Below are positions 1-64,000 of a stretch of DNA of 64,000 nucleotides, piece after piece. The DNA comes from Rhynchobatus australiae (lineage: Eukaryota), in contig JAUZTB010000070.1 of assembly GCA_034780895.1 (NCBI GenBank), positions 21,370,818-21,434,817 on the forward strand. Reading direction: 5' to 3'. Numbering within the stretch: position 1 is the first letter of the stretch; the number at the start of each line of letters is the position of its first letter. Made by a program: the position numbers and the translations under genes. A model generated the notes under the pieces. It was given only the letters and a program-made list of their open reading frames with translations. It had not been told where the DNA came from and made no database searches.

Positions 1-6429
<6,429 letters not shown>

Positions 6430-6584
6430 TTATTTTTTTTCCACATAATCCTCCTGTCCGTCAGAGTATTTTTTTTGTTTCTTCCTCCCTTCTCGCTCCA
6501 ACTGTTCACCGCCTCCTCCTTCTGGTTATTTTTCGATTATTTTAGAGCGATAACAATTATAAAAACGTCCCCTCTTCCTCGCTG

Positions 6585-6586
<2 letters not shown>

Positions 6587-6619
<33 letters not shown>
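6587..6619. repeat. (CT)16 microsatellite, followed by a CA-rich tract
   Basis: Directly visible. Confidence 0.95.
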
Positions 6620-6622
<3 letters not shown>

Positions 6623-7519
6623 CACACACATACACACACCCCCGCTCGTACCAACTTGACGGCCGGAAGCGAAGGCTCGGGGAATGTGGGGGAGGAAGGC
6701 TGAGGAGGGAGGGGGGAGAGCGGGGCGGCGCGCTCACGTGTGTGTGTGCGTGTGCGCGCGCGGTGGCCGTTAGCGTTTGAGCGCGAAGCGGGCCAGGGTG
6801 CCAAAGGCTCGAGAGCTTCTGGGGAGGGGGCGGGGTGTTATTCCCAAAGACGCCCCGGTGTTTGACTGATGTGCGGCCGCGACCAATCAGGCCGGAGTAC
6901 GGGCGACGCCAGCCAGCGAAACGGGGCGGAGCCGCCGCGCGGGTGTGTGAGCGCGCCGAGGGGTGCGGCGGGCGTGAGCGTGCGCGCGTCGATCCCTGGG
7001 AGCTCTTAGGATAAAGAATGCGTGACCCACGGTGAAGCCGGTTGGGGAAGATTCGTCCAAAGCTTCACTGATCGTGACTGGCTTTCATTCTGGTGCATAT
7101 AAAGTTTTTGGCGATTGTCTCAAGCTCCCATTTGTTTTGAGAAAAGCAGCCTTATCCAATGAACCTGAAACGTTGCTTCTGATCCTCTCCACAGACACTG
7201 CCTGACCTCCTAAGTATTTGCAATATTCTCTGATTGCCGTGGAACGTAATTTGTTTTCATTTTTTTGTAAGCACCGTTGTGCAAGAAAAAATATCCGGAA
7301 AGCCGGTGCGTAAAGTACAAAATGTTGGAAACATTCCCAGGTCAGTTAGCATAATTTGATAGATGAGAGAACGTTAACTGTTTCATGTATCAGAACTTCA
7401 CTTGGGTCCTGAAACATAACTTGTCTGTTCTCACCATAGATGTGTCTAAAAATTAAAAAAATATATATAACTTAGCTGTTTGGTACTTCTTGACAGTTTT
7501 TTTCTTGGCTAGGTTGTCC

Positions 7520-7780
7520 ACAACGGAGGGTTGCAGTTTCAAAAGAAGGAACTGACCATTCAAGAAAGAGATGAGAAGAAATTTCTTTTCCTAGAGTGCA
7601 GTTAATCTTTAGAATTCCCAAGAAGGCTTCGAAGGCACAGTGGCTGAGAATATTTAAAACAGATTAATAGATTTATCGATATTAAGATAATCAAGGGATA
7701 TGGAATTGGTGTAGGAAAATGGCACTAAGTAAAAAGGGACCCAATGGTTGACTCCAGCTTCTCTTTGTCATTATGTACTT
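7520..7780 (+). mobile_element. CR1 LINE 3' fragment
   Basis: 'gagatgagaagaaatttcttttcctagag...aatctttagaattc...atatttaaaacagattaatagattt...atcaagggatatgg' is the decayed CR1 ORF2 C-terminus and 3' UTR. Confidence 0.7.
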
Positions 7781-8039
7781 TTTCTGATTATATGGTAAAA
7801 GGAAATGCTATATGTATTTGTTTTAAAAAAAATTGTGTCTGAGTAGCCCAGCTATAGGTTTAACTGAGAGGTTAATTCCAAGTGTCCCTGAAATAACGGT
7901 GCTTTATTTAACAAATATCTACCATAAATCACCACTTTGTATAATCCAACCACTCCACTCTGTCACTTCTATGTGGTTGAAATACATCTTCTAGCTCCAT
8001 CTACACAGTAGTTGAAAAAAAGAGTAATAGTCAACTGTA

Positions 8040-8300
8040 GCTCTGAGGTAGCAATCCTGCCTGTTAAAGCAGTGGTTCAAGTTCTGGTCGAGAGATTTGA
8101 CCTCAGAAATCTCATCTCAGTGTAGTACTTACTTTTGGATTTGATGGTAGATTGTTCTCCATCTATTTATTCATGTGGGCGTAAAAGATCCCATAGCATT
8201 ATTTTGAACAAGGGCAATGTGTGTCTCCAGCATCCTAACCAATATTTTTCCCTCACTTATGAGCTTGAAAATAGGATCTCTTGTAATTTTTCCACAGGTG
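8040..8300 (+). mobile_element. Deu-domain SINE (SacSINE1/AmnSINE-like) remnant
   Basis: 'gtaaaagatcccatagcattattttgaacaagggcaa...cctaaccaatatttttccctca' resembles the Deu core. Confidence 0.6.
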
Positions 8301-8315
8301 TTAGGACCCTGATGT

Positions 8316-8746
8316 GGGGCACCACAGTGATGCAGAAATTAGAGCTGCTGCCTCACAGCTCCATCGAGCCTGGTTCATTTCTGACTGTAGCACTGTCTGT
8401 GTGGAGTTTGCATGTTATCCACGTGACTGCATGGAGTTCTTTGGGGTGCTCTGGTTTCCTCCCCTGTCCCAAAGATGTGAGGGTTGTAGGTTAATCGTTG
8501 AACTGTAAATTGACAAGTGTGTAAGTGAATGGTAGAATCTGGGGTTAGGGGGTGAAGTTGATGTAGAGGCAAGTTCAATTGTAGTGTTCGAGGGGAGCTG
8601 GAAAAGTAACTGAAAGAAAACAAATTGCAGGGCTATGGGTAGAGGATGAGGAAATGTGATTAGTTCGATTGCTCTTGCAGAGAACTGATAACGATCCGAT
8701 GGGCTGAATAGCCTTTTTCCATGCTGTAACCATTCTGTGATTCTAA
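8316..8746 (+). mobile_element. tRNA-derived V-SINE (HE1-like) with CR1-type tail
   Basis: tRNA-like head (gctgctgcctcacagctcc...cctggttca), V-domain 'tgtctgtgtggagtttgcatgtt...ctctggtttcctccc...cccaaagatgtg', and tail 'gatgggctgaatagcct...gctgtaaccattctgtgattcta'. Confidence 0.85.
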
Positions 8747-9650
8747 TTCTGTGGTTATACTTCATAAAGAACTTAAGTGGCTCCAAGAACATTCTGAAAG
8801 GGATGTGGAAGTTGCTCTGTTAACATTATGCCAATATTAGATGAGAAATAATGGGACAATGTTCAAGTAGAGCATAATTGCTGACATGGACTGGTTGGGC
8901 CAGTTCCTGTGCTGCATATCCTCCACGTAATCTGCTGTATCTGTCTACCTTAAAGCTAGCATCAGTCAATCGTTATGTGTGACATTCTGTAAATTTCAGA
9001 GACATTACAAGAGCATGAGAACTGGAAAGGAAAGCCATTTGAGCCTGTTGTGTCTCTCGGTTTTGTGGTTTACCCTGTCCCTCAGCCATTTATGAATTTT
9101 GCAAAATATATGAAATAAAAGATCATGTTCTGATTTGAAGCCCAAACATTACATTTATTATAGCCTTGACATGATCTCTTGTTCTTCCAATCTATTCATC
9201 AATTACACTTCTCTTTTCCATGTGTCTCTTAGTTTACATGATTAATCAGTGACATTTTCCTGAAGTCCTCTGTTGTCCTGCTCTTAGATTAACCTTTCAA
9301 AAGGTATCTGTAAGTATAACATGCAGCATTTGAAGGTCAGCTTCAACCTCTTGAAGGACTGCCATCTCCGATTTCTAATGTTACAGACCATCCTCTCCTC
9401 TGATTCCTAATGGTCACTAATGTGCAGTTACAGCTAAACTTTGGACAACTCATTTGGCTCACAGACTAAATTTAGTAGAGAGTGGTTTCAGAGTGATTTC
9501 CTTGAGTGAAATAGATCCATTTCTCTTTCAAAAGCTTGAATTCTCCTTTGGTAGGCCCATCAGATGTGCTAATTTCACAAAATTGTATGGTTAGCTGAGA
9601 TCATCAGTATGGCTACAGTAGTCGCTTGGTTATTCACTATACTTGATGAC

Positions 9651-10085
9651 TTGGAATTGGTTTATTATTGACACGTTAAAAAAAATTAATACAGTAAAAA
9701 AAAACTTGTCTTGCATACAGTTCATACAGATCATTTCATTACACAGTGCATTGAGATAGTACAAGGTAAAACGATGCAGAATAAAGTGTCACAGCTACAG
9801 AGAAAGTGCAGGTAGATAATAAGGTGCAAGGTCATAATAAGTTAGATTGTGAGGTTAAGAGTCCATCTTATCATATTAGGGAACTGATCAATAGTCTTAT
9901 AACAGCAGGATAGAAGGTGTCCTTGAGCCTGGTGGTACGTGCTTTCAGGCTTTTGTAACTTCTGCCCGATGGGAGAGGGGAGAAGAGAGAATGTCTGGGG
10001 TGGATGGAGTCTTTGGTTATGTTGGCTGCTTTACCGAGGCAGTGAGGAATATGGACAGTCCATGGAGGGGAGGCTGGTTTCCAGC
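9651..10085 (-). mobile_element. Rex1/Babar LINE 3' end
   Basis: Minus-strand ORF ends HCLGKAANITKDSIHPRHSLFSPLPSGRSYKSLKARTTRLKDTFYPAVIRLL, followed by the family 3' UTR. Confidence 0.88.
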
Positions 10086-10699
10086 TATTTTGAAGGACTA
10101 ATTTTCCCTCATTAAAATCCATTTGGTGCACATGTGCATTTTCACTTTTATAATTTCTTGCTGTGCAATGAAAGTGTGCAAAACAGCAAATGAGCTTGCA
10201 CTTAGCACATTGATGGATTGGTGGATGGGCTTGTTTCTCTGTACCAAAGCAAAGTTTGAGTTTGTGTTCCCCAGAAGAAATGAGCATTCCTATTTAGCTT
10301 TGCACACATACCTCCATAGAACAGAAACAGAGGCATCCCAATTTTCTGAACCCTGGTCAATTTATCAAAACTAACAAAAAAAAATCCAAGAAGCAGTGAA
10401 AACAGTTATAACATAACACACATATAAAGCTGCTTCAAACATAGGAAAAACCGTGGTCACTGACATTAAAATATGTGTAATAACAGTTATGTCCAGTTTA
10501 TAGAGTTATCAAATTAAAAAAAGCATCAAGCCATATAATGGAGGTCTTGGAGCAGTTGACCAAAAGTTTTGGTCATGGACTTGTATTAAGGAACTCCTTA
10601 GTGAGGTAGGGAGATTTGGGGTCTGGGTAACTGATGGTCAAGTAAATAAATTCAAGCTAAGTACTGGCAGTTTTATGCAGAGCTGCTTGCTTTTTTAAT

Positions 10700-10870
10700 G
10701 GAAGATTTTGGCCATTATCTCTGGAAACGCTACTTCAAAATGGAATGAAGGGAAGCTGGTTTGGCTTTCTTATGAAATCCAACATGACAGCTGTGTTTGA
10801 AAGACTTTCTGACAGAGTCAAAGGCTTCCTTTTAACTATAAAACCTTTGTGATCTTGTTGGAAGTATGCC
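10700..10870 (+). mobile_element. Putative Harbinger Myb/SANT gene relic (element A)
   Basis: RFWPLSLETLLQ...TAVFERLSDRV...LCDLVGS (frameshifted) resembles RFSDxxLExLL...AWExVAxxV...FNDL. It converges on the transposase at 12853-13560. Confidence 0.45.
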
Positions 10871-11120
10871 ATTTTAATCTATTGATACTTCTACACTAAT
10901 AATGGAAAAACTGCAAAAGCAAAATATTATTTGTAAAATTAGATTATATAATCTTAATGGCTCCCAAAATGGCTTTATTTTCTAATAGGAAGTGTTTAAT
11001 AAATGTGCGGGGGCTAACAGAGAGGGAGTCATTGTCAGACATACAGGCAACTAGAACAGGAATGGAATACTATTCTTAGGATGTATACAGAAAATAATCT
11101 AACCAAATACACGTATACTT

Positions 11121-11290
11121 CTGGAGGAATTCAGTGGGCCAAACAGCATCTATAGAGGCAAGGGGATAGTCAATATTTTGGGTTGAGACATAACATTGAC
11201 CATCCCTTTGCCTCCACAGATGTTGCTTGACCCACTGAGTTCCTCCAACAGTTTATTTTTGTTCTGTATTCCAGCACTTACAGTCTCTTG
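11121..11290. mobile_element. Penelope-type terminal repeats forming a fold-back
   Basis: 'ctggaggaattcagtgggccaaacagcatctatagaggcaaggggatagtcaat' recurs inverted at about 11192-11247. Confidence 0.75.
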
Positions 11291-11329
11291 TGTCCTCAAA
11301 CACATTCCTCAGCCTTAAAAACAAATACA

Positions 11330-11589
11330 ATATTACACGTAGATGCCACGGCCAAGAAAGCTCACCAGCAGCTCTACTTCTTCAGGAGGCTAAAGAAACT
11401 TGGTTTGTCCCCTTTGACTCTCACCAACTTTTACCGATGCACTATAGAAAGCATCCTATCTAGATGCATCATGGCTTGGTATGGCAACTGCTCTGCCCAT
11501 GACTGCAAGAAGCTGCAGAGAGTTGTGGACACAGCCCAGCGCATCACAGAAACCAGCCTCCCCTCCTTGGACTCTGTCTTTACCTCTCG
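11330..11589 (+). mobile_element. Rex1/Babar LINE ORF C-terminal fragment
   Basis: HVDATAKKAHQQLYFFRRLKK...NFYRCTIESILSRCIMAWYGNCSAHDCKKLQRVV is the post-RT (DUF1891-like) region. Confidence 0.9.
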
Positions 11590-12852
11590 NNNNNNNNNNN
11601 NNNNNNNNNNNNNNNNNNNNNNNNNNNNNNNNNNNNNNNNNNNNNNNNNNNNNNNNNNNNNNNNNNNNNNNNNNNNNNNNNNNNNNNNNAAGTAAAAGCT
11701 GATTACCAGATAACAATATATTTGGGATCAAAGTGCAGAAACTACAAGTTAAAAGTTCCAAAGCTTATTACAACAGAGTAAGAGATCATCTCAGTACTGT
11801 CAACGTTGGTCAGAGAATCATCAAGATGGCACGAAAAATAACTTAGGAAGTGCTTGAAAAATTGTTCAGCCAAAAATTAGAAAACCAAAATTGGCTTTTT
11901 ATATTTTTTATTGGCTTTTTAAAACACAATCTTTATGTTTTGGTGTAAGAAGCACCTTCTTTGCCAAGCATGGTTGAAAGTTATGTTATCAACAAAGTAA
12001 GTATATAAGCCTGAGAGAAATCAAAGAAACCAGTATTCACATTATGGAAAGAATACTCGAAACACTGTACTATAATGAATCAAAATTGGAGCAAGCTACT
12101 GTCTTTCTGAACCGTTATAACAAGGCCCAATGTAAGTTTGATGAACTTCTCTCTGACATATTGCAACCTTCTAGACACAATATCAAATTCTACAACTTCA
12201 GGTGACTCTCTTTGTCCGTATCAGAACTGTCCTATTTTTGCTGTAAGTGATCCATATGTGATATTGACTTAGTTTTTCTTTCTTTATTAACACAGCTTGA
12301 TCTGCTGGACATGTCACACAGTCTTGCACTTAGTAACTTATGCATCACTTTGTTTGTCANNNNNNNNNNNNNNNNNNNNNNNNNNNNNNNNNNNNNNNNN
12401 NNNNNNNNNNNNNNNNNNNNNNNNNNNNNNNNNNNNNNNNNNNNNNNNNNNNNNNNNNNNNNNNNNNNNNNNNNNNNNNNNNNNNNNNNNNNNNNNNNNN
12501 NNNNNNNNNNNNNNNNNNNNNNNNNNNNNNNNNNNNNNNNNNNNNNNNNNNNNNNNNNNNNNNNNNNNNNNNNNNNNNNNNNNNNNNNNNNNNNNNNNNN
12601 NNNNNNNNNNNNNNNNNNNNNNNNNNNNNNNNNNNNNNNNNNNNNNNNNNNNNNNNNNNNNNNNNNNNNNNNNNNNNNNNNNNNNNNNNNNNNNNNNNNN
12701 NNNNNNNNNNNNNNNNNNNNNNNNNNNNNNNNNNNNNNNNNNNNNNNNNNNNNNNNNNNNNNNNNNNNNNNNNNNNNNNNNNNNNNNNNNNNNNNNNNNN
12801 NNNNNNNNNNNNNNNNNNNNNNNNNNNNNNNNNNNNNNNNNNNNNNNNNNNN

Positions 12853-13560
12853 GACATTAGCTCTTTGTATATCATTTATAAGAGCATTCTCTTGTTTGTG
12901 CTGCCCCAACATGTCAGGAGATGAGTGTGTAAGAGATAACCCTTGACCTTGAGAAGAACCTGGATAACTTGGCATGGTGGCAAGAATAGAACATGCACAG
13001 CTGACTGCACAGAAAGAATGAGTCTTAGGAGCTACCTAGGTATCCGATATTGACTATGATGATCTGTTCTTATTCACAGATGGCTTGAACATCAAGGCAG
13101 TGAAAGTCTTTGAATTCCACTCCAGTTTTGTGCTCTAACTTGGAGGCCTGCATTCAGTTTCCTTACCTAATCTTGCTAAGCTTCAATGTTTGCATTTCTT
13201 TGTGTACATATCATCTCCTGTGTGCAAAGGAGAGGGACATGACTTCCCCTCTCCTTGAGTGGAGAGCATAACATCTCTAAATCATTGGTGGGCAAGATAC
13301 TGGGAGATATTACTAGTATAGAAATGACACTGAGATGAAGGTAATTAGGGCTATGTAACCTTTACTAAGGCAGAATAATCCTAATACAGTTTTAGATTGC
13401 AGTTTTGGCTGCAACATGAGGCTGATTTCTGTTACCACTCTGTGAATAAGCAGGGTCTCTGAAGGCTTTGCTCCTCAGTAGGAGCAGATAGTACATTTGA
13501 TGGCTGAAAACTAGATTGGTCCTAATGATCGAAGACCTTCTCTTCTTCCCTTCTACCCTC
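12853..13560 (-). mobile_element. PIF/Harbinger (HARBI1-like, DDE_Tnp_4) transposase relic (element A)
   Basis: Across frameshifts, in canonical order: TEEQSLQR / VVTEISLMLQPKLQ / VKVT-IAL / NISQYLAHQ*FRDV / KDFHCLDVQAICE*EQIIIVNIGYLGSS*DSFFL / LLKVKGYLLHTHLLT. Confidence 0.8.
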
Positions 13561-14799
13561 TTTGAGTTCTGCTGATCTGCTCCGAATCTTCCTCTCTCTC
13601 ATGCCGGAGATTCACCAAAACAGCCACCAGTGCACTCATTTGTGCCAGCTAAAAACACAGCTGCAGTTTTGAAGCCATTCCACAGAATGCTCTGCAGAAA
13701 ATACTGATTTTATCTCACAACTCCAGTGAATGAACGTTCCCTTGAAACAACCAACCTCTAGTTAAGTTGCTGATAGATCTGCAAATCGTTGAGAATCACT
13801 TTAAGTTGGACAGATGGGAAAGCTCTTCCTGCAGTTAAACACTAGCTTTGCCTTGAGTGTTTAACATGGTTTGACCTGGAATTTGGTAAAGCTGGTGTCA
13901 AATCAACATCGTATGAAGAACGACATTAAAAACTTAATGCTCTGGATACTTCCTGTGTGTGCGCATTACTGTGAACTACAGCATTATCCAATTGTCATAT
14001 AAAACAAATCTTTTCAGAAATGCACATCTGCAATTCACAACCAGAGTTGGAAATATATCGGCATCTATAGCACGACATAAACCAGTACTATCCAAATCTA
14101 TGGACCTGAAGGGGACAGAGGTTACCTACCAGTCTGTCCCTGGAAAACCTTATGCATCACCCAGTCTTACAATTGAAAGACACACTTTCTGCACTGTTTA
14201 GGTTTATCCATCTGGGAATTACCGTGTCTTGTAATTCCATAATTGATGAAACTGCTAAAACTAGAGGTACTTTTAGAAAGCTTCATTTGAGATTATTGGA
14301 TTAAATGGCATTAAACTGGCAACATAAGTGTCAGGTTTTCAGGATAATATGTCTTTAAAAGTACAAGTGTGACAACTGGACCATTTATAATTGTTGCATC
14401 AGAAAAATCAATCAACTCCATTTCAGCTGCCTGTGAAAGTTAATGAACATTTAATGGACATACAAGATTCTAAGCACTGCTGATCTCACATGCTTGGTAT
14501 TCCAAATTCAGAAGCAGTAATAGTAAAAGTGTGCTTGTCTCAGAGTGCAGGTACTTGATACTAGCCTACGCAAGGAGTTAATAAATGATGTGCCACAGTT
14601 TGGTAAATGCTCTTCTGGGAGTCAGTTCAAAAGATGAAAGTTTTTCTTACAGACCCAAATGGGGAAAAAATAGGCCATCTCAACTCACACTAGGAACTAT
14701 GATGTTTGTGACAAAATAAAATGCAAAACCAGAAAGATAAAGTTTCCAAGTTGTATTGAAATAGCCAAAGAAAAGCAAATCAAAACAAAATCAGAGAAA

Positions 14800-14866
14800 G
14801 AGTGGCTATTTGTGTAAAGTTGGATTTCCGTAAGTCAGGTCATTCGTAACCCAGAGAGCACCTGTA
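14800..14866. mobile_element. Possible Tc1/mariner (Tigger-like) terminal inverted repeat
   Basis: 'cgtaagtcaggtcattcgtaacccagagagcacctgTA' resembles a Tigger/pogo end. No clear partner end found. Confidence 0.35.
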
Positions 14867-14869
14867 ATT

Positions 14870-15480
14870 CAGAGGACATTTATTTGTCTAAAACCCAGAA
14901 TGGCTGGGTTGGCTTTTGAGGAAAGGTTATACAGGTTAGGCTTGTATCTACAAGAATTTAGAAGAGCAAAACGGGTTTGATTGAAACAAGATCCTGAGGG
15001 GTCTTGACAAGGTGGATGTGGAGAGGATGGTGTCTCTNNNNNNNNNNNNNNNNNNNNNNNNNNNNNNNNNNNNNNNNNNNNNNNNNNNNNNNNNNNNNNN
15101 NNNNNNNNNNNNNNNNNNNNNNNNNNNNNNNNNNNNNTGGAGAGGATGTTGTCTCTTGTGGGAGGAACTGGAACTAGAGAGTAACCCATTTCAGAAAGGA
15201 ATGAAGAGATTTATTTTGATTAGACGGTCATGAGTCTTTGGATGGTAGAAGCAGAGTCTGTGGATATTTTTAAGCCAGGAGTGTATAGATTCTCAATAAG
15301 CAAGTGAGTGAAATGTCACCTTGGATAGAATGGAATGTGGAGCTGAGGTTACACTCAGTTCGGGCATGATATCCTCTCCACATCCACCTTGTCAAGACCC
15401 CTCGGGCATGATATATTAAGTGATAGAGCCTGGTTAGGGGCCAAATGGAGATCGTCAAAACTGATGGACAAGCCATTACC
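14870..15480 (+). mobile_element. CR1 LINE 3' fragment carrying a small inverted insertion
   Basis: Encodes a decayed ...RLYRLGLYL...GLDKVDVERM..., then the 3' UTR. Confidence 0.75.
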
Positions 15481-15979
15481 ACAAACTTACAGATCTAATT
15501 TAAATAGTTCTCACCACTGTCTTTCTTATGTAATCTCAGTGCCTTCTGTTTCAGAATCTTCAATGCACCCACCAACTTTGCACATCAAAGTTCTTAAGTT
15601 TTTAGCTGTACTGAGGTTTCCTTTCAATTTTCCTTCATATTCCCAGGATGGTATCTGTCCAGTCAACAGTTTATCTGCTTTCATCTTGTTTTGCTTCTTT
15701 CACTTAGAATTCTTCCTATCCCCATTTTCCAAATTTGATTTGTCACATTCCAGCATTTTGTTTATTTATTTTGTGGGATCTAGTTATGCTGGCAAGGCCA
15801 GCATTTATTGCTGATCCCTAATTGCCTTTTTGACTCAACTACCCTTTCAACGGTGAGTTCCAAACTCCCATATCCCAGGGTAAAATTAAAATCCTTAATT
15901 AAAATTCTTCCACTATTTACCTTTGTAAATGTCAATATATGCACAGATAAAGGGAAATTGGCCTTCCTAGACACTCTTG

Positions 15980-17090
15980 ATTAGCCCCTTGATATACCCT
16001 ATTTAACCTCTTAGTCTCCTTTATGTTAAAGCATTCAATTGCAGCCAGTCCAAACTCTCCTCAGTTAAAATTGTCTGGTCCTGACAACTGCCTCATAAAT
16101 CTCTTTTGAACTCTCTCATGTCCCATTACATCTTTCTTGTCATGTTATCACCAGAACTATGCATAGTACTCCAGCAAGAGACTAACTGTGCTTTAAGGAA
16201 TTTTAGCATAAACTCTCTGCACTTACATTATTTACCATGCAAATAGAAAAATGTCCTCAAGCCTTTTCAACCCCATTATCTGCCTGTCCTCTGAACTTCA
16301 GGGATCTGTTTATATGTATCTCTAGGTTTTTCTTTACCTCTGCATGTCTTGGTATCCAAACCCTTATCATGAGCTCTGTTTGCCTTCCCTAATTATATTA
16401 CTTCACACTTTAGCACATTGAATTCTATTTGCCACTTTGTTCTCCACTTGACTGGTCATTTGTTGTCTTCTTGCAATCTCAAACTTTCTGTTTGACTATC
16501 AATGAAATGGCCATTTTAATATAAATTGCAAATGTCATTCATTATTTTATATTTAATATACTATATTCATTATTCTGCATTCTATATTTCAATCATTAAT
16601 GCATACAACAGAATACTCATATTGAGTACCGCAGAACCCTATTAAAAATAGTCTTGTCACAATAACATCTATTGACTATACTCTTTGCCTTCTGTCATTG
16701 AGTCAATCACCAGTTTATCTTTGATCCCATGGACTTTTATTTTACTGATCAAGCCACCATATGGGATCTTATCAGAGAGCTTGCTAACATCTATAGATTT
16801 CATGAAATCCATTGTCCTTTTTGATTGTATTTGTTATCTCTTGAAAGATATTAATTATTTGTCAGGTATAACAAGTCAAAACCAAATATCCATGATTAAT
16901 CCATGCCTGTTTTAAATGGCTTTTAATACTTCTCAGTAGTTTACTTAATATAGAAGATGTGATGATTGCAATTACTTGGTTTTCCCCTTTCTCTGTTTCA
17001 AACAATAATAGATATGTATTCCATAAGTCCTCCAGTGCCAGACTTGTGGTCAAGGGTGTTGGAAAATAATGATGGTCCGAACTTCTGCCC
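15980..17090 (-). mobile_element. Old CR1 LINE ORF2 relic
   Basis: Decayed reverse-strand CR1 motifs such as 'ccagaactatgcatagtactccag' and 'cacattgaattctatttgccact'. Confidence 0.6.
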
Positions 17091-17119
17091 TTTTTCCAGT
17101 CATCCGCTTATTCTTTTAT

Positions 17120-17640
17120 GTATTTATAGGATATAGGTGTCAGTGGCAGGGCTACATTCATTTTTCAGCTGTCCTGGAGAAGAGCCTTTTTGACCATTGC
17201 AGTCTAAGGCAAAGCCACCCTGTGCTATTAGCTGGGATTGTTCACACTGTACTGATGTATTTTTAAGTCAAAATAATGCAAGACTTGAACCAGGACTCAG
17301 AGGTCGTGTTCCCATGTACCTACTGACTTTATCCTGCTAGATACTTAAGGAAGTGTAAGTGAAGAAGCCTTGAGAAGTTGCTGTGCTACATTTGGTGATG
17401 GTATATGTTCCACGCTGGACATTGGAGAGAAGGTGATGATTGAGGTTGGTGGTTGAGGTGTCAGTCAGTAGAGTCCTGTTCCGGGATGGTGTTGAATTTC
17501 CTGAGTGTTATTGCACCTGCACTCATCCAGGCAAGTACAAAGTATTCCATCATTCTCCTGACTGGTAGACGGGGTGTCAGGAGGTGAATCACACTCACCA
17601 CAGAATTCCCAGCCTCTGACCTACTCTTGTCATAACAGAG
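17120..17640 (-). mobile_element. Non-CR1-type LINE 3' part (CR1-Zenon-like)
   Basis: 'gcactcatccaggcaagt...gtattccatca...cagaattcccagcctctgacct' resembles the same family as 49380-49700. Short pieces also at about 15770-15825 and 23080-23165. Confidence 0.55.
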
Positions 17641-17909
17641 TCAAAGCCAAAGTCGGGTTTATTGCCATATGCACAAGTACATGTACACACAGGTGCAATG
17701 AAAAACTTACTTGTAGCAGCATGCACAAACAAAACATAAATGTGAATTATACTGCTGTCCTCTCCTGTTGGATTCCTTCTTCTTCAGCCCCTTGTCTCTT
17801 CTGCCTATCATCTCTCAATTCTTGCATCACTCCCTTTCATCCTCCCATCCCAACCACCTACCTTCCCCCTCTCATCTGGACTCACCTGCTAGCCTGTGCT
17901 CCTCCCGTT

Positions 17910-18041
17910 GATAAGCCGTAAGGTAATGTTGCAGCTCTATAAAACCCTGGTCAGACCACACTTAGAGTATTGTCTTCAGTTCTGGTCACCTCATTATAGG
18001 AAGGATGTGGAAGCTTTAGAGAGGGTGCAGAGGAGATTTAC
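17910..18041 (+). mobile_element. CR1 LINE fragment
   Basis: [39 protein letters not shown]. Confidence 0.92.
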
Positions 18042-18964
18042 NNNNNNNNNNNNNNNNNNNNNNNNNNNNNNNNNNNNNNNNNNNNNNNNNNNNNNNNNNN
18101 NNNNNNNNNNNNNNNNNNNNNNNNNNNNNNNNNNNNNNNNNATTTTACTTGCTAATATTTCTTCATGCCCTTTGATTTTCCTATTTACTTTCACCTCTTT
18201 GATTTCAGAATTTCATATGTTTTGTGCAACGTTGTGTGTTGCCATACTGTACGACTCTATGGCATATGCATTCTTTTTTTCACATTTTCCAACCATGTAT
18301 GCTATTAAGGATTAATGGTCAATAGATCAGGATCAATTACATGGTTTTCCTACACCAGGAAAGAGTTTATTGTTGGATTTTGTTTTCTCTTTTGAAAAAA
18401 ATACTTTGTTTTCCAGAATTTCAATTATTTGAAGCTACCATTATTTCTCAAGATACAAAAGTTGCTGCAGTACTTCTAGAACCTCAGACTGATGCATTGA
18501 TTGATAAGATTTGTACAGAGTAATTGCATTGATGTATACAAGGGAAAGGTTTGAGCGCTGATGAGTGAAAACACTTTTTTGAACAATGAGATCAGCTGGG
18601 CTGGAGACACCTACTATATGTGTATATAATAGTCAACTGCAGAAAATATGAACCTAATTCCTATTACTTTTATAGTAAAACTAACCCAAGAAGATTCACT
18701 AATAATGGGCATTTTTTTTACTGGTGGGATTGTTGGGAAAGATCAGGATAATTATTTCCAACAGTATTATTGGCTTTTGAACAGAGTTTAATGCTTTAAA
18801 ATCTCGTACATGATTAAGGGACAATTTATTCTCTAGTTATTAAAAGCAAACCTCTAAATAATAGTTCAAATAAAATTCCAAATGACACTCATTTTAATAT
18901 TTTATTTAATTATTTCATTTTAACATACAATCAACTAGTCTATTTTCAACATGAAGTTTTACAT

Positions 18965-19685
18965 TTTGTACAGTAAATGGCAGGACCCTTATGAGGATTA
19001 ATATACAGAGGCATCTTGGGTGCAAATCCATAGCTCCCGAAAGTGATACCACAGGTAGATAGGGTGGTGAAGAAGGTGTACAGCATGCTTGCCTTCATCG
19101 GTTGGAGCATTGCGTATAAAAGTCAAGAAGTCATGTTGCAGCTGTGTACATTTGGAGTATGGTGTGCAGTTCTGGTCGCCGCATTGCAGGAAGGATGTGG
19201 AGGCTTTGAAGAGGGTGCAGAGGAGCTGGAGGTTGCCTGGATTAGAGACTATTGGCTACAAGGAGAAATTGGACAAAATTGGATTGTTTTCTCTGAAATG
19301 TTGGAGGCTGAAGGGAGACTTGATAGAAGTTTATAAAATTATGAAAGCCACAGATAGGGTAGGTGGTCAAAGTCTTTTTGGGTAGAAATGTCAAATATTA
19401 GAGGCCATAGCTATAAGGTGAGAGGAGGAAAGTTTAAAGGAAATGTGTGGGGCAAGTCTTTTACACAGAGGGAGGCAGGTGCTTGGAAAGCACTGCCAGT
19501 GAATCTGGTAGAAGCAGATATGATAATAACATTTAAGAGGCATTTAGACAGACACATGACGTGCAGGGAACAGAAGGATATGGATCATGTGCAGGCAGAT
19601 GAGATTAGTTTAAATTGCCAATATGGTCGGCACAGAAATCATGGGCTGAAGGGCCTGTTCCTGCACTGTGTTGTTCAATGTATAT
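18965..19685 (+). mobile_element. CR1 LINE, 5'-truncated
   Basis: QVDRVVKK..MLAFI, HLEYGVQFWSPHCRKDVEAL, RLKGDLIEVYKIMK, then the 3' tail. Confidence 0.92.
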
Positions 19686-20779
19686 GTGCCCTCATGCATA
19701 AAATCATTTTCTTACTTTTGGTATACGTGTGACACGTTACTAATTTGCATAAATTTGTATCTCTTATAAATGTATATCTCAAGCAAAATTCTGTAAATTT
19801 GTGTAAGTACATTGTGAGATTTTAGGTTAATTTCTATTAAAATCAACTCCACGCTATTATAAGTATTGTGAAATGATTTGCTTCTTTGAAATAATTTTGA
19901 ACTGCAAAATAATTTGCAGTTTGTCTGTGGTAGTAAGATCATATAATTTTCAACCAGTATGGTAGCATTATTTTGCAAAATCATTAATTCTGTTTTAATT
20001 TTACTGAGGATGTTACAATGTGTGAATTTATTTGCTTTATTTTAATGAGAGTTCATTCAACACCTCTGATTTGAAGATCAAAAGCATTTTTTCCTTGACC
20101 TGAATGTTGAAGTGGGTCTTTGATCCTGTATCAGATTCATTCACTAATTTTAATTTCTATTGACAACAATGATGTAAGTAGTAGTCCCCAAACTCCATGG
20201 TGTGTGTTATAAATGTCTGGTCACACCTTAGCTAGCAAGCCTTTTTGGATTTTCTGAACTAAGAGATTCACCAGAAATAAAAATGGATATTCCTGACGTA
20301 TTTGTTCTCAATTACATTGTTCTCAATCAAAGGTTCTCAATTACATAAACGTAGTTGTTTAGATAATTTTTTGCACAGCTGTCAGTATTAAGGGGATTTG
20401 GTGTTTCATGGCTTCCTAAAATTCAATCAAGTAGTGCATGCTGTTTTTAAATGCTGCAGGACTGAAAGGGTGCATAAAATTACTGATTGCTGCCAATCAG
20501 TAGGTCGCATCTTTCCTTGAACAAATTGAAAATTTGAATTACATTTTACTGTGTCTGATGCATGCAATCCTTGTAGTATGATTTTGATAATCATGCCACA
20601 CTCATCTGACAATTTCAGCCATAGGGCAATGAGGATCATTGTGAGCATTGTCATCCTGGTTGACCAAGAAAGATTCCATCGACTGGACCACTCAGAATTA
20701 GCCTCCACTACAGTCCAGTGAAGATCAGCAGCAGGAGGAAAAGGAAGGGGAGAAGATAAAAGGAGTATGATGTAGGATA

Positions 20780-21180
20780 AAGAAGATGACCACATATGAT
20801 TTTGAAGAGAAATGCTCTCTGGATATGCTGTCAGAGTGTGCCTAACCTACCTGAAGTTCAGAAGAGAAATTTATCCAGCAGATAATTACTCATGCAGAGA
20901 AGTTTCATCCTCCTCTTTCTGGAGTCAGACCTTAATGTCATTTGGACTTAGAGTCATAAGAGATGTTAAAATCCACCATATCTGCATCTGGCAATTATGT
21001 CTCTCAACAGAAAGTCTCATCAATTTCCTTGATGTTGAACTGCTAACCGTTACCTACTCCTCCACCAGTAATATGTTGGAGATCATGAATGACCAGAGTC
21101 TGACCTGAAACAGGCATTGAATTATTATGGCAGCATGTGTATGTCAGAGGCTTCATATATTGTATCAAAGGCTCCATCCT
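20780..21180 (+). mobile_element. Putative Harbinger transposase N-terminal relic (element B)
   Basis: LDMLSE / CLTYLKFRRE / RVIRD..HHICIWQL...INF / ALNYYGS resemble the N-terminal motifs LDxSEEQCLRRLRFRKE, HxCIRQV and ALNFYASG. Heavily degraded. Confidence 0.45.
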
Positions 21181-21494
21181 GACCTTGCAATGATTTCTCA
21201 CCACTTACAAGGAACAAGTTAGAGTAGTCAGAGAACTGTTCTTACAACTTCAAGAATAGTGAAAAATTGTTTTTACTTGCTTCTAAGTGTGCACGTCCAA
21301 AAATAATGAATAATTCATGCCGTCTAAAGCACAAACTGCCTTGCCACCCCTATTAATCTCTGTAGTCTAACCTTGATATATTTACCAAAGACCTCCTCCC
21401 CATCACAGGGAAAAACCTTAATGTGTACTTCCTAAGAACTCAAGGGCACGTGGTTCAAGTATTATAAAAGTACTTAAAGCAACACATCCATCCT

Positions 21495-21895
21495 CTAACA
21501 TCAGTGGTAGGGAAGTTATTGTAAAAAGGTATGAGAGGGTCAAGATTAATCTGCACTTGGAAAGGCAGGGATTAATCAAAGAAAGCATGGTTTTGTTTGG
21601 GGGAGATCAATTTGATCGAGCTTTTCAAAGGGGAAACAAAATGTATTAATTGGGCAGTGCAGTTGATGTAGTCTATATGGACTTCAGTAAGGCCTTTAAC
21701 AATACCCCACTGGTCCGAATGGTTAACACCTATGAGATCCAGAGTAAATTGACAAATTGGATCCAGCACTTGAATCACTAGTGCATAAAGGCTGTGAACC
21801 AAGTACCAGTAAATGGGATTAATAAAGATAGATACTTGATGATGGCATTTTCATGGTGGGCTGAAGGGTCTATTTCCGTGATGTATGACTCTATG
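21495..21895 (+). mobile_element. CR1 RT fragment plus tail
   Basis: TSVVGKLL...HLERQGLIK...VDVVYMDFSKAF motifs. Confidence 0.8.
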
Positions 21896-22284
21896 GCTTA
21901 CTTAGAAATGTATTTTCTTTCCCTTGCATGCTTAATCATTAAGCCTGTTAGATCAACTCCTAAACAGTTCCCTCATCTCAAGCAATGCAGTGGATAATGG
22001 TAGGGACACACACTCATCTGTTGCTACAAGTAGTGGTTACATACTACCATCTCTGCAAGACGGAGTTCTGAATGTGTTACAATGTGCTTTGTGTGATGTG
22101 ACTTTGTGATGTGATTGAAGTTTGTGGAAAATGTGTGTTTGATGGTTGCAGAAGTGGTTAGAGTGTCAGATGGCATTGATGATATCTGGAGATTACCAGA
22201 TAAGCAAAGGAAACCTGGTAACTGAAACATAATGTGCATGAAATTCTGTAGTTATTCACAGGTGGGCTTTGTTAACGTGCTCGT

Positions 22285-22525
22285 TGATCTTAATTACACC
22301 TGCAAAGTCATTAACCTTATTCTTGGACTGGGATTAAATCTAAGAGGCTGTTATTCCTTGAGCTCATATACCTGGCTACCTCCTTCAACTGATGCTTCAT
22401 CTTGGACTTGTTTGGTTTCTTTTGTCCAAGAGCACACAAGGCATCTTTTCAATGGTTCAACTCTCCGATCAGGATTTCGAAGTCTGTGTTGCACAACTGA
22501 GTGCCTGTCCCCATGCTTGTCTTAC
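22285..22525 (-). mobile_element. Harbinger Myb/SANT (Myb_DNA-bind_5-like) gene relic (element B)
   Basis: Minus strand reads CNTDFEILIGELNH*KDALCALGQKKPNKSKMKHQLKEVARYMSSRNNSLLDLI/QSKNKVNDFAGVIK, following FSDxxLExLV...WxEVAxxVS...QCRKKFNDL. Confidence 0.7.
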
Positions 22526-24609
22526 CTTATTCTTAACAGTGTTCTCCAGGCTGCACAATGACTTTGAACAGTGATGGAAGTTTATGATTACCTTCTATTT
22601 AAGAGGTGAAGACATGATGTCAATTTGTGCAAATGGTTTCAACTGGTGCACAGGATTGCCAGTGCAAACAAAAAAAATCACAGTGCTATTGCTTAAGCAT
22701 TTCAAAAGTTACATAAGGTATGCACAGAAATCCTGTGAAAATGACATGTGGGAAAACTATCATGGCTGCCCTGTGCAGCATCAGATTAGGAGCAATGTTC
22801 AAATACAGGAATTTCTAGACCATGGTTTCCATATCATTGGCCAAGTTCATAAACGAATCACATATTGGCACCGTTTTATGTGTACATCAAGTTAAGTAAT
22901 AGCATCACCTCAAGGCCACATCAGAAAGAACCCTGACTTCATATTGACGTTCAGTTCAAATCTGCAGATCTGTTTTGAGTTTTATCTCATTCAGCAGATT
23001 TGCTGTAGAGCAAGTGACATGATGGGATCAGGGGTGGGGGTGGTTGTGCATTCAGTGTGATGACAGCACTTTGTCTGCAAGAGGTCTACGCAGTGGTCAC
23101 TTCTATCAATGCTTTCACATACAAACACATCTGCGACAGATAGATTGGTCAGGATGAGGCTAAGGAAGTTGCTGATTTAACAAATATATTACCTGAATGA
23201 ACAACCCTGGCATCAAATACTTTGTATGTGAAGAAGATAAAAGAACAACGATTCCAAATGAAAGAATGTTTAATTTACAATTTCAATTAACAAAATAATA
23301 TGTAAAGAACTGATCAAGTGGAATCTTTATCTAACTTGATTATATGTATGTCTTATGAGTCCTATCAATTAAAATCACTGTGGCTATGTGATGGTACATT
23401 CTGTGTACAGTTACCAAAACTGCAGATCTGCTTGGGTATAAAATTGAAACCTGACTCATACCTGAGTACTTATAATATTTTTCATACTAGACTCCACCAG
23501 ATCTGATCATTCTTACAGGTATGATGATCTCAAAACATGGAATTCACATGCACTAATACCAAACAAATCATCCTGCCTGGATAAATTAGTGAGACAGACC
23601 AACAAAGCAACATCTGACTTAATCTAAGCCAATCCTGAATGTTTTCTCAGAATAAATACCTGGACCGACGCAAACTTGACATGTATCTTCAGGTCTTGTT
23701 GGGCTCCAATCAGGTGGCCAGTCATTAAATACACCCATATACTTAAATCTTACAATCAATCATTGATTCCTGGTTTTAACACAAACAGATCCTATGCATA
23801 ATAATTGTTTGCTTTTACCTTTCTGTGACTTTCTTTTCTGCACAAAAGGTAAATTAATAATTGTTCCTGAGTAAAATTTGTACCCTCACTGCTGTTTGAA
23901 TTAATCTACCACTAAATTGCCAAATTATTTGGAAAATCAAAGGATCTCAAAAATCTCTTCAAAGGATTAAGAAGATTGTGCTTCATTTTGGACCAGGAAA
24001 ATATATTCCTTTTCAAATAACAGTCAATATTTTGATTCTCAGATAAAAACAAAAGAAAATAAATTTGCTTCAATTGATAGCCTGGATTTGGTGGTCAGTA
24101 CAGAAGAATATCATTGGCCACTCAACTTAAGAAACTCTATCTGCAAGTTTTTAGCAAAGACTTGCTCTTTTCTGACATCAATTTGAATTTGCTGCTAGGG
24201 ATCTTTTGAGTCCGCAAACAGAGAAAGCAACAAAGAGAATGATCAATAACATTGAAGAATTCTCACAGATTGCAGATCAAGAAGGATAAAGCAGGTAATA
24301 AAAAATCACATTTAAATCATTCCACATAAAGTGAAATAAGTAGGAGGACACATACACATGCAAGATTAAGAGAGAAACTTGATTAGCAAGTGCATTTTTT
24401 AAACAATCTACTACATTTACAGTTACTTCTGAAGTAATGAGGCTCCACATTTATAAACTTATTTTTTGATGGTTTGAGTGTGAAATCAGTGGAAATTATG
24501 AACATTGGTATTCTCTGAGAAACTCATGACCTTTGATAAAACAGTATTTAACTTTCTCAGCAATCTTTGCAGTGAATATACAGGGTAATTATGAACATTG
24601 AATTTTCCA

Positions 24610-25170
24610 GTTTCAGATAGCCCACACCCCTTATGTTCCTTTCCCATTCCTACTGGTCAACCTTGGTTCTCTCTCCCTTTGTACACCTTTTCAATTCATG
24701 CTCCTGTCCCCCTACCCCCATTATCTAGATTTGTTACCCTTTCCACCTGATTCCATCTCCCCTTCACCCATTATCTATCCACCTGGGTTTCTTCTCCCTT
24801 GGTCTACCATTCCTATCTCCACCATACCTGGTTTCATTCCTTGATTATCTGGTTCCAGCCTCTTCTATCTTCCCCCTCCCTTCCTGCCACCTGGCTCCAT
24901 TTGACCAACTGTAATTCTTATCTGTTTTACCACTTATCATCCATCTGTCTTTGTCTCAGAACTTCCCCTCCTTCACCTGGCTTCATCTGCCAACTTCATC
25001 TGGTTCCATTTATCACCTATCAGCCCCTGTCTCACCTTTCACCTCTTTATACTGGCTATTTTCCCTCTGCATACTCTATCCTGCTATAGGGCCTCGACCC
25101 AAAACATTGACCGTCCCTTTGCCTCCACAGATACTGCTTGACCTGCTGAATTCCCCCAGAAGTTTGCTTT
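24610..25170 (+). mobile_element. Penelope-associated element (pyrimidine-rich body plus terminal repeat)
   Basis: Ends with 'gggcctcgacccaaaacattgaccgtccctttgcctccacagatactgcttgacctgctgaattcccccag', the same terminus as at 11.2 and 53.3 kb. Confidence 0.65.
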
Positions 25171-26839
25171 TTGATAAAGGGTAACCAGTTTGATATCATT
25201 GCCAGCTCAGAGATTCTGTTTTAGATTTCATCACTGAAGCTTGTAATTGCAAATTTTGCAGATGAGCAGGAATATAGAGTTTCACATTTGAGAGTGTTTG
25301 TGTGGATGCTAGATGTTACTCCCCGAATAATGAAAATGAGTGTCGATGCCATCATCTTTGTTACTACCAGAAATTCTTTATCTTCTTCTCTAAGATAGAC
25401 TGTTTCTATATAAAAATAATCACCTAGAAATTGTGGTCAGCAGCGATCCATCAATTGACCTGCAACAGCACTGAGTTTGTGCTGTTTTTCCATTGGGAAA
25501 TTGCATGGAGCTCCATTAATCAGGGAGAAACCCTGTATTCATGACAAGCCAGAACAACAAAAGTTGAGAAGATCTTTGACATCTGACTAAGGCTGAATCC
25601 CTGCTTAGTCAGCTGAAAGATGTCAAAAATGTTGACAGAAACATTCAAAATCTGTCCAAAGTATTAAACAGTTTAAAAACTATCGTTTAACAGTAAAATG
25701 AACTAAAATATTTAAAAGCACTAAAAAAAACTCAAAATAGTTAAAAAGTTCTAAAATAATACTTAGATCTGTTCANNNNNNNNNNNNNNNNNNNNNNNNN
25801 NNNNNNNNNNNNNNNNNNNNNNNNNNNNNNNNNATAATTATAAAATCAAAGAGCAATACAGATTGAATACAGGCTCTTGAGCCCAACCAGTCCATGCTTC
25901 ACATAAGGAATTGTTTCCTCATCAGCTTGCTGAACAGCTGACAATAACCTTGGGAATTTCATGTACAGGGGGAAATCCTGAAATATTTGACTGTCATTTA
26001 AGGAAGTATTACAAAATTACATGGTTAACTGTTAACTTTCCACAGCATATCTGGACCAATAACTTGAATGCAAATTTTACCTGTGAAGACTGCTTTATAT
26101 CTAATTCATCATCTCATTTTGAGACATTAGAAAAACTGAAGTAGCTCTGAAATCTTGATACTGTATATATTTCAAATTCTACATTGTTGTATACTGTTGA
26201 TATGTTTTTAGCAATTCTGCACATTATCTGTATCTATTCCAATTGTAGCTTCTTGAGAATTGCAGGCATTATTCACCACTCTTTCCAATTGGCAGGTGAA
26301 TAATGGCAGGGGGAAAAAATAACACATTGAAGTCTAATATAAGAGAATAAAAATGTTCCTTTTAAAGATAAAATAATAACAACACTTCCCAAGTACATAA
26401 ATTATTTTGAAAGTATGCCTATCAATCTTACCATGGCATACATATTTACATATTCTCTGTGTTAATAATCCAATATTAAGCCTGTAAGGCAACTAACAAA
26501 AAAAACAAAAGATGGCTAAAAATATTCAGAAACCATTTTGAGTAATTTGAATAATTCATTTTTTGGTAGGGAATTGACTGAACGATTTTCCTCCATGGAG
26601 GTTGCTAGAATTGTGTTTCATTTGAAAGTCAACTAATAAAGGAAGATGACAAATAAAGTGAGATTTGTCAGATACAACAATATGGTGTGATAACATGTTT
26701 AATATATTAGGGATGCAAATACAGTAAGTTGCCAGGGATGAACAGAAAGATGATAGCAGTATAGACATGAGTTATCTCACAACCAATCTAGCTAAAATTT
26801 AAAATATTCAGATTCAAATTTAATTTAAACTTCATTTTT

Positions 26840-27735
26840 AGACCATAAGACTTAGGAGCAGAATTTGGCCATTCAGTCCATCGAGTCTGCTCAGCTATTC
26901 AATCATGGCTGATATATTTTTCCCTCTCAACTCCATTCTCCTGTTTTCTCCCCGTAACTTTTGACACCCTTACTAATCAAGGACCTATCAACCTCCAGTT
27001 TAAATATACCCAATGATTTGGCCTCCACAGCCATCTGTGGCAATGAATTCCACAGATTCACCACCCTCTGGCTGTACAAATTCGTCTTCATCTCAGTTCG
27101 AAAGGATGTCCTTCTATTCTGAGGCTGTGTCCTCTGGTCCCAGACTCTCACACTACTGGAAACATCCACTCCACGCCCACTATCCAGGCCTTTCAATATT
27201 TGGTAGGTTTCAATGAGATCCCCCCCTCATCCTTCTAAACTCCATTGAGTACAGGCCCAGAGCCATCAAATGCTCCTGGTATGTTAACCCTTTCATTCCC
27301 AGGATCACTCTTGTAAACCTTCTCTGGACCCTCTCCAATGCCAGCACATCCTTTCTTAGATATGGGGCCCAAAACTACTCACAATACTCTGACCAACATC
27401 TCATAAGGCATCAGCATTACATCTTTGAATTTATATTCTAGTCCTCTCAAAATGAATACTAGCATTGTATTTGCCTTCCTTACTACCAACTCAGCCTGCA
27501 AGTTAACCTTAAGGGAACCCTGCACTAGGACTCCCAAGTCCCTTTGCACCTCTGATTTCTGATTTGCTCCCCATTTAGAAAATAGTCTACACCTTTATTC
27601 CTTCTACCAAAGTGCATGACCATACACTTCCCTCTGCTGTATTCCATCTGCCACTTCTTTGCCCATTCTCCCAACCTGTCCAAGTCCTTTTGCAAACTCC
27701 CTGTTTCCTCAACACTACCTGCCCTATCCACAGCT
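26840..27735 (-). mobile_element. CR1 LINE ORF2 3' portion
   Basis: LQKDLDRLGEWAKKWQMEYS..KCMVMHFGRRN and SQRVVNLWNSLPQMAVEAKSLGIFK. Confidence 0.93.
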
Positions 27736-28585
27736 TATGTGATTTGCCAGGACCCTGGTCCCAGCATGGTTCAGATGGAGCCTGTCCCATCGGAACAGCT
27801 CCCTCCTTCCCCAATACTTGCGCCAATGTCCCACGAATTCAAACCCACTTCTCCCACATCAATCTTTGAGCCACACATTTAACTCTCTGATCTTATTGAC
27901 CCCGTGCCAATTTGCACTTGGCTCAGGTAGCAATCCAGAGATTATTACTTTTTTGGTTATGTTTTTTAACTTAGTCCCCAGCTGCTTATGATGAACTCAA
28001 CAGAACCTCTTTCGTTGTTCTACCTGTGTCGTTGGTNNNNNNNNNNNNNNNNNNNNNNNNNNNNNNNNNNNNNNNNNNNNNNNNNNNNNNNNNNNNNNNN
28101 NNNNNNNNNNNNNNNNNNNNNNNNNNNNNNNNNNNNCCCCAGCTGCGTATGATGAACTCAACAGAACCTCTTTCGTTGTTCTACCTGGGTCGTTGGTACC
28201 CAGATGGACCATGGCAACTGGATTTTTCCCCTCCCATTCCAAATTCCTGTGCAGGTCAGATGAACTGTCCCAAACCCGGGCACCAGGCAGGCAACACAGC
28301 CTTCAAGACTCTCGATCCTTGCGATAGAGAATTGTGTCCATTCCCCTGACTGTACTATCCCCAATTACAACTACATTTCTCTTCTCTCCCCCCTCTTGAA
28401 TGGCTCCCTGAACCATGGTGCCACGGTTCGGTTGTTCATCCTTCCTACAGCCCCCACTCTCACTTGCACAGGGAGCAAGAACCTCAGAGCTGTTGAACAA
28501 GCTCAAGGGCTGAGGCTCCTCCAGGATCCCCTTTCCTGCCTCATTCGCAGCCACACCCTCTTGTCCCTGACCACAGACCAAATTT
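27736..28585 (-). mobile_element. CR1 ORF1 (SGNH/GDSL esterase domain) fragment
   Basis: VVVIGDSTVRG (GDS block), CLVPG and VHLGTND (GxND block), typical of the CR1 ORF1 esterase. Confidence 0.85.
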
Positions 28586-28959
28586 GGCGTAGAATAATCT
28601 AAAATTTTGCACTGGCCTGCAACAACACATTGTCCAATAAAATATTCAAATTATGAAAAAATTATTCTTCCAGTTAATTTAAGCACTTGATCGCTGCTCT
28701 ATGTTACTTGTTACACCACTGTGTTTCCATTGATGTACATTTGATGCAGTAACTATTTAGGTAATAACTGGACCGCAAGTGGTATAACAGTTCAATATCC
28801 TAAGTGACCCTCTTAATAGTATTTCCAAAAACTATGTTCATCAATGAGAGCAGGCAAGGCTTCTGTGTGAAGTATTATCTGAAAGGCAACACCTCAGAGC
28901 AGGAAATGAGTGCAAAATAAATAACAATGGTAACATAATTTACAATGCAAATATCAGAA

Positions 28960-29340
28960 GAAGCAGTGCCATGAGGCAGTAACTCACATGAATCCATGTT
29001 TTATGGGCCAACATCATTCAAGGTTGTTTTGAGTGATTTGTTGAAGAGTGATGGACATAGTTTTGTGTTTCTTCATGTTGATGATCAGCTTTATGTATTT
29101 AGCTAACCCATATTGACATTGCATCTCCAAGATGGTTGTGAGAAGTATTTTGTACATTTCACAGGCAGATTACCCAGATGGCAGTGAGCAAGCATGTTTA
29201 CTGGTGGCAAGATGACAGCAACAAGTAATGTTGTGCCATCAGTGCAGAGAATTACTGGGTGCATGTTCTGAATGGATTATGCCATTTCTTTTGAAAGAAT
29301 GCAGTTGAAATCTGTCAACTTTAAGGAAGATCCAGTAAAA
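28960..29340 (-). mobile_element. Possible very old Harbinger transposase N-terminal relic (element C)
   Basis: TTLLVAVILPPVNMLA...FSQPSWRC...AKYIKL resembles TALPVAVKV.ALNFLA...ISQPS..RC...YIKF. Confidence 0.35.
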
Positions 29341-30459
29341 AATTAGTAGCCACACAAGGCCCATACATCAGTAGCAGGTGCTGAAGGAACAATATAAAAG
29401 CTATCTTAATTCCTGTAACCTGTCAGTGTTTCTCAGCCCCAAGAGCTGTAAAGGTTGGATAAATTATTATATTGTAGCATAATGGTAGGCTGCATAATAG
29501 CTCTTCTGGAAAGTGGCAAAATGCAATTTTTTTCTGTGTAAGTAAGGTCTTTCTCTGCTGTCCCCAATTCATGCACATTACCTTTATTTTGAATTATCAC
29601 CTTATACCAAGAAAGGTCATTGGACCCAAATGGTTCACCTTGTGATCATGCCTGAGCCCACCAATGCACCTTGTAATATAATTATTAAAATGTATTAGCA
29701 AAATGCTTATTAGCTTCCATTAAATGATTCAGTTCTGTTTACCTCAACTACCTGTAAAAACAAGTTCCACATTCAATCTACTTGCTGACAAAAGTGTTTG
29801 TCCTGAATTTCCTTTTCGACATATTGATTTATTGTGTTACCAACATACAAAACACGTAATATTTTCCTTTTTTCTTCCTTTTACATTATTTTAATTCACC
29901 CCCTCATTCCTTTCCCTTCAAACATCTAAAAATAAAAATGCCTTAAAAATGCTGGTTTGCTCATTAATACTGTTACCACTGTTAGGTCATTTTATGTTAA
30001 ACAAGTTGTGTTAACAATTGTTTTTGAATGTAAGACATTAGCTTCAAAAGTTAACATAATTTCAGAAATTCATAGAAGTAGAGGAGTGAGGGAAAGTGCT
30101 TCTTCTTCAAAGTGTCCCATCTTGCTGCTCCTTTTGAATGGTTGTTTTAAAGTATTAATTATATATTCAGTTAATCAAGCAAGAGATCTGGAGAAGAGGG
30201 AGCTTATCTATTTAATGCCACTGTCAAATATTTGTAATTATGTGATGCATTGTTTAATCAGGGTTGCCACGGTCACATCCTGCAAAACTCTTTGTGAAAC
30301 ATTTGTGCAGCTCGTGACTATACCGCTTTCATATGTTCTATGGCAGGTCAAAACCAGGTCACTTCATTGTTGTTCAGAAGTTAGCTGTTTATTCCTGTTA
30401 GTAGTTTCATCTCACATGCCCAGCCCTGCTAATAAATGAAGATTCTCTGGGTTAAAGGG

Positions 30460-30770
30460 ATTAGAGTCTACTGGGCTGCCTCAAGTATTACTGCTGACGC
30501 CTCAGGAATTTACAATCTACATTGATAACTTAAGTGAATGTAATGTATTCAAATTTGCTGATGATGTACAGATAGGTGGGAAAGTAAATTACGAGAACAG
30601 AGTTTGCAATTGTACAAGGCTTTGCTGAGACCATACTGCATACAGTTTTAATCCAATATGAGGAAGGATATCCTTGCTTAAGAGGCAATTCAGCAAAGCT
30701 TCATTGAATTAATTCCTAAAATAAATGGATTGTGTTATAAGGAAAGATTGAGCAGAATGGACCTGTACTG
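30460..30770 (+). mobile_element. CR1 RT fragments
   Basis: FTIYID...FKFADD, then LYKALLRP-like segments. Confidence 0.7.
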
Positions 30771-32599
30771 AAGCAACAAACAAAGTACTGGAGGAACTCA
30801 GTGGATCAAGCAGCATCTGCAGAGGGAAATGGACANNNNNNNNNNNNNNNNNNNNNNNNNNNNNNNNNNNNNNNNNNNNNNNNNNNNNNNNNNNNNNNNN
30901 NNNNNNNNNNNNNNNNNNNNNNNNNNNNNNNNNNNNNNNNNNNNNNNNNNNNNNNNNNNNNNNNNNNNNNNNNNNNNNNNNNNNNNNNNNNNNNNNNNNN
31001 NNNNNNNNNNNNNNNNNNNNNNNNNNNNNNNNNNNNNNNNNNNNNNNNNNNNNNNNNNNNNNNNNNNNNNNNNNNNNNNNNNNNNNNNNNNNNNNNNNNN
31101 NNNNNNNNNNNNNNNNNNNNNNNNNNNNNNNNNNNNNNNNNNNNNNNNNNNNNNNNNNNNNNNNNNNNNNNNNNTGCACAAATCTAGAGTCATAGAGTCA
31201 CACAGCACAAGAACATACCCTTCAGCCCACCTTCATTGTTGAATAACAATTACCTATCTATACTAATCCCATTTACCAGCACTTGGTCTGCAGTCTTCTA
31301 TGCCTTGGATTGCTTATACTTTTATGTAAAAAACAGTTATTGGACATCGCCTGGCTCCGAAAAAGCGGCATGTGACAGTTCTTTCATTTTTACAGAAATC
31401 ATTATCAGTTGATATAAATTTGCTTTCTTTTCATGACCCTTGTCAATTATCTTTTATCTATGTCAGATTAATTTGCTTATAAGTGGACTGTGGACCATAT
31501 TCCTAGTTATCTGCTCCTCCCTGTACAAAGTATTTTCCACTCTCCATTGCAGTCCTCAATGCCTCAAAACCAGTAACAGCTGGTGAAAAGTCATGCAAGT
31601 ATCTGTGCAGTCAGAATGATGGAGCCACACTACAGGAAATTTGAATAAAAGGCAAGAAGCTGTGTATCGGGCAGAAAGGTTTCATGGAGTTGATGAGGCA
31701 CCGTTTGGATGCTGATAGGCTGTATCACTCCTGTGAGAAGAATTCCTTTACAATTAGAATTACAAAAAAATGCAACAGTTTTGATTCTCAGATTGTGCTG
31801 AGTCAGCTAATTTTACCAAGAGCTGCAGTTTCTCTCAGAAGAGAAATCAGTTAAAATTCCTCATTTTGATTGATTTCAGTGTTTTTTTTCTGGAATTGAT
31901 CACATTCCATCTTGCCTGCGATGCTCTACCACTGTATAACATGGGATAACATACTGTCTTATCTCATGAAGGAAGAATGGCACTTAGAAAATTTATTAAT
32001 GGCTAACTACTGTTTATAGAACTTTTGCCACATCAGAGAATTAATCTCTTTGGGAAAGGAAGAAAAGATGAGAGAAAAAAGAGTTGCAATACGAAACTTC
32101 TCTTACGCTATGATCAGGGGCAAGCATTGCAAGGTTACTCAAGAGCAAAAAGAAATATCTTAATGTCGAGGATTGTTGGGATACAGATTACTTTGTCGCT
32201 GAGTGTTTGAAATTGATATTCTTGCATTTTTAAGGAAAAATCTGTTAATACTTGAAGCAAAGACAGTTTAATGGGGTTAGGACAGAGAAATGGAATTAAT
32301 TTGAACAAAGAGCCAGATTTGACACACTAGAAGTACAGTACAGTAACCATTATAGCTCCAGTTAAATAGAAATAAAATATTTTTACAGAATGTTTAACTA
32401 GTCCTGGTTGGTAGTGGCCTCTATTTGCTGTCATGTTGTTGTGTTTGATTATTCTCTGGTGTATAGAGCATTTGCTGTGTGCCTGATTGTTCAGTACTAT
32501 GTTATGTGATAACTATATTGAAAGTTGACTTTTCCAGGTGCAGCCTGACCTGCTGAGTATTTCCAGCATTTTCTGGTTTTGTTTTGGAAAACCAGGATA

Positions 32600-33160
32600 T
32601 GTTGATGAGGGGCCGAAGGACTGGAGGATGGCTAATGTTGTGCTTTTATTTAAAAAGGCTGCAAGGAAAGCCTGGGAATTATAGACTAGCGAGCATTATG
32701 TCAGTGGTGGTAAGTTATTGGAGGAGATTCTGTGAGAGAAAATTTGGAGAGGCAAGGATATATTACGGATAGTCAGCATGGCTTTGTGGTGGGAAATCCT
32801 GTCTCATGAATTTGATTAGTTTTTTGAAGAGGTGACCAAGAAGATAGATGAGGACAGCATGGGAGATGTTGTCTACGTGGACTTTATCAAGGCTCGTCCA
32901 GAAGGATAGTTCACATGGGATCCAGGACAAATTAGACAATTGGATACTAAATTGGCTCAATAGTAGGAGACAGGGTGGTGGTAGAGGGTTGTTTTTCAGA
33001 CTGGAGGCCTGTGACCAGCAGTGTACTGCAGGAATCAGTGCTGGATCCACTGCTGTTCACCATTTGTATTAACGATTTGGATGAAATGTAGGTGACATGG
33101 TTAATTAGTTTGTGGATGACACTAAAATTGGTGGTAGAGTGGAGAGCAAAGAAGGTTATC
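32600..33160 (+). mobile_element. CR1 RT, left part of an interrupted copy
   Basis: [48 protein letters not shown]. Confidence 0.9.
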
Positions 33161-34000
33161 NNNNNNNNNNNNNNNNNNNNNNNNNNNNNNNNNNNNNNNN
33201 NNNNNNNNNNNNNNNNNNNNNNNNNNNNNNNNNNNNNNNNNNNNNNNNNNNNNNNNNNNNNNNNNNNNNNNNNNNNNNNNNNNNNNNNNNNNNNNNNNNN
33301 NNNNNNNNNNNNNNNNNNNNNNNNNNNNNNNNNNNNNNNNNNNNNNNNNNNNNNNNNNNNNNNNNNNNNNNNNNNNNNNNNNNNNNNNNNNNNNNNNNNN
33401 NNNNNNNNNNNNNNNNNNNNNNNNNNNNNNNNNNNNNNNNNNNNNNNNNNNNNNNNNNNNNNNNNNNNNNNNNNNNNNNNNNNNNNNNNNNNNNNNNNNN
33501 NNNNNNNNNNNNNNNNNNNNNNNNNNNNNNNNNNNNNNNNNNNNNNNNNNNNNNNNNNNNNNNNNNNNNNNNNNNNNNNNNNNNNNNNNNNNNNNNNNNN
33601 NNNNNNNNNNNNNNNNNNNNNNNNNNNNNNNNNNNNNNNNNNNNNNNNNNNNNNNNNNNNNNNNNNNNNNNNNNNNNNNNNNNNNNNNNNNNNNNNNNNN
33701 NNNNNNNNNNNNNNNNNNNNNNNNNNNNNNNNNNNNNNNNNNNNNNNNNNNNNNNNNNNNNNNNNNNNNNNNNNNNNNNNNNNNNNNNNNNNNNNNNNNN
33801 NNNNNNNNNNNNNNNNNNNNNNNNNNNNNNNNNNNNNNNNNNNNNNNNNNNNNNNNNNNNNNNNNNNNNNNNNNNNNNNNNNNNNNNNNNNNNNNNNNNN
33901 NNNNNNNNNNNNNNNNNNNNNNNNNNNNNNNNNNNNNNNNNNNNNNNNNNNNNNNNNNNNNNNNNNNNNNNNNNNNNNNNNNNNNNNNNNNNNNNNNNNN

Positions 34001-34680
34001 TCCCAAGTCCCTCTGCACAACAGCATGCTGCAATCTTTCACCATTTAAATAATAATCTGATCTTCTATTTTTCCTTCTGAAGTGGATGACCTCACATTTA
34101 CCAACATTATACTCCATCTGCCAGACCCTTGCCCACTCACTTAAACTATCTATATCTCTCTGCAGGCTCTCCACCTCCTTTGCACAATTTGCTTTTCTAC
34201 TCAATTTAGTGTCATCAGCAAACTTAGATACGCTACATTCGGTCCCCTCTTCCAAATCATTAATGTATTTCGTAAACAGTTTCGGGCCCAGCAGCGACCC
34301 CTGCGACACCCCACTCACCACTGGTTGCCAACCAGAGGAACCATTTATCCCAACTATCTGCCTTCTGTCAGTGAACCAATCCTCTATCCATGCTAATACA
34401 TTATCCCCAACTCCATGCATCCTTATCTTATGGATGTCTTTTATGTGGCACTTTATTGAATACCTTCTGGAACTCCAAGTATACAAAATCCACATGTCCC
34501 CTTCTATCCAGTGCGTTCATTATATCCTCAAAGAACTCTAGTACATTTGTCAAACAGGACCTGCCCTTTCTGATCCATGCTGTGTCTGCAGTTTCTGCCA
34601 CTACCCTGGGATGCATCCCATCAGGACCAAGGGACTTGTCTACCTTTAGGCCCACTAGTTTGCTCAGCACTGCCTCTTAA
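34001..34680 (-). mobile_element. CR1 RT of a different subfamily, nested
   Basis: GVSQGSLLGPKLFTKYINDL...SKFADDTKL...LQRDIDSLSEWARVWQMEYNVGKCEVIHF. Confidence 0.93.
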
Positions 34681-35272
34681 GTTCCTTAAAAGTGGCCACA
34701 CGGGTCAACAGGTGGTGGAGATGGTGTTTGGCATGCTTGCCTTCATTAGTCAGGGCACTGAGTACAGGAGTAGAGGCATCATGTGACAGCTGTACAAGAC
34801 GTCAATAAGGCCACATTTAGAGTACTGCGTACACTTCTGTCACCCTGCTGTAGGAAGGGTGTCATTAAACTGGAAAGAGTGCAAAAAAGATTTACATGGA
34901 TATTACCAGGACTGGAGGGTTTGAGTTATAAGGAAAGGCTGGATAAGCTAGGATTTTTTTTTCCCCTGGAGCGTAGGTGGCTGAGCGATGACCTTATAGA
35001 GGTTATAACATCATGAGGGGCATAGATAAGGTGAATAGCCACAGTCTTTTCCTCAGCGTAGGGGAGTCCAAAATTGGAGGCCATAAGTTTAAATTGAGAT
35101 AGGAAAGATCTAAAAGGGACTTGAACGGCAATTCTTTTATACAGAGGAAAACGAACTGCCAGAGGAAGTGATAGAGGTGGGTTCAATTACAACACTAAGA
35201 AAACATATGGACAGGTACACGAATAGGAAAGATTTAGACGGATATAGGCCAGATGCAGGCAAATGGCACTAG
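34681..35272 (+). mobile_element. CR1 3' part, right part of the interrupted copy
   Basis: SLKVAT.VNR...FGMLAFISQGTEYRS, LERVQKRFTWILPGLEGLSYKERLDKLG. Confidence 0.9.
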
Positions 35273-35959
35273 NNNNNNNNNNNNNNNNNNNNNNNNNNNN
35301 NNNNNNNNNNNNNNNNNNNNNNNNNNNNNNNNNNNNNNNNNNNNNNNNNNNNNNNNNNNNNNNNNNNNNNNNNNNNNNNNNNNNNNNNNNNNNNNNNNNN
35401 NNNNNNNNNNNNNNNNNNNNNNNNNNNNNNNNNNNNNNNNNNNNNNNNNNNNNNNNNNNNNNNNNNNNNNNNNNNNNNNNNNNNNNNNNNNNNNNNNNNN
35501 NNNNNNNNNNNNNNNNNNNNNNNNNNNNNNNNNNNNNNNNNNNNNNNNNNNNNNNNNNNNNNNNNNNNNNNNNNNNNNNNNNNNNNNNNNNNNNNNNNNN
35601 NNNNNNNNNNNNNNNNNNNNNNNNNNNNNNNNNNNNNNNNNNNNNNNNNNNNNNNNNNNNNNNNNNNNNNNNNNNNNNNNNNNNNNNNNNNNNNNNNNNN
35701 NNNNNNNNNNNNNAGGTATGTCAGCTATGTGGAAAGACTGGATAAGCTGGAATATCTCCATAAGGAAAGCCGTTTAAAAGGAGGTGAAATGGCGTTGATC
35801 AAAATCACAAGTGATAGGATAGGTAGGGAGAAGCTGACCCATGGTAAAAGTTTCAGCAGTAAAAGGAAACATGATTGGTTAAAGAATCAAAGAAAACATG
35901 AGAAAATAATTTTCTACGTAGGGAATTGTGATTTGGAACACACGGCCTGACAGAGCAAG

Positions 35960-36640
35960 AGGAACTTTACAAATTAATGATCTTTCATCAAAATGGAGAA
36001 GTATAGAAGCAATAGTTTAAATCAAGTACAGTGGCAGGGAAAGCGGGGTGAGGAGCAAGAGGGAAGGTTTGTTATCAAGTAGTGGGCAGATATGATTCAG
36101 CTAACAAAAGGGAGAAGGATAAAAAGAGAGCAAAGGGGCATGTAAAGGAGCAAAAGGTGAGTCTAGAAGAAAAACAGTGGAATCAAAACCCATAACCAAA
36201 AACTGTTGTCTGTTGATAGGCAGCAGTGTCTCTGAGTTGAGCGTATTGAACTTAGTGTTGAGTCTGGAGGATCACAAAGTGGCTAATCAAATGATAAGAT
36301 TTCTCTTGAGCTTCATTAGAATAGTAAAGAAGATCCGCGATATACAGATCAGATTTATCCTGAATGAAGGTGTTAAGCAATGTGATTTCCCAATTAGAAT
36401 TTGGTATCCCCAAAATGGCAGGGGGAATTACATCCTGAGCATCAAATACATTATACCATACTCAAAGATGTCTGAATAAATAACTGAACTGGAATGTGTG
36501 TTAGGGGCCTTAGATTGTGAGAGTGGAACATGTAAAAGAGCATCTGCTCTGACAACAGTAAGATTTTTAAATTCCTCATCCTTGTTTTCAGGTATCTTCA
36601 CGAACTTCACCCTTTTCTGCGGTTTCTTCCAGCACTTTGC
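35960..36640. mobile_element. Penelope-like element relic
   Basis: Purine-rich mirror of the 24.6-kb element with a decayed terminus ('ctttcatcaaaatggag') and a right end 'ttcttccagcactttgct'. Confidence 0.45.
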
Positions 36641-36689
36641 TCATCAGAGTTTCACTTCCACCTAACTTTAACCACTTTAACATTGGTGA

Positions 36690-36901
36690 CAATTCTTTTA
36701 GCCACCTTGGCCTTAAGCAATGGAATTCTCTGCCTGAAATTCTCCACCTTTGCATCTCTTGGACCTTACTTGAAACATAATTCTTATATTAAGCCTTTGT
36801 CATCTCCCTCTGTGGTTCATATCAATTTTCTTTGCTTTTTAGTACTCCTGTTAAATGCTTTAAGATGGTTCAACATAGTGAAGGCACAATGTAAATGCAA
36901 G
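36690..36901 (+). mobile_element. L2-type LINE 3' end
   Basis: 'tggaattctctgcctgaa...gtactcctgttaaatgctt...aaggcacaatgtaaatgcaag' tail. Related minus-strand tails at about 39510-39900, 39980-40080, 40420-40720 and 10530-10620. Confidence 0.6.
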
Positions 36902-37069
36902 GGACAAAACATTTGGTCGTGCGATCACCTGCCCCTTCAGTTTCTCCCACCTAACTGTCAAGGGTTACAAACTCTGCTCCAAGGTGGATTAACAATTAAT
37001 GTTTTAAAGTAAAGTCAATCAAAACTATTCTCAGAAAAAAATCTTTATTCCCATGTGCCTTAACCTTTT

Positions 37070-38250
37070 TACACTAGTGGGACCTTGTCAAATGCCTTAC
37101 AAAAGTCCATAGAGACAATATCTACTCCCCTGCCTTCATCAATCTCCTTTGTTATTTCCTCAAAGAACTCAGTCAAATTATTTATACAGGATTTTTCCCT
37201 CACAAAGCCATGCTGACTATCCCTTATCAGTCTCTGCCTTTCCAAATGAACACAAGCCCTGTCCCTTAGAATTTTCTCCAATAATTTCCCTACTTCCCCT
37301 TCTCCTTTTGACATATGACTCATCAGCTGTCACAATGTTGATCGAGAGCAAACTCAGAGAACCCAAATGTGGCACACCAATACAAGACTGAAGTCAGGAT
37401 AGGACAAACACAGGCAGTAACTGGAAGGAATCTTGCCTCAGAGATCGGAAGAGGAATCCCAACACGAACTGGATCTTNNNNNNNNNNNNNNNNNNNNNNN
37501 NNNNNNNNNNNNNNNNNNNNNNNNNNNNNNNNNNNNNNNNNNNNNNNNNNNNNNNNNNNNNNNNNNNNNNNNNNNNNAGTCTGATGTCCCAACCACCCAG
37601 GGAACCGCATGTACCTGATCCAGAGCCCTACACAGGGGATCTGGGAAAATGCCGGTCCTTCCTACTACAATGCCTGTTCGTTTTTGAACTGTAGCCCTCC
37701 ATGTACTCCACTGAGAGATCCAAGGTCACATTCATCGTGGGGTTGTTGTGAGGAAGGGCGCTGGAATGGGCCACTGCCATCTGGGACCATCAGCCAGAGA
37801 CTTGCTCCTCGTTTCACACCTTCCAGTTGCTGCCTGTGTTTGTCCTGAGGAAGTATCCTGACTCCAGTCTGATATCGGTCTGGCGCATTTGGTTCTCTGT
37901 GAGTTTGCTCAACATTGTGACATCAGCCTGCAGTTACCTGGTTTATCCCAGCTGCCCTTCTTAAATAAAGGAGCATTTAGCTAACATCTAGTTTTCTGGT
38001 ACCATACCTGTGGCTAACAAAGATACAAAAATCTCTATCAGGGTTCCAGCAGTCTCTTCGCTTGTTTCCCATAGCTTTCTAGGATGCTATTGATCTCATC
38101 TACCTGGGGATTCATTCTCCCTTGTGTGTTCCAAGACATCTAACACATTCACCTTCTTAATACCAATATGCTCCACACAGTCAAAGTACCCCTCCCTGAA
38201 CTCACTATCTTCTACATCTTTCTCTTTAGTGAATACAGATGAGAAGGACT
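37070..38250 (-). mobile_element. CR1 RT relic, split by the 37328-37922 insertion
   Basis: PGNCRL|MSHMS..GKLLEKILRDR..HLERQRLIRDSQHGFVREKSCINNLTEFFEE..VDIVSMDFCKAFDKVP. Confidence 0.88.
37328..37922 (+). mobile_element. Inverted-repeat element (TG..CA ends, 5-bp TSD TCAGC) carrying a Ty3/Gypsy gag fragment
   Basis: TIRs at 37328-37428 and 37819-37922. TSD at 37323-37327 and 37923-37927. 37593-37822 reads [72 protein letters not shown], a sushi/RTL-type capsid. Confidence 0.88.
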
Positions 38251-41200
38251 TCGCCCACATCCCCAGCTGTGACATAGATTATTCTATAGATTTCCATCTG
38301 TATATTTGGCTGAGGTTTGGTAAAAATTTCTGTGAAATATTTAAACAGATATTCTTCTGAATTACAGACCACTGTAAGGTAATCCCCCCCATACCCTTCC
38401 CCAGTTCTATTATGTACTTACACACTGAAATGGACCATACAGAATTTGAATCACGTGAAAACAGAAGTAAAACATTACCATAATCAGAATAAACACACAC
38501 CAGACAGCAATAAAATGCCTGAAGTAAAATTGCCAGGATTTGAAAAGAAAAGAAAAATGACATAAATGAGCCTGGTTTACTGGTTTAAAAGAATCTTAAT
38601 ATGTTTACTTTTGAATAGGAGCTAGCTGCTTAATGCCTCGGTGTTAGGACCTGGCAACAGAGGCACATGACTTGCTGTAAAATGAAAGCAGTTTTTGGTT
38701 CCTTTGGTTTACACCCATACACGGAAGAATAGCTTCTTGTTTGAGGGCAATGAAAGTCAAAGCTTCCACTACAAAATGGTGAATTTCTCCAACCAATAAA
38801 TTTTGTGGAAAGAATCTATGTTGACCATTGACAAACACAAATGGGGAAGGAGAATGACTAACACTCCCTGTAATCAGCTCATGAATGTGTTATGCCAGCA
38901 TTGCAAACATTGATAAGCAGAAAACATAACTACAGACAGACATCTGCCAGATCTTTCATATATTCAGAGGTGATATCTGTTATGATGCTTATTAACTGTA
39001 ATATTTTGCTTTATTGCAAAAAGAAATTTAGCTATATCTCTTTAACAGATGAAAGTTGATGAGAATGTCAGGAATGTGAAGCTCCACCTAGAAAGCATTC
39101 CACAGCAAGGATGGATCCAGTAGTGATTACATTATTCTCACCATGAACTACCTTGACAGGTTTATTGAAATCCAATCAAAGCATTGTTATTCATGCACTG
39201 GGCAAAATCAAAATTTACTGAGTATTTTAATATATCTAGAAAACAATATTTTCATACATAAAATAACATATTTCTTATATTTATGTATGCTAGTGAGTCA
39301 CCACAGGAAAATTCACAGTTTTTATTACAGCACTGAGATGTTTGCAGTTGTACTAAGCTCTGCCATTTTGCTCAATGCTTCAAGTTTTTGCTTTGGCTTA
39401 ATTAACCTACCTCTGCAAAAAGAGGTCATGCAGAATTAATAGCTTTGAAAATCAACAACAACTGTTCTGTGTATTTCTGCTCTGACATTGGTGCGAGTTT
39501 GTTAAAGCAGCAACTTTCATTTATATTGCACATGTAGATGTAACATTCTAAGATACTTCATAGGTGTATTATCAAACAAACTTAAACACCATGTTACATA
39601 AGTTGATGACTAAACAGGCAACTAAAGGCTCTGTGAATGAGAAGGCAAGATAGAAATGAGTTGGAACGACATTTGGAGGGATTTCCAAAGTTGAGGNNNN
39701 NNNNNNAGTTGAGGGCTTAGTGAAGTCAAGACAATCCTGTAACAATATTTATAGGCCTTGTGCACCAGGCCAAAAATCAGAGGAGAGTGAAGATATTAAC
39801 ATCCTCTGGATCTCTAGGAGTTTACAGTTGAAAAGGAAGGGAAGGATTTGAAATCAAGGAATCTAAAATTTGATGTTTTGCTGGGTCAGGAGCATTGGAA
39901 CAGTGGAACCTTCATGTAAGAAAACAAAGGCCTTTTCACCTGGCCACAACTTAGCAATGTTTTGACCATTGCGGGCACTAGCACAACTTTCATTTATGGT
40001 ACACCTTCAGTTTAGTGAAAACTTCCAAGGCACTTCCCTGGAATAGTTTCAGAAATAATTTCAAATAGTCAGACACCATGCCATAATCTATCTAGCCCTT
40101 CTGCTCAGTTATATGAATGGTGAGTTAAGGTGGATTCTTCAGCTGTGCCATGTATTGCCACTGTTGTGAGTGATAGGGAGGGGCACATAAGGAATTCAAT
40201 AACCTCACTGCAGGATCCATTTATTTCAATTATGTCCTGAGAGACCAGTTATAGGGACTCACTCAAATACTTTTGCACAGAGGAGCGAGGGACAACAAGC
40301 ATGAGAATTCTTTTTTAAATTACTGAGTTGTCAAGGTGCCAGTCTGTTTGTTAGCAAGCATAGGTATGATGGTAAATGAGTCTAAGAGTGAGTTAAGATA
40401 GGGCAACAGGGTTTTGGGCAGACAACATTTGACACAGAGCCACATGAGGAAGTATTAGGACAAAAGACTTAAAAAATTAGAGAAATAACTTTATTAGGAA
40501 CAATTTAGAGGAAGAGAGCAAGATTTAAGGAGGGAATTTTATACATCTAAAAGTATAGTTGCTAATGGTGGGGATAAAGGAAGTTATGAATACTCAAGGC
40601 CAAAGTTAGAGTAACACAAAGTTTTCAGAAAGTTATAGGGTTTGAGATGGGGAAGAATGTGACCATGAAGGGACTTAATTGCAAGGGTGAGAATTTTAAA
40701 TTTGGGGCCTTTCACCCCACCCAATGCATGACTCAAAAACTTCTGTCTGGATCATGGATCAGAAATAAGGTTTCTGATAAGGTACATATTGGTGCTAATT
40801 CTAGAATTTTTGCCTGTTGTTTAGTTTTGGCCCCAATAAAGAAATGAAACATTGCCAATACACCTGTGGAAGAACACAGCTTGGATAATACACTGGACAG
40901 ACCAACACAGCATCTAAAAGACTGTGCCTTGTTGGATGTCAGCAGCTGCATAAGAGAGAGGTGGAGACCAGGTGAAAATTAGAGAGGGAACATTGTTAAT
41001 TTATAATATATAACAAAATCAAATAAAACATACCAAGTGTGATTGGAAAAATGCCAAGTATTTCTTAATGTTAGCAGATGGACGGAAATAACAGTTTCAA
41101 TATCTTCCTGTTTATTAGTTAATTTAATCATTCCCTTGGTTTATAGCTAGCTGACAATGACAAGAGCCATGTGCATTCATTTTCCTGGATATGCATGATT

Positions 41201-42759
41201 AATAAATGGTCTTTTGTTGTCTCCAGTTATCATGCCTGAAATTGAGTTTATTGTATTCAATTTACATTTGATATTCATTGGACTTTGTTGCTTTCATAGG
41301 AAGTTGACCTAACATGAATCTGACACTGGAAACAGGGAACAGCTGTACCTTGTAGGAACATAATTTCCAACATCACCTGCATATACTTCGTTAGCAGTTA
41401 TCTGTTTCTAGTCACAATTATCAAAACATAATAAGGTGTATATTCTTTCTAAGCAATCTATATATGCAGGAAGAATAATAATTGCAACTGGAAGAGATTA
41501 AGATGATGTTGCAAAAGCCATTTTTGGATTATGATATCTAATTTTTGTGTTTATTATTCCATGGCTTTGAATACTGTCGGGTGTTATCCATTGTAAGTTT
41601 TATAAGGCCTGAATCAATGTACAGTAACAGTCTGCTGCAGTTGCTTCAAAAGACACACCCTGTGGTCAGATAGAGGGCAAATCCTGTTAGCCACATCCTG
41701 AGGTTAATGATAAACAAGGGAAATCTTAAATTTGTTTTTAAGTTGCATCTTACTCAACAAAGTACAACTTTTTAAGTGACTTTTATTTTCTGAGTAATTT
41801 GGAAAAATTTGAACTTCACATTGATTCACTGATTTTGCATTGATTAAACCTGCAGCAGCACAACCTACAGAGAGGCGGTGAATCAATGACAGCAACTTCT
41901 GAATTTACATGTTTAACCGCAAATATGCAAACCTGTTATCATTCGTCCACTAAACNNNNNNNNNNNNNNNNNNNNNNNNNNNNNNNNNNNNNNNNNNNNN
42001 NNNNNNNNNNNNNNNNNNNNNNNNNNNNNNNNNNNNNNNNNNNNNNNNNNNNNNNNNNNNNNNNNNNNNNNNNNNNNNNNNNNNNNNNNNNNNNNNNNNN
42101 NNNNNNNNNNNNNNNNNNNNNNNNNNNNNNNNNNNNNNNNNNNNNNNNNNNNNNNNNNNNTTTTAATACTGCTTCCCCACCACCACCTTCCAGCACTTTC
42201 ACTATTATTGTCATTGTAAATTTTATTTAGCCCCTTTAGAATCTTAAAACCACCTATTACATTGGTTTAAAATTTGCAGTGAAAATAATGGATTAATTAT
42301 CAGTATTCATTGTGTGACAGATGAAAACTGACAATCAGAATGCATATTCACAGGTAAACATGGAAATTCAGAATGCTGTCAATGATTCATCACTTCTTCA
42401 CAGACAATTGTTCTTCATATTCCATCATTCCATCCCCTTAATCATTCTGGTTTCTCACTAATGCATCTTCACAGCTGCTACAATAACACTTTGGTACTAT
42501 GGTGGCTAGAATGGTACAAAGTATTTTAATTGTTATTAATAGTGGTGAGATTACTGCACTCATTTGGCTCAGTGTTCACCTTGTTACAAAATTCCAACAT
42601 CTTCTATTACTCTCTGCCACTGAGCACTACTGTGGTAGCTCCAATTATTTATTAGTAAGTACCTATCTGGGGAACTTTGCACCATCCTCCTAGTTTGCTT
42701 TGTTCAGTGTTGGTGAGAGGACAATCCTTGACAATAGACACTGTCATTTGTGTCTCACT

Positions 42760-42800
42760 GATCCTGCAAAAGGGATCCTGCAAAAGGGACCCTGCAGAAG
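42760..42800. repeat. 14-bp tandem repeat, about 3 copies
   Basis: gatcctgcaaaagg gatcctgcaaaagg gaccctgcagaag. Confidence 0.85.
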
Positions 42801-43429
42801 TGAAAGTTAGCTGCACATAATCCTTGATCCACTAAGTCTCTCCAGCAGGCCACTATTAGTATGGTAACTAATCCATTAGTGTTTGATGTTAATTAATTGT
42901 CAATCTGGAAGCACAAACCTCTTTAATTTTCCCCTGAACATTATTATCTTTCCATTTAAATAATAGTCCCTTCTTAGTCGTCTTTGTTCCCAGATAAAAC
43001 ATTTTGGAGAGAAGAAAAATCATTTGTCTGCCACTTCCCAAATGCTTATCCTGGAATCTGGTGTAGCTCCATGAGCGAGGGACGGTTATAAATCTTATCC
43101 ACAATTAGGTGCAGTTACTGCAGGTATTAATGATTGCTGAAATCCAAAATGGCAGTCTATCTGCAGTCTTCAGCAACAACAAATTCTAAGGTTTGCCAGT
43201 TAGCCAAATGAATCTCCCAGGCTTTCAAATGCTCTTGTTCCTGTTTTATTTTCTGAGCGCTAGGCAGAGGTAGATTTGATTCTATACATGGTTCTTCTGT
43301 TTGCTGGAGGTTGTCTTAACCTTTCTCCTGTTAGGCTCATTCCTTTACTCCCACTACTTCCTTCAAGTGTTTTTATTACCAGTTTTAATTCTGCAACATT
43401 GATGCTAGTATGCCAGTCAAATATAAGGA

Positions 43430-44900
43430 TGTAAATAATAGGAATAAGAGTAGGCTGTTTGGCACTCCTTGCCTGCTCCAACATTCAACATGATCACGGG
43501 TTATTTACTACCTCAACACCCTATGCCCATGTCCATTGATTCTTCTAATATCCAGAAATCAATTGATTTCAGTTCTGAGTGCAATGGCTCACCCTCCATA
43601 GACCTTGCGAGTAGAGAATTTACCATCCACTCAAAAAAGAAATGTTTTCTGATTTTAGTCATTAATAGCTTATCCTTTTTTTGTGTGTGAATTCTAGTTC
43701 TAGATCCTTAGACAAGAAAAACATATGCCATGCATCTTGCCTTAGAGCCCTCTAGGTATTTTGAACATTTCAATGCTGTCCCTTCTCTTTCTGCTAAAGT
43801 CCTGAGAATAGAGGCCCAACAACTTTGTCTCTCCTCNNNNNNNNNNGTCTTTGTTTCAATCAGTCTGCAGCAAGTATATCTTTCTTTAGGTAGAGAGATG
43901 AAAATTTTGTACACAGTACTCTAGGTGTGGTCTCTTTGAGGCCCTATGTAATTGGAGTAAGATATTTTTACCCTTTCATTCAAATCATCTTGCAATATCA
44001 TTTTCCTACCAAATGGCCTGCTGTACCTTCATGTTCACTTATAGTGATATGTTTACAAGGAAACCCAGGTCCCTTTGAACAATAATATTTTTCAATCCCT
44101 CACTGTTTGTAAACTTAGCATTTCTGTTTTATCCATCAAAGTGGATAACTTCCCATTTTTCCAGTGTTCTCCATCTGCCATATTTCACTTACTCATTTAG
44201 CTTGTCTTTCAATTTCCTTGAAGCTCCTTTGCATCATTATTATCTCTCACATTCCCAATTAGTTTTATATCATCAACAAACTTCAAAAAGTTACAGGTTC
44301 CTTCAGCTGAATCATAGATTTTGATGATGAAGAATTGGGGCTCAAGCACCAATCCTTATGGTATCCCACAAGTCACAGCCTGAGTTGTATTAGTGAGTAA
44401 TAAGATTCATTTATTACTACTTTGTTTTCTACCAGTTAACCAGCTCTCAATCCATTGCTGGTGTATTACTCCCAATTCCTAAGGCTTCATTTTTGTTGAC
44501 CTTTGTGGACCTTTTGAAAAACAACCCCACATTCACTGTATCTATTCTATAAGATACATCTTCAAAAGAACTCTAGTAGATCAGTGAAACATAATTTTCT
44601 TTTCATAAATCCATGTTGATTCTGCTAAATCATGTTATTATTTTCTAGGTGTCTTAATATCACATCCTTCATAACAGATTCAGTATTTTCCCAACTCCTG
44701 ATGTCTGATTAACATGTAAGTCATTTCTAATTTAGTCTCTCTCCCTCCTTTCTTCAATAGTGGGGTCAAACTTTCTATCCTCCAATCTGCAGGAGCAATT
44801 ACTGGATCTGTAGAATGTTGGATGATGATAACTAGAGCATCCACTGTGAATATAGCCACCTCTTTCACAACCTGAGAATATAGACCACTGGGGTGATGAG
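43430..44900 (-). mobile_element. Old CR1 LINE, ~1.5 kb
   Basis: Tail at about 43430, 'tacacagtactctaggtgtggtct', 'aagtggataacttcccatttt', and PADWRIE...PLLKKGGRE at the 5' side. Confidence 0.8.
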
Positions 44901-47900
44901 GCTCATTAGCTTCTCTGTAGTAATATTTTTCCTACTTAAATTAATTTCTTTTATTTCCTCATCTGCACTGGATTCTTGGTTCTTTAATATATTTGAACAC
45001 TTTCTGTAAATTATTCCTGAATAGCACAATCAAAAGCACATGAACTTATTCAGAACCTAAATATGCTTCTTGGTCTAAATCCCTTAGAAGCGCAATAGTG
45101 TGAGCACTGCAGGGTTTTTGGGTTTGCAAGTGCAACTCTACATATGGTATATAAACATTTCCCTTCCAAGCTTCTCCAAGGGTAGTCTAAACACATCTGC
45201 AACAACATTCTTGGCATTTTAATGATGTGTTCAATGATAACACAGAAGTGGGGAGTTCAGAGCAACACAGCAATCGGTAAGATCATTAGGTTGGCACATA
45301 CCTTAGTTAACAACTTTATTGATATACATTACTGGAAGGCTTATGATCAATGGTTGGCTAATCTCCTTGAGACAGTACTACTAGGAGACATTGGCCAAAA
45401 TGTTGGTTTTATGACATGGATGCGAAGATTAGGATATTGCTGATCACAAAGTCTGCAACTAACTTTGTGCAACTGTGAACAGTGAAGATACGAATGATGC
45501 ATGATATAAATTCCATGATTTTCTTTTGCCACAAAGCCAACCGCAAAGAAAACTGAAGCTGGAACTGTTTACCAACTATGCACAGCATTTAAAACAACTA
45601 AAATGGGAAACTTTGAACCAGAAGCAGTGTGTTTTAAAGCAGCACTTGAAGCCTCTTAAAAGTAATTGAGAGTGACAGTGGAAGTAGACTGCAGAGCAGC
45701 CCATGATGGAATTAAGAGGGCGATTAAGGAATAGAAATGGCTTTAGTGGGTTACGTACATCCACATAAATGTGTTTCTAAATTATATTTCTATTTCTTAT
45801 AGTTGTTATTAATCAAGATTGATCTTCAAGGCTACTACCAATTATTGACATAACTCTTGAAACAACTCACTGACCTCATGGCTGGAATCTGATATCTGAT
45901 TCAACAAATAATGTTATGGTTCAGTTTGTGTGGAAGTTGAGAAGATCAATGGTATATGTTGCAATGTGGTAATAAAAAATTCCTCAATAAACAAATTCAA
46001 TAGGAAAAAGTTGAAATCCAAAATATATCACCTTGTAGAGAAGTTGGTGTAATACTGTTCACACAAAATTTTTAAGGTCCATCCCAAGACAGAAATACAA
46101 GGAAAAAGATGCTCAGCACAATTCAAAAGGAAAGCGGAAGTGAAATGGGACATGAAGTCCACCCATTGGACTTTCACTCTCTCGTACCACCACTAATTTC
46201 CAGATGTGATGGTATTAGAGGATGACCCAGCTTTACTAAGGTGGTAGAAGGTACTAACAGCATGTTTTCTTTAAATAGAGAATCATGGTCTAAAGGAAAT
46301 GCTGTATCTTCCTTGAAACAATTGAGATACAAATAGATAGTGTTTCTACTATGAGGAGAAGCCGCAAAGATCCTTGAGTTTATTTAAGGATGGAACAAGA
46401 CAATGAAGTCTGAATGCAAAGCTAGATTATTCTGCTTCTTATAAGTAGGTATAACCTCAGAGTTCTGGTATCCTCTTTATAACTATAAACCCAGTCTTGT
46501 TATTTTTCCCTCATTGTGTTTGTACATCAAAGATCTGTTTGCTGTACTTTTCACTAAAAATCTGGCAGTATGTCCAGAGGTGTGCTGAAGGTGACAACAT
46601 AGACACAAACAACATAATCTGAATCTTTACGCCCTCAACCGAATCCAATGTTTAATTTAAGTCATCACCAAGATAGCAATCATCATGGTTAAATCTCTGT
46701 AAGTTATAACATCTGTCAAAAACTTTAAATTTAAAAACAGCATCAATTGTCTTTCTCGTTACAAGTGGACTGATTTCCATCTTTTGCTTCTATTCCTCAG
46801 GCAATCTGACAAGAAAATTTTACACCACCCTTTTCACTATGAACCTATATTCCAAGTCAACATACTGTCAGTCATGAACATTTTTCTTTTAATTGCCTTT
46901 TGAGTTAGCATTATAAAACACACAATTTTCCTTAAAATGTGTCACATAAATAAGAAGCATGTTTAGCTTTAGTTATTTTCTGAAAATTTAACTGTGAATA
47001 ATCTGGCTGAGATAATTTACTCCACTGAATGTGCCAGCCAATCACCCATCTGCAAGGGATGTGATTTGAGACTTAGACTGTTTACTTACTGATTTCCATG
47101 TTCATTGACATAATTGCTGGTACAGTTCATAGTTCTGTATAATTTAACAGTGTGATTAATATTTATTAACTGCATTAAATGTAGTTCTTAGATGCTTATG
47201 CCATCCCATGATTGTATAAGAACAGCAGGGAGGAAATGGTTGACAAACTACTGAAATGTTAAAAAAAATTATTTTCCTTTCATAGAGCACAGACAGAGTG
47301 ACAAAAAAAGTTGTTATAAAATATAATATGCATTCAGGCAGGATTTATGTGTGTTCTATCAATTTCAGATAACTTCAACAAATTTGAACAGCATTGCTAT
47401 ATTATTATTTTACAAGAAAAAAATATTAAGAAGCTGTAAGTAAGTGCCAAACCTGTTGTACTGTCTCAAAGATAATTCACTGTTGGGGTTTTATTCCTTT
47501 GTACTGCTCAGGTCTTGTTGCAATGGAATCAAATCAGCAGAATATATTCTTAATATAACAAACACACACACATATTCTTTTCTCTTCCCTTGTCTTTTCA
47601 ACAATTTTGATGATAACTTACACTATACAATATTTCTCATGAATCTGAACATAAGTACAAACAATCTAGCGACATATTCAATCCCATTAAGCTGCTTTTC
47701 CTCAGTGCAACAGAATCCAAAATGGATGGTTAATGACAAAATGACAACTAATGCCTTGCTGGATATTAGGCTAAGATGTTCCCATCCTGCTTGGTGTTCA
47801 TGTGATGACATCTTAACAGCATTTGTCACCTACCTGATGACATTATTTTCCACTTTGTAGTGCTTTAAATTCGAAGCAAGAAATACTGGAACATGTTGTC

Positions 47901-48204
47901 CTGCCATTTTTAACAATAGTTGTTTATCTTTCCCAGCAGGATCATGCTTTATTAGCAACATTTCCACTGTCATTTCTCCATTCAAAGAGCCATTCACAGT
48001 TTCTACTGGCTGCTGATCAAGACACCTGAGGCCTGACAATCACTTATGCCACTATACAGTATCTGCAAGATCCTACAACATTCACAAATGGGAGCTTGGA
48101 TAACTTTGCCCTTACATAACATTGAGAATATGGACACAGAGGATAAGCACTGAGTGCTTCAAAGGGACGCAAGGGATCCTTGAGGAAGAAGGCTTCTGAG
48201 TGCC

Positions 48205-49001
48205 AACATATTCAGGCAATCATGTCCACACCGGCTCTGAATGGCAGTGTATTTGTGGGTTCAACAAAGCAGTGTAAAGGTTTACAGAATTGAATCTGGG
48301 CATGCTCTGGTTTCCCTGTAGAAGCTACACTAACTCTTAACTTCCTCGCCTCTGATGTTTCTCGTCAGCTGCCACAGATCCAGGCCATGTTTCACAATTT
48401 TTTGCTCATAGCTGCTTTCTTGAGACCTTAAACTTATTGTACTTTTGCAGGAATTATTTTTTTCCGACGCTGACAATAAACAGTGTATGCACATTCACTT
48501 GCTAATACAGTTTGCTTTCCAAATGTGCATGGCCTCATAGATTCACTNNNNNNNNNNNNNNNNNNNNNNNNNNNNNNNNNNNNNNNNNNNNNNNNNNNNN
48601 NNNNNNNNNNNNNNNNNNNNNNNNNNNNNNNNNNNNNNNNNNNNNNNTCCAAATGTGCATGGCCTCATAGATTCACTTGTGTCTCATGTGACACCATTAA
48701 CTTCATGATAGTCAATGCCACCCTTCCAGTGACTCATTCATTCCAGGTCAGTCTAAACTGCTACCTGCATGGATTGATATGAGGAGACAAGGGTTATTTT
48801 CTTCTGCAGTGAATCCCCAAACTGAAAAGAGCTCCATGTTCTCAAGCAGAGCAAAGATACAGTAAGAGCTATGCTGCAACATTGAGCCAAGAGAAGGACT
48901 CCATAGATATGATGAAGGTGGGCTTCAGTTCTCTTCAACAGTTGTGGGTAGCTTTTGAGCCCTAATCCAATTGAGCCTGCTAGGTGTTGCATAATTTAGC
49001 C
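48205..49001 (+). mobile_element. PIF/Harbinger (HARBI1-like) transposase relic (element D)
   Basis: In order: NIFRQ..SEWQC / TLNFLASD / SAATDPGHVSQFFAHSCF..LLYFCRNYFFP / FPNVHGLIDS / VSCDT..MIVNA / GDKGY / EQRYSKSYAAT / MKVGFSSL / LHNLA. This covers essentially the whole motif series. Confidence 0.85.
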
Positions 49002-49379
49002 ACCAATAGAACAGAATCCTTGGAGGATGGAGTGCGAGACAAAGAAAAGTATACAGCAGAAGAGGAGGAAGAGCCAAAACAACACACAGTGGTCTCAGCT
49101 GATGTCAGGGAGAAAGACAACAGAAGATGATGGAGGGAATAGTCTATGGTAGAACAGCTGTTGGACTACCTATTCTGTCACCTCATAAGGAGAAAGTCAC
49201 TAAGAATGCTTCCCCCCTCCACCTTGACCCTTCACATAACCAAAGTTATTAGCCTTAAAATTAGAGTAGAATAAATTACGTTCCAGCAATGTAGAAGATG
49301 TCCTCAGTGCCTCCTGTCCACAAAAAACAGAACAATATGAATCCAGTAATAATGACTCATTAGACAGTCTCAATCAACA

Positions 49380-49700
49380 AAAAAGTAATGGAGGTTGTCA
49401 TTGTCAGCACTCTCAAAAAGCATTTACTGCCTAATAATCTGCTCACTGATGCTATTTTGAAGTTCACTAGAATCATTCAGCTTTAGATCTCATCCCAACA
49501 CTGGTCCAAACATGAAGCAAAAAGCTGAATTCCAGAAGTGAGGTGAAAGTGACTGTCCTTGCCATCAAGGCAATATTTGACTGTATCTAATATGTCTAGT
49601 AAACCCTCGTAAAGTCTAGCAAGTCTAGTAAATCTGAAATCAATGGGCATCAAGTTGAAAACTGTTTGGAACCGTACCTCACAAAAAGAAGATAAAATAT
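49380..49700 (+). mobile_element. LINE RT fragment (CR1-Zenon-like)
   Basis: KVMEVVIVSTLKKHLLPNNLLTDA...LNSRSEVKVTVLAIKAIFD...KSMGI. Confidence 0.75.
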
Positions 49701-50799
49701 TATGGCTATAAAAGCTCTGAGAGCCTGAGTATCCCATGGCATGAACTACCTCCTGATAGCCCAAACCCTATAAGTTATTGTACATATACGGCACAAGTTT
49801 GATAGAGGCTCCTATTAAAGCTGTGTTTTAATTCACAACTGTATTTTCCAATAAAGTGTTTGAATTTGATTTAACCTGAACAATAGACATCAGCACAGAT
49901 CATGACATTAAAATTTACCTTGTTCATACACATACACANNNNNNNNNNNNNNNNNNNNNNNNNNNTGGATTTCTCCAAACACAACCACAGCTGCTATATT
50001 CAAACATCCTGTTTCAAAACTGTCAGTCATAAAAATCTTCAGTCATTTCTGTGAACTCTCTTGTGAGGTGCTTATAACACCCACACTTCAGACCACAATA
50101 CTGCTTATAGTTATCACGATCAAATGTGGCTATGTAATCCAGCTTCTACAGATGCAGATTCTGAGATTTAGGGACTTTATCTTGCCATTAAAAATCACTT
50201 TGCATTGAATGATGTTCAAGATAAACTGAGCTCCAACATCAGTAATGTCATTGGATCTGAAGGTACATTGAATGGACTGCCTTGTATTGAAATGCATTCA
50301 TTTGATGTGTATTCCTTACTGCCACCCACTCATTTATATTATCACTAATGATTGGAAATTAGATTTATTAGATGGTTCAATATAGTAAAAGTAATTCAAG
50401 CGTCACTCAAGGAATTGAGTAAAGAAGGAAAACTGCTATGGGATCTGGCAGGGTTTAAGAAGCTTCTCCTCAAGAATCAACAGTAAATTTCTGGACAGCA
50501 TGTTGAGAGAGTAGTTTCTTTGGTGCATCTTGTGGTTCTTTCAATGGAATGCACACGATAGATTAAAGTTCTATGAAAGTGACTGAATATCCACATGCAT
50601 ACACTATTCGCTCTGTTTCTGTCTTCTGTCTATGTGTGATCTGATGTGAAAGGTGCTCACAAACTCTTCAACTTTTCACCTGAGGGTTTGCTGAGACAGC
50701 ATTTTTTCTGATTCAAGCAAATTTATTATATGCATTACAAAAATTTAAAAGAAAGGAGACTTACACCAGCAATTTATACACACTTCACTTCTTATTCAG

Positions 50800-52750
50800 A
50801 GCCTTACATGTGGTTTTAATAATTCTTGAACTGTGATGCAGTGCCCTCACTGTGGCTGCAGCCAGACTCATGGAAGGCTTATCCATGTGTTCAACATCAG
50901 ATGGCCAAGTTGCAAGCTCACAAGTGGCTCTTTCTCTTCAAGGGCCAGCTTCAAACTGTTANNNNNNNNNNNNNNNNNNNNNNNNNNNNNNNNNNNNNNN
51001 NNNNNNNNNNNNNNNNNNNNNNNNNNNNNNNNNNNNNNNNNNNNNNNNNNNNNNNNNNNNNNNNNNNNNNNNNNNCCCACTCAGTTATTTGAGTGAGGCT
51101 CTCAGGGGACTAGCCAGACATTGTATAATGCAACTGCTGTGAGGCAGATCACACAGCTGCTATTCATGCTTCCCTTTCTATACCAAGGAATCCCTCACAC
51201 ACTGCTACTCTCAGCTTGTTGTTTCTGCCTCTTTCTTGTGGCATCTCTCTGTTCCAGTACAACAAAATCTTTTGCATACAAAACAGCAATGTGTTCAGAG
51301 GTGGCAACAGCAGATCTACAATGATGTAGCTTGAGCAGCCTGAGTGAGGTTTATCCATTAAACCAACTTTGCTTGTGCTTGCATGGAGGCAGCAAGAAAA
51401 TCCATGAGGTCTTGTAATGTGGTGGTGGCCATGGTGAAATGTGAGAATTTAAATATAACTTCACCAGATGAGTTTACACTCCAGCTTCTGAGTGAGAAGA
51501 TGCATGATTGTCGGCATGATAATGTTTCATATTTTATCATACATCATCACCAGCTCCCTTTTGTATTCTTTCCTTTCCTAGTGTTCACCTGTGTCCTCTC
51601 AGCCAGAAGTGCTGTGCTGTTGTACACCTGGCTGGGCATCAAAGCATTTTCCCTTCCAGGCCTTGCATGACTCAATCCATTCATTCCAGCTGACTCAATC
51701 ATTAAACATGAGCCAGGGCTTTAATTTCTTGCTGCTCCTCCCTCCAGATGTCTCTGTCTGAGATTGTACTGTATAGAGTAGATGCAATGATGGAGTGTTC
51801 CTGGCTGTTTCCACAAATCCCAGTGGATCAGGTTTGCTTGGGTCCATAGAATCCTCACCATGAGTCTCCTCACAGGGTGTCCCACCTGTGCCTATGCCAC
51901 CTCTACCTCTTCTTCTTGCTCCTGTGTGCGAGCTGCATCTATTTGGTGTCTTTCCACATTTGTTCTTGCTGCAATGACAGTTCAAGAAAGAAGAAGCACA
52001 TTAGTGTGCAAGAAGGTTGTCAAAGACTGGAAAACATAAAATGAATGTAACCAGCAGAAGAGCCAAAAGTGACATGAGGAAACATTTTTCTCATATAATG
52101 AGCGGTTAAGGTCTGGAATACGCTGCTTAAGATTGTATTGAAAGCAGATGAAACTGTGGTGTTCTAAAGGGAATTGAATAAGTATTTGGAAGAAAAGAAT
52201 TTCCAGTTCTATGGGGATAGAGAGAAAGAGAGGGAGTGGGATGAGCTAGATTACCTTTACATAGAACCAATACAAGATGGGCCAAATGGCCTTGTTCTGT
52301 CCTGTAACCTTCCTGTGGTTCTGAGTGCTTTCTTTTGTGTTGCTTGTGGGCCAGGAAGACTAGGAGTGATTCCTCTTGGTTCCAAAGGCAAACCTTCTGC
52401 CATGATTGTCTATCAAGCCTCAGCCTTATGCTGTCCCTGCAATTCCAAGCTTATCCCTATCTCAGGGACTCTGAAACTATTTTCTATTAAGGGGTGCCAA
52501 AAGCCATTAAGCACAATGCCAGCTTTGTTTGATAGCAACAACAGTTGTTTCATACCTGAGGCTGCTGCATCCCTCATTCCTGCAGCCATGTTATTAATTG
52601 CCAGCTGCCATTTCCACTTTGTGGCTGATAATTGTCCTGAGCTTGCTAGTTGCTGACGGTCATGCATGAGAAATTGAGTTAACAATAATAATGGGTCTTT
52701 AAATTTTGCAAAGCACCAACCTTTCTGGCATTTCCTGGTTCTCCCTCCCC
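50800..52750 (-). mobile_element. Probable second-gene and right half of Harbinger element D, interrupted by a CR1 tail at ~52030-52325
   Basis: Low-complexity minus-strand reading frames converge on the transposase. The Myb helices are not clearly legible, so this is inferred from position. Confidence 0.35.
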
Positions 52751-53055
52751 CTACAGATTCGCATTCTTTCCCTCCCTTACATATTGGGACGAATGTACTT
52801 CATCATACTTTTGCTATTCAAGCTGTAGGAATCCAGCACATCTGAGGCTGGCAATTACTGTCAACAATATCATTCTAAGAACATACAGGAGACTTGAATC
52901 AAAATTTCCTTCTGCTATTTTAAAAGCAGTTTTACCCCTATTAAAATAAACACCACCATTTAGAACTTAAAAGGGAATATGATATAAGCTGCTAAGAGTC
53001 ACTCACAATAATTCCAAACTAACTGCTAATCAGAAAGAATTGCATTATTTCTGGA

Positions 53056-53460
53056 ACAAAATGCTGGAGGAACTCAGCAGGTTAGGCAGCATCTATAGAG
53101 GGAATGGACAGTCAATACTTTGGGTCAAGACCCTTCATCAGGACTGGAAGGAAAGAAGGTAGAAGCCAGTATAAAAGANNNNNNNNNNNNNNNNNNNNNN
53201 NNNNNNNNNNNAGCCAGTATAAAAGAGGGACGGATGGAGCAAGCACTTGTAGGTGATAGGTGAATCCAGGTGAGAGGGGGAACATAGGTAGATGGGGGGA
53301 GCCACTACTGGCTTCTGCCCTCTTTCTTTCCAGTCCTGATGAAGGGTCTCGACCCAAAACGTCGACTGTTTATTTCTGTCCATAGATGCTGCCTGACCCA
53401 CTGAGTTCCTCCAGCATTTTGTGTGTAGCTCCAGATTTCCAGCATCTGCAGTCTTTCTTG
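53056..53460. mobile_element. Penelope-type fold-back element with ~115-bp inverted arms
   Basis: 53056-53171 and 53306-53422 are near reverse complements. Confidence 0.85.
53331..53368 (+). ncRNA. Minimal type-I hammerhead ribozyme motif, one core substitution
   Basis: CAGUC-CUGAUGA-AGGGUC(UC)GACCC-aAAA-C-GUC-GACUG. Stems I and II pair and CUGAUGA is intact; GAAA appears as AAAA. Confidence 0.6.
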
Positions 53461-54109
53461 TTTTTGCATTTCTTGTGTCTGTATTTGATTTTAATCACAT
53501 TATGAAATATTTTCTTTCACTCAATGATGGTAGTGCAATTGTGATGAAAACTATAATGAAGTAATGCTACTGATATAAAAGGTCTCCAAGCTGCTGCATA
53601 AATAGTGCTGCATAAACACCTGTGGCCTTGGTATTTATTGTGACCCAGCAGTCTGCTTTTATTAGCTTGTACATAATGCCAAGATGGGCTTTTTAATTTA
53701 AAGAATTGAACAACTTTCCCCAATTCAAAGAAATAAAGAGACAATTTTATTTTTCTTTGCTGGATATTATTAGCTCCTTGGTAGTAAATGCTGTGAATAT
53801 AGCACACTGTTCTTGGTTTTGCAGGGATGTTGATAAGTTAAGATATCCAATTAAATACAATAATTAACAAGCTGAAAATGAGCTTGGCCTTTACAATGCT
53901 AAGTTCAGCCACGTTGAGATAATGAATTGCCAAAATGGAAGGCAATTTTGTATGACTTGCCAGAGGAGCTGAGATTCACTAAATATTAATTTGGTTCTAA
54001 ATAACAAGAAGCCATTTTCATATTTGAAAAAAACATTTGCTGGTCTAAGTCTATCCTTGAATTGAATTAACGACCATCAGTTCTTTAGGGCTCTTGAGAA
54101 AGACATTGA

Positions 54110-54990
54110 ATTGGAGGTAACTTGGTTATATGGGTTTATAATTGTTTGGGATGTAAGATTCAGAGTGGGGAAAAGTTTCTTCTCTGATTGGCAAGATGTG
54201 AATAGTGGTATCCTTCAAATCTGGCCTTGTGGCCTTAGATGTTCACTGTACATATTAAGAAACAGAGGAAAGAATGGAGAATATGGCATTAAGTGAGATA
54301 TTCAGATTAAATGAGTGATAAGATATTTGGTAGGTGGAATTAAACACTCACTTTTGGACCTGGAAAAGTCTAAGTGAAATGATGAAAAAGTCAGAATTAT
54401 GGAGGAGCAAACAAATTTGTACACATCACAAAATGATAGTACATATATACTGAATGGAATCAAAAAGACATATGGAATTTTGGACTTCATTGTACAGATG
54501 CCAGCATTCAAAAATGAAGAACTGATATTTCATCAATTGTGCAGATCCTTTGCCAAATGTTGTGTGGAATATAAGATTCACTTCTGGGTGTCACAGTNNN
54601 NNNNNNNNNNNNNNNNNNNNNNNNNNNNNNNNNNNNNNNNNNNNNNNNNNNNNNNNNNNNNNNNNNNNNNNNNNNNNNNNNNNNNNNNNNNNNNNNNATC
54701 AAAAAGACATAAGGAATTTTGGACTTCATTGTACAGATGCCAGAATTAAAAAATGAATAACTGATATTTCATCAATTGTGCAGATCCTTTTCCAAATGTT
54801 GTGTGTAATATAAGATTCACTTCTGGGTGTCACAGTCAAGATATTTTGGGCAGGGAACAGGTACAGTTCAGCTTAAAGCTTTAACATGTTAGGCTATTTT
54901 CCACAAACCTGGATTGTATCCTCCTCAGTTTAGTAAATTGAGAGATGATTTATGGATTTGAATCATTTTTGAATGAATTTGAGAGATAAG
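54110..54990 (+). mobile_element. Old CR1 relic
   Basis: FSDWQDVNSGILQ and VEYKIHFW motifs. Confidence 0.55.
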
Positions 54991-55364
54991 CAGATGGATG
55001 GCAGATGCTCTTAAAGAACGCACATTACTTCACATGGAGACAAAAAAAATCTAAAGAGGACTATTAAATAGGCAGGAAATATGCCTGGGAATTAAGAGGT
55101 CTAATAGATCCTGGATATCAGTAAATTGAAACTAACACAATGGCACAAAAGCTAAATACTGTAGATGCTGAAACAAAAACAGAAAATACTAGTAATTCTC
55201 AGCAGGACAAGTAGAATATATGGAGGCAGAAAATAAGTTAACATTTCAGGTCAATGACCTTTTATTGAGAACTGCTATTAATGCTCAATGATATATATGC
55301 CACATGGCATTTAGTAAATAAACCAAGTGATGTACAGAAATGTTTTAGAAAGTCATAGATTATA

Positions 55365-56278
55365 CAAAGATAGGTGGAGGTGCAGGTAACATTGCGGAAG
55401 CAGTGAGTCTACAGAAGGACTTGGACAGGTTGGGAGAATGAACAAATAAGTGGCAGATAGAATACAGCGCAGGGAAGTGTATGGTCATGCACGCTGGTAG
55501 AAGGAATAAAGGCATAGACTATTTTCTAAACAGGGAGAGCATTTAGAAATCAGAGATGCAAATGGACTTGGGAGTCCTAGTGTGGGATTGCCTGAAGGTT
55601 CACTTGCACGTTGAGTCAGTAGTAAGGAAGGCAAATGTAATGTTAGCATTCACTTTGAGGAGACTAGAACACAAAAGCAAGGATGTAATGCTGAAGCTTT
55701 ATAAGGCATTGGTTGGACCACATTTGGCTTATCGCGAGCAGTTTTGGACCCTGAATCTCAGGAAGGATGTGCTGATGTTGGAAAGGGTACAGAGAAGGCT
55801 TACAAGAATGATCTTGGGAGTGAAAGGGTTAATGTATGAAGAGTGTTTGATGGCTCTGGGCCTGTACTCAATGGAGTTTTGAAGGATATGGGGGGATTTT
55901 ATTGAAACCTACTGAATATTGAAAGGCCTGGATAGAGTGGACGTAGAGAGGATGTTTCCAGTAGTGGGAGAGTCTAGGGCCAGAGGGCACAGCCTCAGAA
56001 TAAAAGGATGTCCCTTTAGAATTGAGATAAAGAGGAATTTCTTTAGCCAGAGGGTGGTGAATCTGTGGAATTCATTGCCTCAGACGGCTGTGGAGGCCAA
56101 GTCATTGGGTATATTTAAAATGAAGATTGATAGGTTCTCGATTAGTAGGGGTGTCAAAGGTTATGGGGAGAAGGCAGGAGAATGGGGTTGAAAGAGAAAA
56201 ATAAATCAGCCATGATCGAATGGTGGGGCAGACTCAATGGGCTGAATAGCTTAATTCTGCTCCTTTGTCTTATGGTCA
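55365..56278 (+). mobile_element. CR1 LINE, 5'-truncated, relatively young
   Basis: DLGVLV..LKVHLHVESVVRKANVMLAF...LYKALVGPHL...FFSQRVVNLWNSLPQTAVEAKSLGIFK, then the tail. Confidence 0.95.
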
Positions 56279-56623
56279 TAGAACCACACAGCACAGAAAC
56301 AGACCCTTCAGCTCACCGTGTCTGTGCCAACCATCATCCACCCCTTCACCCCAATCTTACTCTCATCCCATTTTATTCTCACCATACTCCCATCAACTTC
56401 TCCCCGATTTTACCACTCACCTGTAGACTTGGAGCAATTTACAGTGGCCAATTAACCTGTCAACCTGCATGTCTTTGGGACATAAGAGGGAACCAGAAAA
56501 AACCCACATGGTCACAGGGAGAACATGTAATCTCAACACTTGCAGCACTAGAGATCAGGATTGAACTCAGATCATTGGAGCTGTGAGGCAGCAGCTCTAC
56601 TAGCAGCAACACTGTTCTACACC
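56275..56623 (-). mobile_element. HE1-like V-SINE
   Basis: Reverse complement of the 8316-8746 family. It abuts the CR1 tail. Confidence 0.85.
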
Positions 56624-57764
56624 AAAGGTCAATATTAAGCCAGAGTAGCAAAGTAACCTTAACACTTTATCAACCATTGATGCACTTAATCTGCGAATAA
56701 TATATAATTCTGGTTACCACAATACAAAAAACATGCTGCAGCCAATGAGAGGCTATGGTAGAGAGCAACCAGAATGATTGACGGGAGAGAGCGATGGAGT
56801 ATTTGGATTATCAAGAGTGACTAAGCAAATTAGCATGTTCTCACTAAAAGAAAGAAGAGTAAGATACTTTTGAAGTATCAAAGGCATCAGTCTCTCACTA
56901 TGGATGGGTAAGGAGAAAAGGACCAATGAAAGTGCAGCAGAAGGGCCAGAGGTTAGACCATGATCTGGATCTGCTAGGTCATGAACTTGGCCACTAATTG
57001 CCACTGCTCAGTCAGTATCCCTGAAAATCCCCTAAGTGTTGGAGTGTCAGAAATCATTCAACAGCTTACCCTTATTATCCAACATATGATTAAACTCAGG
57101 TCTGTTCAGAATTTTGTTAAACAATCCCTTAGTCAGTCACATTAGATCATGGAGCTGCTGAGCTGACTACCAATCCAGTCCCTACCCTAAGCCATAGATG
57201 TAGCACCATAACATTCAAAATTGCTGTTGAAAGTGTGGAAACTGGAAGTTCAATATAATTCATATCTTCTGTTGTCATTTAGTAGAACATAGAACTCTTG
57301 ATACAGTGTGCTGTCAATAGGTAAATTACATCCAGTGAATTGAAATTGACCTTTGTCCAACAACAGTATCCCCATTTGATTGCACAGTGCACAACAAAGC
57401 TATTACAAATAACAAATAAAACCATAGCTTTAATATGGACTTCACGGTCAATTTTTTTTAATTGATATTTTTAGGAAATACTTTCATACAGCATCTTCCA
57501 CATTATTCTATATTTCGTGCATAGTTCAAAGATTTCAGTTAAAACCTATCTGCTTTCAGGCTAAGGGGGTGCTTAAAATCAAAATTTGCTTGAGATAGAA
57601 GAACCAATTCTTTACAAGGCTGATATACTGAAACATACACTGCAACATTTATCCACTTGGCCAGGCATTCAAGATTGGCCACTAGAATGTGTGGAGTAAG
57701 CAAAGGCTAATTCTAGTGTTCTCTCCAAAGTTGATAGTGAGTAAAGAATGTAAGTACTCCAAAG

Positions 57765-58140
57765 GGCATAATCAAAGACCCGCCCACCCCAGACTTCCTC
57801 TCTTCTCCCCTCTCCCATCAGGCAAAAGACATAAAAGCCTGAAAGCAGGTACCACCAGGCTCAAGGACAGGTTCTATCCTACTTTTATAAGACTATTGAA
57901 TGGTACCCTCGTATGATAAGATAGACTCTTGACCCCACAATCTAGCTCGTTATAGCCTTGCACCTNNNNNNNNNNNNNNNNNNNNNNNNNNNNNNNNNNN
58001 NNNNNNNNNNNNNNNNNNNNNNNNNNNNNNNNNNNTTTACTACCTCAATGCACTGTGTAATAAATTGATCTGCATGAATGGTATGCAAAACAAGTTTTTC
58101 ACTGTACCTTGGTACAAGTGACAATAATAAACCAATTCCA
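57765..58140 (+). mobile_element. Rex1/Babar LINE 3' end
   Basis: HPRLPLFSPLPSGKRHKSLKAGTTRLKDRFYPTFIRLLNG plus a UTR matching 9651-10085. Confidence 0.88.
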
Positions 58141-59620
58141 AGCACTGATATCTGTGCCACCCCACCATTGCCAATTTGAAAATGACCTATTTATCCCAAC
58201 CTTCTATTTTCTGTTAGCCAATCCTGTATCCCTGTTACAAATACCATAAACTCTTACCTTGAGGGGTAACATTTTGTGTCCCTTTAAAGAATGCCTGTTG
58301 GAAATCTAAATACACAACGTGCTGGTATTTCCTTATCCACCCTGCTTGATGTATCCCTGAAGAATTAGTTAATTTGTCATATGCTTTTCTCTTTAGAAGT
58401 TGTTGGGTCTACTTGATTATATTATCATTTACTAAAGGTACTGCTATTATTCCCTGAATAATGGATTCCATGATTTTGCCAATGACAGATGTTCGCCAAA
58501 CTCTTTCCTGCATTCTCCTTCCTTTCTTGAATTGGATCATTGCACTTTTGGTTTTCCGATTTACTAGCATGTTTCTATTTAGGATAATTTAGAAGATCTC
58601 AACCATTTTTGTGGGCAGCAGAATTCAAGAAGGGAGTTCCACAGTCCCTCCCAATTGAGAGATCAATCAATAGTTGAGACACTGAATGCATTAAAGACTG
58701 ACAGAATGGAGACATTCAAAACATTAGATGTACTTATAATTGGTACGCTACCAAAGTCAAGTTTATTGTCATATACACAAGTACATGTATCAATGAAAAA
58801 CTGAAAAAATCTTGGATGCTTGGCCAAGTGGATAAATGTTGCAGCAGCATCATAGGGATATAGCATCAGATAAACAGCATCCTCAAGAAAAACATAAATT
58901 AACAACATAAACTATGCAAAAATTATACAAGAAAGAACACAATTAGAACAAAAAAATCAAAGTCCATTGTAGTGGTCACAGTGGTCATAATGAAGCTGTA
59001 CTGAGATAGTGATTAGAGTTGTGCAGGTTGGTTTAAGAAGTGAACAGTTGAAGGGAAGTAGTTGTTCTTGAACCAGATGGTGTGGGACTTCAAGCTTCTG
59101 TAGCTTCTGCCCAATGGTAGCTACGAGAAGATGGCATGGCCCAGATGGTGGGGATCTTTAATGATGAATGTTGCCTTCTTGAGGCAGTGCCGCATCCAGG
59201 ACTGAATGGGATGAATTATAAGGTTTTGAGGAAAGCACAAGAAGAAATCATGGGGGTGCTGATGATAGTTTTCCAGTGTTCTTTGGATACATATGTGGTA
59301 CGAGAGAAATGGAGGACAGCAAATGCTACTTCCTTGTTCAAAAAAAGGAGTAAGCTTAAGCTCACCGATTTGAAGCCAGTGGTGGTGGGAAAGATTTTAG
59401 AAACATTGAACCAGGAGAAAATTAATAGTCACCTTGAGGAAAATGATTTAAGTCAAGTCAGCATGCATTTATCTGTGCAAATCATATTTAACCAATCTGA
59501 TAGAATTTTTTTTGCTGAGGTAACAGATAGAGTTGAAAAGTAAATGTATATGGACTTGTATATTTATGGTTAATGTCTATGGACTTCCAGAAGACTTTTG
59601 ATAATGTGCCACATAACACC
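58140..59620. mobile_element. LINE cluster: CR1 (-) ~58140-58600, Rex1/Babar-type 3' end (-) ~58752-59192, CR1 (+) ~59195-59620
   Basis: WRTANATSLFKK...VVGKILE...MDFQKTFDNVPH on the plus strand. The 'aagtcaagtttattgtcatatacacaagtacatg' tail is also seen at about 17640. Confidence 0.75.
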
Positions 59621-60519
59621 TACGTAAGTATATCATCTNNNNNNNNNNNNNNNNNNNNNNNNNNNNNNNNNNNNNNNNNNNNNNNNNNNNNNNNNNNNNN
59701 NNNNNNNNNNNNNNNNNNNNNNNNNNNNNNNNNNNNNNACACCTACGTAAGTATATCATCTCTGTGTCTGGTCCTTACATCGACTCACAACTCTAAATCC
59801 AAAAAAAAAGTTCTCTCCATCAATAGCAAAATATCCTTCATTTATATACAGGATATATAACTTCCTGTCACATGACAAGTTCTTCCTGCCATGTGACAGA
59901 TCGCTATAGCAATCAGATTTAATCAAGCTGTTTACCACATTCTTGACACATTAACCAATACCATACCAGTGCTTTTTTTTAAACAATGTTAGCTTCACAC
60001 ATCACAAAGTTTTGATAATGTGGAAAGTGTAAATAGCACTACTCTAAACCAATTACAGAGTTCTTGCTATCTCCCACATCATACTACAGAAGCACCTTCT
60101 CATACAGTAATTAGGAAACTAACAGAATGTAATCACTTATTTGCTCAGGAAATTGAATACAAAGGTAGGGAGGTTTTGCTTCATATATTTGGCACTGGTG
60201 AGACCAGATCTGGACGATGTACAGTAGTGGTCTCCTTACTAAAGGAAGGATATACATGCTTTCTAAATAGTTCAGACAAGGTTTACTTGACTAATACCTG
60301 GATCTGGACAGATTGTCTTTTGAGGAAATCTCATTGAGTCTTTTGTCAAGTTTGGTGGGAGAATGACAGCTAAAAGAAAATTGATCAGAAACTTGAAATA
60401 CTTCTGTTGCAGTATTTTTTAGGTTCTTGGTTAACTTGTGAACATGGATAAATTATTGTTACCAGGTCATTAGCCTAAAGGGTGATTGACTTCATTAAAA
60501 TAAGGCATTGCAGAACATG

Positions 60520-60695
60520 AGCAGCACAGTGGCACGGCTTATACAACAGCTGCTTCAGAGCTCCAGCTACCCAGATTCAATCCAGGCCTCTGATGCTTGT
60601 CTGTATGCAGTTTGCGTGTTCTATCTGTGCCTACATTGGTTCTCCTGCATGCTCTGGTTTCCTTTCACATCCCCATGATGTAGTGCCTGGTAGAA
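60520..60695 (+). mobile_element. HE1-like V-SINE, partial
   Basis: 'gcagcacagtggc...cagctgcttcagagctccagctacccagattcaatcc...tgtctgtatgcagtttgc...ctctggtttcct'. Confidence 0.75.
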
Positions 60696-60904
60696 TATTT
60701 TACATCCTCCATTGGGAGGTGATTGGACTTTGATATAATGTCTCATCTGGTACAACATTCCCAATCATGGCACTGGGATGTCAGCCCAGTTTTTCTGCTC
60801 AGATCCCTGGAAATATTCAACAAATTACAATACACATTAATATGAATGAAATAGGGAAAGATAAGAAAAAAAAGGAGCAGGTTTTTACAATTAAGTCTGC
60901 AAAA

Positions 60905-61553
60905 TTTGAAGAAGGTGTATGGCATGCTTGCCTTCATTGGTCAGGGCATTGAGTATAAGCGTAAGGAAGTCATGTTGCAATTGTATAAAACTTTGGTTAG
61001 GCTACACTTGGAGTATTGTGTGCAGTTCTGGCCACCCCCATTATAGGAAGGATGTGGAGGAAAGGGTGCAGAAGAGGTTTCCTAGGATACTGCCTGGATT
61101 AGAGGGTATGAGCTATAAGGAGAAGTTGGACAAACTTGGATTGTTTGCTCTGGAGTGCTGGAGGCTGAGGGGAGACCTGATAGAAGTTTATAAAAGTATG
61201 AGGAATATAGATAGGGTGGACAGTCAGGATCTTTTTCCCAGGGTGGGAATGTCAAATAGGAGAGGACATGCATTTAAGGTGAGAGGGGAAAAACTTAAAG
61301 GAGATGTGCGGGACAGGTTTTTACACAGAGAATGGTAAGTGCCTGGAATAAGCTGCCAGGAGTAATGGTGGAAGCAGATATGATGGTAGTGTTTAAGAGG
61401 CTTTTAGATAGACACATGAATATGAGTGGAATGGAGGGATATGGATCACATGCAGGTAGAAGAAATTTAGTTTAATTTGGCATTGTGTTCAGCACAGACA
61501 TTGCTGAAGGATCTGTTCCTGTGCTGTACTGTTCTATGTTCAATGTTCTATGT
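60905..61553 (+). mobile_element. CR1 LINE, 5'-truncated
   Basis: HYRKDVEERVQKRFPRILPGLEGMSYKEKLDKLGLFALECWRLRGDLIEVYK, ending in a (gttctat)n-like tail. Confidence 0.95.
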
Positions 61554-62788
61554 TAAAATCAACATATATGTTCATGTTGGAGGAATTACCTAATCCATTC
61601 TTTCATCAAAGTAGATAGGAGGATACAGAGGGCTAAAAGAAAAACAATTAGAGGCTTGAAATACCTCCAATGCACTATTTTTAGCATGTTGGTTAACCTG
61701 TGCATGGCAAGTACATGGATGGATTATTTTTACCAGGTCATTAACCTGAAGGATTATTGACTTCATTACAACAAGGCAATGTAGATTCTGATGTACTAAC
61801 CAGCTCACCAAAAATAGCACAGACAAACTTCAAGCCCCAATGACTAAAAATCAACCAAGCAAAGGTTCTTTACAAGCCAATTTAGAAAAGTATTATTTTC
61901 CAGCGTGTTACAGGTTTCTAAATTCTGACCTTTAAGTACAGAGCAGGCATATTTTTGGAAATAACTCATTCAGTGTAGTAGTTGGTCTCTGTTACAATTT
62001 AATTTATTAGTGCATCCTGTCTAAAGAATCTGGCTCTCGTTCAAAGAACGCTCTTTGAAGCAGCCAACTGAAAAGCTTTAAGCAACAATGTACTTCCATG
62101 GCACGACAAATTTCTCTCAAATATTTGTTCTATTCTGTTAACTGTTTTATCTAACTTATATGCTTAACTGTGCTGTGGAACCTGCCACTAACAATGCTCC
62201 ATACTCAGGCTGACAAAATACTTGATCAGTTTGATCATTTAAATTCGTGTTAAAGCAAAAATCTCTCAATAAGAGATTTGCAACAGTGTCCATGATGCAG
62301 TGGGTTGTCATACGTATACAATTGATTCTTCAGTAAGGAAGAAGCTCTGCCATACTTATCCAATTTTACCCATATATTTAACTTCAGTTCCACATTAAGT
62401 CAGTAGTTGATTTTTAACTGCCTCTGAAGAGGCCCAACATATGTTTATAGTAGACACAGCGCTGCATTTTGAGATTATCTAGACTAATAAATACCANNNN
62501 NNNNNNNNNNNNNNNNNNNNNNNNNNNNNNNNNNNNNNNNNNNNNNNNNNNNNNNNNNNNNNNNNNNNNNNNNNNNNNNNNNNNNNNNNNNNNNNNNNNN
62601 NNNNNNNNNNNNNNNNNNNNNNNNNNNNNNNNNNNNNNNNNNNNNNNNNNNNNNNNNNNNNNNNNNNNNNNNNNNNNNNNNNNNNNNNNNNNTAACAGAT
62701 AGATTTAATGATGTAACACTAGAAAGCATCTAATTTGGAAAGAAACCTTTCAGCTAAGGTTCCTGCAAATATACACATGATCCCACGA

Positions 62789-62816
62789 TGTGTGTGTGTG
62801 TATATATATATATATA
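62789..62816. repeat. Compound (TG)n(TA)n microsatellite
   Basis: Directly visible. Confidence 0.9.
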
Positions 62817-63544
62817 AACCAAAGCAGTAACGTAATAGGGTGCGGCATAATCATGAGAGCAAAGCTCAATTGTTTATTTGTGTTATCGTAGCTTTAAATG
62901 GAACATATTATAATATCAATCTGCATAGCATGCACAAATTTAACATCACTTGTGTTTTTGTTTTTCTGCCTGTGAGGGTATCACGATGAACAGTAATACA
63001 TAATCTTTGATTGACCTATGGGTTGAACATTGTACAACATCATTTTAATAGCTGTGGTTGCTGCATTTTTGCACAGGAAAATCCTTCCCTTCCCCTACGC
63101 AGATAGCTGAACTAGTGTCCCATGAAATCTTGTGACCAAGAAGCAAATCAGAAGGTGATTTTTGACAGCCTCTCCAAGAAATAATATGATGTGGATGCAT
63201 CAGATCAAACTGCAACTCCTGGAAATGATTTAATAGCAAAATTATTACCACTAATCATTGAGACTGCATCTATTTTGGTGCCCAGGCAAAGTCCATCGAG
63301 ATGTTGAAACATAAATGCTCCTTAGTAATATTCTCCTATTGAAAATGCTGAACTAGTTACTAGCTTAATTTTTCTATCCAATCTTTCTGAAGTGCATTCA
63401 CCAAGATGCATTCTAATCTACTGCATTAATTTTCTCACAAAGTGAAACATTTATTTTGATTAACTAAGAAAAAGAAATGAAAATAACAATGTGACAAACA
63501 ACAGAAGGTGGAAAAATTCCAGAATAATATAGGATAGAACAGAT

Positions 63545-63960
63545 GTCATAGATTAGAACATAACAGCATAAAAATATAAGAAATTGGAGGAGCAGTAGAC
63601 TTTACCACCCTCAGAGTCTGCTTCTTTGAACAAGACCATGACCGAACTCCTGCCTCAATTCTAATTTTTTGTCCTATTTCCATTACACTTGATTCCCCTG
63701 GTTTCCAAAATGTCCTGATCATTGGAACTAAAAGATTAACAGTTGACTTGTTAACGATCAGTAAACTTTTGACACACNNNNNNNNNNNNNNNNNNNNNNN
63801 NNNNNNNNNNNNNNNNNNNNNNNNNNNNNNNNNNNNNNNNNNNNNNNNNNNNNNNNNNNNNNNNNNNNNNNNNNNNNCAGTAAACTTTTGACACACTGCC
63901 CTTAGCTCCCTGAACGCTGGAGAGTTTCCAGATGACTCGGATTCAGAATTTTGTTGATAT
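63545..63960 (-). mobile_element. Old CR1 3' end
   Basis: 'aacataacagcataaaaatataagaaattggaggagcagtagac' is a reverse-strand CR1 tail. Confidence 0.6.
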
Positions 63961-64000
63961 TGTCCCAGAAATTGCTCCACAGTGTTTTTCTTTGGCATCA

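Follow-up and report, generated by a model that had tools for sequence, protein, structure and literature searches.

The 64-kb stretch of DNA analysed here (the window) contains an insertion, between 37328 and 37922, in which a fragment of a Ty3/Gypsy-type gag gene is enclosed by two inverted arms of ca. 100 bp and bordered by a 5-bp target-site duplication. The structure was confirmed as real and unusual. Its leading explanation, still a tentative one, is that an aberrant Tf1/sushi-type cDNA, which would have carried the U5 end of the LTR at both termini, was inserted once and could not replicate. The features of the insertion and of the LINE that it interrupts are given in Table 1.

Table 1. 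Features of the insertion and of the surrounding LINE; positions are those of the window.
Feature	Position	Strand	Remark
Host LINE, reverse transcriptase part downstream of the insertion	37072–37327	-	CR1-like
Left target-site duplication, TCAGC	37323–37327	+	
Left arm, antisense LTR end, probably the 3' end (R-U5)	37328–37428	-	
Inner left continuation, probably more antisense LTR (R)	37429–37477	-	No partner on the right
9-mer like a PBS / self-primer motif, candidate start of R	37464–37472	+	Motif of fish sushi elements
Scaffold gap, 100 N	37478–37577	.	Covers the joint of left piece and gag
Gag capsid fragment, DUF4939	37578–37823	+	82 codons, two stops
Gag-to-arm junction, CCTTC	37819–37823	+	5 nt in which the arm match overlaps the final codons of gag
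Right arm, putatively the last 104 nt of the LTR in sense	37819–37922	+	Ends TGACA; not gag-derived
Right target-site duplication, TCAGC	37923–37927	+	
Host LINE, part upstream of the insertion	37923–38270	-	Outer limit approximate

Structure of the insertion

The element has precise TG..CA-type termini of the form TGT..ACA: it opens with TGTCACAATGTTGA at 37328 and closes with the exact reverse complement at 37922. It consists of 495 sequenced nucleotides and a gap. A match of 5 bp between the flanks has a chance probability of 0.0014. There are 68 pairs of perfect inverted 14-mers no more than 6 kb apart in the window, five of which begin with TG, and only the pair at 37328–37922 has 5-bp direct flanks. 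The inverted alignment of the two arms (37328–37428 and 37819–37922) has a local score of 102, compared to a maximum of 28 in 300 shuffles. The first-pass annotation of this DNA, made from the letters alone, had proposed both the TCAGC duplication and the inverted arms, and both are borne out by these figures. It had also described the arms as reverse complements apart from small indels. They are indeed reverse complements, but their differences go beyond small indels – 86 of the 111 alignment columns match, and the others comprise 8 substitutions and 17 gap columns in four indels (6, 2, 1 and 8 nt), with 91.5% identity in the paired columns. The arms diverge from base 13 onward. They are repeated in inverted orientation only, and no direct repeat is found within the sequenced part of the element. 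A short unit with terminal inverted repeats (TIRs) and a target duplication has the features of a MITE, and these are present in 37328–37922.

The match between the flanks reaches 7 bp (CATCAGC, 37321–37327 and 37921–37927) because the target had CA ahead of the five duplicated bases; an extension of this kind agrees with chance (ca. 1 in 16).

The interrupted sequence is a LINE, which we take from its motifs to be CR1-like. Its minus-strand frame reads ...KPGNCRL to the right of the element and LMSHMSKGEGEVGKLLEKIL... to the left, in register when one TCAGC is counted, and the reverse transcriptase (RT) frame does resume on the minus strand, as had been claimed, once the element and one TCAGC are removed. 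The duplication and the resumption of this frame in register together bear out the insertion of the element as one integrase-type unit. The left LINE flank matches RVT_1 with an E-value of 1.2e-4, which is below the curated cut-off. Both flanks match a second LINE copy at 59229–59468, weakly (E 0.048 each) and with a spacing of 107 versus 85 nt. In another comparison with the second copy the left flank gave an E-value of 1e-4, and the right flank gave no match in one frame, for which frameshifts are the probable reason.

Compared with the LINE motif, the host LINE also carries a short pyrimidine-rich insertion that stays in frame (KGEGE on the minus strand, at ca. 37294–37307). It lies ca. 20 nt to the left of the element.

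The gag fragment

The interior of the element had been read as a sushi-type capsid piece with two stops, and the profile match agrees with this: 37578–37823 matches DUF4939 with an E-value of 5.6e-8, with stops at 37692–37694 and 37749–37751 and with no frameshifts or indels in its 246 nt. An exhaustive search found 2111 related proteins at E ≤0.001; among the best 150 of these 2111, the top four are 53–59% identical to the fragment. Ty3-type capsid domains (DUF4939, Retrotrans_gag, Ty3_capsid) were present in all five of the relatives that were scanned, RT or RNase H parts in three, and a chromodomain in one. Similarity places the gag with those of vertebrate Tf1/sushi chromoviruses, and the gag family bears out the Gypsy origin first proposed for the element. 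Among the matches listed in the profile search, an organism was named in 10 of 120 rows; all ten are presumably bony fish. The fragment begins a median of 73 residues past the first methionine of its relatives (93 near-full-length proteins), and an intact gag start would therefore need ca. 220 nt within the gap.

No pol and no second gag were found in the window, and tblastn of three pol-containing relatives met the gag piece only. In the 64 kb, no second copy of either arm or gag turned up by BLASTN with the element, by tblastn or in a profile search. Among solved structures there was no match below E 0.8, and the window had no Rfam match. When the gag-plus-arm translation was used in word-based protein searches, 37 and 4 candidates came back, none of them significant; no protein match carried this translation, though these are weak tests.

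The junction of gag and the right arm

The gag had been said to run directly into the right arm, and it does so with a 5-nt overlap, CCTTC. Among the best 150 of the 2111 matches, homology to gag ends at residues 82–84 in 105, earlier in 31 and later in 14. Of 80 aligned relatives, 93% have Phe82, the last gag residue. With another scoring, 55 of 267 alignments drift beyond residue 90, gapped and at ca. 10–40% identity. An anchored test, in which 40 of 177 suitable relatives were used, gave the arm a score of 0.3 as a continuation of gag, compared to 0.55 ± 1.36 for 300 shuffles and 66–105 for real gag. The arm is thus at chance level (85 of the 300 shuffles score as well) and is therefore not gag, and the possibility that the right arm is degenerate gag was rejected.

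The match between the arms ends at 37819, while the left piece continues 49 nt inward. Given this abrupt stop at gag and the further 49 nt on the left, the length of ca. 100 bp is probably that of a breakpoint, set by a deletion or a template switch, and a designed TIR is improbable.

Autointegration was considered as a source of the junction and rejected by argument. It links the terminal CA with a site inside the element, whereas here gag meets the inner side of the arm.

Identity of the arms

The AT skew of the plus strand is +0.33, +0.57 and +0.23 along the left piece (A-rich), and -0.44 and -0.36 along the right arm (T-rich), so that the T-rich strand faces outward at either end. The value of +0.23 belongs to the inner left continuation (37429–37477), which has the same sign as the left arm. 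This opposite skew bears out the proposal that the same attachment end is present on both sides. Base skew and motifs suggest that both arms are the LTR 3' (U5) end, facing outward. The termini match the Sushi attachment motifs TGTYANR at 7 of 7 positions and CNTNACA at 6 of 7; they fit both, and the motifs therefore cannot tell U3 from U5. Sushi LTRs are described with a T-rich U3, AATAAA near the 3' end, and these two motifs (excerpt of PMC3601003), and an excerpted source gives a 5-bp target duplication for Tj1, a member of Tf1/sushi. There is no poly(A) hexamer on the sense strand of either arm, which counts against U5. No TATA or purine tract was found ahead of the right arm, the longest purine runs being inside gag or the arm.

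The 9-mer at 37464–37472, which we take to resemble the primer binding site (PBS) motif of fish sushi elements, was noticed before the model described below was framed. It sits 137–145 nt from the left tip, where a strong-stop model needs such a motif; the PBS region of the element would fall within the gap. The five bases after it fit neither leader nor U3 as expected, which counts against that model.

The inner left continuation had no match in six frames to 267 gag/pol relatives. The left piece had none in plasmids, and its match to MgpC at E 0.16 was dismissed as noise. It folds no better than shuffled sequence (z +1.27), and special folding of either arm alone was rejected (z +1.0 to +1.3). 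Bacterial and archaeal contigs were scanned for a stray fish retrotransposon LTR, with 79 pattern matches and 0 confirmed; a second scan gave 0.

Gaps in the assembly

There are 24 gaps in the 64 kb, 10 of them of exactly 100 N. The gap that had been noted at 37478–37577 is present and is one of these. Seven of the ten (at 89, 15038, 28037, 48548, 54598, 59639 and 63778) have duplicated flanks of 19–139 bp, and 100 N is therefore a placeholder size; the apparent tandem repeats at those seven gaps are assembly overlaps. The flanks of the gap in the element do not overlap, so its 100 N gives no true size. Two other 100-N gaps without duplicated flanks interrupt LINEs that do not resume, and these probably hide hundreds of bases. 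Four of the 24 gaps are inside inverted pairs (15038, 37478, 41956 and 53179, with scores of 62–147, compared to ≤31 for the other 20), suggesting sequencing dropouts related to hairpins.

Origin of the insertion

Several observations bear on whether the arms were identical at insertion. Seven of the eight substitutions between them lie within 22 of 94 columns (p 0.002, for a statistic picked after the data had been seen). There are four indels, compared to an expected 0.8–2 (P 0.009–0.14), a rough expectation based on hand-counted frame changes in the host LINE. However, the indels are located at short repeats, and the substitution divergence of 8.5% also fits decay from identical arms, given the two stops in gag. 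There is moderate evidence here that the arms may have come from two different templates.

In normal reverse transcription there are two strand transfers, one made via R and a later one that follows priming at the polypurine tract (excerpt of PMC12789967). Tf1/sushi elements are self-priming, the 5' end of the RNA being complementary to the PBS (excerpts of bioRxiv 10.1101/2022.12.06.519325 and PMC4600332). About half of Tf1 cDNA retains a single-stranded PBS end that is able to anneal to matching sequence (excerpt of PMC11042837). The likeliest route to the element, to which we give limited credence, is a misdirected first transfer of strong-stop DNA followed by priming from a second strong-stop DNA. 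Minus-strand DNA would jump early into gag at a 5-nt match, bypassing the polypurine tract. The second strong-stop DNA, with a copy of the self-primer at its end, would pair with the PBS end of the first strand – a step that would be feasible in self-priming elements – and extension of both strands would yield antisense U5-R, PBS, gag and U5. Such a product would be a good substrate for integrase but incapable of replicating again. With U5 at both termini, it would have been joined normally by integrase, leaving a 5-bp duplication; with no U3 promoter or polypurine tract, it would not multiply, and after insertion it would have decayed. An alternative route to the same kind of insertion, in which integrase paired two cDNAs by their U5 ends and host repair then linked the inner ends of the two, is very unlikely. 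No report of two-U5 products was found in the literature searched, Repbase, Dfam and most subscription papers being outside its scope. We know of no replication route for a copy that has neither U3 nor a polypurine tract.

The aberrant cDNA was weighed against five other explanations. The element could, like the MITE-like element proposed in the first-pass annotation, belong to a multi-copy non-autonomous family with inverted U5 ends, born of an accident and moved by a Gypsy- or Ginger-type integrase. The clean duplication and the insertion as one unit would suit such a family, the imperfect arms would be old TIRs that were never homogenised, and a random window is likelier to catch a family member than a one-off. 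Ginger provides an example of a Gypsy-like integrase moving DNA with TIRs of 40–270 bp and TGTNR ends (excerpt of PMC2836005). In the literature searched, which is incomplete, a precedent for inverted-LTR insertion is limited to one contrary sentence, on the Gypsy subfamily Gypsy-25 of a locust, with an 'inverted pair of LTRs' (excerpt of PMC8786324). We nonetheless consider a family unlikely: the 64-kb window has no second copy of arm or gag, the protein searches, weak tests as they are, gave no match with the gag-plus-arm translation, and the promoter, polypurine tract and transposase that would account for copying are all missing. To our knowledge, retroelement integrases do not excise, which also counts against a family. 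A rearrangement after insertion, distinctly unlikely in our estimate, would instead have inverted the 5' LTR in place via its short terminal inverted tips, or placed a second copy head-to-head with the first at the same site, and then deleted everything between gag and the last 104 nt of the 3' LTR. Old copies often carry deletions at short shared stretches, the window has other local fold-backs and inverted pairs, the gap could conceal a whole LTR, and the substitution level fits decay from identical arms. However, two independent events would be required, along with a breakpoint that falls precisely on the LTR tip and leaves the duplication unbroken; the clustering of the substitutions and the four indels are moderate evidence that the arms already differed at insertion, and a double insertion into the same 5 bp is unlikely without site preference.

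If LTRs of this kind normally had long imperfect inverted ends, the element would be an ordinary internally deleted copy, and its arms and duplication would be explained with no unusual event. This is highly improbable, as published inverted tips are ca. 7 bp with integrase contacts in the last 8–15 bp, and an A-rich U3 contradicts the T-rich U3 of Sushi (excerpt of PMC3601003); the deletion must also by chance have ended exactly on the inner edge of the inverted match. Lower still in probability is an assembly artefact, in which the gap joins two loci or a contig was continued into another, wrong copy of the repeat. The assembly is fragmented, with 24 gaps in 64 kb, a placeholder gap interrupts the element itself, and the length of the left piece, exactly 150 nt, is one that is common for reads. 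Both junctions of element and host are within contigs, however, which makes a mis-join unlikely, and the frame of the host LINE is picked up again in register, given exactly one 5-bp duplication. Differences between the arms begin at base 13, so they are not one collapsed sequence. Least probable of all is the capture of a gag fragment by a Ginger-type non-autonomous DNA transposon with TIRs of its own. The TGTNR ends and an arm length within the Ginger range would fit, as would the 5-bp duplications of TDD-4 and TDD-5, but metazoan Ginger duplications are 4 bp, at CCGG/CCGT or RTATAY, and no active vertebrate Ginger family is mentioned in the source (excerpt of PMC2836005). The ends of the element also fit the clade of the gag that they enclose, which makes a capture superfluous.

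Comparison with known mobile elements

The element resembles the Tf1/sushi chromoviruses of fish (Ty3/Gypsy, Metaviridae) in its DUF4939 gag, TGT..ACA motifs and 5-bp duplication. It differs from them in that its terminal repeats are inverted and apparently both U5, rather than two direct LTRs, and in that its sequenced part has no U3, polypurine tract or pol (RT, RNase H, chromodomain integrase). Its gag is fused to what would be the last 104 nt of the LTR, with no polypurine tract between them.

Ginger1 and Ginger2/Tdd share with the element TGTNR ends and inverted arms, those of the element being ca. 100 bp, within the 40–270 bp described for Ginger TIRs in the available excerpt. The element has 5-bp TCAGC where metazoan Ginger has 4-bp CCGG/CCGT or RTATAY, and its sequenced interior is gag, whereas Ginger encodes an integrase-like transposase (excerpt of PMC2836005). 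Ginger and sushi are both unmentioned in the excerpt of PMC4350176. The analogy to Ginger that the first-pass annotation had drawn did not hold, as both the target duplication and the coding content differ.

DIRS elements are not known to leave a target duplication, whereas the element has one of 5 bp. Its ends and duplication are of the integrase type, its gag is of the Ty3 type, and no internal copy of the outer ends is found in the sequenced part. DIRS are alike in having non-identical inverted terminal repeats around a gag-bearing interior, but they rely on a tyrosine recombinase and contain an internal complementary region (excerpt of PMC7192593). Membership of both Ginger and DIRS fails on the features tested.

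An analogy is provided by the twin-priming inversions of LINE-1, in which an inversion occurs during reverse transcription and is fixed at insertion; these differ in their non-LTR, target-primed mechanism. TRIMs and solo LTRs are, like the element, short non-autonomous units derived from LTRs, with a 5-bp duplication. TRIMs have two direct terminal repeats according to an excerpted source, unlike the inverted arms of the element, and solo LTRs lack gag and have inverted tips that are merely short. Inverted LTR copies in juxtaposition are mentioned as sources of hairpins in the excerpt of a plant preprint.

Other features of the window

A G-protein alpha subunit gene has its first coding exon at 6115–6261 on the minus strand (G-alpha, E 0.0037), and the element is ca. 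31 kb upstream of that exon. We take this exon to be of the GNAQ/GNA11 type. On the plus strand, an ORF piece at 11231–11589 matches ALKBH8_N (E 1.6e-9), a match that we assume to be typical of the 3' ends of Rex1/Babar LINEs and not a host gene. Two LINE 3' ends, at 26841–27722 and 55382–56277, are in opposite orientation and 83% alike over 897 bp.

There are three further inverted pairs. A LINE-like 3' segment has a 36-bp inverted copy (14993–15028 and 15371–15406, 97% alike) 340 nt downstream of the original, and the copy at 15371–15406 looks like a fold-back template switch. Two inverted SINE-like pieces of 117 bp (53056–53171 and 53306–53422), which are 85% alike, lie around a 33-N gap and presumably resemble the HE1 SINEs of elasmobranchs. 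A 59-bp inverted pair (41871–41929 and 42341–42397) around a 205-N gap is possibly a decayed MITE.

Implications

A single relic of this kind would be a curiosity, a fossil left by faulty reverse transcription or repair. That inverted-U5 insertions recur in fish and shark genomes, either as a by-product class of self-priming reverse transcription or as an amplified family with LTR-derived TIRs, is rather unlikely. A by-product class would be a regular outcome of Tf1/sushi self-priming reverse transcription, with different junctions at different sites. Recurring copies would be genomic evidence for self-priming in vertebrate chromoviruses, so far inferred from sequence, and would show that a pair of U5 ends is enough for germline integration. 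Annotators who expect direct LTRs would overlook or mislabel such elements. An amplified family would be an extant bridge leading from LTR retrotransposons to Ginger-like DNA transposons: it would show an LTR element giving rise to a TIR element, and would bear on the direction of evolution between Gypsy and Ginger.
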